From contig JAZUKI010000010.1 in NCBI GenBank assembly GCA_045643205.1, positions 1-64,000 of the forward strand: 64,000 bases of DNA. The letters are read 5' to 3'. Made by a program: the position numbers and the translations under genes. A model generated the notes under the pieces. The model saw nothing but the letters and a program-made list of their open reading frames with translations. It ran no database searches and was not told the origin of the DNA. The DNA is from Clostridia bacterium. Lineage in GTDB: Bacteria > Bacillota > Clostridia > TANB77 > CAG-508. This document shows positions 1 through 64,000 of the stretch, in pieces (position 1 is the stretch's first letter; every line of letters starts with the position of its first letter).

Positions 1-103
1 TTGAAAGTGAGCATATTTACTAATATAATTGCCATATGGCCTAGCGTTTTAGTTAAATAAATTGATTACATAATATTTAAGAACATATAAATAATATAAA
101 TTT

Positions 104-133
104 AGACAGATTAGTACAAAATCTGCCTTTTTT
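104..133 (+). terminator. Putative intrinsic terminator of the upstream transcript
   Basis: Hairpin agacagatt/aatctgcct followed by a T run. Confidence 0.5.
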
Positions 134-134
134 A

Positions 135-143
135 TGCTATAAT
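135..143 (+). promoter_or_regulatory. Extended -10 promoter at the head of the cassette array/rbgA locus
   Basis: TGCTATAAT, 32 nt upstream of the ATG at 176, which has an AAGGAG RBS. Confidence 0.55.
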
Positions 144-175
144 TATATAGATTTGAATCTTTAAGGAGTTATTTT

Positions 176-268
176 ATGAACGAAAATAAAACTAATATTA
201 ACTGGTTGATTACAATTAATTTAACCCCCTTTAGAAAGCATTGCAAAATAAGGAAAAACTCAAATTAA
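176..268 (+). pseudogene. Displaced rbgA 5' fragment #1 (MNENKTNINW, then unrelated sequence)
   Basis: aaggag RBS; aatattaactgg matches rbgA aatatcaactgg at 3831-3842 and then diverges. Confidence 0.7.
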
Positions 269-403
269 CATCTTGCATGTTTTATATAAAAATATGTTAA
301 AATAGATAAAAATTAGTAAAAAAGTACTACTTTTAACTAAAAATAGTATAGGAATTAATAAGGTGGTTACAGAAGTTAAACCCCTATAAAAAGAGGTGAA
401 CTC

Positions 404-976
404 ATGAGAAAAATAGTATTATCTTCATGTGGAATTAGGAATGAAGATTTTAAAGAGAAGTTTTATAAGTTAATTTCAAAAAATGATTTATGTAATGCAA
501 AGCTATTATACATTACTACTGCAGTTGACGGTGAACCTGATGATAATAGAGATTGGGTGGATAAAGAATATAAAACCATTTTAGATTTAGGCTTTAGAGA
601 ATCTAATATAACTGAATACAAAATAGGTAATGAAATAAATATGGATGATTTTGATATCATTTATATGATGGGTGGAAATACAATTTACTTACTTGATATG
701 ATTAGAAAGTACAATTTTGGAGAGGTAATAAAAGATTTTATTGATAAAGGTAAAATCTATATTGGATCAAGTGCTGGTAGTCAAATCATAGGTTCCACAA
801 TTAATTTATGCTCAGTATATGAAACTAATAATGTTAATATGACAGATTTTACTGCAATTGGTATATTAGATAAAGAAGTTGTACCTCATACAAATAAAAA
901 AGAAGAATTGCTTAAAAACTGTGATAAAGAAGATTTAATATTTCTTTATGATGGTGATGGAATTATAATAAATTAA
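404..976 (+). CDS. Peptidase E / S51 family (type 1 glutamine amidotransferase-like) protein
   Basis: GGNT, GSSAG nucleophile elbow and VPH motifs; gaggtg RBS. Confidence 0.8.
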   Translation: MRKIVLSSCGIRNEDFKEKFYKLISKNDLCNAKLLYITTAVDGEPDDNRDWVDKEYKTILDLGFRESNITEYKIGNEINMDDFDIIYMMGGNTIYLLDMIRKYNFGEVIKDFIDKGKIYIGSSAGSQIIGSTINLCSVYETNNVNMTDFTAIGILDKEVVPHTNKKEELLKNCDKEDLIFLYDGDGIIIN

Positions 977-990
977 AGGAGTTGATCCAA

Positions 991-1077
991 ATGAATGGTA
1001 ATAAAACTAATATCAACTGTGATGTCGGGATAAATGGAAACCATCCTAAATTCGCTGAAATGTCAAGCTTTCTTTAA
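991..1077 (+). pseudogene. Displaced rbgA 5' fragment #2 (MNGNKTNINC...)
   Basis: aaaggagttgat RBS; aaaactaatatcaactg; stop codon falls inside the conserved element. Confidence 0.7.
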
Positions 1078-1092
1078 AGATATATATTACAT
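1034..1092 (+). repeat. Conserved inter-cassette element, copy 1
   Basis: Ungapped alignment with 3114-3172 (atggaaac...tcaa.ctttctttaaagata.atattacat) at the same distance from AACTG. Confidence 0.75.
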
Positions 1093-1142
1093 TATTTTAG
1101 TAATTTTATAAGGAAATAATAATTTGAAGGTGAGATGGTAGT

Positions 1143-1556
1143 TTGGAATATAAAATAGATTATTCAATTAATGAAGAAGAATTTTTAGAAATGGTTGAGT
1201 CAGTTGGATGGAGAACATATTCAAGTGAACAAGTGACAAAGGCTTTAAAAAATACAATGTATATGGTTAAAATTTCAGTTGATGATGAAATAGTAGGAAT
1301 TGGAAGAGTTGTAGGTGATTATAGCATTGTTTGTATGTTAACAGATATATGTGTTAAACCAAAGTATCAAGGAAATGGTTTAGGGTTAAAAATAGTAAAT
1401 GAATTAAAAAGGTTAATTGAAAATGGTGTAAAAGAAGGTGAAAAATTACAAATAGAATTAACACCAACTGCTGGAAATGAAGAATTCTATAAAAAAGCAG
1501 GATTTAAGTATAAACCTGATGTGATTACTGGTATGTATTTGTGGATAAAAAAATAA
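1143..1556 (+). CDS. GNAT family N-acetyltransferase
   Basis: V.P.YQGNGLG acetyl-CoA motif A and FYKKAGF; TTG start. Confidence 0.85.
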   Translation: MEYKIDYSINEEEFLEMVESVGWRTYSSEQVTKALKNTMYMVKISVDDEIVGIGRVVGDYSIVCMLTDICVKPKYQGNGLGLKIVNELKRLIENGVKEGEKLQIELTPTAGNEEFYKKAGFKYKPDVITGMYLWIKK

Positions 1557-1566
1557 TAAATTTAAT

Positions 1567-1617
1567 ACTAGTAAAAATACTGATATATCAATATTTCTTT
1601 GAAAATACATATTACAT
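1567..1617 (+). repeat. Conserved inter-cassette element, copy 2
   Basis: 43/51 identical, ungapped, to 3122-3172; contains near-perfect palindrome aaatactgata|tatcaatattt. Confidence 0.75.
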
Positions 1618-1650
1618 TTTTTATCAAAATTTAAATAGAGGTGAATTGAA

Positions 1651-2052
1651 ATGAGCAGAATAAACAGAAAAGAACTAATAGAGCTAATAAATTCTGTGAA
1701 ATGTGATAAATCTGAATTTTGGATATTATCATCAGGTGCTTTAACTGTTAGAGGTATATATCCAGATGCTGGAGATTTGGATATTGCAGTTACGGATGAA
1801 GGATTGAAACAATTAGCAAAGAATTATGATTTAGAGCAAAAAGAAAATGGATGGTATATTGTGAATGACTTAATAGAATGCGTATGCGATGGAAAAAAAG
1901 AGACATTAGAATATCAACCTGAATTAATTGGAGATATTCAAGTACAAAATATTTATGAATATTTAAAATATCTAAAATCGAGTGAAAGGAAAAAGGATAT
2001 TGACAGAATTCCATTAGTAGAAAAATATATTAGAGAACTTGAAGAAAATTAA
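1651..2052 (+). CDS. Small Pol-beta-like nucleotidyltransferase-fold protein (putative)
   Basis: SSGAL...AGDLDIAV resembles the G[GS]-x-DxD motif; gaggtg RBS. Confidence 0.55.
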   Translation: MSRINRKELIELINSVKCDKSEFWILSSGALTVRGIYPDAGDLDIAVTDEGLKQLAKNYDLEQKENGWYIVNDLIECVCDGKKETLEYQPELIGDIQVQNIYEYLKYLKSSERKKDIDRIPLVEKYIRELEEN

Positions 2053-2096
2053 AGATAAAAGTTAAAATATTGCAAGTTATATAAATAATAAAGTTG

Positions 2097-2136
2097 GAAA
2101 GAGGGGATTTGAAAATCCTCTCTTTTGCGGTATAAT
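2097..2136 (+). terminator. Hairpin/terminator overlapping a possible promoter (TTGAAA-16-TATAAT)
   Basis: aaagaggggattt/aaatcctctctttt; tataat at 2131-2136. Confidence 0.5.
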
Positions 2137-2141
2137 ATGTA

Positions 2142-2312
2142 AAGTTATTAAAAAGAACGGAAGTATTAAAAGACGCAGGTAAAATATCACATGAAATTGC
2201 TTGTGATAAAGCATTAACAGAATTTGAAAAATACAGAGTAAAACAAGATAAATTATATAAATCAGATTTTGATTTGTTATTGGAAGAAAGTAGTGAAAAT
2301 AATGAAAAATAA
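2142..2312 (+). pseudogene. 3' fragment of a RhuM-family (virulence RhuM) gene
   Basis: Own translation EVLKDAGKISHEIACDKALTEFEKYRVKQDKLYKSDFD resembles the RhuM-family C-terminus; no start codon. Confidence 0.6.
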
Positions 2313-2436
2313 AGATTTACTTACTGATGAAGAAGAACAAATAGATAATTTAAATAGAAAAATATTAAATAAATATATTAATATGATTTATGTTATTAAT
2401 AAAAATAATATGAAAATTGAATTTAAAAAGGTTTGA
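2302..2436 (+). pseudogene. 44-aa ORF resembling the C-terminal tail of large serine recombinases
   Basis: IDNLNRKILNKYINMIYVINKNNMKIEFK resembles the L.R..L..LI..I.V......I.F tail; similarity judged by eye only. Confidence 0.35.
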
Positions 2437-2502
2437 TACAATCAATTAATAAGGTTTGAAAATTGATAATTAAGCATTAAATATAAAAATGAGGTGGATA
2501 GT

Positions 2503-3084
2503 ATGGAGTTAATAGATATATTTGATGAAAATAATAATTATTTGGGTTATTCGTTGGAACGTTCAAAGGTGCATGAAGAAAACTTATGGCATCACCATGT
2601 ATCTGCATGGATTATGAATTATAATGGTGAAATTTTACTACAACAGAGAGCTTTAAGTAAAAAGAAAAATCCTGGTAGGTGGGCAAAAACAGGAGGTCAT
2701 GTAGATGCTGGAGAAACTCCTGAAGAATCTATAAAAAGAGAAGTTTATGAAGAAATAGGTTTAAAAGTAAGTGATGATGAAATAAAGAATATTGAAATAT
2801 TTAAAAGTATTAATCCAAATGAACATTATTATTCATATGGATATATATTTTTTACTGATTACAAAGAGGATGATTTTGTGCTTCAAAAAGAAGAAGTTAA
2901 TACGGTTAAGTATTATAATATAGAAGAATTAGAAGAAATTAGAAAAAAAGACGATCAAAATTATACATTTTGTAATTGGGATGAGGCAGGATTTAATAAA
3001 CAAATACAATTATTGAAAGAATATAGAGATAAAATATCTAGTAAAGGAGTTGATTTAAATGAACGAAGAAAAAGGTTTTTCTAA
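2503..3084 (+). CDS. NUDIX hydrolase (IDI-like subgroup)
   Basis: Nudix box GGHVDAGETPEESIKREVYEEIG; LLQQR..KK..PG.W. Confidence 0.85.
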   Translation: MELIDIFDENNNYLGYSLERSKVHEENLWHHHVSAWIMNYNGEILLQQRALSKKKNPGRWAKTGGHVDAGETPEESIKREVYEEIGLKVSDDEIKNIEIFKSINPNEHYYSYGYIFFTDYKEDDFVLQKEEVNTVKYYNIEELEEIRKKDDQNYTFCNWDEAGFNKQIQLLKEYRDKISSKGVDLNERRKRFF

Positions 3085-3157
3085 GACTTCGATTAACTGG
3101 GTAATACTCTTTTATGGAAACACCAGTAAAAATGTTGATATTTCAAACTTTCTTTAA
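3059..3157 (+). pseudogene. Displaced rbgA 5' fragment #3 (MNEEKGFSKTSINW...)
   Basis: aaaggagttgat RBS; attaactgg at 3092-3100; overlaps the NUDIX stop; stop codon inside the conserved element. Confidence 0.7.
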
Positions 3158-3172
3158 AGATACATATTACAT
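3114..3172 (+). repeat. Conserved inter-cassette element, copy 3
   Basis: Matches copies at 1034-1092 and 1567-1617. Confidence 0.75.
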
Positions 3173-3229
3173 ATTTTGATTAATTTTATAAAAATAAATG
3201 ATGATATAAATAATAAAAGGGAAAAATAA

Positions 3230-3751
3230 ATGGAAAATTTAAAACAACTAAGTAATGATGAAGTAATCGATTTAATAAAAAGCGGAAATATTAAGGTAGC
3301 TGATATTGTTGATTCAGGGATATGTCCAACTTGTTTTGATAAAAACAATAATCATATTTTATATGGAAATAATGAAGATAAAATGATATTTGAAAATGAA
3401 AAATTTGAATGTTTTTTAGTAGGAAATCCAAGAGCAGAAGGGCATACGGCTATAAGTACTAAAAAACACTTTAGAGACATGATGGAGATAGATGACGTTA
3501 CTTGTAAAGAGATATTTATACTAGCAAAAAAAATAATGAATGTTTTAAAAGAAATATATAATGCTGAAAGCATATATTTGTGTACAATGTGTGATGGTCC
3601 TATGAATCATTTTCATATTCAATTAATTCCAAGATATTCTTTCGAAAAAAGAGGTTCAAAGAATTTTGTAAAACCAAGATTTGAATATAAAGAAGATAAA
3701 GAGAAGATAAAAGAATTGAGAAATAAAATAAATAATAAAGTAGGTGAATAA
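3230..3751 (+). CDS. HIT family protein
   Basis: CPTC, P...GH and HFHIQLIPR histidine-triad-like motif. Confidence 0.8.
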   Translation: MENLKQLSNDEVIDLIKSGNIKVADIVDSGICPTCFDKNNNHILYGNNEDKMIFENEKFECFLVGNPRAEGHTAISTKKHFRDMMEIDDVTCKEIFILAKKIMNVLKEIYNAESIYLCTMCDGPMNHFHIQLIPRYSFEKRGSKNFVKPRFEYKEDKEKIKELRNKINNKVGE

Positions 3752-3755
3752 AAAA

Positions 3756-4676
3756 ATGGATATGTATCAAAAAAGAAAAATGAGAAAAGAAAAGAATTCA
3801 AATGAGCAAGAAAAAAGTTGTGCAAGTATGAATATCAACTGGTATCCAGGACATATGGCTAAAACAAAAAAAGACTTAATTGAAAGTCTTAAACTAATTG
3901 ATATAATAATTGAAATACTTGATGCAAGAATTCCTAAATCAAGCAAAAATCCGGAAATGGAGCAATATACAAAAACAAAAAAGAAAATTATTGTTCTTAA
4001 TAAAGCCGATTTAGCTGATGATAATGTAACTAAAAAATGGATTGAATATTATAGGTCTAAAAATATAGTTGCAATTCCTGTTGAAGCTAATACAGGAAAA
4101 GGAATGAAAAATATTATTGCTGAAATAAAGAAAGAAGCAAAAGAAATAATTGATAAAAATGTTTCAAGAGGAAGAAGCGGATACACAACAAAAGTTATGA
4201 TTGCAGGAATTCCTAATGTTGGAAAGTCTACATTTATTAATACATTGATTGGAAAAAAAGTTGTTGTAGCAGCCAATAGACCAGGCGTTACGCAAAAGGT
4301 TCAATGGACTAAAGTTACAGATGGTGTTGAGTTATTAGATACTCCTGGAATGTTATGGCCAAAGCTACAAGATCAAGAGGTAGCAACACATTTGTCATTT
4401 ATAAATAGTGTTGGACAAAATGCAGTTGATAATGAAACTTTAGCATATACACTTTTAAAATTTTTAATAGATAATTACAAAACTAGAGTTGAAAAACGTT
4501 ATAACATTTCTATTCAAGATGAAAAAATAAACTATTATGAAGTAAGAAATGAGATAGCAAAGAATACAGGATGCTTAATGTCTGGTGGGAACATAAATGA
4601 ACAAAAAGTTTCTGATATAATATTAAAAGATTTTAGATCTGGAAAACTTGGAAAGATAACAATTGAAAGCATTTAA
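3756..4676 (+). CDS. rbgA: Ribosome biogenesis GTPase RbgA/YlqF
   Basis: INWYPGHMAK, DARIP, NKAD, GIPNVGKS, DTPG; start at 3756 (aggtga RBS) or 3828. Confidence 0.95.
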   Translation: MDMYQKRKMRKEKNSNEQEKSCASMNINWYPGHMAKTKKDLIESLKLIDIIIEILDARIPKSSKNPEMEQYTKTKKKIIVLNKADLADDNVTKKWIEYYRSKNIVAIPVEANTGKGMKNIIAEIKKEAKEIIDKNVSRGRSGYTTKVMIAGIPNVGKSTFINTLIGKKVVVAANRPGVTQKVQWTKVTDGVELLDTPGMLWPKLQDQEVATHLSFINSVGQNAVDNETLAYTLLKFLIDNYKTRVEKRYNISIQDEKINYYEVRNEIAKNTGCLMSGGNINEQKVSDIILKDFRSGKLGKITIESI

Positions 4677-4707
4677 AATAAAAAAATGATTTATTGAAAG
4701 GGTATTA

Positions 4708-5127
4708 ATGGATATTTTTGAAGAAGTATTAAAAAAAGATTTAATTGAAATAAATATGATGTCACCTTTAACATGGGCATATGTAGGGGATAATGTGTAT
4801 GAATTATATATTCGCTTACACTTAAGCGAAAATACAAATTTGAATCCACATAAGATGCATATTAGTTCAATAAAATATGTTAAAGCTAATCATCAGGCAG
4901 AAATTTTAAAATATCTTGAAGAAAATATTTTAACTGATGATGAAAAAGATATTGTTAGAAGAGGTAGAAATACAGAGAGCCATCATTTACCTAAACACGC
5001 TACAGCAGTTGATTATATGTATTCTACAGCTTTCGAAGCATTAGTAGGATATTTATATTTAACAAAACAAACTAAAAGATTAGATGTTATTTTAAAACAA
5101 TCAATTGAATTTGTTGAAAATATCTAA
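4708..5127 (+). CDS. mrnC: Mini-ribonuclease III
   Basis: AYVGD.VYEL, RRGRN, STAFEALVGYLYL. Confidence 0.9.
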   Translation: MDIFEEVLKKDLIEINMMSPLTWAYVGDNVYELYIRLHLSENTNLNPHKMHISSIKYVKANHQAEILKYLEENILTDDEKDIVRRGRNTESHHLPKHATAVDYMYSTAFEALVGYLYLTKQTKRLDVILKQSIEFVENI

Positions 5128-5146
5128 AATAAAAAATATAAAAACA

Positions 5147-5187
5147 AAAAAAGAGCACTTTCAATGTCTTTTGAAAGCGCTCTTTTT
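5147..5187. terminator. Bidirectional intrinsic terminator
   Basis: aaaaagagcactttcaa/ttgaaagcgctcttttt between convergent mrnC and tRNA. Confidence 0.75.
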
Positions 5188-5194
5188 ATAAATT

Positions 5195-5270
5195 TGGTGA
5201 CCCTAACGGGAGTCGAACCCATCACTCAGCCTTGAGAGGGCTGCGTCTTAAACCGATTGACCATAGGGCC
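5195..5270 (-). tRNA. tRNA-Glu(CTC)
   Basis: Cloverleaf on the reverse strand, anticodon arm cagcc-ctCTCaa-ggctg, TTCGA loop, encoded CCA. Confidence 0.92.
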
Positions 5271-5399
5271 ATGAACAGCATTTATTATACACGTAAAATG
5301 CTGTTAAGTCAATTAGACTAAACAATTATTTTTAGATCTTATTATTTTTGTATATTGTTATTTTATATCTATTAGTAATTTTTATTAGCCTAATTTATT

Positions 5400-7613
5400 T
5401 TATTTAAATTCAACTATAGTAACTCCATAATCACCATCACCATAGTCTGCAATTTTGAATGATTTAACATTTTTATTTGTTTTTAAATATTGATGAATAC
5501 CTTCACGAAGTTTGCCAGTGCCTTTTCCATGAACAACTCTAACTTTTTCTAAATGAGCCATTTTTGCTTGGTCGAAGTATAAATCAAGTTCTGCTATTGC
5601 TTCATCAACAGTTAATCCTAATAAATTAATTTCTGTATTAATAGTTTTTGATTTATTATTTTTTACATAAGCTTTAGAATTTGTTGATGTTTTTTTAGTC
5701 TTTGATAGAGAAGAGTTATCTTTTTCGTTTAGTTGTAATAAAACAGATAAATCTAATCCATTACTACCATGAGCTTTTAATTTATCATTTAATTCATCTC
5801 TTAATTTATTTGCTTTATGTGTTTCAGATTCATTCATTTTAGAAAGTTTGTTAATTATACGATTAGCATCATCTTTAGCATCAAGTAAAATTTGTTGAGC
5901 TTCTTTTTTAGCTTCTTCAATTTTTTCTTTTTCTTTTTGAAGTTTTTCATTATTATCTTTTTCTAAAGATTTTCTAAGAAGAGTAATTTGATTTAAATTC
6001 TTTTCAATTTCAATTTTTTCTTCTTCAACTTGTTTTTTATTATCATAAATTTGTTTCATCAATGTTTCAAAATCGGTATCAGGTTTGCTAATTAAGTTTG
6101 AAGCTCTATCAATAATTTCTTGAGGAACACCTAATTGATTACAAATTGCAAATGCATTACTTTTTCCTGGAATTCCTAAAAGTAGGTGATATGTAGGTTT
6201 TAAAGTTTCTATATTAAATTCACAACTTGCATTTTCAAAACCTTCATGTGTTAAACAATATTGTTTAATTTCAGAGTAGTGAGTAGTTGCTAAAGTAAAT
6301 GCACCATTGTTATGAAAGTTCTCTAGCAAACTAATTGCTAAATGAGCCCCTTCAATTGGATCTGTTCCTGAACCTAATTCATCAACTAAAATTAAACTTT
6401 TATCTGTAAATGTTTTTAATATTGAAACAATGTTAGTCATATGTGCAGAGAATGTACTTAATGATTGTTCAATACTTTGTTCATCACCGATGTCTGCAAA
6501 AATATTATCAAAAACTTTAATTGTACTTCCTTCAGAAACAGGAATGTGAAGTCCAGCTTGTGCCATAGCACAAAGTAAACCGGTTGTTTTTAGTGTAACT
6601 GTTTTTCCACCAGTATTAGGTCCTGTTATTACTAATGTTGTGAAACCTTCTTTACCAATGTGAAGTGAAGTAGGTACAACTTTTATTTTATCAATTAGTG
6701 GATGACGAGCATTTTTAAATTCAACAAATTCACCAATATTAGGGCAAGTACAATCATTTGCAATTGAAAGTTTTGCTTTGCTTGAAATAAAATCAAGTTT
6801 ACCAATTAAATTAATATCTTGATTTAAAAAACCGGCAATAGGGTATAGCTGGCCAGATAAATTATTAAGAATGACTTCAATTTCATGTTGTTCTTCAACC
6901 ATTAAGTTATTGATGCTATTGTTTATTTCAAAAACAGCCATAGGCTCTATATAAACTGTAGATCCAGATGAAGAGGTATCATGTATGAAACCTTTTATTT
7001 GACTTCTATATTCTGATTTTACTGGAATAACATATCTATCATTTCTAATTGTGATTACAGGATCCATAATATATTTTGAGTAAGTATTAGAGTGAAGGAT
7101 ACCTGTTAATTTATTTTTTATTTCTAATTCAAGACCTTTTTTATTACTTCTGATTGATGCAAGTTTTGCTGATGCTTTATCTGCAATTTCATCTTCAGAA
7201 ATAATTGAGCCATTTATTAATTTTTCAATATTTTTATTTTCATATAAATCAGCAAAATATAATGAAAGTCTTTCAAGTTCACAACCAGAAGATTTATAAT
7301 AATCTTTTAATTCTGATGCGTTTTTTAGAACAGCAGCCATTTCAAGTAAATACTTTGCAGTTAAAGGCATTGAACTTTCAAGTCGTTTTACCATGATTGA
7401 TAAATCGTCTATTTTAAATATAGGAAAATTACCCAAGGCATGAATAAGTTCGCAACCTTCAGTAGTTTCTTTCAAAATAGTAGAAACTTTTTCTTCATTT
7501 GATGAAGGTTCAAGTTCTTCTGAAATTTTTCTACCAATATAAGTTGAACATCCTTGAGATAATTGTTCTTTTATAGTATTAAATTCTAATTTGTTAAGAT
7601 ATTTTTCTATCAT
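5400..7613 (-). CDS. mutS2: Endonuclease MutS2
   Basis: ITGPNTGGKT, DELGSGTDP, C-terminal Smr domain (HGKGTG). Confidence 0.95.
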   Translation of the reverse strand: MIEKYLNKLEFNTIKEQLSQGCSTYIGRKISEELEPSSNEEKVSTILKETTEGCELIHALGNFPIFKIDDLSIMVKRLESSMPLTAKYLLEMAAVLKNASELKDYYKSSGCELERLSLYFADLYENKNIEKLINGSIISEDEIADKASAKLASIRSNKKGLELEIKNKLTGILHSNTYSKYIMDPVITIRNDRYVIPVKSEYRSQIKGFIHDTSSSGSTVYIEPMAVFEINNSINNLMVEEQHEIEVILNNLSGQLYPIAGFLNQDINLIGKLDFISSKAKLSIANDCTCPNIGEFVEFKNARHPLIDKIKVVPTSLHIGKEGFTTLVITGPNTGGKTVTLKTTGLLCAMAQAGLHIPVSEGSTIKVFDNIFADIGDEQSIEQSLSTFSAHMTNIVSILKTFTDKSLILVDELGSGTDPIEGAHLAISLLENFHNNGAFTLATTHYSEIKQYCLTHEGFENASCEFNIETLKPTYHLLLGIPGKSNAFAICNQLGVPQEIIDRASNLISKPDTDFETLMKQIYDNKKQVEEEKIEIEKNLNQITLLRKSLEKDNNEKLQKEKEKIEEAKKEAQQILLDAKDDANRIINKLSKMNESETHKANKLRDELNDKLKAHGSNGLDLSVLLQLNEKDNSSLSKTKKTSTNSKAYVKNNKSKTINTEINLLGLTVDEAIAELDLYFDQAKMAHLEKVRVVHGKGTGKLREGIHQYLKTNKNVKSFKIADYGDGDYGVTIVEFK

Positions 7614-7774
7614 TTCTAAATCCTTTGTTATAAAATTACTAAATTTTACCTATAAACATATCAATTATACCTTAAAATACGGCGTTTTTCAATAAAAAGT
7701 ATGTTGAAATTGAAGTTGTTATTTGTTATAATATATATCACTTAAATTAGTAATTTTTGAAAGAAGGAATAAAG

Positions 7775-9007
7775 ATGAAAAAACCTGAACTTTTAGCTCC
7801 AGCTGGATCTTTTGAAAAAGCCAAAGCAGCATTTAGATATGGTGCAGATGCAGTTTATTGCGGAACTGGCTCACTTTCACTTAGATCAAGAGCAGAAGTT
7901 GATAATGATGATTTAAAAAAGACTATAGAATTTGCTCATGAACTAGGGAAAAAAGTTTATGTAACTATTAATATATATGCACCTGATGAAGTTTATGGTG
8001 ATATTGAAAAACAAGTTTTAATGTTGAAAGAAATTAAAGCTGATGGAATTTTAGCATCAGATGGAGGAGTTATTGAAAAAATAAAAGAATTAGCTCCTGA
8101 AATTCCTGTACATATTTCAACACAAGCAAATACTCTAAGTGCTCATACAGCAAATTTTTGGTATAAAAATGGCGCAAAAAGAGTTGTTTTATCAAGAGAA
8201 ATGAATAAAAAAGATATTAAGGAAATAATTGAAAATATTCCAGAAGATTTAGAGACAGAAACATTTATACATGGTGCTATTTGTTGGGCATATTCTGGAA
8301 GATGTTATTTAAGCGATTATATGGCTCAAAGAAATGCCAATATTGGTGATTGTGCACAAAGTTGCAGATGGTCGTATAATATGTATCTTGAAGAAGCAAA
8401 TAATCCAGGAAATATTATGCCTATTGAAGAAGATAGCAATGGTACTTATGTTTTATCATCAAAAGATTTATGTTTGATTAAGGAAATTCCTGAACTTTGC
8501 GAAATGGGAGTTACATCATTAAAGATAGAAGGAAGATTAAAATCTGAATATTATGTTGCTTCAATTGTAAATGTTTACAGAAGCGCAATTGATGATTATT
8601 TCAATGATCCAGAACATTATGATTATCAAAAATATATGAATGAAATTGAAAAAATTAGAACAAGAGAATTAACAACATTCTTTTTTAATGATAAGAAAAA
8701 TAAAGATTATCAAGAATTTTCAGGAAAACAATATAATCCAAACTTTGAGTATGGTGGAATGGTAGAAAAATATGATAAAGAAAAAACATTGGTAAGAATT
8801 GGAAACAGACTTAACGTTGGAGATGAAGTTGAATTAATAATTCCTGGTGAAATAAATCCAGTACAATTTAAAATTGAAAAAATGTGGGATAGTGAAACAG
8901 GCGAAGAAGTTGATCATGTAAATCCAGGAAAAATAGGACAAAATGTTTTAATGACAATTCCAGTAGAAGCAAAAGAAGGCTGGTTTATTAGAAGAAAAAG
9001 AAGTTAA
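7775..9007 (+). CDS. U32 family peptidase (TrhP-like tRNA hydroxylation protein)
   Basis: KPELLAPAG, C..YSGRC.LS, C.QSCRW, LKIEGR. Confidence 0.9.
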   Translation: MKKPELLAPAGSFEKAKAAFRYGADAVYCGTGSLSLRSRAEVDNDDLKKTIEFAHELGKKVYVTINIYAPDEVYGDIEKQVLMLKEIKADGILASDGGVIEKIKELAPEIPVHISTQANTLSAHTANFWYKNGAKRVVLSREMNKKDIKEIIENIPEDLETETFIHGAICWAYSGRCYLSDYMAQRNANIGDCAQSCRWSYNMYLEEANNPGNIMPIEEDSNGTYVLSSKDLCLIKEIPELCEMGVTSLKIEGRLKSEYYVASIVNVYRSAIDDYFNDPEHYDYQKYMNEIEKIRTRELTTFFFNDKKNKDYQEFSGKQYNPNFEYGGMVEKYDKEKTLVRIGNRLNVGDEVELIIPGEINPVQFKIEKMWDSETGEEVDHVNPGKIGQNVLMTIPVEAKEGWFIRRKRS

Positions 9008-9092
9008 ATAAAGATTGAAGATGCTTGACTTTAAGAGTTAGCATATGTTAATATTAATAAGTCAATTTGAGACATGAAAGTAGGAGATTATA

Positions 9093-9350
9093 ATGGAAAT
9101 TGCAAGAGATATTTTATTAGTAGTATATATTATTGTATGTATTGTATTGATTTTAGTAACAACTTTTCAAGCAAAAGAAAGTGAAAATGCTGCAGAGGAT
9201 ACTTATGAAAATCCATCAGCAAATAAATATTTTGATAAAAATAAAAGCAGAACAAAAGCAGGAAAAACAAATAAGAGAACTTTAATCTTAGGTGTTGTAT
9301 TTGCTGTTTTAACTATTGCAACATCAATTGTTACATATTTAGCTGCTTAA
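9093..9350 (+). CDS. secG: Preprotein translocase subunit SecG
   Basis: Small two-TM protein immediately upstream of rnr (conserved order). Confidence 0.75.
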   Translation: MEIARDILLVVYIIVCIVLILVTTFQAKESENAAEDTYENPSANKYFDKNKSRTKAGKTNKRTLILGVVFAVLTIATSIVTYLAA

Positions 9351-9366
9351 TTGAAAAGAATTATTA

Positions 9367-9397
9367 GAGAGATGCAAGAATTATTGCATCTCTTTTT
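9367..9397 (+). terminator. Intrinsic terminator after secG
   Basis: agagatgcaa/ttgcatctct followed by T run. Confidence 0.7.
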
Positions 9398-9462
9398 GTT
9401 TATATTTTTAATACAAAACAAGCAATACAACAAACGAAAAATTAAATTAAATGGAGATATAA

Positions 9463-11454
9463 ATGGAATTTTTTGAAGGAAAATATATCAACAAAGAAAG
9501 AGGCTTTGGATTCGTTCAAATAGAAGGAAAAGAGAAAGATATTTTTATTGGTCCAAGAAATAAAAAAGGAGCAATGAATAATGATATTGTTCAAGTAAAA
9601 GTTTTCAAAACTTCAAAAGGAGAGAGTCCAGAGGGAAGAATTATAAAGATTATAAAAAGATGTACTAATGAGATAGTTGGTACATTTATTAAAAGTCGCA
9701 ATTTTGGATTTGTAGTACCAGATGATAAATCTTTAGGTGGAGATATTTTCATATCAAAAGCACATTGGAAAAAAGCAAAAACAAATCAAAAAGTAGTAGT
9801 AGAAATTACAAAATATCCAGAAAATAAAAAGAAAGCAGAAGGCATAATAAAAGAAGTTTTAGGATACATTGATGAAACTGGTGTTGATATACTTTCAATT
9901 GTTAAAGAATTTAAACTAGAAAATGAATTTCCTAAAGAAGTACTTGATGAAGCAATAAAAGTTTCAAAAGAAGAAATTTCATTAGAAAATAGAATAGATT
10001 TACGTGGAAAAGAAATATTTACTATTGATGGTGAGAGTGCAAAGGATTTAGACGATGCAGTGTTTGTTGAAAAAAATGACGATGATACATGGACATTAGG
10101 AGTATGCATTGCAGATGTAAGCCATTATGTAAAAGAAGGAAGTGTATTAAATCAAAATGCAATTTTAAGAGGAACTAGTGTTTATATGTTAGACAGAGTA
10201 ATTCCAATGCTTCCAAAAGAACTATCAAATGGAATATGCAGTCTTAATCAAAATAGAGACAGATATTCACTTGCATGCATTATGAAAATAGATAATAACG
10301 GAAAAGTTATAGACAGCGAAGTTAAGAAAGCTGTCATAAATGTTACTAGAAGAATGAGTTATCACGAAGTCTATGCAATTATTAATAGAGATAATTTAAA
10401 AGTTATAGAGAATAGTGATTTGAAGGAATCTGATTTAGAAAAAATTAATAGAGATAAAGTTTTATTAAAAAATATTGATTCTAAATATTATAATCACTTT
10501 GATAGAATGGCAGAACTTGCTCAAATTTTAAAAGATAGAAGAGTTAAAAATGGATACTTATCTTTAGATATTCCAGAAACAGAGATTATTCTTGATGAAA
10601 GCGGAAAACCTATAGATATAAGACCTTATGAAATAAATTTTGCAAATGAAATAATTGAACAATTTATGCTAACAGCAAATGAAACAATTGCTGAAAAATT
10701 TTATTGGTTGGAAGCACCATTTATTTATAGAGTACATGAAAAACCAAGTGAAGAAAAAATAGATGAATTAAATAAATTTTTATACACACTTGGATATAAA
10801 GTAAAAGGTAAAAAGGATGATGTTCAGCCAAAAGCATTTGCAGAGATATTAGATGAAGTTAAAGGCAAAGATGAAGAAAAAGTTGTTTCAAACTTAATTT
10901 TAAGAACATTGAAAATTGCTAAGTATGAAGCGGAGAATAAAGGACATTTTGGTATTGCTAGTAAATATTATTGTCATTTTACATCTCCAATTAGAAGATA
11001 TCCAGATTTATTTATACACAGAGTTATAAGTAAATATATTGATATGAATAATGATGTTACTGAAAAATTCAAAGAAAAGTATCAAAAACAAGCAGAAAAA
11101 TATTCTATTAGATCTTCAGAATGTGAACAAATTGCAACTAAGGCTGAGAGAGAAAGTGAAGATATGAAAAAAGCAGAGTTTATGGAAACAAAAATTGGAG
11201 AAAAATTTGAAGGAATTGTTTCTAATGTAACAAATTTCGGAATGTTTGTTGAGTTACCAAGTACAATTGAAGGATTAGTTCGTTTTGAAAATATGAGCAA
11301 AGAAAAGAATGGATATTTTATTTGTAATGAAGCTGAAAAAACACTTCAAAATAATGTTACAGGAAAAACTTATAAAATAGGGCAAAAAGTGAATGTAAGA
11401 GTTATTGAAGCTAGCAAAATATTACGAAAAATTAATTTTGAAATTGTTGAATAA
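9463..11454 (+). CDS. rnr: Ribonuclease R
   Basis: TIDGESAKDLDDA, HFTSPIRRYPDL, C-terminal S1 domain. Confidence 0.93.
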   Translation: MEFFEGKYINKERGFGFVQIEGKEKDIFIGPRNKKGAMNNDIVQVKVFKTSKGESPEGRIIKIIKRCTNEIVGTFIKSRNFGFVVPDDKSLGGDIFISKAHWKKAKTNQKVVVEITKYPENKKKAEGIIKEVLGYIDETGVDILSIVKEFKLENEFPKEVLDEAIKVSKEEISLENRIDLRGKEIFTIDGESAKDLDDAVFVEKNDDDTWTLGVCIADVSHYVKEGSVLNQNAILRGTSVYMLDRVIPMLPKELSNGICSLNQNRDRYSLACIMKIDNNGKVIDSEVKKAVINVTRRMSYHEVYAIINRDNLKVIENSDLKESDLEKINRDKVLLKNIDSKYYNHFDRMAELAQILKDRRVKNGYLSLDIPETEIILDESGKPIDIRPYEINFANEIIEQFMLTANETIAEKFYWLEAPFIYRVHEKPSEEKIDELNKFLYTLGYKVKGKKDDVQPKAFAEILDEVKGKDEEKVVSNLILRTLKIAKYEAENKGHFGIASKYYCHFTSPIRRYPDLFIHRVISKYIDMNNDVTEKFKEKYQKQAEKYSIRSSECEQIATKAERESEDMKKAEFMETKIGEKFEGIVSNVTNFGMFVELPSTIEGLVRFENMSKEKNGYFICNEAEKTLQNNVTGKTYKIGQKVNVRVIEASKILRKINFEIVE

Positions 11455-11519
11455 TAAAGGCTGCTTTGATATGATAAAAGTACCTATTTTTAGGATTTTT
11501 AACGAAAGGCAAATAGTAA

Positions 11520-14228
11520 ATGAGAATACAAAACTTAGCAGTAATTTTTGTTATTATAATGTTACCAATCACGTTAGTTTTGCAAGCTTATATTCGCAAT
11601 CTGACAAATGTTACTAACATAGAAGCAAGATATAATGAGATTCTTATGAGTTCTACATATGATGCTGTTAGAGCTTATCAAATGAATACTATTAACAATG
11701 ATTATAGTGGTGTAAATACTTCTAGACAAAGAGATGTTAAAGCTTCTGTAAATTCGTTCTTTAATAGTTTAGCTACAGGATTACACAAAAGTGGTTCTAC
11801 AAAAGCATCATTAAATGAATATGTACCAGCTCTTATGTTTAATTTATATGATGGTTTCTATGTTTATGGACCATATAACAATGTTGCCACAGTTGATTCT
11901 GATAATGATGGTGATGGAATAAAAGATACAACAGCTAAGGATGAAGACAAAATAGATAATAAAAGACCATTCTTTAATGAGAATGTTGTAAATACTGAAA
12001 ATACTGTTTACGGTGTTAAACCATTTACATATTATTCTTGTGAATATGCAGAAGAAAATAAGTATGATATTACAATAAACTATACACTAGATAATTATAT
12101 TGCTGTTTCTGGATATGTTAATGGTGAGCAAATTTCAGGAGCCGGCTATTATATAAATGGTGATAAAACAGAGGTTGTCGGAACTGTTACAGAGTTTTTA
12201 AATAATTCACTAAATGAAGAAAATGCTGCTAATGGCAAAGGAAAAACAGTTAAAAATTCTGCTGGAGTTAGAATTAAAGCAGAAACATTAGGTGAGTATA
12301 TTTCGTTCTACGATAGAATTAATATAAAAGATGAAAATGGTCTTAGCAAAATTGTTAATGACATGAATGGCGCAGTGTATGCAAGATATTACAAATATAT
12401 AAATTATAATAATACAAAATATTATTTTGATGATTGTGTAAATACAGCAAATACAACTTACAATGCAAATACTCCACCAATATTTACTTTAACAAATCAT
12501 TGTAGAAACTATATTTCACTTGATCAATTAATTAGTTTAGCTAATTATGAAGGTTGGACAAGAGATGTTAACAATAACCAAGGTGATATAGTTTCAAAAG
12601 ATGAATCTTACCAAGTAGCAAAAGAATTTTCTAATGCAATTAAGACAAATAGCAATTGGGCTAATAAATATTTTAAGGATGTAAACCCTTATTATTACTA
12701 TAAAAAAGCAGTTAATTTTTCAAATAAAATGTATGATTACTTAAAATTAATTGATTTAAGTAACTTAAAAGTTATTAAAAACAATTCTTTCAATGAAAAA
12801 TATGAAATGGTAGTTAGAACAGGCGAAAAGGTTTCAAATGATTCTTATACAATTTCAAATTATAGAACAAAGAAAATATTTGATTATAAAGATAGTACTA
12901 ATGATCCTGAATTAGATGCATCATCATTTAATGCACATAGAATGGATGTAATAGCAAAAACAATAGAATCATCATTAATAAAAACGGTATCAAGTTTAAA
13001 TGATTATTATGGCTCAAATTCATATATTTATGAAATGCCTACAATTTCTATGGAAGACTGGCATTCAATAACTAATGGGGTTACAGTAGCAGCATTTATG
13101 CAAGGTATTCCTGTTGGAAATTATAAGTTCTTCAATAATTATTGCATTATAGGAAATACAACAAATAAAGAGTTTGTTTCAAAGGATGCAATTTATATTC
13201 AACCAAAAGTTGGTGAAAACAATGTAAATATGAATAATGGTGGTGTAGAAATTTATCAAGATAGTACTGAGAGAAGCTTTTATAAAAAGCTATCATATAT
13301 GAATTTCCCAACAGTATATAGTAGTCAAGGTTTAGGATATAACCTAAATGATCCAACAAAAATAGTTACGCAACATAGTCCAAAGTGTGGAGAAATAGTT
13401 AAGTCTAAAGATACAGATTTCATAGCATATAGAAGAAATGATTATTTAATAGAGTCATATGAACATACTTATCAAGATTATAGAATTGGCTTACCTTATG
13501 GCATTAAAAATGGTGGAACAGTAACAACAGGTGGTGTAAGTGGTAAAGTATTAAATGATGGATGTAACTTATTAGATAATGCAACGGGTGAAACTTATTG
13601 GACAGAAAATATTATGAAAGTTACTGGTGGACCTTATTCTAGTGATGGAATGTGGTACTATGATACAAATGGAGTATTTGTATCAAAAGGATATGATAGA
13701 AATAAAACATATCAAAAGAACTTTGCTAGAGCACTAGGATTTGATGATTCATATAGAGATGGATTATATAAAACATTTACACAACAAATAAATTATTATC
13801 CACAATATGGATCAAACGCATATGAATGTATCGTTTCTCATAATGGAGATAAATATACATATGATCAAATTTTATCATGCGATTATGCAAGTGCAGGAGT
13901 TACAGATTCTGTTGAAATAGAGAAATTTAAAAATATTAGTGCTGCATATGCAACATGTTTAGCAAGAGAAAAAGAAGCTCAATACAAGAACTTAGACACA
14001 ATGAATTATCATAGAATATATATGTGTGATAAAGATGGAACAGTATTATCTATTGCAACAAGAGAAGCAGGAGAAGAGGTTGGAATAATTGCATTTAAGG
14101 GAAAAGGCAACCAATACTGGAATTTCAAGGGAAAAACAGAAAAAATTAGCACTAATTATACTATGCCATATCATGATATATATCTAGAATATAATCAAAA
14201 TGATGCAAAAGTCGTATTTGGCAAATAA
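11520..14228 (+). CDS. Large membrane-anchored extracellular hypothetical protein (902 aa)
   Basis: Long ORF, N-terminal hydrophobic helix, N/Y-rich body; no family recognised with confidence. Confidence 0.75.
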   Translation: MRIQNLAVIFVIIMLPITLVLQAYIRNLTNVTNIEARYNEILMSSTYDAVRAYQMNTINNDYSGVNTSRQRDVKASVNSFFNSLATGLHKSGSTKASLNEYVPALMFNLYDGFYVYGPYNNVATVDSDNDGDGIKDTTAKDEDKIDNKRPFFNENVVNTENTVYGVKPFTYYSCEYAEENKYDITINYTLDNYIAVSGYVNGEQISGAGYYINGDKTEVVGTVTEFLNNSLNEENAANGKGKTVKNSAGVRIKAETLGEYISFYDRINIKDENGLSKIVNDMNGAVYARYYKYINYNNTKYYFDDCVNTANTTYNANTPPIFTLTNHCRNYISLDQLISLANYEGWTRDVNNNQGDIVSKDESYQVAKEFSNAIKTNSNWANKYFKDVNPYYYYKKAVNFSNKMYDYLKLIDLSNLKVIKNNSFNEKYEMVVRTGEKVSNDSYTISNYRTKKIFDYKDSTNDPELDASSFNAHRMDVIAKTIESSLIKTVSSLNDYYGSNSYIYEMPTISMEDWHSITNGVTVAAFMQGIPVGNYKFFNNYCIIGNTTNKEFVSKDAIYIQPKVGENNVNMNNGGVEIYQDSTERSFYKKLSYMNFPTVYSSQGLGYNLNDPTKIVTQHSPKCGEIVKSKDTDFIAYRRNDYLIESYEHTYQDYRIGLPYGIKNGGTVTTGGVSGKVLNDGCNLLDNATGETYWTENIMKVTGGPYSSDGMWYYDTNGVFVSKGYDRNKTYQKNFARALGFDDSYRDGLYKTFTQQINYYPQYGSNAYECIVSHNGDKYTYDQILSCDYASAGVTDSVEIEKFKNISAAYATCLAREKEAQYKNLDTMNYHRIYMCDKDGTVLSIATREAGEEVGIIAFKGKGNQYWNFKGKTEKISTNYTMPYHDIYLEYNQNDAKVVFGK

Positions 14229-14242
14229 TTATTAGATAAATA

Positions 14243-14272
14243 TTGACAAAAAAGCCATATTGATTGTATAAT
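14243..14272 (+). promoter_or_regulatory. Sigma-A promoter of rpmF-rpmE
   Basis: TTGACA-18-TATAAT. Confidence 0.7.
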
Positions 14273-14337
14273 ATCAAGGTGACTTTTAAGAATTATTATG
14301 TAAATTCTAAAATAGATTAACATAGGGAGGGAGAAAA

Positions 14338-14520
14338 ATGGCACAACCAAAAAGAAGATGGTCTAAACAAAGAACTCATACAAAAAGATCAACTTGGAAA
14401 TTAGATAAACAAAATCTAGTTGAGTGCCCACATTGCCATAAACTTATGCAACAACATAGAGTTTGCCCAAGTTGTGGATATTATGATGGAACTGAAGTTA
14501 TTTCAATGAAAGCTGAATAA
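14338..14520 (+). CDS. rpmF: 50S ribosomal protein L32
   Basis: MAQPKRR.SK, CPHC...HRVCPSCGYY. Confidence 0.95.
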   Translation: MAQPKRRWSKQRTHTKRSTWKLDKQNLVECPHCHKLMQQHRVCPSCGYYDGTEVISMKAE

Positions 14521-14589
14521 TTTGTTTTAAACCGAATAATTTAATTTAACGAAACGAAGCGTTAATAACAGAAAGAAGGAGGTAGTAAC

Positions 14590-14787
14590 ATGAAAGAAGG
14601 AATACATCCAGAATATCATGAAGCCACAATTACTTGTGCTTGCGGAAATGTTTTTAAGACAAACTCAACAAAAGGAGATATGAAAGTTGATGTTTGCTCA
14701 AATTGCCATCCATTTTGGACAGGAAATTTAAGAAAAGAAAACAAAGGTGGAAAAGCCGCAAAGTTCAAAGAAAAATATGGAATTTAA
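14590..14787 (+). CDS. rpmE: 50S ribosomal protein L31
   Basis: MKEGIHPEY, CACG, CSNCHPFWTG. Confidence 0.95.
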   Translation: MKEGIHPEYHEATITCACGNVFKTNSTKGDMKVDVCSNCHPFWTGNLRKENKGGKAAKFKEKYGI

Positions 14788-14797
14788 TTATTAATAT

Positions 14798-14829
14798 AAA
14801 GGCTCTGTACATACCGTACGGAGCTTTTT
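14798..14829 (+). terminator. Intrinsic terminator after rpmE
   Basis: ggctctgtac/gtacggagct followed by T run. Confidence 0.7.
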
Positions 14830-14934
14830 GTTTTATATAAAAAATGTAAAAAACCCTGATTTACATATAAAAAAGGCAGAAGAATTATTAAAGAATAAGA
14901 AATTGTAAAAACAAAACTAAAAAGGAATTTATTT

Positions 14935-16371
14935 ATGAATATTGATTTAACTGAAACTTATCAAAAAGTTAAAGAATTAAATAAAAAGAATGGTAAGATA
15001 GATCCTAAGTTTATTATTTATACTATGGGTTGCCAACAAAACGAAAATGATTCAGAAAAAATAGCAGGAATGCTTAAAAATTCTGGATATAGTAAGGCAG
15101 AAGATGCATCAACTGCAGATGTTATTGTTTTTAATACATGTTGTGTGAGAGAAAATGCTGAAAATGCTCTACTTGGAAAACTTGGAGAAGTTAAGAAGTA
15201 TAAAGAAGAAAAAGGCACTATTATTGCTATTGGCGGATGTATGATGCAAGAAAAAAATATGGTTGAAAAAATCAATAAGAGTTATCCTTTTGTTGATATT
15301 ATTTTTGGAACTCATACATTAGAAAATTTATTAAATGATTTAGTTAGCACTATTTCTGAAAATAAAAAAATTGAAGATGTTATTGATGTTGACGGAGAAG
15401 TTTACGAAGGAATCCCAGTAGATAGAGAGGATAAAGTAAAAGCTTCAGTTACTATTATGAAGGGATGCAATAATTTTTGTACATTTTGCATTGTTCCATA
15501 TGTTCGTGGAAGAGAAAGAAGTAGAAAGCCACAAGATATTATAAATGAAGTAGAATGCTTAGCAAAACAAGGATACAAAGAGATAATGCTTTTAGGCCAA
15601 AATGTAAATTCTTATTTAGTTAGTGAAAAGAAACAAAATCAAGATTTAAGATTTGATGTAATTGTTGAAAATGAGCAAATTGTAGTTAATTCATTTGCAA
15701 CATTATTACGAGCTTTAAATAAAATTAATGGAATAGAAAATATCAGATTTATTTCACCACATCCAAGAGATTTCACAGATGATGTTATTGATGCAATTGC
15801 TGATTGTGATAAAGTTTGCAATCTAATACATTTTCCTTTGCAATCAGGAAGCACTAATATTTTAAAAGTTATGAATAGAAATCATACAAAGGAACAATAC
15901 TTAGAAAGAGTTGAAAAAATCAAAACAAAAGTTCCAGATATGTGTTTAACAACAGATATTATTGTTGGTTTCCCTGGTGAAACAGAAGAAGATTTTAAGG
16001 ATACATTAGATGTTGTAAGAAAAGTTAAGTTTGAACAAATATTCATGTTTATTTATTCAAGAAGAGTTGGAACTCCGGCAGATAGAATGGAAAACCAAGT
16101 TCCAGAAGAGGTTAAACATGAAAGATTCGATAGATTAAAAAAATTATATGAAGAACAAGTTAAAGAAAGAAATCAAGAATATATTGGTAAAACTTTCCAA
16201 GTTTTAGTTGAAGGAAAGAGCAAAAATAACGAAAAAATGTTAACCGGAAGAACTTATTCAAATAGAGTTTTAATTTTCGAAGGAAGTGAAGACTTAATAG
16301 GTCAAACAGTACCTATAAAAATAGAAGAAGATCACTTATGGTATTTACAAGGAAAAGTTGATAAAATCTAA
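14935..16371 (+). CDS. miaB: tRNA-2-methylthio-N6-dimethylallyladenosine synthase MiaB
   Basis: GCQQN..DSE, NTC.VRE, CNNFCTFC radical SAM motif, TRAM domain. Confidence 0.93.
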   Translation: MNIDLTETYQKVKELNKKNGKIDPKFIIYTMGCQQNENDSEKIAGMLKNSGYSKAEDASTADVIVFNTCCVRENAENALLGKLGEVKKYKEEKGTIIAIGGCMMQEKNMVEKINKSYPFVDIIFGTHTLENLLNDLVSTISENKKIEDVIDVDGEVYEGIPVDREDKVKASVTIMKGCNNFCTFCIVPYVRGRERSRKPQDIINEVECLAKQGYKEIMLLGQNVNSYLVSEKKQNQDLRFDVIVENEQIVVNSFATLLRALNKINGIENIRFISPHPRDFTDDVIDAIADCDKVCNLIHFPLQSGSTNILKVMNRNHTKEQYLERVEKIKTKVPDMCLTTDIIVGFPGETEEDFKDTLDVVRKVKFEQIFMFIYSRRVGTPADRMENQVPEEVKHERFDRLKKLYEEQVKERNQEYIGKTFQVLVEGKSKNNEKMLTGRTYSNRVLIFEGSEDLIGQTVPIKIEEDHLWYLQGKVDKI

Positions 16372-16411
16372 AAAATATTATAAGATAAGTTCACGAAAGC
16401 GGAGGAAAAAA

Positions 16412-19201
16412 ATGGCGGAAAGTGAGATGCAAGAGGCTGCAAAAAAAGCTCTTGAAAGAGTAAATAATATAGATACATATTCACCAATGATGCAAAACTA
16501 CATTGAAACAAAGTCAAAATATGCAGATTGTATTTTATGCTACAGATTAGGTGACTTTTTTGAGATGTTTTTTGAAGATGCAATTTTAGTTTCACGTGAG
16601 CTTGAACTTACATTAACAGGTAAAGATTGTGGACAAGAACAACGTGCTCCAATGTGCGGAATTCCACATCATGCGCTTGATTCATACTGCAATAGATTAG
16701 TTGAAAGGGGATACAAAGTTGCTATTTGTGAGCAATTAGAAGATCCACGTGCTGTTAAAGGTATAGTAAAACGTGATGTAATAAAAGTTATTACTCCAGG
16801 AACTATTGTTGAAGGAAACTTACTTGAAGAAAAGAAAAATAATTTTATAATGTCAGTTTATAAAGAAGGAATGTTTTTTGGAATTGGAGTTTGCGATATT
16901 TCAACTGGTGATTTCTTTGTAACAGAGCTAAAAGAAGATAATAATTTTTCAAAATTATTAGATGAAATTTCTAGATATCAGCCATCAGAAATTATTATTA
17001 ATAAAATGATGTCTGAATCTGAAGAAGAAATGAAGATTATTAAACAACGTTTTGATACATATATTTCAGTAGAAGGGGAAAAGGCTGAAGAGGTTGATAC
17101 AAGCGAAAAAGCAATTTTAACTGATGATGAAGGTGTTGTACAAAATGTTGGAAAAGATGCATATAGAATTGAAAAAGCAAATAAAATGATTTGGAGAACA
17201 TCAGATCAATTAACATTTTCAAATGATGTTAAGAACATTATTAACAGCTTTATTGTAGTTGATAAGAATGATGAAAATGTTGATATTAAGAAAAAACTAT
17301 TTGCAATTTGTGCAATTAATGGTGTTATGAATTACATTCAATCAACACAAAAACAAATTCCACAAAACTTAAATAGAATTATTTATTATGAACCAACAAA
17401 GTACATGTCACTTGATATTTCATGTAGAAGAAACTTAGAAATTACAGAAAAACTTCGTGACAAAACTAAAAAAGGAACACTACTTTGGGTTCTTGATAAA
17501 ACTCACACATCAATGGGTGGAAGACTTTTAAGAAGATGGGTTAGTGATCCATTAATAGATGTTAATGATATTAATTTAAGATTAAATGCAGTTAAAGAAT
17601 TAAAAGAAGATATTATTCTAAGAGATGATGCTGTTGAAAAACTAAATAGAGTTTATGATATTGAAAGACTTGCTGGAAAAATTTCTTATGGTACAGCAAA
17701 TGCTCGTGATTTGATTTCATTGAAGAATTCAATTTCACAATTACCAAGATTAAAAGTAATGCTTTCAAAAGCAAAATCTCAATTACTCAAAAATTTATAT
17801 GAGTCATTAGATACACTTGATGATGTGTTTGAATTAATTGATAAATCAATTGTTGATGATCCACCTCTAACAGTTAAAGAAGCTGGATTAATCAAAAAAG
17901 GATATAACCCTGTAGTAGATGAATTAATTGATTTAACAACTAATGGACAACGATGGCTTGCAAATATTGAAACTAAGGAAAAAGAATTAACTGGAATTAA
18001 AAATTTAAAAGTAAGTTACAATAAAGTTTTTGGATATTTCATTGAAGTATCAAAAGGAAATATTGGCTTAGTTCCTCAAGATAGATATATTAGAAAACAA
18101 ACATTAACAACAGGTGAAAGATATATAACAGAAGAATTGAAAAATATGGAGAATCAAATTATTGGTGCTCAAGAAAAAATAGTTAACATTGAATATGATG
18201 AATTTGTTAAGATTAGAGATCAAGTTGAAGAAAATTCAAAGAGATTACAAATTGCTGCAAACATTGTTTCAAAGATTGACTGTTTATGCTCATTAGCACA
18301 AGTAGCTGATGATATGAATTATTGTATGCCAATAGTTGATAATTCAGAAACAATTGAAATAAAAGAGGGCAGACATCCGGTTATTGAAAAGATTTTACCA
18401 ACAGGTTCATTTGTTGGTAATGATGTATTTATGGATACAGATAGTAATAGTTTAAATATTATTACAGGTCCTAATATGGCAGGTAAATCAACATATATGA
18501 GACAGGTTGCATTAATAACATTGATGGCACAAATCGGAAGTTTTGTACCAGCAACAAGTGCACATATTGGGGTTGTAGATAAAATATTTACAAGAGTTGG
18601 AGCTTCAGACGATTTAGCTATGGGTGAAAGTACATTCATGGTTGAAATGATGGAAGTTGCGACAATTTTAAAAAATGCTACAAAGAAAAGCTTAGTAATA
18701 CTTGATGAAATAGGTAGAGGAACATCTACTTATGATGGAATGGCTATTGCTTGGGCAGTTGCTGAATATATTGCTGGAGTTCGCACAAAAGCACTATTTG
18801 CAACACATTATCATGAATTGGTTGAACTTGAAAATAAAATAGAAAATGTTAAAAATTACCATATTTCAGTAAAAGAAAAAGGCGAAGATATCATTTTCTT
18901 AAGAAAAATTGTTGAAGGCGGAACTGATGAAAGTTATGGTGTTCACGTTGCAAAACTTGCTGGAGTACCAAAAGATGTAACTAAAAGAGCAGATGATATT
19001 TTAAAAACATTTGAAAAGAAAAGTTTAATTAGTGGTACAAAGCAAACAATGTCTGAAAAGGCAGAAGAACAAGGACAATTAAGCATGTACAATTATAAAT
19101 TAGCTGAACTTGCACATGAACTAGATCAAGTTAAATTAGATGAAATTACACCAATTGATGCTTTAAATATACTTTCAAAAATGAAAGATAAAATGAAATA
19201 A
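16412..19201 (+). CDS. mutS: DNA mismatch repair protein MutS
   Basis: PMMQ, GDFFEMF, TGPNMAGKST, DEIGRGTST; start reassigned to the ATG after ggagg. Confidence 0.95.
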   Translation: MAESEMQEAAKKALERVNNIDTYSPMMQNYIETKSKYADCILCYRLGDFFEMFFEDAILVSRELELTLTGKDCGQEQRAPMCGIPHHALDSYCNRLVERGYKVAICEQLEDPRAVKGIVKRDVIKVITPGTIVEGNLLEEKKNNFIMSVYKEGMFFGIGVCDISTGDFFVTELKEDNNFSKLLDEISRYQPSEIIINKMMSESEEEMKIIKQRFDTYISVEGEKAEEVDTSEKAILTDDEGVVQNVGKDAYRIEKANKMIWRTSDQLTFSNDVKNIINSFIVVDKNDENVDIKKKLFAICAINGVMNYIQSTQKQIPQNLNRIIYYEPTKYMSLDISCRRNLEITEKLRDKTKKGTLLWVLDKTHTSMGGRLLRRWVSDPLIDVNDINLRLNAVKELKEDIILRDDAVEKLNRVYDIERLAGKISYGTANARDLISLKNSISQLPRLKVMLSKAKSQLLKNLYESLDTLDDVFELIDKSIVDDPPLTVKEAGLIKKGYNPVVDELIDLTTNGQRWLANIETKEKELTGIKNLKVSYNKVFGYFIEVSKGNIGLVPQDRYIRKQTLTTGERYITEELKNMENQIIGAQEKIVNIEYDEFVKIRDQVEENSKRLQIAANIVSKIDCLCSLAQVADDMNYCMPIVDNSETIEIKEGRHPVIEKILPTGSFVGNDVFMDTDSNSLNIITGPNMAGKSTYMRQVALITLMAQIGSFVPATSAHIGVVDKIFTRVGASDDLAMGESTFMVEMMEVATILKNATKKSLVILDEIGRGTSTYDGMAIAWAVAEYIAGVRTKALFATHYHELVELENKIENVKNYHISVKEKGEDIIFLRKIVEGGTDESYGVHVAKLAGVPKDVTKRADDILKTFEKKSLISGTKQTMSEKAEEQGQLSMYNYKLAELAHELDQVKLDEITPIDALNILSKMKDKMK

Positions 19202-19287
19202 AAATTCACTAAATAGAATAAAAAACAAGCTAAAACTATAATAAAAAAACAATAATAAAACAAAATAAAAAGCAAACAATAATAAAA

Positions 19288-19331
19288 AGTTCTGAATATA
19301 TTGAAAAAACAATATGTTCAGGGCTTTTTTT
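19288..19331 (+). terminator. Intrinsic terminator after mutS
   Basis: gttctgaatatattg/caatatgttcagggc followed by T run. Confidence 0.65.
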
Positions 19332-19467
19332 AATACAAAAAATATAGGTAAGTTTTGTTCGTTTTTCATTGATATATTTACTTAATTATTGTATAATATT
19401 ATATGTCTATATTTGCCTATTTTCTAGGACTAGACAAATTATAGATCAATAAACGAAAGAGGGAATT

Positions 19468-21126
19468 ATGAGAGTTTTTTACAAGGAAAAAGATTTAGCA
19501 TTCAAAAAGAGTGATAATCAATTAATAGATTTAATAAATGATAATTTACAAGAGGAGAAAATGAGCATACTTGCAGCTAGAGTAGATAATGAGATCAAAT
19601 CTTTAGATTATCCAACAAACAAAGGAAATGAAGTTGAATTAATAGATTCAACTGATAAGGATGGTATGCGAGTTTACATCAGAGGAATTTCTTACATCAT
19701 GTGTATGGCTTTTAAACAAGTATATCCTGAAGCTAAGATTATTATTAACTATCAATTGACCAATTCAATGTTTTGTGAATGTTTCAATATAAAAATTACA
19801 GATGAAGTTATTGCTAATGTTAAAAATAAAATGCAAGAAATTATAGATTCAAATTATGAACTTAAGAAAGTTATTATGACTAAGGAAGAAGCAGTTAAGT
19901 TTTATGAATCAAACAATATAAAAGAAGAAGACAGACGTGGTTATATGCAAGTTGACAATGAAGATAAAGATGAAGTTTCACTTTATTTTTGCGGAGACTA
20001 TTTCAATTACTTCTATGGAGTTATGCCACTTACAACAGGTTACGTAAAAGTATTTGATTTAAAAACATACAAAAATGGATTTGTTTTACAATATCCAAGT
20101 ATAGATGATCCTACAAAGGTTGGAGAATTTAAAGAAAGCAAGAAATTCTTACATACTCTTCAAGATTATGAAAATATTCACAAGTTAATGGAAATAGGAA
20201 CAATTGCAGATTTAAATAAAAAGATTAGAGAAGGCAAAGGCAAAGAAGTTATTCTTATGGCTGAAGCATTACAAGAAAAGAAGATTGCAGCAATAGCAGA
20301 TGAAATTGCAAAGGAAAAGAGTTTAAAAATGATTCTTATTGCTGGACCTTCATCTTCAAGTAAAACAACTTTTGCAAGAAAACTTGGAATGCAATTAAGA
20401 GTAAATGGTATTAAACCTGTAACTATCGGAACTGATGATTACTTTGTGGAAAGAGAAGATACTCCAAAACTACCAAATGGAGATTATGATTTTGAATGTA
20501 TTGAGGCTTTAGATACTGATTTATTCAATGATCATTTAGAAAAATTAATTAATGGCGAAACAATTAAGATGCCATCATTTGATTTTAAAACAGGCCATAA
20601 AACATATTCTGATGACAGAACTTTATCACTTAAAGATGATGAGATTTTAGTTATCGAAGGAATACATTGTTTGAATGACGAACTAACTAAAAAAATTAAG
20701 AAAGAAAATAAATTTAAAGTTTATATTAGTGATTTGACTATTCTAAATATTGATTACTATAACAGAATTTCAACAACTGATACTAGATTGATTAGAAGAA
20801 TAGTTAGAGATTATAACTACAGAGGATATTCTGCATTAGAGACACTTAGACGATGGCCTTCAGTAAATGAAGGAGAGCAAAAAAACATTTTTCCTTATCA
20901 AGAAGAAGCAGATATAATGTTTAATAGCTCACTTGTTTACGAATTGGCTGTTCTAGGAAAATATGCAAGACCATTACTTGCTAAAATTAGTAGAAACGAA
21001 CCAGAATATTCAGAAGCAAAAAGAATTAGAACATTTTTAGAGTATTTTGATGATTTAGATGAAGAACCTATACCTAATAATTCTTTATTAAGAGAATTTA
21101 TTGGTGGTAGTGTTTTCGCTGAATAA
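19468..21126 (+). CDS. Nucleoside (uridine) kinase family protein with ThrRS-like N-terminal region
   Basis: IAGPSSSSKTT, DDYF, IEGIH, TTDTRLIRRIVRD. Confidence 0.85.
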   Translation: MRVFYKEKDLAFKKSDNQLIDLINDNLQEEKMSILAARVDNEIKSLDYPTNKGNEVELIDSTDKDGMRVYIRGISYIMCMAFKQVYPEAKIIINYQLTNSMFCECFNIKITDEVIANVKNKMQEIIDSNYELKKVIMTKEEAVKFYESNNIKEEDRRGYMQVDNEDKDEVSLYFCGDYFNYFYGVMPLTTGYVKVFDLKTYKNGFVLQYPSIDDPTKVGEFKESKKFLHTLQDYENIHKLMEIGTIADLNKKIREGKGKEVILMAEALQEKKIAAIADEIAKEKSLKMILIAGPSSSSKTTFARKLGMQLRVNGIKPVTIGTDDYFVEREDTPKLPNGDYDFECIEALDTDLFNDHLEKLINGETIKMPSFDFKTGHKTYSDDRTLSLKDDEILVIEGIHCLNDELTKKIKKENKFKVYISDLTILNIDYYNRISTTDTRLIRRIVRDYNYRGYSALETLRRWPSVNEGEQKNIFPYQEEADIMFNSSLVYELAVLGKYARPLLAKISRNEPEYSEAKRIRTFLEYFDDLDEEPIPNNSLLREFIGGSVFAE

Positions 21127-21134
21127 GAAGGAGA

Positions 21135-21455
21135 ATGATGAAACAATTTACCAAAAGAGATGAATCTTTTATATGTGAAAATTGCGGAAAAGAAGTTAGC
21201 AAATTAAGCTATACTTCTAGAGACCATTGTCCTTATTGCTTATGTTCTAAACATGTTGATGTTCTTCCAGGAGATAGATCTGAAGATTGTAAAGGAATAC
21301 TAAGACCAATACAAGTTGAGATAAACAATAAAAAAGGATACGTTATCGTATACAAATGCGATAGATGCGGAGCTATTAGAAAAAACAAAGCTGCTAATGA
21401 TGATAACGAGGATTTAATAATTAAATTAACAGTAAATAATAATGGAATTTTATAA
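21135..21455 (+). CDS. RNHCP-domain zinc-ribbon protein
   Basis: F.CENCG...RDHCPYCLCSKHVD..PGDR...C.G. Confidence 0.8.
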   Translation: MMKQFTKRDESFICENCGKEVSKLSYTSRDHCPYCLCSKHVDVLPGDRSEDCKGILRPIQVEINNKKGYVIVYKCDRCGAIRKNKAANDDNEDLIIKLTVNNNGIL

Positions 21456-21471
21456 TAGCAAGGAGAAAATT

Positions 21472-22539
21472 ATGGAAATACATAAATTAGAATTTGATAA
21501 AAATAAGAAAACAATTTTAACTGGGGATAGACCAACAGGGCATTTACATTTAGGACATTTTGTTGGATCATTAAAGCAAAGAGTTGAACTTCAAAATTCA
21601 GGAGATTATAACATGTTTGTCATGATTGCAGATTCACAAGCCATGACAGATAACTTTGCAAATCCAATGAAAGTTAAATCAAATGTTATGAATGTTGTTC
21701 TTGACTATTTATCTGTTGGAATTGATCCAACAAAAACAACAATATTCGTCCAATCAGAGGTTAATGCTTTAACAGAATTAACATTCTATTACATGAACTT
21801 GGTAACTGTTTCAAGACTACAAAGAAATCCAACAGTTAAAGAAGAATTAAAATTAAGAGGATTTGAACAATCAATCCCATCTGGATTTTTAAATTATCCA
21901 GTAAGCCAAGCAGCTGATATAACAGCTTTTAAAGCAGACTTAATTCCAGTTGGAGAAGATCAACTTCCAATGTTAGAACAAACAAATGAAATAGTTGATT
22001 CATTCAATAGAATTTATGGTGAAACTTTAGTTAGATGCAAACCAATGCTTGCAGATAATAAGAAAGCTCAAAGACTTCCAGGATTAGATGGAAAATCAAA
22101 GATGAGCAAAAGTTTAAACAATGGAATTTATTTATGTGATACAACTGAAGATGTTAAGAAAAAAGTAATGAGTATGTATACAGATCCAGATCATATAAAA
22201 GTTGAAGATCCAGGAAAAGTAGAAGATAACGCAGTATTTTTATACTTAGATATTTTTGCAAACGATGAATTAATTCAAAAATATTCTGATTATCAAAATT
22301 TAAATGAGATGAAAGAACATTACAAAAGAGGTGGACTAGGTGATGTTAAAATAAAAATGATTTTATTTAATATTATTGAAGAAATACTTAATCCAATTAG
22401 GGAAAAAAGAAAATACTATGAAGAGCATATGGATGAAGTAAAAGAAATATTAAGAGTCGGAACTGAACATGCAAAAGAAATAGCTAATCAAACATTAAGT
22501 GATGCTAAAAAAGCGATGATGCTTGATTACGAATTTTAA
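21472..22539 (+). CDS. trpS: Tryptophan--tRNA ligase
   Basis: TGDRPTG.LHLGH, KMSKS, PVGEDQ. Confidence 0.95.
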   Translation: MEIHKLEFDKNKKTILTGDRPTGHLHLGHFVGSLKQRVELQNSGDYNMFVMIADSQAMTDNFANPMKVKSNVMNVVLDYLSVGIDPTKTTIFVQSEVNALTELTFYYMNLVTVSRLQRNPTVKEELKLRGFEQSIPSGFLNYPVSQAADITAFKADLIPVGEDQLPMLEQTNEIVDSFNRIYGETLVRCKPMLADNKKAQRLPGLDGKSKMSKSLNNGIYLCDTTEDVKKKVMSMYTDPDHIKVEDPGKVEDNAVFLYLDIFANDELIQKYSDYQNLNEMKEHYKRGGLGDVKIKMILFNIIEEILNPIREKRKYYEEHMDEVKEILRVGTEHAKEIANQTLSDAKKAMMLDYEF

Positions 22540-22601
22540 TTAATAAAAAATTATAATTTTTAATTAAAAACTTAAAAATGATTATAAGTTTTAATTAATA
22601 A

Positions 22602-23903
<1,302 letters not shown>

Positions 23904-24683
23904 ATGAAAGAACAAAAAGTAATTTATTATCAAGATGAATTAAAAAACGATTTTGCTGATTCAAAAATTGTTCCAATAAAAATTGATAAAAATTATAAAT
24001 ATGAACATAATGTTTTTTGGAGAGTTTGTGCAGCAATTGTTTATAGAGGAATATTTTACTTACCAGGTTTAATAATTGATAAATGCAAATATCGTTTAAC
24101 AATTGTTAATAAAGAAGTTTTGAAAAAAGAAAAAAATACTGGATATTTTCTTTATGGAAATCACACACAAGAGATTCTAGATACATTTATTCCATCACAT
24201 GTAACAAAATTTAAAAGAGTATATGTAATTGCTCATCCTGATAATGTATCAATTAAAGGAATGAAAACAATTAACAAAATGCTTGGAGCGTTACCTGTTC
24301 CTGGAGATTTAGAAAGCTCAAGAAATTTTCTAGAAGCAATAAAGAAAAGAGTAAAACAAAAAAGTGTAATTATGGTTTATCCTGAAGCACATGTTTGGCC
24401 ATATTATACAAAGATAAGAAATTATCCATCGGTATCATTTAAGTATCCAGTTGAATTAGATGTACCAGCATTTTGTATAACTAACACATATCAAAAAAGA
24501 AAAAATGGAAAAGTAAAAATTGTTAGCTATGTAGATGGTCCATTTTATGCAGATAAAAGTTTATCTAAAAAACAAGCTCAAGAAAAATTGCGCAATGAAA
24601 TTTATAATACACAAGTTGAAAGAAGCAAAAATAATAACATAGAAGTTATTAAATATATAAAGAAAGATAAGGAAAATGATTAA
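23904..24683 (+). CDS. PlsC-like (lysophospholipid) acyltransferase
   Basis: GNHTQEILD and VYPEAH motifs. Confidence 0.75.
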   Translation: MKEQKVIYYQDELKNDFADSKIVPIKIDKNYKYEHNVFWRVCAAIVYRGIFYLPGLIIDKCKYRLTIVNKEVLKKEKNTGYFLYGNHTQEILDTFIPSHVTKFKRVYVIAHPDNVSIKGMKTINKMLGALPVPGDLESSRNFLEAIKKRVKQKSVIMVYPEAHVWPYYTKIRNYPSVSFKYPVELDVPAFCITNTYQKRKNGKVKIVSYVDGPFYADKSLSKKQAQEKLRNEIYNTQVERSKNNNIEVIKYIKKDKEND

Positions 24684-25500
24684 TATATTTTTATGCGGTA
24701 ACGATAGAATGTTTGATGGATTTTTAATATCTACTTTATCAATTGCTAGACATACTGATGAAGCATTAAACGTTATTCTATTAACAATGAATAGAACAGA
24801 ACAAGATTCTAGATTTGTTGCTATAAACGATGAACAAACAGCTTTAATTGAAAATGCATTAAAGAAATACAATAAAGAATCAAAAGTTAAAACAATTAAT
24901 TGTGATAAATTGTTTAAAGAAGAATTTGAAAAAGGAAAGAACTTAACAACACATTACACACCATATATATTCTTAAGATTACTTGTTGATTTAATTCCAG
25001 AAATGCCAGATAAAGCTTTATATATCGATACAGATATAGTTGCTTATCAAGATATAAAAGAATTTTATAATACAAATATAGATGATTATGAAGTTACAGC
25101 TTCTCTTGATTATTTAGGAAGAAACGCTATTAATCCTAAATATATTAACTCAGGTGTTTTAATAATGAACATAAAGAAAATTAGAGAAACAGGAAGCTTT
25201 ATAAAATGTAGAGAAATGTGCAAGACTAAAAAGATGATGTTACCTGATCAAACAGCTATTTATAAATGTTGCAAAATTTTTCGAGTTGCTGATAAATATA
25301 ATGAGCAAAAGAGAAGAAGAAAAGATACTGTATTAAGACATTTTAGTATGCAACTACATCCATTTTTACCATGCAATATCAAACCATGGCACGTAGATAA
25401 ACTTCATTCAGTTTATAAAATTTATGACTTAGATGATGTTTTAGCAGAATATAAAGAAATAAAAGATGATGCTAAAGCAAAAGGAATTATTAATTTCTAG
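24676..25500 (+). CDS. Glycosyltransferase family 8
   Basis: LYIDTD, YINSGV, PDQ, HF, KPW. Confidence 0.85.
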   Translation: MINIFLCGNDRMFDGFLISTLSIARHTDEALNVILLTMNRTEQDSRFVAINDEQTALIENALKKYNKESKVKTINCDKLFKEEFEKGKNLTTHYTPYIFLRLLVDLIPEMPDKALYIDTDIVAYQDIKEFYNTNIDDYEVTASLDYLGRNAINPKYINSGVLIMNIKKIRETGSFIKCREMCKTKKMMLPDQTAIYKCCKIFRVADKYNEQKRRRKDTVLRHFSMQLHPFLPCNIKPWHVDKLHSVYKIYDLDDVLAEYKEIKDDAKAKGIINF

Positions 25501-25531
25501 TAAAAAATAAAAGAAGAAAAGGAAAAGAAAA

Positions 25532-26503
25532 ATGAGTAAAAAAGAAATACCTATATTTTTTTCAATTGATGATGGATACATACCATGCTTAGGAGTAGCA
25601 ATTAAATCTATTCAAGAAAATGCAAGTAATGATAATCAATATCATATTTATGTTTTATATACAAAGATGTCAGAAGAAAACATGAATAATATCAAGAATG
25701 AATTTGCAAAAGACAATTTCGTTATAGAATTTTATGATGTAAAAAACAATGTTAATGATAAGGAAGAAACTTTATCAGTAAGATTAAGAGATTATTATTC
25801 AAATACAATATACTATAGACTATTTATACAAAATGAATTTCCTCAATATGATAAAGTTATTTATATAGATTCAGATATTATTCTTTTAGATGATATTGCT
25901 AATTTATATAAAATGGAAATTGGTGATCATTTACTAGGAGTTATTAGAGATGGAGTAGTAGCTTATGGACCTAAAGTATTAGGAGAATATGTTGAAAACT
26001 TCGTAAATGTACCTACTGAAAAATATTTCAATTCTGGAGTTCTAGTAATGAACTTAAAAGAAATGAGAAAAGTAAAAATTCAAGAAAGATTCTTATATTT
26101 AATTGACAAATATAATATTGATACAGTTGCACCAGACCAAGATTACTTAAATGCTTTATGCCAAGGAAGAACATTAATACTTCCAGAAACTTGGAATAAA
26201 ATGCCTGATTTTGGAGATAACTACCAAGATATCAGAGAACTACATTTAATTCATTTTAATATGTTTAGAAAACCATGGCACTATAATGATGTTGTTTACC
26301 AAGATGCATTCTGGAGATATGCAAAGAAAACATCTTATTATAAAAGTTTACAAAAAGAATTGAAGAATTATCCACAATCTAAAAAGGAAGAAGATTTAAA
26401 AGGTACTGAAAATATGAATACATATTGTTCAGCAATAATGACAAATAAAATCAATTTTAAAACAATTTTAGACGATACAAATGAAAAATTTGGAAAAATC
26501 TAA
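25532..26503 (+). CDS. Glycosyltransferase family 8
   Basis: YYRLF, IYIDSD, YFNSGV, PDQDYLN, HF...KPW. Confidence 0.88.
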   Translation: MSKKEIPIFFSIDDGYIPCLGVAIKSIQENASNDNQYHIYVLYTKMSEENMNNIKNEFAKDNFVIEFYDVKNNVNDKEETLSVRLRDYYSNTIYYRLFIQNEFPQYDKVIYIDSDIILLDDIANLYKMEIGDHLLGVIRDGVVAYGPKVLGEYVENFVNVPTEKYFNSGVLVMNLKEMRKVKIQERFLYLIDKYNIDTVAPDQDYLNALCQGRTLILPETWNKMPDFGDNYQDIRELHLIHFNMFRKPWHYNDVVYQDAFWRYAKKTSYYKSLQKELKNYPQSKKEEDLKGTENMNTYCSAIMTNKINFKTILDDTNEKFGKI

Positions 26504-26518
26504 AGTAAAAAAATAAAA

Positions 26519-27523
26519 ATGGGGAATAGAGTAATGGATTCAAATAAAATAAATGATAAAAAAGTAGAAGAATCAGTAGAAAAAAATGAGAAGGACAAAG
26601 AAAGATTACAAGTAATAGAAAACATTAAAAATAACATCGCAAATAATAAGTTAAATAGTAAAGTTGAAATTAACGATCCTATTATGACTGAAGAACAAAG
26701 AAAAAAATATATTAATAATTTCGATAGTCTTCGTAGAACACTTTCTAAAAGAATAAAAAGATGGGAAGCAAGAAAGATTGCTAAAAACTATACTAAGTTA
26801 TTTAATTTTGGAACAACTAAAATTATAGGATTAAAGAATCTTGAAGCGGTTAAGTCAGGCGCAATTATAACAAGTAATCACTTTAATCCAATGGACTCAA
26901 CAGTATTAATGTACGCATTGGAAAAAGTTGGAAAATTCAATCATCTAGATATTGTAATTGAAGAAGAAAATGTTTTAATGGAAGGACAAACAGGATTCTT
27001 GTTAAATAATTGTGGAACTATTCCTATAAGCAAGAGTCAAACTTATCTTGAAAATAATTTTATGCCTTCAATAAAGAAATTATTAAACAATAAAGATATG
27101 ATTTTAATTTATCCAGAAGAGCAAATGTGGTTTAACTATAGAAAACCACGTCCTTGCAAAATAGGTGCATATCATATTGCTACAAAGTTTAATGTTCCTA
27201 TTATTCCAATGTTTACTGAGATGAGAGAAATAGAAGGAAAATATGATGAAAAAGGTTTTAATAAATTAAAATTTGTTTTGCATATTATGCCTGCAATTTA
27301 TCCAGATGAAAGTAAAAGTTTCAGAGAAGCAAAAACAGAATTACAAGAAAAAGATTATAAACTAAAAGTAGCTGCTTATGAAAAAGCTTATGGTAAAAAA
27401 CTTGATTATACTTTTGAAGAAACAGATATTGCTGGTTTAGTTGAAGATGAAAATTATTTATACGATAAAAAAGATGTAAAAGAGAGAGTAAAAGATCAAG
27501 ACCAAGACTATGACCAAGAATAA
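26519..27523 (+). CDS. PlsC-like acyltransferase
   Basis: SNHFNPMD and IYPEE motifs; start may be 26534. Confidence 0.75.
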   Translation: MGNRVMDSNKINDKKVEESVEKNEKDKERLQVIENIKNNIANNKLNSKVEINDPIMTEEQRKKYINNFDSLRRTLSKRIKRWEARKIAKNYTKLFNFGTTKIIGLKNLEAVKSGAIITSNHFNPMDSTVLMYALEKVGKFNHLDIVIEEENVLMEGQTGFLLNNCGTIPISKSQTYLENNFMPSIKKLLNNKDMILIYPEEQMWFNYRKPRPCKIGAYHIATKFNVPIIPMFTEMREIEGKYDEKGFNKLKFVLHIMPAIYPDESKSFREAKTELQEKDYKLKVAAYEKAYGKKLDYTFEETDIAGLVEDENYLYDKKDVKERVKDQDQDYDQE

Positions 27524-27613
27524 GATTAAGACCATGACCAAAATCAATAATAAGAAAAAATATGACCAAGAATAATAACAAAAAAACTAAATCAAAATAA
27601 AACAAAAATTTCA

Positions 27614-27653
27614 CGAACTTTTGTTTGACAAACAAATATTTATATGTTAAACT
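27614..27653 (+). promoter_or_regulatory. lexA promoter with overlapping Bacillota-type SOS box
   Basis: CGAACttttGTTTG (27614-27627) overlaps TTGACA; TG-n-TAAACT with 17-nt spacing. Confidence 0.75.
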
Positions 27654-27686
27654 TTAGTTGATTTTTAATAAAAGTTGGAGGAAATT

Positions 27687-28364
27687 ATGAATAAATCTGC
27701 AAGAGATGAGAATGGTTTAAATAAAAGAGAAAGAACTATACTTAAATTTATTCAAAAAGAAATTGACTTAAAAGGTTATCCACCTTCAGTTAGAGAAATA
27801 TGTAAAGCAGTAAAATTAAAATCTACTGCTACTGTTCAAGGATATTTAAACTCACTTGAAGATAGAGGATATTTAAAGAAAGAAAATCAAAAAGGCAGAA
27901 CTTTAAGATTAATTAAAAATCATAAAGGTGAAGAAGTTGTTACAGGAAATAATGGTGTTGAAGAAACAAAGCAATTTTTCAGTAGCAGAGAAATGGTAAA
28001 TGTTCCTGTTGTTGGAAGAATTACTGCTGGACAACCTATTTTAGCTGTTGAAAACATTACTGATTCATTCCCAATTCCACTAGATTTTGTTGGAAATTCT
28101 GATAGCTTTATGCTAACAGTAAGAGGCGAAAGCATGATAGAAGCAGGTATTTTAGATGGTGACTATATTTTAGTTAAAAGACAAAATACAGCAATGAATG
28201 GACAAATAGTAGTTGCATTAATTGAAGATGAAGCAACTGTAAAAACTTTCTATAAAGAGAAAGATCATATTAGATTACAACCTGAGAATCATACAATGGA
28301 TCCAATTATTGTTCCTGATTGTAAAATATTAGGATTAGTTGGTGGAGTATTCAGAAAAATGTAA
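27687..28364 (+). CDS. lexA: SOS repressor LexA
   Basis: [18 protein letters not shown] cleavage site, GESM, ATVK. Confidence 0.95.
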
Positions 28365-28420
28365 TTTTTATAAACTAAAGCAGAAAAATATTAGAACTAA
28401 AAGTATTAGGGTATTAAATT

Positions 28421-28930
28421 ATGGGAAATATGAAAAAAATAACTAAATTTATATTATTCTTTGTTATTTTATATTTTGTTTCAAACTTTGCATGTGCAGA
28501 AATAATGGCTTCAAAATATGATGATAAAAGAGAAAATATAAAGATAGTAAGAAATGAAGAAGGCGTAGAAATTTCTTTTGAAGAATTTGCTACAACATTT
28601 TCTAATGGTAAAGTAAAGGGAAATGTTACTAATAATACTGGTACAAAGTTAAAAGGAAAAGCCATCCAAATGGATTTCTACAGCAAATTTAATAATAAGA
28701 TTGGAACAAAGTACATGGAGCTTGAAGATATAGCTGCAGGCGAAAGTTCTAGTTTTTCTACACAATTTAACTATGATAATATAAATAGAGCTGAAGTTTA
28801 TTTAATAGATGTAGATAATGTAGAAGATAAGAGTGAAAAATTCTTAGAGTGGGTTCCAGATGAACTACACTTAGATAAAATACCATGGTGGGCATGGGTT
28901 GGAGGAGCAATTATTTGCTTACTACCATAG
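28421..28930 (+). CDS. Exported Ig-like protein (FxLYD-like) with C-terminal membrane anchor
   Basis: Signal peptide, G.VTNNTG...MDFYSK..NKIG pattern, WWAWVGG tail. Confidence 0.55.
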   Translation: MGNMKKITKFILFFVILYFVSNFACAEIMASKYDDKRENIKIVRNEEGVEISFEEFATTFSNGKVKGNVTNNTGTKLKGKAIQMDFYSKFNNKIGTKYMELEDIAAGESSSFSTQFNYDNINRAEVYLIDVDNVEDKSEKFLEWVPDELHLDKIPWWAWVGGAIICLLP

Positions 28931-29033
28931 TGTAATGAAGATGGAAAAATTGAGGTTAAAATAAAAGTGGATACAAAATAGAAATATTTTCATCGTAGAT
29001 AGAATAAAACTTTCTTCATAATTAAAGTATATA

Positions 29034-29083
29034 GATAAAGCCTTTTTAAATTGATTTTATTCAGTTTAGAAGGCTTTATTTTT
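29034..29083 (+). terminator. Intrinsic terminator
   Basis: aaagccttttt..ttga/tcag..tagaaggcttt followed by T run. Confidence 0.6.
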
Positions 29084-29184
29084 GTGCGAAATGTAATATT
29101 TATTTAGGCCGTTTTTGTTGTAAAAAATGTATGCTATTGGTATAATTACAAGCGTAAGATTTACAATGGGGGAAATGTAAAAAT

Positions 29185-30105
29185 ATGCTTAATAAAGCTG
29201 ATTTAATACGATTTTCTAAAATTGTAGGTGAAGATAATGTGAAAATAGATGAACCAATGAGCCAGCATTCAAGTTTTAAAGTTGGTGGCTCGGCTGATTT
29301 ACTTTTATATGTAGATTCACTTGAAAAGTTACAAGCAATTTTAGATTTAAACGAAGAATTGAAATTACCTATAACCGTGATAGGTAATGGAACTAATATA
29401 TTAGTTAAAGAAGAAGGAATTAGAGGCATAGTAGTAAAATACGTAGCAAAGGGAATATCAAAAGCAACACTTGATAATAATACATTTGCTATAACTGCTG
29501 AAGCAGGCTTACCAAATGCAATGTTAGCAAACGAATTATTAAATGATTCACTAACAGGATTTGAGTTTGCAGCAAGTATACCGGGAACAATAGGCGGAGC
29601 TATTTATATGAATGCAGGAGCATTCGGAAGCGAGATGATTGATATTGTTTCAGAGGTAACCTATCTAGATTTAGATGATTTAGCTATATATAAAAGCGAT
29701 GGCGATGATTGTGATTTTAGTTATAGACATAGCAAATTTGAAAACATGAATACAATTATTCTTTCTGCTACAATGGTTTTTAACAAAGGTGACAAAGAAG
29801 AAATTAAAAGAACAATGGATGCATATCTACAAAAAAGATTAGAAACACAACCTTATGATAAGCCAAATGCCGGAAGTACTTTTAAAAGAGGCGATGGTTT
29901 TATTACAGCAATGCTAATTGATGAAGCAGGACTTAAGGGCTATTCAATAGGTGGTGCACAAGTTTCTGAAAAACATGCTGGCTTTATTATAAATAAAGGT
30001 AATGCAACAGCAAAAGATATATTAGATTTAATAAAATATGTACAAGATACGGTAATGGAAAAATATGGAAAGGCTATAGAGCCAGAAGTGAGGATATTAG
30101 GATAA
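29185..30105 (+). CDS. murB: UDP-N-acetylenolpyruvoylglucosamine reductase
   Basis: GNGTN, IPGTIGGA..MNAGA, PNAGSTFK, VSEKHAGF. Confidence 0.95.
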   Translation: MLNKADLIRFSKIVGEDNVKIDEPMSQHSSFKVGGSADLLLYVDSLEKLQAILDLNEELKLPITVIGNGTNILVKEEGIRGIVVKYVAKGISKATLDNNTFAITAEAGLPNAMLANELLNDSLTGFEFAASIPGTIGGAIYMNAGAFGSEMIDIVSEVTYLDLDDLAIYKSDGDDCDFSYRHSKFENMNTIILSATMVFNKGDKEEIKRTMDAYLQKRLETQPYDKPNAGSTFKRGDGFITAMLIDEAGLKGYSIGGAQVSEKHAGFIINKGNATAKDILDLIKYVQDTVMEKYGKAIEPEVRILG

Positions 30106-31670
30106 TGAAGAATTTTTTTAGATGGTTTAAAAATCATGCAAAAATGAAACGTTGGTTATTAGTAATTTTAGTAGCAATTGTAGTACTTTGCTATGGTGTA
30201 TCTGAATTACTAATAGTAAATAAAACTTTAGATACAAGCAAAATTATATGGATTGTAGCATCATTTATTGTTGGATTTGTTTTAATAATAATTTCAGTAG
30301 TAAAAATGAATAGTAGAATATTAGAAATTCTTGTTGAAGAAAGTGATACAAGAAAAGATTTAGATAACGTTAACTCATTAATTTTCAACAAAAAAGTATA
30401 TAATCAAGGACCTAAAATCGTTGTTATTGGCGGTGGTTCAGGATTAAATACTGTTTTAAGAGGATTAAAAAATTATACAGATAACATTACAGCTATAGTT
30501 ACTGTTTCTGATTATGGCGAGACACCAACAGATTCAAGAGAAGCATTAAAAGTTTTACCAATGGATGATATTAAACAATCATTAGCAGCTCTTGCTTATG
30601 ATGAAGCAACTATGGATGAACTTTTAAACACAAAATTTGAAGATGGCAAATTAAAGAACTTATCATTCGGCGATATTTATTTCTTAGCAATGGATCAAAT
30701 GTACAATAACTTTACAGAGTCAGTAAAATCATCAGGAAATGTACTAAATATTACTGGTAAAGTTTTACCTGTTACATTAGAGCCAATTAAAATTTGTGCT
30801 GAATTAGATGATGGAACTGTTATTGAAAACAGACAAAAAATTCCTGAAATAGTTGATAAAACAAAACATAAAATTACTAGAATTTATTTAAGCCCAACAA
30901 ATTGCCAACCAGCACCTGGTGTTATTGAAGCAATTAATGAAGCTGATGCCATAATTATTGGACCTGGTTCTTTATATACTAATGTTATTCCAAACCTTTT
31001 AGTTAAAGGAATTACAAGAGCTATAAAAGAATCAAAAGGTATTAAAGTTTATATAAGTAATATAATGACAGAACTTGGCCAAACAGATGAATACACATTA
31101 TCTGATCATATTAAAGCTATTCAAGATTACTTAGGATACGAATTAATTGATTATTGTATTTATGATACAGGTGAGATTATTCCTGAGTATATTCAAATGT
31201 ATAACCTTAAAGGTTCAGACATTGTTTTACCTGATACAAATAAGGCAAAAGCAATGGGTGTTAAACTAATTCAAAGAAACTTATCAATGATTGATGATGA
31301 TAACATTAGACATGATCCAGATGTTATAGCATCAACAATTATTCAATTAGTTTGCGATGAACTTGAATTTAACGATATGGAAAACGATTCACAATACATG
31401 ATGTTAAATAATAGATTACAAGAAACAAAACGTGAAAAGAAAAGAAGAGAAAAACAAGATAAAAAATTCCAAAAATCTGGAAAGAAAGTTTTTGAAAGAA
31501 GAGAAGCAGACAGTAAATTTAAATCAAAATATAAAGACAGAATTGGCTCAATAGAAGAAAGTCAAAAGAAAGCAGAAAGAAAAATTAGTAAACAAAAAGA
31601 AGAAATTAAAACAGAAAATAGTGTAAAAGAAAATCTAAGAAAATTAACAGATGATTCAAAAGAAGATTAA
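30105..31670 (+). CDS. YvcK/GlmR (CofD-like UDP-GlcNAc-binding) protein with N-terminal TM helices
   Basis: KIVVIGGGSGL, GPGSLYTNVIPNLLV, RHD. Confidence 0.85.
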   Translation: MKNFFRWFKNHAKMKRWLLVILVAIVVLCYGVSELLIVNKTLDTSKIIWIVASFIVGFVLIIISVVKMNSRILEILVEESDTRKDLDNVNSLIFNKKVYNQGPKIVVIGGGSGLNTVLRGLKNYTDNITAIVTVSDYGETPTDSREALKVLPMDDIKQSLAALAYDEATMDELLNTKFEDGKLKNLSFGDIYFLAMDQMYNNFTESVKSSGNVLNITGKVLPVTLEPIKICAELDDGTVIENRQKIPEIVDKTKHKITRIYLSPTNCQPAPGVIEAINEADAIIIGPGSLYTNVIPNLLVKGITRAIKESKGIKVYISNIMTELGQTDEYTLSDHIKAIQDYLGYELIDYCIYDTGEIIPEYIQMYNLKGSDIVLPDTNKAKAMGVKLIQRNLSMIDDDNIRHDPDVIASTIIQLVCDELEFNDMENDSQYMMLNNRLQETKREKKRREKQDKKFQKSGKKVFERREADSKFKSKYKDRIGSIEESQKKAERKISKQKEEIKTENSVKENLRKLTDDSKED

Positions 31671-31703
31671 GATTTTCTAATCTAATTGATTAGAGGAGAT
31701 TTT

Positions 31704-33857
31704 ATGAGAGAATGGCTTATTACTAATGGAATAGGCGGATTTGCAGCATCTACAGATAAAGGCGGGATGAATACAAGAAGGTACCATGGTCTTTTAATTG
31801 CTGCTTTACAGCCACCACATTTGAGAACAATGATCTTATCAAAAGTAGATGAGAGCATTGAGATCAATGGCAAAAAATACCAATTATTCACAAATGATTC
31901 AAATGGTACTTTGTCAAAAGGTTATAAATATCAAAAAGAGTTTCAAAAAGAAATACTTCCAATTTATACATATATGGTTGATGGAGTTATAATTCAAAAA
32001 ACTATTTCTATGATATACGGAAAAAATACTGTAGTGGTTGTATATAAAATTGCAAACAAAAAAGCAAATACAAAATTAGAATTAACACCTTTAGTAAATT
32101 TTAGAGATTTTCATTCAGATAATCAGTCATCACAATTTGATTATGGGCAGGATGCAAGAGAAGATAAAACTCAAGTAATTTATAATAATGGTTATAGATT
32201 AAATTTATATGTTTCAAATAGTAAATTTATAAAACATAATAACGATATGTTCTATCGTATGCATTATCAAATTGAAGAAGAAAGAGGTTTTACAGCTACT
32301 GAAAATCATATGATTCCAGGAACTTTCGAAGTGAATATTAAACCAAATGCAGATGTAGTAATTACATTTGTTGCAGGATTAGAAAGTGGAAGATTTGGAA
32401 CTGACTTTGAACAAATACAGAAAATAGATGGAAGTAAAGTTATCTCTGAAGAAGTTAATAGAGTAAAAGAATTAATTAAAGATTCAAAATTATTAAAAGA
32501 AAAAAATATTCATGAACAAGTAAATGCATTATATTTAGAAGGCTCTGAAAATAGTGTTTATGATGAACATGACGAAGTATATAAAGAACTTGTTAGAAAA
32601 TATATTATAGCAAGTGATAACTTCATTATAAAAAGAGATTCAAATAATTTGTATTCATTAATAGCTGGGTACCCTTGGTTTTTAGATTGGGGAAGAGATG
32701 CATTTATTGCATTTGAAGGATTATTATTAATCTCAAAAAGATATGATGTTGCAAAAGAAGTTTTGTTAAATTTTGCTAATAGCATACAAGAAGGCATAAT
32801 ACCAAATGGATTTGATGAATACACAGATAATCCATTATATAATAGCGTTGATGCATCACTTTTGTTCATTAATGCAGTACAAAAATATTTAGATTATACA
32901 GGTGATTATAAGTTTGTAATGAATGAACTTTTTAAGTATATGAAAGATATTATTGATTACTATGTTGATGGAACAAATTTTTCAGAAAATAATATTTATC
33001 TTGATAGAAATGATTATTTACTTGTTTCTGGAACTCCATATATACAAAATACATGGATGGATGCAAAAGTAGAAAATAGAGTTATAACACCTAGAAATGG
33101 TAAGGCAGTTGAGATAAATGCACTTTGGTACAATGCTTTAAGAATTATGGAAGATTTAGTAGCAAAAAACTGGAAAAAACCAATTTCAAAATTGGAGTAT
33201 GGTTTCTTAGCAAGAAAATGCAAAGAAAATTTTGTACAAAAATTTTATAATAAAAATAAAAAATGTTTATATGATGTTATTTTAGTTGATAAAGAAAAAA
33301 CAAAAGATGAATTTATAAAATCAATAGAGCAAAGCGCAGAAGAGCAGTTAGAATCAATTGCAAAAGATAGAAAAGATGACAAGATAAGACCTAATCAATT
33401 ATTTGCATTATCACTTAAATATCCTGTACTTGATTTAGAACAAGATGAAGCGAAAAATGTATTTATTACTGTAACAGGAAAATTATTAAATAAATTTGGA
33501 TTAAAAACTTTAGCTGAAGGTGAAGAAGGATATACAGCAATTTATAAAGGCGGACCAGTTGAAAGAGATGAAGCTTATCATCAAGGAATCACGTGGCCTT
33601 GGCTACTTGGACTATACTATGATGCATTAAAAAATTTAATAAATGCAAATGATGAATTAACACAACAAGAATTAAGTAGATCATTAATTCAGTTTAGAAC
33701 AAATGTAGCAAACACATTTTTAAATGAAATGCTTAACGGAAACACAATAGATAATATATCTGAAATTTATGATTCTGAAAATCCTAAATGTGGAAAAGGA
33801 TGTTTTGCACAGGCTTGGAGTATATCAGAAGTATTTAGAATTATTTTTGGAAAATAA
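31704..33857 (+). CDS. Amylo-alpha-1,6-glucosidase (glycogen debranching family)
   Basis: EWLITNGIGG, RRYHGLL, AGYPWF.DWGRD, TWMDA, RPNQ, AQAWS. Confidence 0.9.
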   Translation: MREWLITNGIGGFAASTDKGGMNTRRYHGLLIAALQPPHLRTMILSKVDESIEINGKKYQLFTNDSNGTLSKGYKYQKEFQKEILPIYTYMVDGVIIQKTISMIYGKNTVVVVYKIANKKANTKLELTPLVNFRDFHSDNQSSQFDYGQDAREDKTQVIYNNGYRLNLYVSNSKFIKHNNDMFYRMHYQIEEERGFTATENHMIPGTFEVNIKPNADVVITFVAGLESGRFGTDFEQIQKIDGSKVISEEVNRVKELIKDSKLLKEKNIHEQVNALYLEGSENSVYDEHDEVYKELVRKYIIASDNFIIKRDSNNLYSLIAGYPWFLDWGRDAFIAFEGLLLISKRYDVAKEVLLNFANSIQEGIIPNGFDEYTDNPLYNSVDASLLFINAVQKYLDYTGDYKFVMNELFKYMKDIIDYYVDGTNFSENNIYLDRNDYLLVSGTPYIQNTWMDAKVENRVITPRNGKAVEINALWYNALRIMEDLVAKNWKKPISKLEYGFLARKCKENFVQKFYNKNKKCLYDVILVDKEKTKDEFIKSIEQSAEEQLESIAKDRKDDKIRPNQLFALSLKYPVLDLEQDEAKNVFITVTGKLLNKFGLKTLAEGEEGYTAIYKGGPVERDEAYHQGITWPWLLGLYYDALKNLINANDELTQQELSRSLIQFRTNVANTFLNEMLNGNTIDNISEIYDSENPKCGKGCFAQAWSISEVFRIIFGK

Positions 33858-33884
33858 AAGTTTGAAAAATAGAAGGAGGTTAAA

Positions 33885-34814
33885 ATGGTTTATTTAATTT
33901 ATGGAACTGATAATTTTTTAAAAGATCAATACTTAAAAAAATTAAAGAAATCATTTGGTGACCTTCAGTTGGGAATAAACTTTATTCAAGTTGATGACAG
34001 CAATGTAGACAAGATAATATCTGACATTGAAACTCCAGCTTTTGGATTCGAAAAGAAAATAATATTTGCTAAAAATTGTGGACTATTTACTAAAAAAAAT
34101 TATTTAGCCGAATCAATTGCAGAATATATAAGTGAACATGACATTAGTGATGTTGAACTAGTTTTTGTTGAAGATAATGTTGATAAAAACAAATTATATA
34201 CTGCGATTGAAGCAATGGGTGAAATCAAAGAATTTAAAGAACTTACTCCAATGCAATTAATAAAAGAAATTGTACGAATTGGAAAAGGATATAATGTAGA
34301 TATTCCAGAAAATGTTGCACAATATATAGTTGAATGTTGTGGAACAAATATGCAAGATATTATAAATGAAATTCGTAAACTTATAGAATATGCAGGAACT
34401 AATGGAACTGTAAAAAAAGAAGATGTTGATGCTTTAGTAATTAAAAAAAGTGAAAGCGCAATTTTTGATTTAACTGATCAACTAGGAAAAAGAAATATAA
34501 GTGACGCAATTGAGACCTTACATAATTTAGAATATTATAGGGAACCAACACAAATGATTTTAATAATGTTGTATAGACATTTTAAAAAGCTATATTTATA
34601 TAAATTATGTGAAGGAAAAAATGTAATAGAAATATTAAAATTAAAGCCAAATCAATCATTTTTAGTAAGAAAATATGGACAGCAAGCAAACTATTTTAAA
34701 TTAGAAGAATTAGAAGAAATAATAGAAAAATTAATAGACTTAGATGAAAATTCTAAAAATGGAAATATAGATTTAGATATAGGTTTAGAATCAATATTAT
34801 GTAGATATTGTTAA
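33885..34814 (+). CDS. holA: DNA polymerase III subunit delta
   Basis: YLIYG, NEIRKL..Y, IFDLTD, overall size. Confidence 0.8.
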   Translation: MVYLIYGTDNFLKDQYLKKLKKSFGDLQLGINFIQVDDSNVDKIISDIETPAFGFEKKIIFAKNCGLFTKKNYLAESIAEYISEHDISDVELVFVEDNVDKNKLYTAIEAMGEIKEFKELTPMQLIKEIVRIGKGYNVDIPENVAQYIVECCGTNMQDIINEIRKLIEYAGTNGTVKKEDVDALVIKKSESAIFDLTDQLGKRNISDAIETLHNLEYYREPTQMILIMLYRHFKKLYLYKLCEGKNVIEILKLKPNQSFLVRKYGQQANYFKLEELEEIIEKLIDLDENSKNGNIDLDIGLESILCRYC

Positions 34815-34847
34815 AAAAGTGAAGAGATTTTTTCTCTTCACTTTTTT
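34814..34847 (+). terminator. Intrinsic terminator after holA
   Basis: aaaaaagtgaagag/ctcttcactttttt. Confidence 0.75.
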
Positions 34848-34850
34848 GCT

Positions 34851-34964
34851 GATTTATTGTTTATGATTTATTGATTGTTATTTGTTATTTATTTATTGTT
34901 TGTTTGTTGTTTATTGTTTGCTGTTTATTGTTTATTGTTTATTGTTTATTGTTTGTTTGCTTGC
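34851..34964. repeat. Degenerate (TTTATTG)n / (TTTG)n microsatellite
   Basis: Directly visible tandem 7-mer and 4-mer units. Confidence 0.8.
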
Positions 34965-35000
34965 TATTATGTGCAGTTACCAAATACAAGAAAGAACATA

Positions 35001-35028
35001 AAAAAAACTAGTCTTGCGACTAGTTTTT
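35001..35028 (-). terminator. Terminator of tRNA-Gly
   Basis: aaaactagtc/gactagtttt hairpin. Confidence 0.7.
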
Positions 35029-35032
35029 AATT

Positions 35033-35106
35033 TGGAGCAGGTAACGGGAATCGAACCCGTATGTTCAGCTTGGAGGGCTGACATTCTACCATTGAACTAC
35101 ACCTGC
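35033..35106 (-). tRNA. tRNA-Gly(TCC)
   Basis: gcaggtgtagttcaatggtaga...tcagc-ccTCCaa-gctga...ttcgatt...tcca on the reverse strand. Confidence 0.9.
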
Positions 35107-35219
35107 ACTTGCGATGACAATGGTAATTGTACACTTTTTTTTTGCCGTTGTCAAGTAATGTATCTATTTTATTTACAGATTTTTAAAATAATTGTATAAT
35201 TTAGAACATAGAGGTGTTT

Positions 35220-36092
35220 ATGAAAAAATTATCAGTTGAGTATGAAGACTCAGGAAAAAAATTAACTACATTTTTAACTGCTAAATATCCAAAGCTAAAT
35301 GTTAATTCTGTTTATAAAGCATTAAGAAAGAAAGATATTAAATTAAATGGTAAACGTATAAATGACAATGTAGAATTAACATATGGCGATGAACTTGAAA
35401 TTTATATAGTAGATAGCGAATTTGAAGGAACAAAAAAAGATTTTAGCATACCAAAAGTATATGAAGATGAAAATATTCTTATTGTAAATAAGCCTCAAGA
35501 TATTGAGGTAGAAGGCGAAAATTCAATAACATATTATTTGAAAAAACAATATACATATATTGAGCCTTGCCATAGAATAGATAGAAACACAATTGGATTG
35601 GTAATATTTGCTAAAAACGAAGAAACATTAAATACAATAATTGAAATGTTCAAGAATCAATCAATTGAAAAACATTATATTGCATGTTGCTATGGTATAC
35701 CTAAATCAAATGCAACAATAAATGGTTATTTATTCAAAGATAGAAAAAAATCTTTAGTATTTATTTCAAAAGAACCTAAAAAAGGATATACCAAAATTAC
35801 TACATCTTATAAATTAATAAAAGAAAATAAAGAAAAAAACATTTCTTTATTAGATGTTACTTTACATACAGGCAAAACACATCAAATTAGAGCACATTTA
35901 GCATTTGCAGGACTTCCACTATTAGGAGATGGAAAATACGGATCTTATGAAATAAATAAAAGATTCAAAATATATAAACAAGCATTATGCAGTTACAGCA
36001 TAACATTTAATGTTAATGAAGGAAAATTATTATATCTAAACGAAACAACAATAAAGTTAAAACAAATACCATTTGAAGATATTGTTGATTAA
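35220..36092 (+). CDS. RluA/RluD family pseudouridine synthase
   Basis: S4 domain, HRIDRNT, TGKTHQIRAH, GDGKYG. Confidence 0.9.
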   Translation: MKKLSVEYEDSGKKLTTFLTAKYPKLNVNSVYKALRKKDIKLNGKRINDNVELTYGDELEIYIVDSEFEGTKKDFSIPKVYEDENILIVNKPQDIEVEGENSITYYLKKQYTYIEPCHRIDRNTIGLVIFAKNEETLNTIIEMFKNQSIEKHYIACCYGIPKSNATINGYLFKDRKKSLVFISKEPKKGYTKITTSYKLIKENKEKNISLLDVTLHTGKTHQIRAHLAFAGLPLLGDGKYGSYEINKRFKIYKQALCSYSITFNVNEGKLLYLNETTIKLKQIPFEDIVD

Positions 36093-36166
36093 TTAAAGAT
36101 ATTATTAATTAAAGATATTATTAATTGAAGATATTATTAATTAATTGAAGATATTATTAATTAATT
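36075..36166 (+). repeat. Five tandem 16/20-bp units (raagatattattaatt[aatt]) derived from the gene's 3' end
   Basis: Directly visible; the first unit contains the stop codon of the RluA-family gene. Confidence 0.8.
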
Positions 36167-36172
36167 TTAGAT

Positions 36173-36973
36173 ATGATTATTGGTGAAGAAAAAGTGTCTA
36201 GTTTTTTATTTAAACTAATAGGTATAATTTGTATGACAATTGATCACAGCAGAGTATTGGTTTTTAATACTCCTGAATTTGCTTGGATGGATGCGATAGG
36301 AAGATTAGCATTTCCTATTTTTGCATTTCAAATAGTTGTTGGTTACAAAAAAACACATAATCTAAAAAAATATTTATTGCGATTGTTATTATTTGCAATA
36401 ATATCCGAAATTCCATATAAATGGATGACATGGTTAGTAACAAAAGATTTTAATATAACAATGCAATATTGGAATGTGTATTGGACATTTGTACTAGGAC
36501 TTATATCTTTAATAGTACTGAATGATGAAAAACTAAAAGGTATATATAAAGGATTTATAGTAGTAGGAATAAGCATTTTATTTTCAATTTGTTACGTGGA
36601 TTATGCTTTTTATGGAATCGCAATTATGATTGCATACTATTATTTATTTCCATTTAAAACTAATGATAAAAAAGATATAGATAAGGTAGGAACAAAAGAC
36701 ACAAAGAGACTAACTATAATAAAAGGAATAATTTTAGTTGTTGAATTAGCTATATTATCTACAATATTTGCTGCATTTATAAATATTAGAACAGGAGCAT
36801 TTTTACCATTTGTAAATATGTTACCATATGCAACATATACATTTATAGGAAGTTTAATTCCGTTTTTATCAAATGGAAAAAAAGGATTATCAAACAAATT
36901 TATTAAATGGATGTTTTATATTTATTATCCATTGCACATAACAGTATTATGTTTAATTTGTTTTTTTAAATAA
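36173..36973 (+). CDS. TraX family membrane protein
   Basis: KLIGII.MTIDH, GRLAFPIFAF, FAIISEIP, FYIYYPLH. Confidence 0.8.
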   Translation: MIIGEEKVSSFLFKLIGIICMTIDHSRVLVFNTPEFAWMDAIGRLAFPIFAFQIVVGYKKTHNLKKYLLRLLLFAIISEIPYKWMTWLVTKDFNITMQYWNVYWTFVLGLISLIVLNDEKLKGIYKGFIVVGISILFSICYVDYAFYGIAIMIAYYYLFPFKTNDKKDIDKVGTKDTKRLTIIKGIILVVELAILSTIFAAFINIRTGAFLPFVNMLPYATYTFIGSLIPFLSNGKKGLSNKFIKWMFYIYYPLHITVLCLICFFK

Positions 36974-36991
36974 AAGTTAAAGGAATAAGAT

Positions 36992-37294
36992 ATGGAATTT
37001 TTAATGAATTTTTTACAAGTTAAAGTACTACTAATTTATTTGTTAGTTATGAATGTTGTAAGTTTTCTTTTGATGTGGTACGATAAACATGAAGCTCAAA
37101 CAAACCAATGGAGAGTAAGTGAAAAGGCATTATTTTTATTTACAATTTTCGGAGGAAGCATTGGCGGAATTGCTGGAATGCAAATATTTAGGCATAAAAC
37201 AAAAAAATGGTATTTTAAAATTGGATTTCCAGTAATATTAATAATCCAAATAGGATTAATTATTTGGGCTGGAGTAAACGGATATATAAAATAA
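36992..37294 (+). CDS. DUF1294 family membrane protein
   Basis: DK..A....WRVSEK.L...GG..G...M..FRHKT.K. Confidence 0.85.
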   Translation: MEFLMNFLQVKVLLIYLLVMNVVSFLLMWYDKHEAQTNQWRVSEKALFLFTIFGGSIGGIAGMQIFRHKTKKWYFKIGFPVILIIQIGLIIWAGVNGYIK

Positions 37295-37317
37295 AATGAA
37301 AAAAGCAAAGGAATAAA

Positions 37318-38079
37318 ATGAATAGATTTAATAAGTTATTAACAGTAATATTAATAATTGTTAGCATTGGAGCATTAGTTGCTTTTGGCTTTTTTATTTT
37401 TGATATAGTAAAAGATAAAAAAGAAGAAGGCGAAATAAAAGATTTAGAAAATCAATTTTTTAATAAGATTGCCAATGAAAATTATATAAGCAATGCAATT
37501 GATGTTAATTTATCAAATCAAGTTGCAGAAAATAATATAATACAAAATGTACCAGCAGTTACTAATCAAATAGTAAGTAACACAACAAGTGGAGGCAACG
37601 GGGGAAACAGTGGAAACAATGGAAATGGCGGAAACAATAATACAAATCAAAATAATGCAATTCCATTAAAATATAAAGGATACAATGTAATTGGATGGAT
37701 TAACATTCCAAAAACAAATGCTAGTTATCCAATTCTTGAAAAATCATCATTATCATCAATGGATGTTTCAGTAGGTTGGGTATATGGACCAACAGAAAAA
37801 CCAGAAGTTAATGTCATGGGAAATACAGTTATTTATGGTCATAATTATCACAATGGAAGATTTTTTTCTAACAATAAAAACTTAAATAATGGAGATGTGA
37901 TTTACATTACAGGACTTAATGGCGAAAAAGTTAAATATGTTATTTATAACAAATATGAAACTACATCATTAGACTTTGATTATGCTATTAGAAAGACTGG
38001 AAATAAAAGAGAGATATCTCTTGCAACATGTACAGATGATGGAGTATCAAGACTTATTATATGGGCAAAAGAAGAATAG
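37318..38079 (+). CDS. Sortase family protein
   Basis: N-terminal TM, N.VIYGHN, LATC...R catalytic pattern. Confidence 0.8.
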   Translation: MNRFNKLLTVILIIVSIGALVAFGFFIFDIVKDKKEEGEIKDLENQFFNKIANENYISNAIDVNLSNQVAENNIIQNVPAVTNQIVSNTTSGGNGGNSGNNGNGGNNNTNQNNAIPLKYKGYNVIGWINIPKTNASYPILEKSSLSSMDVSVGWVYGPTEKPEVNVMGNTVIYGHNYHNGRFFSNNKNLNNGDVIYITGLNGEKVKYVIYNKYETTSLDFDYAIRKTGNKREISLATCTDDGVSRLIIWAKEE

Positions 38080-38094
38080 AAACGGAGACTTTAA

Positions 38095-38577
38095 ATGCGT
38101 AAACCAGATGCACAATTTAATAAAGTAACAGATATTAGTCCACAATTTTTTATTGATAATAACTTAAAAGGTGTAATACTAGATATAGATAATACTTTAA
38201 TTGGATTAGATGGTAAAATATTAGAAAATGTTTTTGAATGGTTAAAATCTTTAAAAGATGCCAATATAAAATTATGTATAGCATCTAATAGTAAAAACAA
38301 AAAGAAAGTATCTTCATTTGCAAATAAAGCAGACATACCATATTTCTTGTTTTCATGTAAACCTTTAAAACGTGGATTAAAGAAAGCATTAAATAAATTA
38401 GAGATGAAACCTGAAAATGTCGCTGAAATTGGTGATCAATTATTCACAGATGTTTGGGGAGCAAAGCGAATGAAAATGTTTTCAATACTAACGAAACCAT
38501 TCACACCAGAAAAAAACTTTGTTACTAGATTCAAAAGAAAAATAGAACAACATTATTTAGACAAGATTACTAAATAA
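38095..38577 (+). CDS. YqeG family HAD IIIA phosphatase
   Basis: DIDNTL, SN, KP, IGDQLFTDVWGA. Confidence 0.88.
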   Translation: MRKPDAQFNKVTDISPQFFIDNNLKGVILDIDNTLIGLDGKILENVFEWLKSLKDANIKLCIASNSKNKKKVSSFANKADIPYFLFSCKPLKRGLKKALNKLEMKPENVAEIGDQLFTDVWGAKRMKMFSILTKPFTPEKNFVTRFKRKIEQHYLDKITK

Positions 38578-38590
38578 TAGAGGAGAAAAT

Positions 38591-39325
38591 ATGTATATAA
38601 ATGATATAAGTATATTATATTATTTTTTGGTAGGTGTTGCAGGAATGCTTATTGGTCAGTTTTTAGATTGGTCAATAATTAGACTAAAAGATAATAAAAG
38701 AATTCTTTGTCGTCAATTTTTTAATAACTATCTGCCCAATATGCAATTGAATAATAAGTTAGTATATTCAATGGCAATTATAAATATAATTCTTTTATAT
38801 TTTGGCGGATTAAATTTGCAAACACTTGAATACTTGCTATTAGCACCAATATTGGTTTTAGTATTTGTTATAGATTATAAAGATAAAATTATTCCAAATA
38901 GATTGGTGTTAACAATATTTGAAATAGGAATAATTTTTACAATCATATATGGATACACAGACTTTAATGTAGCTATTAACAATATTATTGGATTTATTGT
39001 TGGAGGAGCAATTTTTGCAATAATAACATTAGTTGGAACACTCATTACAAACAAAGAAGCAATGGGATTTGGTGATGTAAAATTAGTTGCTGCACTTGGA
39101 TTAGTTATGGGATTCCCCAAAATACTAATAATAGCAGTAACATCATTTTTAATTGGTGCAGTTGTTAGTATTATTTTATTAATTCTAAAGAAAAAGAAAA
39201 CAAAAGATGTAATACCATTTGGACCATTTATTGTAATTTCAACAATAGTTGTTATGTTTATACCAACAAACATCTTATTGCTTGCACTACTAAATATTTT
39301 TACATTAGGAATGTATCATGCATAA
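38591..39325 (+). CDS. A24 family prepilin peptidase
   Basis: ID....IIPN, MGFGDVKL, IPFGPF; multiple TM helices. Confidence 0.85.
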   Translation: MYINDISILYYFLVGVAGMLIGQFLDWSIIRLKDNKRILCRQFFNNYLPNMQLNNKLVYSMAIINIILLYFGGLNLQTLEYLLLAPILVLVFVIDYKDKIIPNRLVLTIFEIGIIFTIIYGYTDFNVAINNIIGFIVGGAIFAIITLVGTLITNKEAMGFGDVKLVAALGLVMGFPKILIIAVTSFLIGAVVSIILLILKKKKTKDVIPFGPFIVISTIVVMFIPTNILLLALLNIFTLGMYHA

Positions 39326-39342
39326 TTTCTAAAGGGGGAAAC

Positions 39343-40404
39343 ATGAGTAATAGAATTGTAGAACTTAAAGCAAAGTTAAATCAATCTAATATTGATGGAA
39401 TGATAGTTACAAATCCAGTAAGTATCCGTTACTTAACAGGATTAACAGCAGAGGGAACTTTACTAATTACTAAACAAGAAAATGTTTTTATTACCGATGG
39501 AAGATATATTGAAGAAGTTAATAGCTTATTAACTATTAATGATGGAATTACTTGCTATGATTATAGTGATTTGACAGAGGAGGATGATTTAAATTTCTTC
39601 ACTGACTGTGATAAAGTTGGCTTTGAAGAAAAATATGTTACATATGTAGACTACTCAAGATTTTTAGTTAAATATAGAATTAAAGAATTAGTAGAAGCTA
39701 GTAAATTTATAGAAAAACAAAGAATGATAAAAGATGAAAATGAAATAGCATGTATTGAAAAAGCATGCAACATAACAGACAGTTGCTTTTTACATTTACT
39801 AGATTTTATAAAAGTGGGAATGACAGAAAAAGAAATAGTCGCAGAGATTGTTTATTTCTTTTTAAAAAATGGAGCAGATGGAGAAGCTTTTGAAACAATA
39901 GTTGCATCAGGACCAAATTCTTCAAAACCTCATGCAATACCAACTGATAGAAAAATATTACCAGGTGATCCAATTTTAATTGATTTTGGAGCAAAATATA
40001 AAGGCTATTGTGCAGATATGACAAGAACAATATTTGCAGGTCAACCAAGTGAAGAAGATGCTAAACTTTATGAATTTTTATTAGCTGTTCAAAAGAGAGC
40101 AGAATTAAAAATAAAAGATGGAGCATCAGGAATGGAAATAGCAAAAGGTGTTGAAACAGAATTACAAATTAGAGGATATGATTTGATTCATGGACTTGGA
40201 CATAGCGTAGGAATTGAAATTCATGAGAAGCCAGTTTTAAGCCATAAAGTAAATTGGGATTTACAAGAAAATAATGTTGTAACATGCGAACCAGGAATTT
40301 ATATTCCAGGAAAAATTGGAATTAGAATTGAAGACACAGTATTAGTAAAAAAATTAGAATCTAGATCATTAACAAAGTCAAATAAAAATTTATTAACAAT
40401 ATAA
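39343..40404 (+). CDS. Xaa-Pro aminopeptidase (M24 family)
   Basis: DFGA...GYCADMTRT, HGLGHSVG.EIHE, EPGIY, RIED. Confidence 0.9.
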   Translation: MSNRIVELKAKLNQSNIDGMIVTNPVSIRYLTGLTAEGTLLITKQENVFITDGRYIEEVNSLLTINDGITCYDYSDLTEEDDLNFFTDCDKVGFEEKYVTYVDYSRFLVKYRIKELVEASKFIEKQRMIKDENEIACIEKACNITDSCFLHLLDFIKVGMTEKEIVAEIVYFFLKNGADGEAFETIVASGPNSSKPHAIPTDRKILPGDPILIDFGAKYKGYCADMTRTIFAGQPSEEDAKLYEFLLAVQKRAELKIKDGASGMEIAKGVETELQIRGYDLIHGLGHSVGIEIHEKPVLSHKVNWDLQENNVVTCEPGIYIPGKIGIRIEDTVLVKKLESRSLTKSNKNLLTI

Positions 40405-40527
40405 TAAAATATTATAAATAATGAAAAAAATATTATTAACAAAAAGTATTATTATAAGAATAAAAATATTATCAACAACATAGCAAAATATGGAAAAACA
40501 TAACAATAAATTGTAAACTAAAACGGG

Positions 40528-40558
40528 AAAAGTGCAACCAAATTTCGGTTGCACTTTT
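40528..40558 (+). terminator. Intrinsic terminator
   Basis: aaaagtgcaacc/ggttgcactttt. Confidence 0.75.
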
Positions 40559-40725
40559 ATTATGTAAATTTAATATTGCACTAATATTTCAACTATTTTT
40601 CAAAAACCTTTCATTTTGTTAAGTTTCCTTGATTTTAATTGAAAATACTAAGTTTTATTGATATGATTATAATTGCAATATGATAAAAACGATATTTGTT
40701 TTTACATGGAAAGGATCTCGTATAA

Positions 40726-41409
40726 ATGATCGAATTTAGAAATGTTTCACAAACATATGATAAAGCAGAAAATGAAACTATTCATAATGCTAGTTTTAAA
40801 ATTGAAAAAGGTGAATTTGTATTTTTGATTGGAAGTTCTGGATCTGGAAAATCAACATTAATTAAGTTGATTGAAAAAGAAGAAAATCCAACATCAGGAC
40901 AAATTATTATAAATGGAAGAGATACTACAAATTTAAAACAAAGTAGAATACCATATTTAAGAAGAAGTATGGGAGTTGTTTTCCAAGACTTCAGACTTCT
41001 TCCAGATTTAACAGTTTATGAAAATGTTGCTTTTGCAATGAATGTTGTTAAGGCAGCTCCAAAGCATATTAGAAGACAAGTTCCACTTGTACTTTCACAA
41101 GTAGGATTAAGCAATGAAGCAAATAAATATCCAAATGAATTATCAGGTGGTCAACAACAAAGAGTTGCACTTGCAAGGGCAATGGTAAACAATCCATCAA
41201 TGCTTATCGCAGATGAGCCTACAGGAAACTTAGATCCAGATACTGCTTGGGATATTATGGGTATTCTTAATGAAATCAACTTAAGAGGAACAACAGTAGT
41301 TATTGCAACACATGCTAAAGACATAGTTGATAGAATGAATAAGAGAGTAATCAGAATTGAAAAAGGTACTATAATTTCAGATAAAAAAGGTGGTTATGAT
41401 GAGATTTAA
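40726..41409 (+). CDS. ftsE: Cell division ATP-binding protein FtsE
   Basis: GSSGSGKST, VVFQDFRLL, LSGGQQQR, ADEPTGNLD. Confidence 0.92.
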   Translation: MIEFRNVSQTYDKAENETIHNASFKIEKGEFVFLIGSSGSGKSTLIKLIEKEENPTSGQIIINGRDTTNLKQSRIPYLRRSMGVVFQDFRLLPDLTVYENVAFAMNVVKAAPKHIRRQVPLVLSQVGLSNEANKYPNELSGGQQQRVALARAMVNNPSMLIADEPTGNLDPDTAWDIMGILNEINLRGTTVVIATHAKDIVDRMNKRVIRIEKGTIISDKKGGYDEI

Positions 41410-42313
41410 TAGTTTAAAATATATGATTAAAGAAGCTTTTAAAAGTGTATTTAAACAAAGAAAAATGAGTAGTGCATCAATTGCAATCATGATTGCAACA
41501 ATGTTTATTTTTGGAATCTTCTTTATACTTGGTGAAAACATTAACTTTGTTATGGAACAAGTTGAAAATAAACAAGGTATGAGAGTAGTAATCAAAGATG
41601 AAGTTGAAGAAAGCATTCTTGAAGGATTAAAATCAAAGATTCAAAATATTGAGATTAATGGAAAGAAAGTTGTAAACACAGTTACATTTATTTCAAAAGA
41701 AGATGCAATGAAATCAATTAAAGAAAGACTTGGAGATAAACAAGATGTTCTTGAAGGATTAGATGAAGAAAACTTTTTACCTGCATCATATTTTGTTACA
41801 CTAAATGACTTAAGTAAAAATCAAGAAGTTCAAGATGAAATAATGAAGTTTGATGGTGTTGAAGAAATCAGCACAGACAATGATACAATTGCTAAATTAA
41901 ATAATATTGCAAAAGGAATAAGAATGGGAACATTAATTATTTTAGTAATACTTATTGCAATATCTATAGCAATTATTGCATACACAGTTAAGATTACAGT
42001 ATATGCAAGAAGAAAAGAAATTGAAATTATGAAATATGTAGGAGCCACAAATGGTTTTGTTAGAGGCCCATTCATAATAGAAGGTATGATTATTGGAATC
42101 ATTTCAGCAGCAATAAGCGTAATAATTATGATGCTTGTTTATAATGGTATATTAAATGGAATACTTGAATCAAACGTAATTCAATCATTAAGCGTTTCAT
42201 TCTATACATTTAATGAATTATTTATGAGAGTTTTAGGAGTATATTTAGTACTAGGTATTGGAATCGGTGTTTTAGGTTCATCAATTTCAATGAAGAAATA
42301 TTTAAATGCATAA
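41399..42313 (+). CDS. ftsX: Cell division permease FtsX
   Basis: Four-TM topology, RRKEIEIMKYVGAT..FVRGPF; follows ftsE. Confidence 0.9.
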   Translation: MRFNSLKYMIKEAFKSVFKQRKMSSASIAIMIATMFIFGIFFILGENINFVMEQVENKQGMRVVIKDEVEESILEGLKSKIQNIEINGKKVVNTVTFISKEDAMKSIKERLGDKQDVLEGLDEENFLPASYFVTLNDLSKNQEVQDEIMKFDGVEEISTDNDTIAKLNNIAKGIRMGTLIILVILIAISIAIIAYTVKITVYARRKEIEIMKYVGATNGFVRGPFIIEGMIIGIISAAISVIIMMLVYNGILNGILESNVIQSLSVSFYTFNELFMRVLGVYLVLGIGIGVLGSSISMKKYLNA

Positions 42314-42499
42314 TAAAAATTAAATTAATTCAAGAAAAAATAATTTAAGAAAAAATATTCAAGAAAATTATTATAAAAGATATAAAGAAATTTAGAATAA
42401 AAAACACATTAGAAAAAAGATAAAAAACTTTAGAAAAAATGTGAAGAAAACATTAGAAAAGTATTTAAAAAACGCTAGAAAAAATTTGGAGGAGAACCA

Positions 42500-43678
42500 A
42501 TGAAAACCAAAATTTTAAGTATTATACTTACAACTATTTTGATGTTCACTTTAGTATCATCTGTTTTTGCTGATGAAAGATCTGATTATGTTAATAAAAA
42601 GAATCAAGCACAAAGTCACCTTACAGAAGTAAAAAGTGAAAAATCAGCAGCAGCAGATGCAGCAAAGAAAGCTTCTGCAGCAGTATCTGATGTTGAAGAA
42701 GAAATTGCAACATTACAAGCTGAAATTGATGCTTTAAATGGTGAAATTTCAACTAAAGAAAATGAAATTCAAACTAAAGAAAAACAATTAAAAGAGAGGA
42801 TGAATCAACTTAAGAAAAGATTAACAGCTATGTATATTCAAGGTGATATTTCTTATCTTGATTTCTTATTAGGATCTTCAAATTATATTGATATGCTAGC
42901 AAATTATGATGCTGTTCAACAAATCACTGAAGCTGATGGCAAAATGATTGATGCTATCAAAAAAGAAAAACAAGAAATTGAAGACGCTAAAAAGAAGATA
43001 GAAGAAAACAAAGCTAAAGTTGAAGAAAATAAAAAGCAAAATGAAGCAAAAAAAGCTGAGTTGAAAAAAGCACAAGAAGAAAAAGAAAAAGCACTTTCTC
43101 AATTGACAGAAGAAGAAAAGAAAACTCAAGCTGAAATAGATTCATACAATGCTGCTATTAGTAAAATCGATGAGCAACTTAGAGAAGCTATGAAAAAGAC
43201 ACAACAAAAAACATCTTCAAGTGGAGGATTAGCAGGATTAAAATTTGATGGATCATTTATATGGCCATGTAATAATAAAATCGTAACATCTGGAATGAAA
43301 AGAAGATGGGGAAGATGGCATAAAGGAATTGATATTGGTGCGAGATATGAAAATGTTTATGCAGCAGCATCAGGATATGCATATCCAATGGAAAATCCAG
43401 GCGGATATGGACATTATGTAATGGTTATCCATGGTAGTGGATATATTACATTATATGGACACTTATCACAACAAAAAGTTTCATATGGACAATATGTTTC
43501 TCAAGGAGAAGTAATTGCTATATCTGGAAATAGTGGATCAAGTACTGGACCACATTTACATTTTGAAATAAGAAAGGCAAATAGTTTAACAAGTTTCTTC
43601 AGTGCAGCATTCTACAATCCACTTGATTACTTACCAGGTGGATGGTCTGCAACATCAGATGCATTTACAGAATCATAA
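42500..43678 (+). CDS. Coiled-coil M23 peptidoglycan endopeptidase
   Basis: Signal peptide, coiled coil, HKGID, YGHL, STGPHLHFE. Confidence 0.88.
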   Translation: MKTKILSIILTTILMFTLVSSVFADERSDYVNKKNQAQSHLTEVKSEKSAAADAAKKASAAVSDVEEEIATLQAEIDALNGEISTKENEIQTKEKQLKERMNQLKKRLTAMYIQGDISYLDFLLGSSNYIDMLANYDAVQQITEADGKMIDAIKKEKQEIEDAKKKIEENKAKVEENKKQNEAKKAELKKAQEEKEKALSQLTEEEKKTQAEIDSYNAAISKIDEQLREAMKKTQQKTSSSGGLAGLKFDGSFIWPCNNKIVTSGMKRRWGRWHKGIDIGARYENVYAAASGYAYPMENPGGYGHYVMVIHGSGYITLYGHLSQQKVSYGQYVSQGEVIAISGNSGSSTGPHLHFEIRKANSLTSFFSAAFYNPLDYLPGGWSATSDAFTES

Positions 43679-43712
43679 AATATAAATAAATAGTAAGAAA
43701 GGAGAAAATAGC

Positions 43713-44999
43713 ATGAAAAAGATTTTAAACACAATGTTTTGTAGTTTAACAATAGTAGTGCTATTTTCTTTTAATTTTGTTTTTGCTATAGAAAATGAAA
43801 TTGCAAGTGAAACAGCCAATACAAATTCGAATGAAACAACAAACACAACTACAAATGAAACAGATAATACAACTTCTAATGAAACAGTTAGAACCCTAAC
43901 TTTACAAGAACAACAAAATCAAGTTAGTACAAACTTAAATACTGCAAGTCAACAATTAGGTTATGTTGAAACAGAATTAACTGCAAAAGAATTAGAAATT
44001 CAAAAATTACAAGATCAAATAAATGAGTTTCAAAATAAATTAGAAGTATCAGAGCGAAATTATAAAACAGCACAAGAAGAATATTTTGCGTCTGAAAAAG
44101 AATTGGAAAAATTAAAAAAAGAATATGATAAAGAAAAGACAGCACTAAAAAAGAGATTAAGAGCAATATATGCAAAAGGTGAAATATCATATTTAGAAGT
44201 TCTTTTAAATTCAAAAGATATTATTGAATTTTTATCTAATTATATTGTTCTTGATGAAATTGCAGATTATGATAACAAAAAGATTTCAGAAATAAAAAGT
44301 GCAATGCAATCAATTAATGAAAAGAATGAACAATTAATTGCAAAAAAAGAAGAACTAAAAAAGATAAAAGCAGAAAACGAAAAGCAAAATGTTCTACTTA
44401 CAAATACAAAAACAATTTTAGAAAATGAAAAGAAGAGCTTAAATGATAGCGAATTAACATTAATGGCTCAAATAGATAGTTATAAAAAGCAACAAGTTGA
44501 AATAGAAGGATTAATTAATAGATCAATTTATTCTTCAACATACGAATTGTTTTACACAGGCGGAATAATGATTTGGCCAACATACACAACATCATATATC
44601 ACATCTCCATTTGGAACTAGATTACATCCAATTCAAGGTATTATAAAAAATCATAGTGGAATTGATATTGGTGGAAGAACGGATGATCCAATTTATGCAG
44701 CATCAGATGGCGTTATCATTTATTATGGCTGGATGAGTGGTTATGGAAACTGTGTAATGATTGATCATGGAATGAATAATATAGGACAAAAAATAGTTAC
44801 ACTATATGGACATGGAAATAAATTAATGGATAATTTACGGATTGGTTCAATTGTTAAACAAGGCGAACAAATAATGTACTTAGGTTCAACAGGTAATTCT
44901 ACAGGACCACACGTACATTTTGAAGTTAGAGAAAATGGCGTAGCAGTAGATCCAAAAAATTATTTATCTACAAGGGAGGAAGAAAACACTAATGAATAA
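43713..44999 (+). CDS. Second coiled-coil M23 peptidoglycan endopeptidase
   Basis: Signal peptide, coiled coil, HSGID, STGPHVHFE. Confidence 0.88.
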   Translation: MKKILNTMFCSLTIVVLFSFNFVFAIENEIASETANTNSNETTNTTTNETDNTTSNETVRTLTLQEQQNQVSTNLNTASQQLGYVETELTAKELEIQKLQDQINEFQNKLEVSERNYKTAQEEYFASEKELEKLKKEYDKEKTALKKRLRAIYAKGEISYLEVLLNSKDIIEFLSNYIVLDEIADYDNKKISEIKSAMQSINEKNEQLIAKKEELKKIKAENEKQNVLLTNTKTILENEKKSLNDSELTLMAQIDSYKKQQVEIEGLINRSIYSSTYELFYTGGIMIWPTYTTSYITSPFGTRLHPIQGIIKNHSGIDIGGRTDDPIYAASDGVIIYYGWMSGYGNCVMIDHGMNNIGQKIVTLYGHGNKLMDNLRIGSIVKQGEQIMYLGSTGNSTGPHVHFEVRENGVAVDPKNYLSTREEENTNE

Positions 45000-46218
45000 G
45001 GTATTAAAAACAATATTAACAATATTAGGTACAGCAATAGTATCAGTAATTATAACTATAGTTGTTATATATGGAGGAAATAAAGATTCAGCATTTGTTA
45101 ACTTTTTTAGAGGAGATGCAACAGAAAACATTGTTGGATCAGGATTAGAATCATCAACACTTTCACAAAAATTACATTTAATAAAAGAAAAAATCAATGA
45201 AGAATATATAGGAACTATTGATGAAAAACAAATGGCAGAATATACAATAAAAGGATATGTTGCAGGATTAGGTGATAAATATTCAGCATATTATACAAAA
45301 GAAGAAATGGCAGATTTAATGGAAGATACTCAAGGAAATTTTGTTGGAATTGGTGTTTATTTAATTTTAGATGAAGAAAGAAATTTAGTAAAAATATATG
45401 GAGTAATTCCAAACTCACCAGCAGAAGCAGCAGGAGTTCAAGCAGGCGATTATATTACAAGCATAAATGGAATGAATGTTGATGGCTCACAATTAGAAAA
45501 AATATCAGATGAATTAAGAGGAAAAGAAGGCTCAAAGGTAACATTTAAAGTTTTAAGAGATACTCAAACATTAGAATTTAATGTAACAAGAAGAAAAGTT
45601 GAAATAGTTCATGTTACAGGACAAATGGTTGAAGATAATATTGGATATATTGCAGTTGATTCTTATGAAGGAAACGTTGCTGAACAATTTGAAAAAGAAT
45701 ATGATGATTTAGTAAAAAAAGGAATGAAAGCTTTAATTGTAGATATAAGAAATAATGGTGGTGGATTAGTTGATCAATCAGTACAAATGGCAGATTATTT
45801 CTTAGATACTGGAACAAACATATTAATAGAAAGAGACAATAAGCAAAGAGAAACAATAACAAAAGCAGAAACAAGAAAGAAAATTACAATGCCTACAGTT
45901 GTTTTAGTAAATGAATATTCAGCAAGTGCTTCAGAAATATTCTCAGCAGCTGTTAAAGAAAAAGCAGATAATGTTACTATAGTTGGAACTAAAACATTTG
46001 GAAAAGGTGTAATTCAAGGTTTATACAATTTAACAGATGGAAGTGGATTAAAAATAACAATAGAAGAATACTTTACACCAGATCATAATGAAATAAATAA
46101 AGTTGGTGTTGAACCAGACTATGTTGTAGATGATTATCAATACACATCAAAATTAGAAACAGATAAAGATACACAATATCAAAAAGCAGTTGAGGTTTTA
46201 AAATCTCAAATTCAATAA
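44992..46218 (+). CDS. S41 family carboxyl-terminal processing protease (PDZ domain)
   Basis: GIGV PDZ, DIRNNGGG, SASASE, TFGKG. Confidence 0.9.
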   Translation: MNKVLKTILTILGTAIVSVIITIVVIYGGNKDSAFVNFFRGDATENIVGSGLESSTLSQKLHLIKEKINEEYIGTIDEKQMAEYTIKGYVAGLGDKYSAYYTKEEMADLMEDTQGNFVGIGVYLILDEERNLVKIYGVIPNSPAEAAGVQAGDYITSINGMNVDGSQLEKISDELRGKEGSKVTFKVLRDTQTLEFNVTRRKVEIVHVTGQMVEDNIGYIAVDSYEGNVAEQFEKEYDDLVKKGMKALIVDIRNNGGGLVDQSVQMADYFLDTGTNILIERDNKQRETITKAETRKKITMPTVVLVNEYSASASEIFSAAVKEKADNVTIVGTKTFGKGVIQGLYNLTDGSGLKITIEEYFTPDHNEINKVGVEPDYVVDDYQYTSKLETDKDTQYQKAVEVLKSQIQ

Positions 46219-46251
46219 TTAATAATTAATAATTAATAATTAATAATTAAT
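46214..46251. repeat. (AATAATT)5 tandem repeat spanning the stop codon
   Basis: Directly visible. Confidence 0.8.
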
Positions 46252-46296
46252 GATAAAAAATAAGCAACAAGGAAATAATAAAACAATAAAAAGAGT

Positions 46297-46330
46297 AAAA
46301 ACAGCTGTATTTAAAGTACAGCTGTTTTTT
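46297..46330 (+). terminator. Intrinsic terminator
   Basis: aaaaacagctgta/tacagctgttttt. Confidence 0.75.
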
Positions 46331-46362
46331 ATAAAAAAAATTAATAAAACTTGAAAAAAATG

Positions 46363-46391
46363 TTGACAAGCAACTTAATATTTAGTATACT
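46363..46391 (+). promoter_or_regulatory. Promoter of the tRNA operon
   Basis: TTGACA-17-TATACT. Confidence 0.8.
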
Positions 46392-46410
46392 AATGCTTGT
46401 CAGTAAATAT

Positions 46411-46486
46411 GGTCGCTTAGCTCAGCTGGGAGAGCACCTGCCTTACAAGCAGGGGGTCATAGGTTCGAGCCCTATAGCGACCACCA
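46411..46486 (+). tRNA. tRNA-Val(TAC)
   Basis: Anticodon loop containing TAC (ctgccttacaagcag), TTCGA loop, CCA end. Confidence 0.95.
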
Positions 46487-46496
46487 TTTTACTTAT

Positions 46497-46574
46497 GGCC
46501 CGGTAGTTCAGTTGGTTTAGAACGCCGCCCTGTCACGGCGGAGGTCGTCGGTTCGAGCCCGATCCGGGTCGCCA
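46497..46574 (+). tRNA. tRNA-Asp(GTC)
   Basis: ccgcc-ctGTCac-ggcgg, CCA end. Confidence 0.95.
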
Positions 46575-46589
46575 TTTTTTTTTGTTTAT

Positions 46590-46665
<76 letters not shown>

Positions 46666-46669
46666 AGCT

Positions 46670-46695
46670 AAGTCTTAGATTTTCTAAGACTTTTT
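46670..46695 (+). terminator. Terminator of the tRNA operon
   Basis: aagtcttaga/tctaagactt followed by T run. Confidence 0.7.
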
Positions 46696-46780
46696 CTTTT
46701 TCTTTACAAATATTAAATCTATGTAATTTATAAGTATTTTAAATTATTTTCTTATATAATAAGTTTGAAGAATTATATTT

Positions 46781-47290
46781 ATGGAGAAATACATGGAAGA
46801 AATGGAAAAAGAGGAAGACTTATTTCCACAACTCATAAGATTTAATGATGGCAGTGCAATAATTGTTTGTGGTGTTTCTGATGAAAAATATAAAGTCTTT
46901 CATGGAAAAGAACAATATAAAATAAAATCAATATATGTTTCTGATTATGTGAAAGAAGGCGGAATAATAAAAACTGAACCATCATATAGTATTGTAGTTG
47001 AACATCCTATTGATGATAATAAAAATGCAGAACTAACTTCTATAGATTTACAAGATTATGTAGTTGAATTTGTTAGAGAATTTTTACATGGCAATTTTGA
47101 TAGAAGAAAAATTTGTCATTACATTGGAAGAAAAAATAAAGAATTAGATAATATGATTATATCTGACAAAGTTAAAAAAGAAATTGTTGAGAAAGAGCTT
47201 GAACCAGCTTTAAAAAAACGAAAGATGGATAGATATAATACAGTTAAAGCAGAATTTAATTCTGTTTTAGAAAGCAGAATGTATGATTAA
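46781..47290 (+). CDS. Hypothetical protein
   Basis: 169-aa ORF with typical codon bias; no motif recognised. Confidence 0.65.
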   Translation: MEKYMEEMEKEEDLFPQLIRFNDGSAIIVCGVSDEKYKVFHGKEQYKIKSIYVSDYVKEGGIIKTEPSYSIVVEHPIDDNKNAELTSIDLQDYVVEFVREFLHGNFDRRKICHYIGRKNKELDNMIISDKVKKEIVEKELEPALKKRKMDRYNTVKAEFNSVLESRMYD

Positions 47291-47316
47291 TATTTTTATT
47301 ATTAAGGAGTAAGAAT

Positions 47317-48237
47317 ATGGAAGAAGGAAAAAACAATTTAAAAGGCAATGAACAAAATCGAGCAAGTCAAGTAAATCAATCAAATCAAGAAAATCAATTA
47401 AGTAAATTAAAGAGAAAAATTACAGGTGTTTCTACAAAAGGAAAAGTGATTTTAGTAGGAACTATTGCAAGCAGTTTACTTATAGGAACAGTAGCAGGAG
47501 TTTGTATAAGTAAAAATGAAAAATTATATGATCATGCTGCAGAAGAATATGTAAATTGCATATCTAGAGATGAATTAAAATCAATTGCTAAAGGCTATTC
47601 ACCAGAAAAAGATGAAGTTATAAGTGATAGATATGAAATGCAAAGACAAGAAGGATATGAAATAATTAAGGAGATTACAGGATTAGAGGGATTATATGAT
47701 CAAAATCATAATGCTGTTTCTTATGAAGATTATGAAAGAGTTGCAGAAGAATATAAAGCTTTTGTAAAAGAGTTTGCTTGGGATAATGTAGGACAATATA
47801 TTTATGATGAAGAAGATAAATCTAGATTTTGCTTTTATATAGATACTAGCGATGCGCCTGAATATACTATGGCTATTGATAGATATAGTCATACAAATAA
47901 CGAAAAAGCAAATGATTTATATGTTACAAATGCATATAGTGTTGAGGACACTAAATACTTATATAGATTAGTTAAAAATTATATTGATATTTTAGATTCT
48001 AATAGTCTAGAAAGTTTAAGAAAAAATTTAAATAATGCACCAGATATAATAAATGATGTAGTAAATCAAATGTATTATATAGATGAAAAAAATTGTTTAC
48101 ATGAACTTCCAATTGAGAAAGTACAAGACCATGCTGTTGAAGAAATTCAAGATGGCGATTATACCATCGTTAAAGATGAAAATAATGGAACAAAAGTTAT
48201 TTTAACTGATAATAAGCAAGAAGAAAAAGAACTATAA
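47317..48237 (+). CDS. Hypothetical single-TM protein
   Basis: aaggag RBS, one hydrophobic segment, acidic body. Confidence 0.7.
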   Translation: MEEGKNNLKGNEQNRASQVNQSNQENQLSKLKRKITGVSTKGKVILVGTIASSLLIGTVAGVCISKNEKLYDHAAEEYVNCISRDELKSIAKGYSPEKDEVISDRYEMQRQEGYEIIKEITGLEGLYDQNHNAVSYEDYERVAEEYKAFVKEFAWDNVGQYIYDEEDKSRFCFYIDTSDAPEYTMAIDRYSHTNNEKANDLYVTNAYSVEDTKYLYRLVKNYIDILDSNSLESLRKNLNNAPDIINDVVNQMYYIDEKNCLHELPIEKVQDHAVEEIQDGDYTIVKDENNGTKVILTDNKQEEKEL

Positions 48238-48291
48238 TCTAATATTTTAGGAAAAACAAAATAAAAATATTAAATAGATATTTTAAAAATA

Positions 48292-48354
48292 AAAAAGGAA
48301 ACTATTTATATGGTGAACCTAAGTGGATTCATTATAATTAATAGTTTCCTTTTT
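48292..48354. terminator. Bidirectional terminator between convergent genes
   Basis: aaaaaggaaactatt/aatagtttccttttt. Confidence 0.65.
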
Positions 48355-48368
48355 AGTTTATATAAAAT

Positions 48369-49004
48369 TTATTTTAAATTTGTTTGAATTAATTCTACAA
48401 GTGTCTTAGCTATGTCAGGAGTTAAATATGCATAACTTGAATCAGAAGTGTTTTTAAGTAATCCACCTTTTATTTCTTCATTTTCTTCAAAATAGCCTAA
48501 AGCATAAGTTGTATTTTTTGAAGAGACAAATAATTCATATTGAAAATCAGCATCTACTTGTGAATCATTTTTAAACTCGATTTGGTCTATTAAGGCATCT
48601 ATATCTGCAGCATTTTCAAGTGAATTAATAACAATTCCACTTTTAACATCTTTAATAGAAGATTGTTGATCTGTACTTACTGGAACATATTCTTTTTCTT
48701 TATATTCATCTAAAAGCTTATTCCATTCAGATTCATAATCCTCATATTTCATACCATAAGTTCCGATTTTTACATCATCATAATAAATGTTTTGTTGATA
48801 ATTTATTGTTTTATGATAGTCAATTACTTTATAGAAAACACCTGAATAAATAACTGTACCACCATCATTTACATCTGAATCTTTAATACAAAATAGAGGA
48901 GCTTTTCCTTCTGATGCTCTACTATAATCAATTAAAAATAATATGCCTAAAGTACATACTGTTAAAAATATTAAAACAAAAATACACTTAAAAAATCTTT
49001 TCAT
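48369..49004 (-). CDS. Hypothetical membrane-anchored protein
   Basis: aaggag RBS, N-terminal TM, ID..R......P.FC...DGGT..Y.G..YKVI.Y pattern. Confidence 0.7.
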   Translation of the reverse strand: MKRFFKCIFVLIFLTVCTLGILFLIDYSRASEGKAPLFCIKDSDVNDGGTVIYSGVFYKVIDYHKTINYQQNIYYDDVKIGTYGMKYEDYESEWNKLLDEYKEKEYVPVSTDQQSSIKDVKSGIVINSLENAADIDALIDQIEFKNDSQVDADFQYELFVSSKNTTYALGYFEENEEIKGGLLKNTSDSSYAYLTPDIAKTLVELIQTNLK

Positions 49005-49133
49005 ACAATTCTCCTTTAATAAGGCAAAGCCTTAAGCTTATTACAGCTGAATTATACCATAAGATTGGCAAAAATCAATTTTTTATTGAAAACTTAGCGG
49101 GTAAATGATATTATTCAAATGAGGTTAAGAGAG

Positions 49134-49859
49134 ATGTATAATTTTTTTGTAGAAAGTGATCAATTTTACAATGATAAAGTTGACATAAAAGATGAAAATT
49201 TCAATCATATCAAAAATGTTTTGAGAATGAAAACTGAAGATGAATTAATTGTTTCAGATAAAGAAAAAGGTAATAGTTTTTTATGCCAAATATGTGAAAT
49301 TGGTGAGAATAAGATTATATGCAATATTCTAAAAGAAATGGAATCAACAGAACCAAAAGTAGATGTAGATTTGTTCCAAGGAATACCAAAATCTGACAAA
49401 ATGGAAATGATTATTCAAAAAAATATTGAAGTTGGAATAAACAAAATTTATCCAGTCGAAATGAAATTTTGTATTGGAAAAATTAAGGATAATAAAAAAA
49501 TAGTAAGATGGCAAACCATTGCTGAAGCTGCAGCAAAACAAAGCAAGAGAAACATTATCCCTAAAATTGAAAATCCAATTACTTTTAAAGAGATGTCTAT
49601 ATTAATTAAAGAATATGATTTAGCACTTATTGCATATGAAAATGAGGAAAAAACAAATATAAAAGAAGTTTTACAAGAATATCCTGATGCTAAAAGAATA
49701 GCTATTATCATAGGACCAGAAGGTGGAATTGGCAAAGAAGAAGTTGAAAATTTAGTATCGAATGGTGCAAAAGAAGTTAGCCTTGGCAAAAGGATATTAA
49801 GAACTGAAACAGCTTCAATTTCAATGCTAAGCATGATTATGTATCAATATGATTTATAA
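49134..49859 (+). CDS. rsmE: 16S rRNA m3U1498 methyltransferase RsmE
   Basis: HIKNVLR, EAAAKQSKR, IIGPEGG, LGKRILRTETA. Confidence 0.93.
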   Translation: MYNFFVESDQFYNDKVDIKDENFNHIKNVLRMKTEDELIVSDKEKGNSFLCQICEIGENKIICNILKEMESTEPKVDVDLFQGIPKSDKMEMIIQKNIEVGINKIYPVEMKFCIGKIKDNKKIVRWQTIAEAAAKQSKRNIIPKIENPITFKEMSILIKEYDLALIAYENEEKTNIKEVLQEYPDAKRIAIIIGPEGGIGKEEVENLVSNGAKEVSLGKRILRTETASISMLSMIMYQYDL

Positions 49860-49890
49860 TCAAAAGAAGTTATAAACAAATGAGGATAAT

Positions 49891-50676
49891 ATGAGTAATA
49901 AAAAAAGTAACAAATCAAAGAAAAATAATAAGAAGGTTTCTTCAACAAAAAAAATGAATGAAAATAATATTCAATATGTGAGAGAAGCATTAGACGATAA
50001 AGTAGAAGATAAAATTCAAAAAAACATGGAAGATAAAATTATAGCAGTTGAAGAGAATAAAGAAAATGAAGTTAGAAAAGATAAAAACAATAAAAACAAT
50101 AAAAATAAAGTAGATAAAAAAAATGAAAAAAATACAAACAATGAAGATAATGAAGAAAATATAATTATAGAACAAGAAGAACCTGATAATAAAGAACAAC
50201 TTGTTAAAGAAAATTTTTATAAAAATGAAATTTTAGACAAAATTAAAGATGAATTAAAAAACAAGAAAAAGAAAAATTCAAAAAGTAGAAAAAGAAAATT
50301 AATTTTTATAAATTTTATTGTTGGTGCTATAGTTGAATTATTTATTTTAGGATGTTTAAGCCTTGTAATTTGGGTTCCACAAGATATTACAAAAATAGTA
50401 TATATTGTAAGTTTAGTTGCAGGAGTGATAGCTGCTGTAACATTATTGGAATTAGGATACATTAAGAAAAAATTATTATATTCAATTTATGGAATTGAAA
50501 ATTTTGCTGTAACAATTTTGGATTTATTAATTATGGATAAATTAAAAAATAGTGAAATTACAGATGTTTATAATTTATTTATTATAATCTCGGCAAGTGT
50601 CGCAATATATTATATAATTAGGGCTTTTGTCATTAATATTACTTATAAAAATGTTGACTGTGCAGAAAAAAAGTAG
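49891..50676 (+). CDS. Hypothetical membrane protein (charged N-terminus, four TM helices)
   Basis: ORF with K/N/E-rich head and hydrophobic C-terminal half. Confidence 0.7.
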   Translation: MSNKKSNKSKKNNKKVSSTKKMNENNIQYVREALDDKVEDKIQKNMEDKIIAVEENKENEVRKDKNNKNNKNKVDKKNEKNTNNEDNEENIIIEQEEPDNKEQLVKENFYKNEILDKIKDELKNKKKKNSKSRKRKLIFINFIVGAIVELFILGCLSLVIWVPQDITKIVYIVSLVAGVIAAVTLLELGYIKKKLLYSIYGIENFAVTILDLLIMDKLKNSEITDVYNLFIIISASVAIYYIIRAFVINITYKNVDCAEKK

Positions 50677-50715
50677 TAAAATTATCATAGTTTTTTTGAA
50701 AGGAAGATAAATAAA

Positions 50716-51015
50716 ATGTTATTTAAACCAACAGTTGCACAACTTCTTACAAAAGGTGAAAACAGATATAGATTAGCTATAGCTTCAGCAAAAAGAGCTA
50801 GACAAATATTTGCAGGAAGCCAACCATTAGTTGATACTGAGGATACAGCTCCCGTTACAATCGCTGCTGATGAAATAATGGCAGATGCTTTAAAGATTTA
50901 TGATGAAGATGAATGGAATCAAAAAAGAAAAGATTATGAAACAAACATCAAATTAATTTCTAGAACATCAGCAATTACAGGAATGGATAGTTCAGCAGAA
51001 ACTCAAAACGTTTAA
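50716..51015 (+). CDS. rpoZ: RNA polymerase omega subunit
   Basis: P....L.....NRY.L....AKRARQI...PV.IA..EI. Confidence 0.88.
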   Translation: MLFKPTVAQLLTKGENRYRLAIASAKRARQIFAGSQPLVDTEDTAPVTIAADEIMADALKIYDEDEWNQKRKDYETNIKLISRTSAITGMDSSAETQNV

Positions 51016-51059
51016 TATTCAAGAAATACCAAGCAAGTTTATTAAGTGGAGGGGGAAAT

Positions 51060-51617
51060 ATGAAGAAACATATTATTTCAATTACAGGAGATTTAGCTAG
51101 TGGAAAAGGAACAGTATCATCATTATTGATTGATAGATTAAATTATACAGTTTATCGCAATGGTGAAGCTTTTAGAAACATGGCTAAAGAAAAGGGAATG
51201 GATGTAGTTGAATTTAATGAATATGTTGATAAGCATCCTGAAATTGATAGACAAATAGAAGCAAAAGCAACAGAATTTGCAGAAACACATGATAATTTTG
51301 TTATTGATGCAAGACTTGGTTGGTACTCTATTCCAAATTCTTTTAAAGTGTATTTAAAAGTTGATCTTGATGTTGCCGCTGAAAGAGCATATTGGGATGG
51401 AAGAAGAAAGAGTACAGAGAATTATAAAACAATACAAGAACAAAAAGAAAGTCTTCATAAGAGATCAAAACTTGAAAGAGAAAGATATAAGAAAATCTAT
51501 GGTGTTGAATTAACTGATATGAATAACTATGATTATGTTATTGATACTACAGAATATACACCACAAGTTATTTGTGAAAGAATCATAGAAAAATACAAAT
51601 TATGGTTAGAAGATTAA
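51060..51617 (+). CDS. Cytidylate kinase-like P-loop kinase (archaeal Cmk-like type)
   Basis: ISITGDLASGKGT, FR.MA.E.GM, ID.RL, RY...YG. Confidence 0.75.
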   Translation: MKKHIISITGDLASGKGTVSSLLIDRLNYTVYRNGEAFRNMAKEKGMDVVEFNEYVDKHPEIDRQIEAKATEFAETHDNFVIDARLGWYSIPNSFKVYLKVDLDVAAERAYWDGRRKSTENYKTIQEQKESLHKRSKLERERYKKIYGVELTDMNNYDYVIDTTEYTPQVICERIIEKYKLWLED

Positions 51618-51627
51618 TATAAAAATT

Positions 51628-51654
51628 AGGTGGGCGAAAGCCCATCTTTTTTTG
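51628..51654 (+). terminator. Intrinsic terminator
   Basis: ggtgggc-gaaa-gcccatc followed by T run. Confidence 0.75.
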
Positions 51655-51684
51655 TGCAAATATAAAAGTTAATATGGAGAGAAT

Positions 51685-52314
51685 ATGGAAAAAACAACGA
51701 TAAATATAAATGATAAAGATTATCCATTTTTGTTGAAACAAATAAACAATCCGCCTAAAGAAATATATGTGTATGGAAATTTTATTGATTTAAATCAAAA
51801 GATGGTAACAATAGTAGGAACAAGCTTTCCAACATATAGTGGAAGAAGAGAAACTAAAAGATTAGTAAAACGATTAGTAAAAAAGGGATATTGCATTGTA
51901 ACCTCATTTACACAAGGAGTAGATGAGGTAGTGTGTGAAACAACATTGGAAAATAATGGCAAAATACTAGTAGTAATTCCTGGAGATATTGAAAAAATCA
52001 GAAGTAAGAAGTATAGGGAAAAAATAAAACAAATTTTGGAAAAAAGTGGTAATGTAATAACTGAATATAACAGTTTTGAACAAGTTTCACCAGAAAAATA
52101 TATTGAAATAAATAGAATTTTATGTGGGTTGTCAAAAAGTTTAATAATAATCGAGGCTGGAATAGCAAGTGGCACAATGATTACAGCAGAATTTGCTTTA
52201 AATCAAAATAGAGAAGTATATGCACTGATAGGAAGTTTAAAATCAGCTAAAAAAGTAGGTACAAATTGTTTGATAAAAAGAGGTGCTAATCCAATAATTT
52301 CAACAGTTTTATAA
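51685..52314 (+). CDS. dprA: DprA/Smf-like protein, Rossmann domain only and divergent
   Basis: YP.LLKQI.NPP, IIEAG..SGTMITA.FAL.QNREVYA, N.LIKRGA. Confidence 0.7.
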   Translation: MEKTTININDKDYPFLLKQINNPPKEIYVYGNFIDLNQKMVTIVGTSFPTYSGRRETKRLVKRLVKKGYCIVTSFTQGVDEVVCETTLENNGKILVVIPGDIEKIRSKKYREKIKQILEKSGNVITEYNSFEQVSPEKYIEINRILCGLSKSLIIIEAGIASGTMITAEFALNQNREVYALIGSLKSAKKVGTNCLIKRGANPIISTVL

Positions 52315-52414
52315 AACTTTAAAAAAACCAAATTATTCCTCATTTTTCTTGTATTAATAAGTCGTTTGTAATATAATAGACACGATATTGTAAAAGATAT
52401 TTTAAGGAGGAATA

Positions 52415-55400
52415 ATGAAGAAATTTAATGGTGCACATAATAAGAAAAATCATCACAAAAATAATAAAATTCATAATTCAAAATCAAGTAAAATTAAGGA
52501 ACTATTAGAAGAGGAAGTAGAAAAGACAGATACTTCTGATATAGATGAAACAAAATTCTATGATACTGATGAATTAGAAAAAGAAATTGCTGATTTAAAA
52601 GTAAAAGATGATACTATTTCTATTAAAATCAGTGATATAGAAAAAGCAAAAAAGAATAAAGAGGAAGATAAAGAAAACGTTATAGAAGATATAGATAGCG
52701 ATTATTCAGCAACTGAAGAACTAGAGGATGATACAGAGTCAGATGATATTAAAGTTGTAAAATCTAATGATGAAAAAGAATCTAGTGATAAGAAAGAATC
52801 TGATGAAAAGGACATTAGTGAGAAGTCTGTAGAAGAAAATAATAGTGAAAAATCTGAAGATGATGAAATTGATGTACCTTTTACTACACATAAAAAGAAC
52901 AATGATAATAGATTTAAAGAGAAAAATCGTAGAATGAGTAAAAACAAAAAAACAAAGAGTAAAAGTAAAACAAAGAGCGAAGAAGTAGACGATAAAACAT
53001 ATAGAAAACCTAAAAATGTTAAAGCTTTAATTGCAAAAGAAAAAATACAAAATGGAAAGAAAAAGAAAAAACATAAGGTTTTAAAGAGAGTTATAAAAAT
53101 AATTCTTTCATTAATTTTAATTGGAATAGTTGCTGTAGCAGCATTTATCTTTGCTACATTTAATTCAGATAAGTGGTCAATCACAAGAGAACAACTTATG
53201 AGTGATGCAGGTGTTAAGATTTATGACGCTAATGGCGATATGATTCTTGAATTAACTGGTGATGAAATTAATAAAAAAGTTAAACTTGAAGATATGGGAA
53301 AAATTCCTGATGCATTTATATCAATTGAAGATGAAAGATTCTATGAACATAATGGAGTTGATATAAAGAGAACAGGTTCAGCAATTTTCAGTTTCATCTT
53401 ATCAGGTGGTAAAACTAATTTTGGTGGTAGTACAATTACTCAACAATTAGTAAAGATTACTATGAAAGATGATGATAGATCTGGTCTTGCAGGTGTTCAA
53501 AGAAAAATAAGAGAATGGTCAAGAGCAGTACACGTTGAAGAAATGTTAAGTAAAGATGAAATTCTACAAAGATACCTAAATAGAATTTATTTAGGCAATA
53601 GTGGAAGCTTGGAATTAAGAGGTGTAGAATCAGCATCAAATTACTACTTCAATAAATCAGCTAAAGATATTTCAATAGCACAAGCAGCATTTATAGCAGG
53701 TATTAACCATGCTCCAGGAGCTTATAATCCATTCAGCTCAGATGAAAAAGAAGTTCAAAAATGTAAAGATAGAGCTTTAACTGTTGTTGGAAAAATGCAT
53801 GAGTTAGGCAAGATAAATGATGAAGAATATAATACAGCAAAAGAAGAAATAAACAATGGTTGCAATTTCAGTAAAGGTGAAGTTTCAAATGGAAACAGTG
53901 AATTATCATATCATACTGCAGCTGCAATTGATGAAATAGCAACAGAGATAGCAAACAGAGATGAAATTCAATATTCTGAAGCTAGAGATATTCTTGTAAA
54001 TAGTGGATATAGTATTTACACAACTATTAATAAAAAAGCACAAGAAGGATTAGATAAAGTATTCTATAACAATGATTATATTGTTAGTGGTATTAGACCA
54101 AAGAATTATGATGCTGATCATAAAGGTCAATCAGCAATGGTTGTAATTGATCCAAAGACAGGTTATGTAGTAGCAGAAGATGGTGGTTTAGGTTCAAACC
54201 AAAATGCTTTAGGATTAAATAGAGGTTTATCACATAGACAAGGTGGTTCAGCATTTAAACCATTAGTTACTGTAGCACCTTCACTTGAAGCAGGAATAAT
54301 AACACCAGCAACTTTATTCTATGATGTAAAAACAACTTTTGGTCGTAGCTATACTGTAAATAATGATTCAAATAGTTATCACAATATTGAAAACATGAGA
54401 GGAGTATTAACTCATTCATGTAACGTACCAGAAGTAAAATTAATTAGCATATTAACACCAGAAAAATCATCTGAATTCCTAAATAGTATCGGAATTAAAG
54501 CTGATCCAGCAAACTATGGTTTATCTGCAGCACTAGGTTCTGTAGATGTTTCACCATTAGAAATGGCAGCTGGATATGCAATGATTTTAAATGGCGGAGA
54601 ATACATCGAACCAACATTCTATACAAAAGTTGTAAATCAAGATGGCGAAATTGTTATTGAAACAACTCAAGAAAGAAAGAGAGTAATGTCAGAACAAAAT
54701 GCTTACCTTGAAATTTCATTACTAACAGGACCAGTTAAGAGTGGTACTGCAAGTTCATTTGCAAGTTACTTAGGAAGTATGGGAGTAGCAGGTAAGACAG
54801 GTACAACAGAAACAGCACAAGATAGATGGTTTTGCGGAATGACACCTTACTATGCAGCAGCATGTTGGTATGGAAATGATAACAATAATGGACAATTTAG
54901 AGGAACAAACCCAGCAGCTAAAGTTTGGTTCCATTCAATGAAAAAGATAATTGAAGCATGTGGACAGGAAAATAAAGATTTTAGTAGACCAGATGGAATT
55001 GTTAGTAGAAGAGTTTGTAGACAAACTGGTAGATTAGCAGGATCAGAATGTACTGATACATATTCAGAAATTTTCAATGCAAATCAATTACCAAAAACAT
55101 GTGATGGTCACGGAAGTATGGAAAAGATAATGATTTGTAAAGAGTCTGGAAAAATTGCAACACCTAATTGCAAAGATGTTGAAGAAAAAACATTTGGATG
55201 TGCACTTGATACAGAAAGAGCAGCTACATGGAGTCCAAACTTAATGAAGAATGATGCACCTAAAGAAACATGTGATAAACATCCACTTGTAGAAATTGAA
55301 ATTCCAAACGTAATCGGTTTAACACAAAAAGATGCTGAAGAAAAATTAAAAGCAGCAGGTTTTATTGTAGAAGCTAAGAAAGGTATAGATGAAACTGGAA

Positions 55401-55648
55401 AGACTCCAAAAGGAAATGTTTATAAACAAGATCCAAATGGAAAGACAAAGGCGGAGCAAGGAGCAAAAATTATAATTGTTATATCTCAAAATGATTCAAC
55501 AACACCAGGCGAACCAACAAATACAACGACACCACCAACAAATACAACAACACCTCCAGCTAATACAACGCCACCAACAAACACAACAACACCTCCAGCT
55601 AATACAACACCAGCAAACACAACAACACCTCCAAAAAAAACAACTTAA
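52415..55648 (+). CDS. Class A penicillin-binding protein (transglycosylase + transpeptidase + PASTA)
   Basis: EDERFYEHNG, GGSTITQQ, SAFK, SCN, KTG motifs. Confidence 0.92.
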   Translation: MKKFNGAHNKKNHHKNNKIHNSKSSKIKELLEEEVEKTDTSDIDETKFYDTDELEKEIADLKVKDDTISIKISDIEKAKKNKEEDKENVIEDIDSDYSATEELEDDTESDDIKVVKSNDEKESSDKKESDEKDISEKSVEENNSEKSEDDEIDVPFTTHKKNNDNRFKEKNRRMSKNKKTKSKSKTKSEEVDDKTYRKPKNVKALIAKEKIQNGKKKKKHKVLKRVIKIILSLILIGIVAVAAFIFATFNSDKWSITREQLMSDAGVKIYDANGDMILELTGDEINKKVKLEDMGKIPDAFISIEDERFYEHNGVDIKRTGSAIFSFILSGGKTNFGGSTITQQLVKITMKDDDRSGLAGVQRKIREWSRAVHVEEMLSKDEILQRYLNRIYLGNSGSLELRGVESASNYYFNKSAKDISIAQAAFIAGINHAPGAYNPFSSDEKEVQKCKDRALTVVGKMHELGKINDEEYNTAKEEINNGCNFSKGEVSNGNSELSYHTAAAIDEIATEIANRDEIQYSEARDILVNSGYSIYTTINKKAQEGLDKVFYNNDYIVSGIRPKNYDADHKGQSAMVVIDPKTGYVVAEDGGLGSNQNALGLNRGLSHRQGGSAFKPLVTVAPSLEAGIITPATLFYDVKTTFGRSYTVNNDSNSYHNIENMRGVLTHSCNVPEVKLISILTPEKSSEFLNSIGIKADPANYGLSAALGSVDVSPLEMAAGYAMILNGGEYIEPTFYTKVVNQDGEIVIETTQERKRVMSEQNAYLEISLLTGPVKSGTASSFASYLGSMGVAGKTGTTETAQDRWFCGMTPYYAAACWYGNDNNNGQFRGTNPAAKVWFHSMKKIIEACGQENKDFSRPDGIVSRRVCRQTGRLAGSECTDTYSEIFNANQLPKTCDGHGSMEKIMICKESGKIATPNCKDVEEKTFGCALDTERAATWSPNLMKNDAPKETCDKHPLVEIEIPNVIGLTQKDAEEKLKAAGFIVEAKKGIDETGKTPKGNVYKQDPNGKTKAEQGAKIIIVISQNDSTTPGEPTNTTTPPTNTTTPPANTTPPTNTTTPPANTTPANTTTPPKKTT
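55514..55633 (+). repeat. Coding tandem repeat P[TA]NTT[T]P in the PBP tail
   Basis: About six 15-21 bp degenerate units. Confidence 0.8.
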
Positions 55649-55715
55649 TTAAAATTATGGAAGATGTTTCAAAAAAATTAAGAAATATTGAAAACAAGAT
55701 AAAGGAGAAATAAAT

Positions 55716-57116
55716 TTGCAAGACTTATTTTTATATAATACGCTAGGCAGAAAAGTTGAAAAATTTATTCCTGATGATAAAGATGAAGTAAGAATGTATA
55801 GCTGTGGACCAACTGTCTACAGCTATGCACATATCGGAAACTTTAGAGCTTATATTTTTAGTGATGTACTAAGAAGAGTTTTAAAATATAATGGATATAA
55901 CGTAAAAAGCGTTATGAATGTTACCGATGTTGGACACTTAACATCTGATGCAGATACAGGTGAGGATAAAATGGAAAAAGCTGCTCGTAAAGAGGGCAAA
56001 GATCCATATGAAATTGCTAAGTTTTATACAGATGCATTTTTAGTAGATTATGATAAGTTGAATTTGCAAAGACCAACAATCATAACTAAAGCAACAGAAA
56101 ATATTCCACAAATGATAGAAATGGTAAAAGAAATTATTGACAATGGATATGCATATGAAACTAGCAAAGGAATATATTTTGATGTTTCAAAATTAGAGCA
56201 ATATCCTGTTTTATCAAATAATGTTATTGAAGGACAAGAAGCAGGAGCAAGAATAGATGTTGATCCTGAAAAGAGAAATCCACAAGATTTTGCTATTTGG
56301 ATTAAAGCTCCAGAAAATCATATTATGAAATGGGATTCTCCTTGGGGCCCTTCATATCCAGGATGGCACTTAGAATGTTCTGTAATGGGAAGAAGATTTC
56401 TTGGTGAAAAGATGGATATTCATACAGGTGGAGTTGATCATATTCCAATTCATCATGAGAATGAAATTGCACAAGATATAGGATCATTTGGACATAATCC
56501 AGCTAATTATTGGATGCATGTGGAGTTCTTATTAGTAGATGGTGGAAAGATGTCAAAATCTTTAGGAAACATTTACACAATTTCAGATTTAGTTGAAAAA
56601 GGATATGAACCACTAGTATTTAAATTATTTAATTATACTTCAAGTTATAGAATTCAATTAAATTTTACATTTGAAGGAATGCAAGCAGCAAAAACTTCTT
56701 TAAACAGATTAAGAAGAGGATATGTTGCACACAAAGAAGCAAATGAATTAATTGATGAAAACACAATTAATGAGTATGAAACAAAATTTGTAAAAGCAAT
56801 TAACGATGATTTAAATATGCCACAAGCTATGAGTATTGTTTGGGAAATAATTAAGAGTGAGAAAAAATCTAAACAATTAGCAGACTTACTTTTAAAATTT
56901 GACCAAGTATTAGGATTAGATTTAGAAAAAAGTAAAGAATATTTAAATGAAAAAATAGACATTCCACAAGAGATACTTGATTTAGCAGAAGAAAGAAAAA
57001 TAGCTAAAGCTAATAAAGATTATGCTAAGGCAGATGAATTAAGAAATTTAATTAATTCAAAAGGATATTCAATAAAAGATAGTGCAGATGGAAATATCGA
57101 AATAACAAAGATATAA
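55716..57116 (+). CDS. cysS: Cysteine--tRNA ligase
   Basis: CGPTVY..AHIGN, PGWHLECS, KMSKS; TTG start with aaggag RBS. Confidence 0.95.
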   Translation: MQDLFLYNTLGRKVEKFIPDDKDEVRMYSCGPTVYSYAHIGNFRAYIFSDVLRRVLKYNGYNVKSVMNVTDVGHLTSDADTGEDKMEKAARKEGKDPYEIAKFYTDAFLVDYDKLNLQRPTIITKATENIPQMIEMVKEIIDNGYAYETSKGIYFDVSKLEQYPVLSNNVIEGQEAGARIDVDPEKRNPQDFAIWIKAPENHIMKWDSPWGPSYPGWHLECSVMGRRFLGEKMDIHTGGVDHIPIHHENEIAQDIGSFGHNPANYWMHVEFLLVDGGKMSKSLGNIYTISDLVEKGYEPLVFKLFNYTSSYRIQLNFTFEGMQAAKTSLNRLRRGYVAHKEANELIDENTINEYETKFVKAINDDLNMPQAMSIVWEIIKSEKKSKQLADLLLKFDQVLGLDLEKSKEYLNEKIDIPQEILDLAEERKIAKANKDYAKADELRNLINSKGYSIKDSADGNIEITKI

Positions 57117-57136
57117 AAGAAAAATGAGAGGTAACA

Positions 57137-58270
57137 ATGAAAAAAGATAGTGAAGAGAAAATAGTTACAAATTATAGTTTTTTGGAAAATTTAAAAATTT
57201 CAATTTTTAAATTTGATAAGTATTATGAAATTACACAACAAAAAACAAGAAAGATATTAGTATTTTTATTTGAACTAGTAGTATTAGTAACTCTTATTTT
57301 AACAGGAACAATAATTTTAAGACTAAATCAAACTTATGATTATGCATATAAATTCATACAAGACAATCTACCGGATTTTACCATAAGTAAAGATGGCTTC
57401 CATATGGATATAGAAGAGCCATTAATTTATAAAAATTCAGAATATTTTAATTCTGTTGCTATTTTTGATAATGGTGAAGATAATAAACAATATCTAGAAG
57501 AAGCTAACAATGGTAATTCAATATATATTGTAGTTACAAAAAACTCATTAATATTTAAAATACCAGGAGCTGTTACAACTGAATATAAATTCAATGACAT
57601 ATTTAAAGAGAAAAAAGTAGAAACAACTAATACAGATAACACAACAGAAAATGCAGTTGAGAACTCTACTGAGCAAACATTGGAGAACACAGCAGAAAAT
57701 AATAATGAACAAGAAAATACTGAGAAAAAAACAATTAATGAAATTAATAAGAAGTATCTTTTAGATTTATTTAATGAAGAAACAATGAAACAAACAATAG
57801 CAAATTTAGCATTGTACTTATTCTTATTATTATTCATATCTTTAATGATTATCTCATTATGCAATATTTTAGCATTATCAATTCTTGGATATGTTTTTGC
57901 AAAGATAATAAAATTACCATTTAAATATAGTAAGGTATTTAATATGTCAGTTGCAGCATCAGTATTACCAACTATCTTATTATGCATATATATGGTTATA
58001 AATATTTTAACAGGATTTGTAATTGCAAAATTTGACATACTATATTCAATAGTATCATATATTTATTTAGCAGCAGCATTATTAATATTAAGATCAAGTT
58101 TTGTAAAAACCCAAACTAAAAAAGAAGCAGTAGCTGAAGCAGGAAAAAATGTTGAAGTTACAATAGAAGATTCTGATGAAGCAGACGAAAATGATGAAAA
58201 TGATGAAACTGAAGATTCAGATGAAGAGGATTCAAGCGATGATGAAGATTCTGTTGAGACAGAAGATTAA
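57137..58270 (+). CDS. DUF1189-like membrane protein
   Basis: TM, extracellular loop (LPDFTI..DG), three further TMs, acidic tail. Confidence 0.6.
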   Translation: MKKDSEEKIVTNYSFLENLKISIFKFDKYYEITQQKTRKILVFLFELVVLVTLILTGTIILRLNQTYDYAYKFIQDNLPDFTISKDGFHMDIEEPLIYKNSEYFNSVAIFDNGEDNKQYLEEANNGNSIYIVVTKNSLIFKIPGAVTTEYKFNDIFKEKKVETTNTDNTTENAVENSTEQTLENTAENNNEQENTEKKTINEINKKYLLDLFNEETMKQTIANLALYLFLLLFISLMIISLCNILALSILGYVFAKIIKLPFKYSKVFNMSVAASVLPTILLCIYMVINILTGFVIAKFDILYSIVSYIYLAAALLILRSSFVKTQTKKEAVAEAGKNVEVTIEDSDEADENDENDETEDSDEEDSSDDEDSVETED

Positions 58271-58356
58271 TCAGATGAAAATAAATAAAATTGAAGATTC
58301 GGATAACGCAAAAGAAAAATAAAAAATAAAGAGAGCATAGTAAAGGAGTTTACATC

Positions 58357-60297
58357 ATGTCTGAAAATGAAGAATTAAACAAAAATAATTCTCAAGGTAA
58401 AAAGAAGAAAAACAATAAAAGAAAAAAGAAAAATATTAAAAAGACAATAATTGCAATTATCTTATTAATTTGTATTGGCGTTGGCGGATTTTTCTTAATG
58501 AAATTTGTAAATAATAAAAATGAAAAAGAAGAAAAGGCTACTTTAGCATATACAAAATTAATTGAAGATATTGATGCTGGAAAAGTTAAAAAAATTGAAA
58601 TGACTGAAGAGTCAACTACAGTTAAAGTAACATATAAGAATGAAGAAGAATTAGCCAATGGTGTTAAAGAATTACCAGAAGGCGAAAAAGAACCAGAACT
58701 AACTGATGAAGAAAAAGAAAAGTTAGTAAAAACAGCAAGAGTACCAAGCACAGAAGCATTCGTTACATTAATTCAAGAAAAAATTCAAGATGACAATAAA
58801 GAAAATGATGTATATTTAATCAAAAATAAAGAACCTGTTGTAGTAAGTATTTTTGAAGCTGTATTAAGATATTTACCTACAATTGTATTACTTGCAATGG
58901 TAGTATTACTATTCCAAATGAATGGTTTAGGTGAAAAAGGAAAAGTTTATGATCCAGATATAGATCATGATAAATTAACATTAGATGATGTTGCAGGACT
59001 TAAGGAAGAAAAAGGAGAAATGAAAGAAATAATTGATTTCTTAAAGAATCCTAAAAAATATTCTTCAATGGGTGCAAGAGTTCCAAAGGGAGTTTTACTT
59101 TGTGGAAAGCCAGGAACAGGAAAAACATTGATTGCAAAAGCAATCGCAGGTGAAGCTAATGTTCCTTTTATAAATATGAATGGATCAGAATTCGTTGAAA
59201 TGTTTGCTGGTTTAGGCGCATCAAGAGTTAGAAAATTATTTGAAAAAGCTGAAAAGATTTCACCATGTATTATTTTTATAGATGAAATCGATGCTATTGG
59301 CGCAAGAAGAGCAAGCACAAATGGCGCTGATACAGAGAACAATCAAACATTGAACCAATTACTTGTTAAAATGGATGGTTTTGATACAGATCAATCAATT
59401 ATAGTTATAGCTGCTACAAACAGACCTGAGATGTTAGATGAAGCATTATTAAGACCAGGAAGATTTGACAGAACAATAACAATTGGATTACCTGATGTTA
59501 CTGATAGAGAATCAATATTAAAATTGCATGCAAAGAATAAGAAAGTTGCAAAGGATGTAGACTTTAAATCAATTGCTGAAGATACAGCAGGATTTAGTGG
59601 AGCAGAACTTGCTAATATTTTAAATGAAGCTGCAATTATTGCTGCTAATAGAAATCATAAAGGCATAGACAATCAAGATATAGATGATGCTGTAAAGAAA
59701 GTTACAGTAGGACTAGAAAAGAAGGATAGAGTAATTTCTGAAAATGATAAGAAATTAACTGCTTATCATGAAGCTGGACATGCTGTAGTTAGCAGATATT
59801 TACCAACACAAAACAATGTTAAGGAAGTTTCAATTATTCCTCGAGGAGTTGCTGGTGGATATACAATGTACAGACAAAACGAAGATAAATGGTATATTTC
59901 TAAGACAGAAATGTTAGAAAAACTTATTTCATTGATGGGTGGAAGAGCTGGCGAAAAAATTGCTATGAATGATATTTCAACAGGTGCAAGCAATGACCTA
60001 GAAGTAGCAATGGGAATAGCTAGAGATATGATTACTAAATATGGTATGAGTGATAATGTTGGACCTATGTCATTAAATTTAGATGACAAACCATACGAAC
60101 ACCTACAACTTTTAGGCGAAAATATCGAAAATGAAATAGGTAACGAAATAAGAAAAATTCTTGATACTGCCTATGCTCAAGCACAATCAATACTTGTTGA
60201 ACATAGAGACAAATTAGAAGCAGTTACTGCTATTTTATTAGAAAAAGAGAAGATAAGCGAAGCTGAATTTAATGCTATATTTGAAGAAACATTCTAA
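58357..60297 (+). CDS. ftsH: ATP-dependent zinc metalloprotease FtsH
   Basis: [28 protein letters not shown]. Confidence 0.95.
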
Positions 60298-60321
60298 AAA
60301 TGGAAAAATATTGCAAAAACA

Positions 60322-60351
60322 TTGACTTGTAAGCTTATTTTGGTGTATAAT
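60322..60351 (+). promoter_or_regulatory. Promoter of rplU-rpmA
   Basis: TTGACT-18-TATAAT. Confidence 0.65.
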
Positions 60352-60357
60352 AGTTCA

Positions 60358-60442
60358 CGTGTAAACCGCCTAGGTCGGGCTACTAAATTCTAATTAAATT
60401 TTTATTTGATTAGATGCCTTGTATTTCAAGCTTAGCGAGTAT
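60358..60442 (+). ncRNA. Putative ribosomal protein L21 leader RNA
   Basis: Relatively GC-rich 5' UTR of rplU bounded by accgc...gcgagt; position matches the Bacillota L21 leader. Confidence 0.55.
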
Positions 60443-60465
60443 GAGAAAAAGGAGGATCAAACCCC

Positions 60466-60777
60466 ATGTACGCAATCATCGAAAGTTGTGGAAAACAATA
60501 CAAAGTTTCTGAAGGCGACGTAGTTTTCTTTGAAAAATTAGACGTTGAAGAAGGAAAAACAGTATCATTTGATAATGTTGTATTAGTTTCAGACGAAAAA
60601 GATGTTAAAATTGGAACACCTTATGTAAAAGGTGCAAAAGTTGAAGGTACTGTAGTTGCTCACGGAAAAGGAAACAAGATTTTAGTATACAAATACAAAG
60701 CAAAGAAAAACTACAGAAGAACTCAAGGACACAGACAACCATACACAAAGGTTGAAATTAAATCAATCGTTGGTTAA
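60466..60777 (+). CDS. rplU: 50S ribosomal protein L21
   Basis: MYAIIE..GKQYKV, GHRQPYT. Confidence 0.96.
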
Positions 60778-60848
60778 TCTGTTTAACTAAAATTTTAAAA
60801 TCTATATTCAAATTAGAATAAAATAATTGTAAAGGAGAGTGAGAACTT

Positions 60849-61181
60849 ATGGCACATCATAAAGGTCAAGGTAGTACCGATAACGGACGTGATAGTGAGA
60901 GCAAGAGACTTGGTATGAAAAGAGCAGATGGACAATTAGTTCAAGCTGGAAATATTCTTTTTAGACAAAGAGGAACAAAGATTCATCCTGGAACAAATGT
61001 AGGAATCGGAAGCGATGATACATTATATGCATTAATTACAGGAACAATGAAAGTTGAAAGACTTGGAAGAGATAAAAAGAAAATTAGCGTATATCCTGTA
61101 GAGGAAGCTAAGAAAGTTACACCAGCTAAGAAACCAGTTGCAAAGAAAACAGCTACAAAAGCTGCTAAAGTTGAAGCTTAA
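60849..61181 (+). CDS. rpmA: 50S ribosomal protein L27
   Basis: [29 protein letters not shown]. Confidence 0.95.
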
Positions 61182-61211
61182 TTAAGTTAAAATAAATGCT
61201 TTTATAAGCAT

Positions 61212-61242
61212 GGGGGAGAAATTAAATTTCTCTCCTTTTTTT
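61212..61242 (+). terminator. Intrinsic terminator after rpmA
   Basis: gggggagaaat/atttctctcc followed by T run. Confidence 0.75.
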
Positions 61243-61400
61243 GTGTTAATTAGAAAACGTGAAATATTACAGAATAGCCACATAAAAGCATTTTAAAATA
61301 CAAATGTTTGTAACAAAAAATAAATATTACTATGGTAGTATATAAAGTGAATTTTTATATAAAAAACATATATAAAATAAAAAAGATGAAGGAAATAAAA

Positions 61401-64000
61401 ATGAAAATAAAACGATTACTAGTTACAACTATAAGCATATTTTTAATTATTCTATTACTTCCAAAAAGTTATGCAGGACAAAGTAATGATGATATTATTA
61501 ATAGTGAAGACGTTGTAGCAAAAGTATATATTAATAATAAACTAGTTGCGAAAGATAGTCTGGTTGATGCTATTTTTGATGCAGAACCAGATTCAACAAT
61601 TTCAGTAGAAAAAGATACAACATTAGATGATAAAATTGTTCTTTTAGGAGATGAAAATAAAGACAAAGTTATTGATTTGAAAGGTCATACAATAACAATT
61701 AAAAAGAATTTAAACATAACTAAAGATAATATGATCTGGGTTCAAGGTGATAATATCGAAGAAAATTATAGTTTAACAATTAAAAATGGAACTATTATTA
61801 GTGATGATGATTACGATGCAATTATTTCTAGTAGAAAAGCAAAATTAATTCTTGAAAATGTAAATATTATAACATCTGCACAATCAGCTATTAATGCAAC
61901 ATGCTCAAGTGTTTATATAAAAAATACAAAAGAAGATGCAGAAAAAAATCCAATTACTATAAAAACAACAAACTCTATTGCATCAGTAATAAAATTAATT
62001 AATGGAGCATATTGTGACATAGGAAGAAATGTAAACATTGAAGGAGTAAAAGGAATTTGGGCACAAGATTCAACATTAATAGTTGATGGAACAGTAAAAA
62101 CAACAACTACTAAAATTAATACTGCCGGAATTTTTGTAGATTCAACTTGCAAGGTTACAGTTAATGGAAAAATTGAAAGTGCTTCAAATGGTTTACAAGT
62201 TAGTGGAGAAATTACAACAAATATTAAAGAATATCCAGACATCACAATTGGTTCAAAAGCAGAGATAACTGGAAACATAGATGGAATAGCACTTCTAGGA
62301 TATAATAAAACAACAATAAATGGTGGAGAAATTATTGGTACAAAGAATGGTATCAATGTTCAAGCTGGTAAATTAAAAATAAACAATGGAAAAGTAACTG
62401 CAGGAAAGAAAATAAACGATTCAGTAACACTAACTAAAAACGGAAATGCTATAAATGTTTCTCAAAACGATCAGTTATTAGCACTTGAAACACAAATTGA
62501 AGATGGAACATTTGAAGGAATTGCAGCAATTAATGAAACAGCAGGAAAAGCAACTCAAGAAACAGATTTAAAAAAAGTTAATATAAAAATTAATGGTGGT
62601 TCTTTCAAAGGAAAAACTACAATAGAAAATAATAAAATTAATTTTTCAATTTTTGGTGGAAGATATAATGGAGATATAACAATTCCAAAAGGTGAAAACT
62701 TCAGAGTAGAAGGTGGAATTTTTAAAGATGAGCGTATTAAATTTCCTAAAGTAGCAACAAAGGATTTTACAAATTTACCTACAGAAAATAAAAATGAAAT
62801 TGAAGTAATTCCTGATTTTACTGCACTTGAAAAGATAGAAGATGTTTTGGATGGAACAAATTATGATTTAAGAAATTTGTATAGTGGCAAAAATCTAACA
62901 GACCAATGCAAAGAAAAGATAATAAAAGTTGCTGAAATTAAATGTGAAAAAGATGGAATTATTGAAATTAAAAATGGTAAAATAAAACCAATTGCTCCTG
63001 GTGAAACTTCAATGAAAGTTGAAGTAGGAGATAAAATAAGTAATGTATCAATAAAAGTTTTAGAACATTCAATAAAAATTGTTTTAAATAAAGAAGTTGA
63101 TGTTGAAGTAGAAAAAATAGTAAAATCTGGAATCTTAGGACAACAAGTAGAAATTAATGCTAAAGAGATTGAAGGATTTACTTTTGATAAATGGAATGTT
63201 CCAGAAGAAAGTGCAAGTAAAATTTCAAATACAAATAAAACAAAAACAACAGCAATATTGGGAAAAGATGAAATGACAATTGTTGAAGCACACTATACAG
63301 AGAATCAACCAGAAATAATTAAAGATAAAACAACTTCTAAAATTATTAAAGGACAAGATACAAAAGTAACAGTTGCTTCAAATGGTGTATTTAGCAGATT
63401 TAGAGGAGTTAAGGTTGATGGCAAAACAGTAAAAGAAAAAGATTATACCGCTGAAAAAGGAAGTACAATTATAACTTTTACAGAAAAATATGTTAAGACA
63501 TTAAAAGCAGGAAATCATACTATTGAAATTTTAACAGGAAATAAAGTAGCCTCAACTATATTGGAAGTAACTAATAAATCAGAAAAGCCAAATAAAAAAG
63601 ATACAGAATCACAAAATAATCCAAAGAAGGATAAACCAAGCAATAACGGAAATGGTACTAATGGAAATAATAGTGAAAACAAAAATAATATAGAAAATGA
63701 TACTGAAGACAGCAGTAAGATTGTTAAACTAAATAAAACTGTTGCAGACTCTTCAATAAATGAAATCAAAATAGAAGAAAGCATGGTTAAAGAAGCATCA
63801 ATATCAGATATACTAATACCTAATATTAATAGTAATTATAACGATAATAGTACTATTACTACTGTTAGTGGAGGCCCTATAGTTGGTTATGCTGATGTAA
63901 CTAAATCTTTATTTAAAAATAATCAAAAAACACCTAAAAACAAAGAAATGGAAGAAAGTTTAGAATCTAATAATACAAACACCATACTTGCTACTGCAAT
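61401..64000 (+). CDS. Large secreted/surface protein, truncated by the window end
   Basis: Not in the ORF track (no stop in window). MKIKRLLVTTISIFLIILLLPKSYA signal peptide, beta-helix-like I.GG repeats, X2/Ig-like VKVDG...DYTAEKGSTIITFTEKYVKTLKAGNHTIEI segment. Frame was spot-checked only. Confidence 0.8.
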   Translation, partial: MKIKRLLVTTISIFLIILLLPKSYAGQSNDDIINSEDVVAKVYINNKLVAKDSLVDAIFDAEPDSTISVEKDTTLDDKIVLLGDENKDKVIDLKGHTITIKKNLNITKDNMIWVQGDNIEENYSLTIKNGTIISDDDYDAIISSRKAKLILENVNIITSAQSAINATCSSVYIKNTKEDAEKNPITIKTTNSIASVIKLINGAYCDIGRNVNIEGVKGIWAQDSTLIVDGTVKTTTTKINTAGIFVDSTCKVTVNGKIESASNGLQVSGEITTNIKEYPDITIGSKAEITGNIDGIALLGYNKTTINGGEIIGTKNGINVQAGKLKINNGKVTAGKKINDSVTLTKNGNAINVSQNDQLLALETQIEDGTFEGIAAINETAGKATQETDLKKVNIKINGGSFKGKTTIENNKINFSIFGGRYNGDITIPKGENFRVEGGIFKDERIKFPKVATKDFTNLPTENKNEIEVIPDFTALEKIEDVLDGTNYDLRNLYSGKNLTDQCKEKIIKVAEIKCEKDGIIEIKNGKIKPIAPGETSMKVEVGDKISNVSIKVLEHSIKIVLNKEVDVEVEKIVKSGILGQQVEINAKEIEGFTFDKWNVPEESASKISNTNKTKTTAILGKDEMTIVEAHYTENQPEIIKDKTTSKIIKGQDTKVTVASNGVFSRFRGVKVDGKTVKEKDYTAEKGSTIITFTEKYVKTLKAGNHTIEILTGNKVASTILEVTNKSEKPNKKDTESQNNPKKDKPSNNGNGTNGNNSENKNNIENDTEDSSKIVKLNKTVADSSINEIKIEESMVKEASISDILIPNINSNYNDNSTITTVSGGPIVGYADVTKSLFKNNQKTPKNKEMEESLESNNTNTILATA

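What the first reader, a model, noticed from the sequence alone, without database searches (positions are those of the whole stretch)
135..3842. Integron-like cassette array that appears to grow by repeated insertion into the 5' end of the essential gene rbgA
Seen: the rbgA start motif occurs four times, each with its own RBS and ATG. These are MNENKTNINW (176), MNGNKTNINC (991), MNEEKGFSKTSINW (3059) and the functional ...SMNINW-YPGHMAK (to 3842). Similarity to rbgA stops exactly at AACTG[G/T] in the three upstream copies. Between the heads lie 0.7-2 kb units of small co-oriented genes (S51 peptidase; GNAT, NTase-like, NUDIX; HIT), and a conserved element follows the breakpoints. Established: elements that integrate within a gene's 5' end carry a replacement 5' end and leave the old one displaced. 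Inference: each unit is a circularisable cassette [right arm - cargo - RBS/rbgA head] that inserts at the reconstituted site, so the newest cassette (HIT) sits next to rbgA. Units are too small to encode their own integrase, so this could be an integron-analogous gene-capture platform using a housekeeping gene as the primary site and a recombinase supplied in trans.
Basis: partly seen in the sequence, partly recalled or inferred. Interest (0 to 1): 0.88.

Follow-up and report, generated by a model that had tools for sequence, protein, structure and literature searches.

The report
Serine-recombinase island array at rbgA
Small mobile DNA units have inserted one after another into the first codons of the essential gene rbgA, each bringing a spare gene start; relatives show that a large serine recombinase does the inserting, so this is a miniature cousin of known cassette islands rather than an integron.

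Summary
Three displaced rbgA starts (176-205, 991-1020, 3059-3100) and the live one (3757-3842) all end at the same Trp codon, and a fifth lies at the end of contig C4, which synteny places upstream of this window. The array grew by site-specific insertion, but the agent is a large serine recombinase (LSR), not an integron integrase. In related genomes, LSR genes of 401-419 aa sit directly upstream of a replacement head plus rbgA. The head|arm junctions have dyad symmetry centred on TG of the Trp codon. One 3.03 kb LSR element is 99.7% identical in two genera whose rbgA genes are 66-73% identical. Of 32 head-to-head units in 17 genomes, 14 carry an LSR or LSR fragments and 18 carry none. This genome has no LSR of the rbgA type. 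A remnant of an LSR C-terminus lies at 2338-2433, and relatives have LSR fragments in front of the same HIT gene, so at least some units here are eroded elements. Contigs from other gut samples hold the same units in other combinations, joined exactly at the heads. Mobilisation of LSR-less units in trans therefore stays open but unproven. The closest known analogue is the staphylococcal SCC composite island.

The parts
1..60 (+). 3' end of an upstream ORF cut by the contig start (...LKVSIFTNIIAIWPSVLVK*)
   Evidence: Read from the sequence. The window is C10:1-64000. No contig overlap joins it to another contig.
55..175 (+). Hairpin with a T-run, a TATAAT-like box and the ribosome-binding site in front of head 1. 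In G013 the same context is joined directly to rbgA.
   Evidence: Window 55-157 is 78% identical over 105 nt to L039 14764-14863, directly upstream of the live G013 rbgA. Terminator-like hairpin at 104-128.
176..205 (+). Displaced head 1 (MNENKTNINW)
206..403 (+). Arm I: left end (P' side) of a unit, plus the leader of the S51 gene
   Evidence: 87% identical to C4 74815-75055, where it follows another head and precedes a NUDIX gene. In G174, arm I is the left end of a 7.2 kb unit with a truncated LSR.
404..976 (+). Peptidase S51 family gene (cargo)
   Evidence: Pfam PF03575, E 2.9e-22.
975..1020 (+). Ribosome-binding site and displaced head 2 (MNGNKTNINC)
   Evidence: In run X13 a contig joins this head to the rbgA body (joint 1008->3831).
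1021..1142 (+). Arm IIa (P' side)
1143..1556 (+). GNAT acetyltransferase gene (cargo). Its own head is missing here.
   Evidence: Pfam. In run X2 the gene end is followed by a ribosome-binding site and a head of type 1 (joint 1556->176, 14 letters between).
1557..1650 (+). Arm IIc, truncated at its 5' end, with no head before it
   Evidence: 83% identical to 3119-3177.
1651..2052 (+).
   Evidence: No hit in Pfam or NCBIfam. Nucleotide matches of 68-73% in other genomes.
2064..2163 (+). Hairpin plus promoter-like module that precedes MDMY-type heads in G174. Its head is lost here.
   Evidence: 83-86% identical to G174:C19 6869-6982 and 14117-14222, each followed by an MDMY head. TTGAAA-16-TATAAT at 2109-2136. 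Runs X1 and X2 join 2146/2151 to 3754/3756.
2164..2314 (+). 3' remnant of a RhuM-family gene with a truncated head (ATG at 2302)
   Evidence: 92% identical over 130 nt to L036 8713-8841, where an intact RhuM gene (Pfam PF13310) lies directly upstream of rbgA.
2338..2436 (+). Remnant of the C-terminus of a large serine recombinase
   Evidence: hmmsearch with the LSR profile: E 0.001, 17.5 bits. hhalign to the last 31 columns of alignment A2: probability 83.8%, E 7.9e-6. Contigs in X7 and X13 match from 2342 onward and differ upstream.
2494..3084 (+). NUDIX hydrolase gene (cargo)
   Evidence: Pfam PF00293, E 4.2e-22.
3043..3100 (+). Ribosome-binding site and displaced head 3 (MNEEKGFSKTSINW)
3101..3229 (+). 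Arm IIb (P' side)
   Evidence: In run X2 it directly follows a head of type 1 (joint 199->3095; record 24 matches 3095-3782 with 2 differences).
3230..3751 (+). HIT family gene (cargo)
   Evidence: Pfam PF01230. 85% nucleotide identity to the HIT gene next to rbgA in G315.
3744..3842 (+). Ribosome-binding site and live replacement head (MDMYQKRKMRKEKNSNEQEKSCASMNINW), fused in frame to rbgA
   Evidence: The last 45 nt are 42 of 45 identical (counted by eye from the printed rows) to a displaced head in G174.
3843..4676 (+). Body of rbgA (YPGHMAK...), the B' side of the attachment site
   Evidence: Pfam MMR_HSR1. Orthologues found in 41 of 41 relatives.

Best explanation
The 5' end of rbgA is the chromosomal attachment site of a family of small integrative elements (about 2.5-8.5 kb) that move with a compact large serine recombinase (LSR). 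The site lies at codons I-N-W | Y-P-G, and the crossover is inferred to fall at TG of the Trp codon.

Each element has three parts. A left arm resembles the first codons of the rbgA body (the P' half-site). One to several passenger genes follow, with the LSR gene near the right end. The unit closes with a ribosome-binding site, an ATG and a replacement rbgA head (the P half-site).

Integration keeps rbgA intact and strands the previous head. Repeated integration gives a co-oriented tandem array.

In this genome the array holds no working LSR. Its units (S51; GNAT; unknown ORF; RhuM remnant; LSR remnant plus NUDIX; HIT) are LSR-less, and at least some are deletion-eroded derivatives. rbgA is now translated from the head brought by the HIT unit.

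Shown: the heads, arms and units; LSR genes beside the heads in relatives; junction symmetry; horizontal spread. Inferred: the exact crossover, the order of insertions, the promoter role of the arms, and whether the array in this genome is now frozen.
For: 1. Same breakpoint in many genomes. Displaced heads ending at the same Trp codon occur in G004, G014, G046 and G056 (4 of 34 loci from the genus) and in G026 (1 of 6 loci from other families). They also occur in G315, G189, G174, G369, G417, G328, G366, G165, G179, G180, G252 and G150.

2. Recombinase next to the heads. Among the 30 loci fetched for the closest LSR relatives, 12 have a live head plus rbgA within 1.5 kb downstream. Four more have displaced heads only, and one is the query itself. 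Pfam gives Resolvase + Recombinase + Zn_ribbon_recom for 4 of 4 full-length proteins tested. In the species-representative collection, 15 of 80 LSR loci have rbgA downstream, 13 of them among the 17 best.

3. Site anatomy. The 33 displaced junctions show dyad symmetry. It peaks on an axis between T and GG of the Trp codon: complementary fraction 0.372 against 0.225-0.323 at the ten other axes tried. The observed count is 356 against 273 +/- 12.7, and 0 of 1000 shuffles reached it. Left of the breakpoint only the I-N-W codons are kept, and they vary at synonymous positions.

4. Mobility. The 3.03 kb LSR element is 99.7% identical in G165 and G179, while their rbgA bodies are 66-73% identical. 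The LSR units of G417 and G366 are 94% identical against 72% for rbgA.

5. Decay in this genome. An LSR C-terminal remnant lies at 2338-2433. LSR fragments lie before the HIT gene in G315 and G189. Junctions are lost at 1556/1557 and about 2314.

6. No cognate LSR here. Only two prophage LSRs on C6 match the profile, at E 1e-38 and 2e-28, against 1e-188 or lower for the eight full-length rbgA-linked ones.
Against: The left arms of three units here (IIa, IIb, IIc) and of RhuM units in G014, G046 and G044 are one discrete module of about 100 nt. It stands in front of four different genes and ends at nearly the same point each time. Independent random deletions would not be expected to end so neatly.

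The HIT unit here has a different left arm from the LSR-bearing HIT units of G315 and G189. Similarity starts only at 3206. It is therefore not a simple deletion product of those elements.

In run X2 a 99.7% identical HIT unit follows a head of type 1 directly. This needs either a second insertion of an LSR-less unit or a unit-precise deletion.

No LSR of this family was tested on any site, and no circular form or empty site was seen, because only assembled contigs were available.

The gap between C4 and C10 is unassembled and could hide an LSR.

The genomes examined were picked by similarity to this window or to the LSR, so the counts are not prevalence figures.
Confidence: 0.75

Rival explanations
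1. LSR-based cassette platform. The small LSR-less units are non-autonomous cassettes. Each keeps both half-sites (head and arm) and is excised and re-inserted as a circle by an LSR supplied by a sister unit or an incoming element.
For: 18 of 32 head-to-head units lack any LSR hit, and they lie beside LSR-bearing units in G150, G179, G189 and G417.

Arm II stands before four different genes and arm I before two.

The LSR-less RhuM unit is 91.6% identical over 1181 nt between G150 and G189, which belong to different families, while their rbgA bodies are 66% identical.

Contigs from other gut samples carry the same units in other orders, joined at the heads: joints 199->3095, 1008->3831 and 1556->176.

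Single-gene units of 528 and 557 bp exist in G252 and G179.
Against: No circle, no empty site and no enzyme assay.

This genome has no cognate LSR.

An LSR remnant lies in the array here, and LSR fragments sit in front of the HIT gene in relatives. Both show that erosion does produce small units.

The rearrangements seen in contigs could be unit-precise deletions or inheritance from different ancestors.

HIT and GNAT homologues usually lie away from rbgA: 2 of 12 HIT loci and 0 of 6 GNAT loci are at rbgA, and 0 of 22 metagenome contigs.
Confidence: 0.3
2. Remnants of elements with a tyrosine integrase, like the streptococcal ICEs of the Tn5253 type that integrate in the 5' end of rbgA.
For: That target is documented. 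The Tn5253 attB comprises 63 nt upstream plus the first 20 nt of rbgA, with Int/Xis (PMC6079316, passages read). ICEs with a tyrosine integrase in the 5' end of rbgA are also reported (PMC4701971, passages read).
Against: No tyrosine recombinase lies on the rbgA side of any contig in the rows listed for 44 genus genomes; 67 further rows were not listed.

This genome has one such gene, 87 kb away, and it is conserved in all 44 genomes.

There are no long direct repeats. Heads differ at synonymous sites.

LSR genes, not tyrosine integrase genes, abut the heads.
Confidence: 0.03
3. Local duplication and homologous recombination of the rbgA 5' region, with no site-specific recombinase.
For: Two truncated MDMY heads on C4 end at a short stretch shared with the end of arm I (aaaaatgag). 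This looks like deletion through microhomology.
Against: It does not explain the constant breakpoint across families, the junction dyad symmetry, the LSR genes at the unit ends, or elements that are 99.7% identical in genera whose rbgA genes are 66-73% identical.
Confidence: 0.04

Closest known systems
Staphylococcal cassette chromosome (SCC/SCCmec) composite islands at orfX/rlmH
   Same: Elements moved by large serine recombinases (Ccr) insert at one end of a conserved housekeeping gene. They pile up in tandem and include units without a recombinase. The abstract of bioRxiv 10.1101/336396 describes a composite island made of a PsiSCC, an SCC with ccrC and an SCCmec (seen in the listing). The rest of this comparison is recalled.
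   Different: Here the target is the 5' end, so every unit must carry a ribosome-binding site, a start codon and a replacement N-terminus. Units are 0.5-8.5 kb rather than tens of kb. The recombinase is one compact protein of 401-419 aa. Its relation to Ccr was not tested. The hosts are uncultured gut Bacillota.
Tn5253-type ICEs and other streptococcal ICEs integrated in the 5' end of rbgA
   Same: Same target gene and nearly the same spot. The Tn5253 attB ends 20 nt into the coding sequence. The element restores the gene's start (PMC6079316 and PMC4701971, passages read).
   Different: Those elements use a tyrosine integrase with Xis and have 83-84 bp repeats. They are 60 kb conjugative elements. 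Here there is a serine recombinase, no long repeat, and no conjugation genes seen in the units examined.
Accretion of ICEs with cis-mobilisable elements (CIMEs) in Streptococcus thermophilus (recalled, not read here)
   Same: Tandem arrays form at one attachment site, and recombinase-less units flanked by att sites can be moved by a neighbour's recombinase.
   Different: That system uses a tyrosine integrase at the 3' end of fda. The units are much larger.
Integrons
   Same: Co-oriented arrays of mostly single-gene units at one site. The cargo is of the same general kind: GNAT, NUDIX and other small enzymes.
   Different: There is no intI. The junctions do not fold as single strands. The sites are double-stranded dyads typical of serine recombinases. 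Each unit carries a piece of the target gene.

Membership tests
Integron | intI-type tyrosine recombinase gene next to the array | tested here: not met
   One PF00589 gene in the genome, at C10:90588-91091, 87 kb from rbgA and conserved in all 44 genus genomes.
Integron | attC sites: imperfect palindromes that fold as single-stranded hairpins between cassettes | tested here: not met
   Single-stranded DNA folds of 7 head/arm stretches, both strands: z-scores from -0.65 to +1.17 against 200 shuffles each.
Integrative element with a large serine recombinase | Gene for a protein with Resolvase, Recombinase and zinc-ribbon domains inside the element | tested here: inconclusive
   Met in relatives: 8 units have a full-length LSR of 401-419 aa and 6 have fragments, of 32 units, with Pfam domains confirmed. 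In this window there is only a remnant of 31 aligned residues at 2338-2433.
Integrative element with a large serine recombinase | Attachment sites with imperfect dyad symmetry around a central dinucleotide and no long identity between sites | tested here: met
   Symmetry peak on the axis at T|GG: 356 complementary positions against 273 +/- 12.7 in shuffles, with 0 of 1000 reaching it. The junctions are related to one another, so this overstates independence. Synonymous variation occurs in the I-N-W codons.
Integrative element with a large serine recombinase | Recombination of attP with attB by the encoded enzyme; excision needs a directionality factor | not testable with these tools
   No assay was possible. 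Only assembled contigs of public runs were available.
SCC (Ccr-type) elements | Ccr-family recombinase and insertion at the 3' end of rlmH/orfX | tested here: not met
   The target is the 5' end of rbgA. Relation of these LSRs to Ccr was not tested. The resemblance is in how it works, not in membership.
Tn5253-type ICE | Tyrosine Int/Xis, direct repeats of about 83 bp, a conjugation module | tested here: not met
   No tyrosine integrase near rbgA. Repeats are limited to the short heads.
Recombinase-less units flanked by att sites (CIME-like, PsiSCC-like) | Both half-sites kept and no recombinase gene | tested here: met
   Units 205-1020 and 3100-3842 have a head, an arm and one gene, with no LSR hit.

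The most novel reading that the evidence does not exclude
The LSR-less single-gene units are true cassettes. Each keeps a head and an arm that together form a complete recombination site. An LSR encoded by a neighbouring unit or an incoming element excises and re-inserts them. The 5' end of an essential gene then serves as a serine-recombinase gene-capture platform that works like an integron.
Probability: 0.3. Interest if true: 0.8.

Novelty: new variant of a known kind. Interest (0 to 1): 0.6.

Why it matters
It shows a compact way for mobile DNA to use an essential gene as a landing pad without harming it: every unit carries a spare start for that gene. The N-terminus and upstream signals of a ribosome-assembly GTPase are therefore swapped by horizontal transfer. 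In the comparisons made here, live heads are shared between families whose RbgA proteins are about 40% identical.

The recombinases are small (about 400 aa) and have a well-defined natural site. That makes them candidates for the serine-integrase toolbox.

If LSR-less units prove mobile in trans, this would be a cassette system built on a serine recombinase, in abundant uncultured gut bacteria with genomes of 1-2 Mb.

It also explains why assemblies of these genomes often break just upstream of rbgA.

Tried and rejected
Rfam, window 1-5000 at E up to 1: only a chance snoRNA match. I had suspected a riboswitch in arm I; no support.

Promoter scan: 28 sites found against 34.4 +/- 6.3 in shuffles. 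The promoter role of the arms is therefore inference only.

Joining contigs by end overlap: none found.

Public runs. No run held more than 0.22 of the sampled words, and all were assembled contigs. Circles, empty sites and read-level heterogeneity could not be examined. Parts without cover in those runs are not used as evidence.

Metagenome scan with a pattern for the HIT motif: 22 contigs, none with a head or rbgA next to the HIT gene.

HIT and GNAT loci in other genomes: mostly not at rbgA.

NCBIfam on 10 cargo proteins: all below the curated cut-offs, and no resistance-gene equivalog.

I first recalled that streptococcal rbgA elements use serine recombinases. The paper says tyrosine.

I considered Xer/dif-type capture. 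The arm motif occurs nowhere else in the genome at up to 3 mismatches. I did not test dif, because I would have had to type a consensus from memory.

The prophage LSRs on C6 sit beside holin- and lysin-like ORFs (labels read by eye from the ORF list, not tested) and far from rbgA. I set them aside as unrelated.

Literature. Searches for rbgA or ylqF with serine recombinase or integrase found no report of a serine recombinase targeting rbgA. The supplementary tables of PMC4701971 were not seen and may list more rbgA elements.

Full report
**What is in the window**

Head 1 is at 176-205 (MNENKTNINW). Head 2 is at 991-1020 (MNGNKTNINC). Head 3 is at 3059-3100 (MNEEKGFSKTSINW). The live start reads ...MNINW|YPGHMAK, with the Trp codon ending at 3842. 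The best-placed initiation codon is at 3757 (MDMYQKRKMRKEK...), behind AGGTGA.

The 12-mer around the breakpoint occurs 7 times in the whole 1.0 Mb genome. Three copies lie in the first 3.9 kb of the window, and one lies 290 bases from the end of contig C4.

Pfam confirms S51, GNAT, NUDIX, HIT and RbgA. The 'NTase-like' ORF has no family hit.

Two kinds of sequence follow the heads:
- Arm I (206-403) recurs on C4 at 87% identity.
- Arm II has three copies (1021-1142, 1557-1650 and 3101-3229). The second has no head before it.

**The array is larger than the finding**

The window begins at a contig end. In the genus the gene order is polA, a DUF1292-like gene, a 156-aa membrane protein, a variable stretch, then rbgA. 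In this genome the first three genes lie on C4.

The last 5 kb of C4 hold more small co-oriented genes, one complete head followed by arm I, and two truncated copies of the MDMY head. C4 ends in a repeat of itself, and no overlap joins it to C10. The true junction is therefore unknown.

Across the 54 relatives' loci mapped, the stretch between the membrane-protein gene and rbgA runs from 0.4 kb to more than 10 kb, and most of its ORFs are shared with no other locus in the set. In this genome, whose loci are also in that map, the stretch is at least 16 kb.

G013 has the upstream context of head 1 joined directly to rbgA, which amounts to an empty site.

**The same breakpoint elsewhere**

Displaced heads ending at the same Trp codon occur in 4 of 34 genus loci (G004, G014, G046, G056) and in 1 of 6 loci from other families (G026). 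Many of these loci had little upstream sequence.

More cases turned up in genomes reached through similarity to the cargo or to the recombinase: G315, G189, G174, G369, G417, G328, G366, G165, G179, G180, G252 and G150. G150 has six heads in a row.

Live heads fall into types that cross family lines. The last 45 nt of the live head here are 42 of 45 identical (my count from the printed rows) to a displaced head in G174. They closely resemble the live head of G026, whose RbgA is only 40% identical.

**The recombinase**

This genome has one tyrosine recombinase, 87 kb away and conserved in all 44 genus genomes. It also has two LSRs at a prophage end on C6.

The 7.2 kb unit behind arm I in G174 contains a truncated LSR. 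I used that protein to search 401 genomes of the order. In 12 of the 30 best loci, an LSR gene stands within 1.5 kb upstream of a live head and rbgA. Four more loci have displaced heads.

Larger stretches show a common layout: arm, one to four genes, an LSR of 401-419 aa, often one more small gene, a head, then rbgA. Pfam gives the three LSR domains.

In the species-representative collection, 13 of the 17 closest LSR relatives have rbgA just downstream, and only 2 of the remaining 63 do. Record titles there call the hosts uncultured Clostridia, Bacilli or Bacillota from guts.

**Site anatomy**

I aligned 33 displaced junctions and 40 live ones.
- Left of the breakpoint, only the I-N-W codons are constant, and they vary at synonymous positions.
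- Right of it, the arms share two blocks within 45 nt.
- The first block resembles the H-M-A-K-T codons of rbgA, so the arm looks like a diverged copy of the gene's own continuation.

The displaced junctions have dyad symmetry that peaks on an axis between T and GG of the Trp codon: 0.372 against 0.225-0.323 at other axes. None of 1000 shuffles reached the observed count. The junctions are related to one another, so the test overstates independence.

This is the layout of a serine-recombinase site with TG as the central dinucleotide. The dinucleotide itself is inferred. Single-stranded folds of the junctions are no more stable than shuffles, which speaks against integron-type sites.

**Mobility**

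| Pair | Unit compared | Unit identity | rbgA identity |
|---|---|---|---|
| G165 / G179 | 3.03 kb LSR element | 99.7% over 3040 nt | 66-73% |
| G417 / G366 | LSR units | 94% | 72% |
| G150 / G189 | LSR-less RhuM unit | 91.6% over 1181 nt | 66% |
| this genome / G315 | HIT gene | 85% | 66% |

In G165 the element abuts rbgA. In G179 a second LSR element lies between it and rbgA.

**What the small units here are**

Of 32 head-to-head units in 17 genomes, 14 have LSR hits: 8 full-length and 6 fragmentary. The other 18 have none and span 528-6176 bp. This sample was chosen by similarity and is not a survey.

Evidence for erosion in this genome:
- Window 2338-2433 matches the last 31 columns of the LSR alignment.
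- Contigs from two other samples match from 2342 onward but differ upstream.
- The HIT gene follows LSR fragments in G315 and G189.
- Junctions are missing after the GNAT gene and at the RhuM remnant.

Evidence that erosion is not the whole story:
- Arm II is a discrete module in front of four different genes.
- The HIT unit here has another left arm than in G315 and G189.
- Contigs from other gut samples join a type-1 head directly to arm IIb and a 99.7% identical HIT unit.
- Other contigs join head 2 directly to rbgA, and the GNAT gene to a ribosome-binding site plus a type-1 head.

These are unit-precise differences. They fit either separate insertions of LSR-less units or precise deletions.

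Cargo genes are not tied to rbgA. Only 2 of 12 HIT loci and 0 of 6 GNAT loci in other genomes lie there. None of 22 metagenome contigs does.

**Order of insertion**

An array B|P'1...P1|P'2...P2|B' results whether the second element entered at the rbgA side or at the far side. 'Newest next to rbgA' is therefore not established. The X2 contig would in fact be explained with fewer events if new units entered at the far side.

**Comparison with what is known**

Integration into the 5' end of rbgA is known for streptococcal ICEs, but with tyrosine integrases and long repeats (PMC4701971 and PMC6079316, passages read).

Tandem piles of serine-recombinase elements at a housekeeping gene, including recombinase-less members, are known from SCC composite islands (abstracts in the listing; details recalled).

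Three searches found no report of a serine recombinase that targets rbgA or ylqF.

I therefore rate this a new variant of a known kind. It is SCC-like in logic, miniature in size, and placed at a gene's 5' end, so that each unit must carry a replacement start.

**Verdict**

- The mechanism is accretion driven by a serine recombinase (confidence 0.75).
- Mobilisation of the small units in trans is open (about 0.3).

Noticed in passing
Relatives' rbgA, just right of the breakpoint: L032, L037, L040, L050, L057, L059, L060, L063, L064, L068; also L128, L134, L136: In at least 10 of 34 genus loci, and in 3 of 15 loci from the later set, rbgA reads AAYTGG-TAY/TTY-CCA-C-GGN-CAY-ATG. One extra C sits after the Pro codon. 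The head (with its ATG) is then in frame 0, and the conserved GHM... body is in frame +1. In several genomes the +1 frame has a stop and no start codon just upstream. This may be a conserved programmed +1 frameshift at CCA-CGG in an essential ribosome-assembly gene. A listing of 8 of the 18 papers that hold 'rbgA' and 'frameshift' showed nothing on it. This genome does not have the extra base, and it does have a tRNA-Arg(CCG).
   Followed up: partly
G000 C4:73776-73880 and C4:74159-74264 (L071): Two more copies of the MDMY head with about 45 nt of its upstream sequence. Both are cut short after about 25-29 nt. One ends at a 9-nt stretch shared with the end of arm I, which looks like deletion through microhomology.
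   Followed up: partly
G000 C4:74258-74359 and C4:75024-75125: The contig ends in a 99% identical repeat of the start of its last NUDIX gene. This could be a tandem copy of [NUDIX-head-arm I], a circular form read through, or a mix of strains. It explains the assembly break.
   Followed up: no
window 2164-2290 and many genomes of the order: The last 125 nt or so of RhuM-family genes are 80-94% identical at the nucleotide level in dozens of genomes from several families. That is far more than the surrounding genes.
   Followed up: no
G000 C6:97233-100149 (minus strand): Two adjacent large serine recombinase genes at the end of a prophage, next to ORFs I read as tail-fibre-, holin- and lysin-like (by eye, not tested) and beside a truncated gene I read as ComEC-like. 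They are only distantly related to the rbgA-linked LSRs.
   Followed up: partly
G000 genome-wide; C10:90588-91091: This genome has a single tyrosine recombinase. Most genus members also have a second conserved one of about 335 aa.
   Followed up: no
L083, L084, L086, L079 (G357, G319, G417, G105): Away from rbgA, the HIT and GNAT homologues again lie in runs of small co-oriented genes. By eye these look like a kinase-like gene, a GATase-like gene, a BRO-N-like gene and GNAT genes; none was tested against a family library. These genomes may have further islands of the same kind at other sites.
   Followed up: no
L049 9979-14315 (G026): The LSR of the 8.5 kb unit is split into an N-terminal part and a C-terminal part by about 3 kb. 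The inserted stretch carries ORFs I read by eye as methyltransferase-like and ABC ATPase-like (not tested).
   Followed up: no
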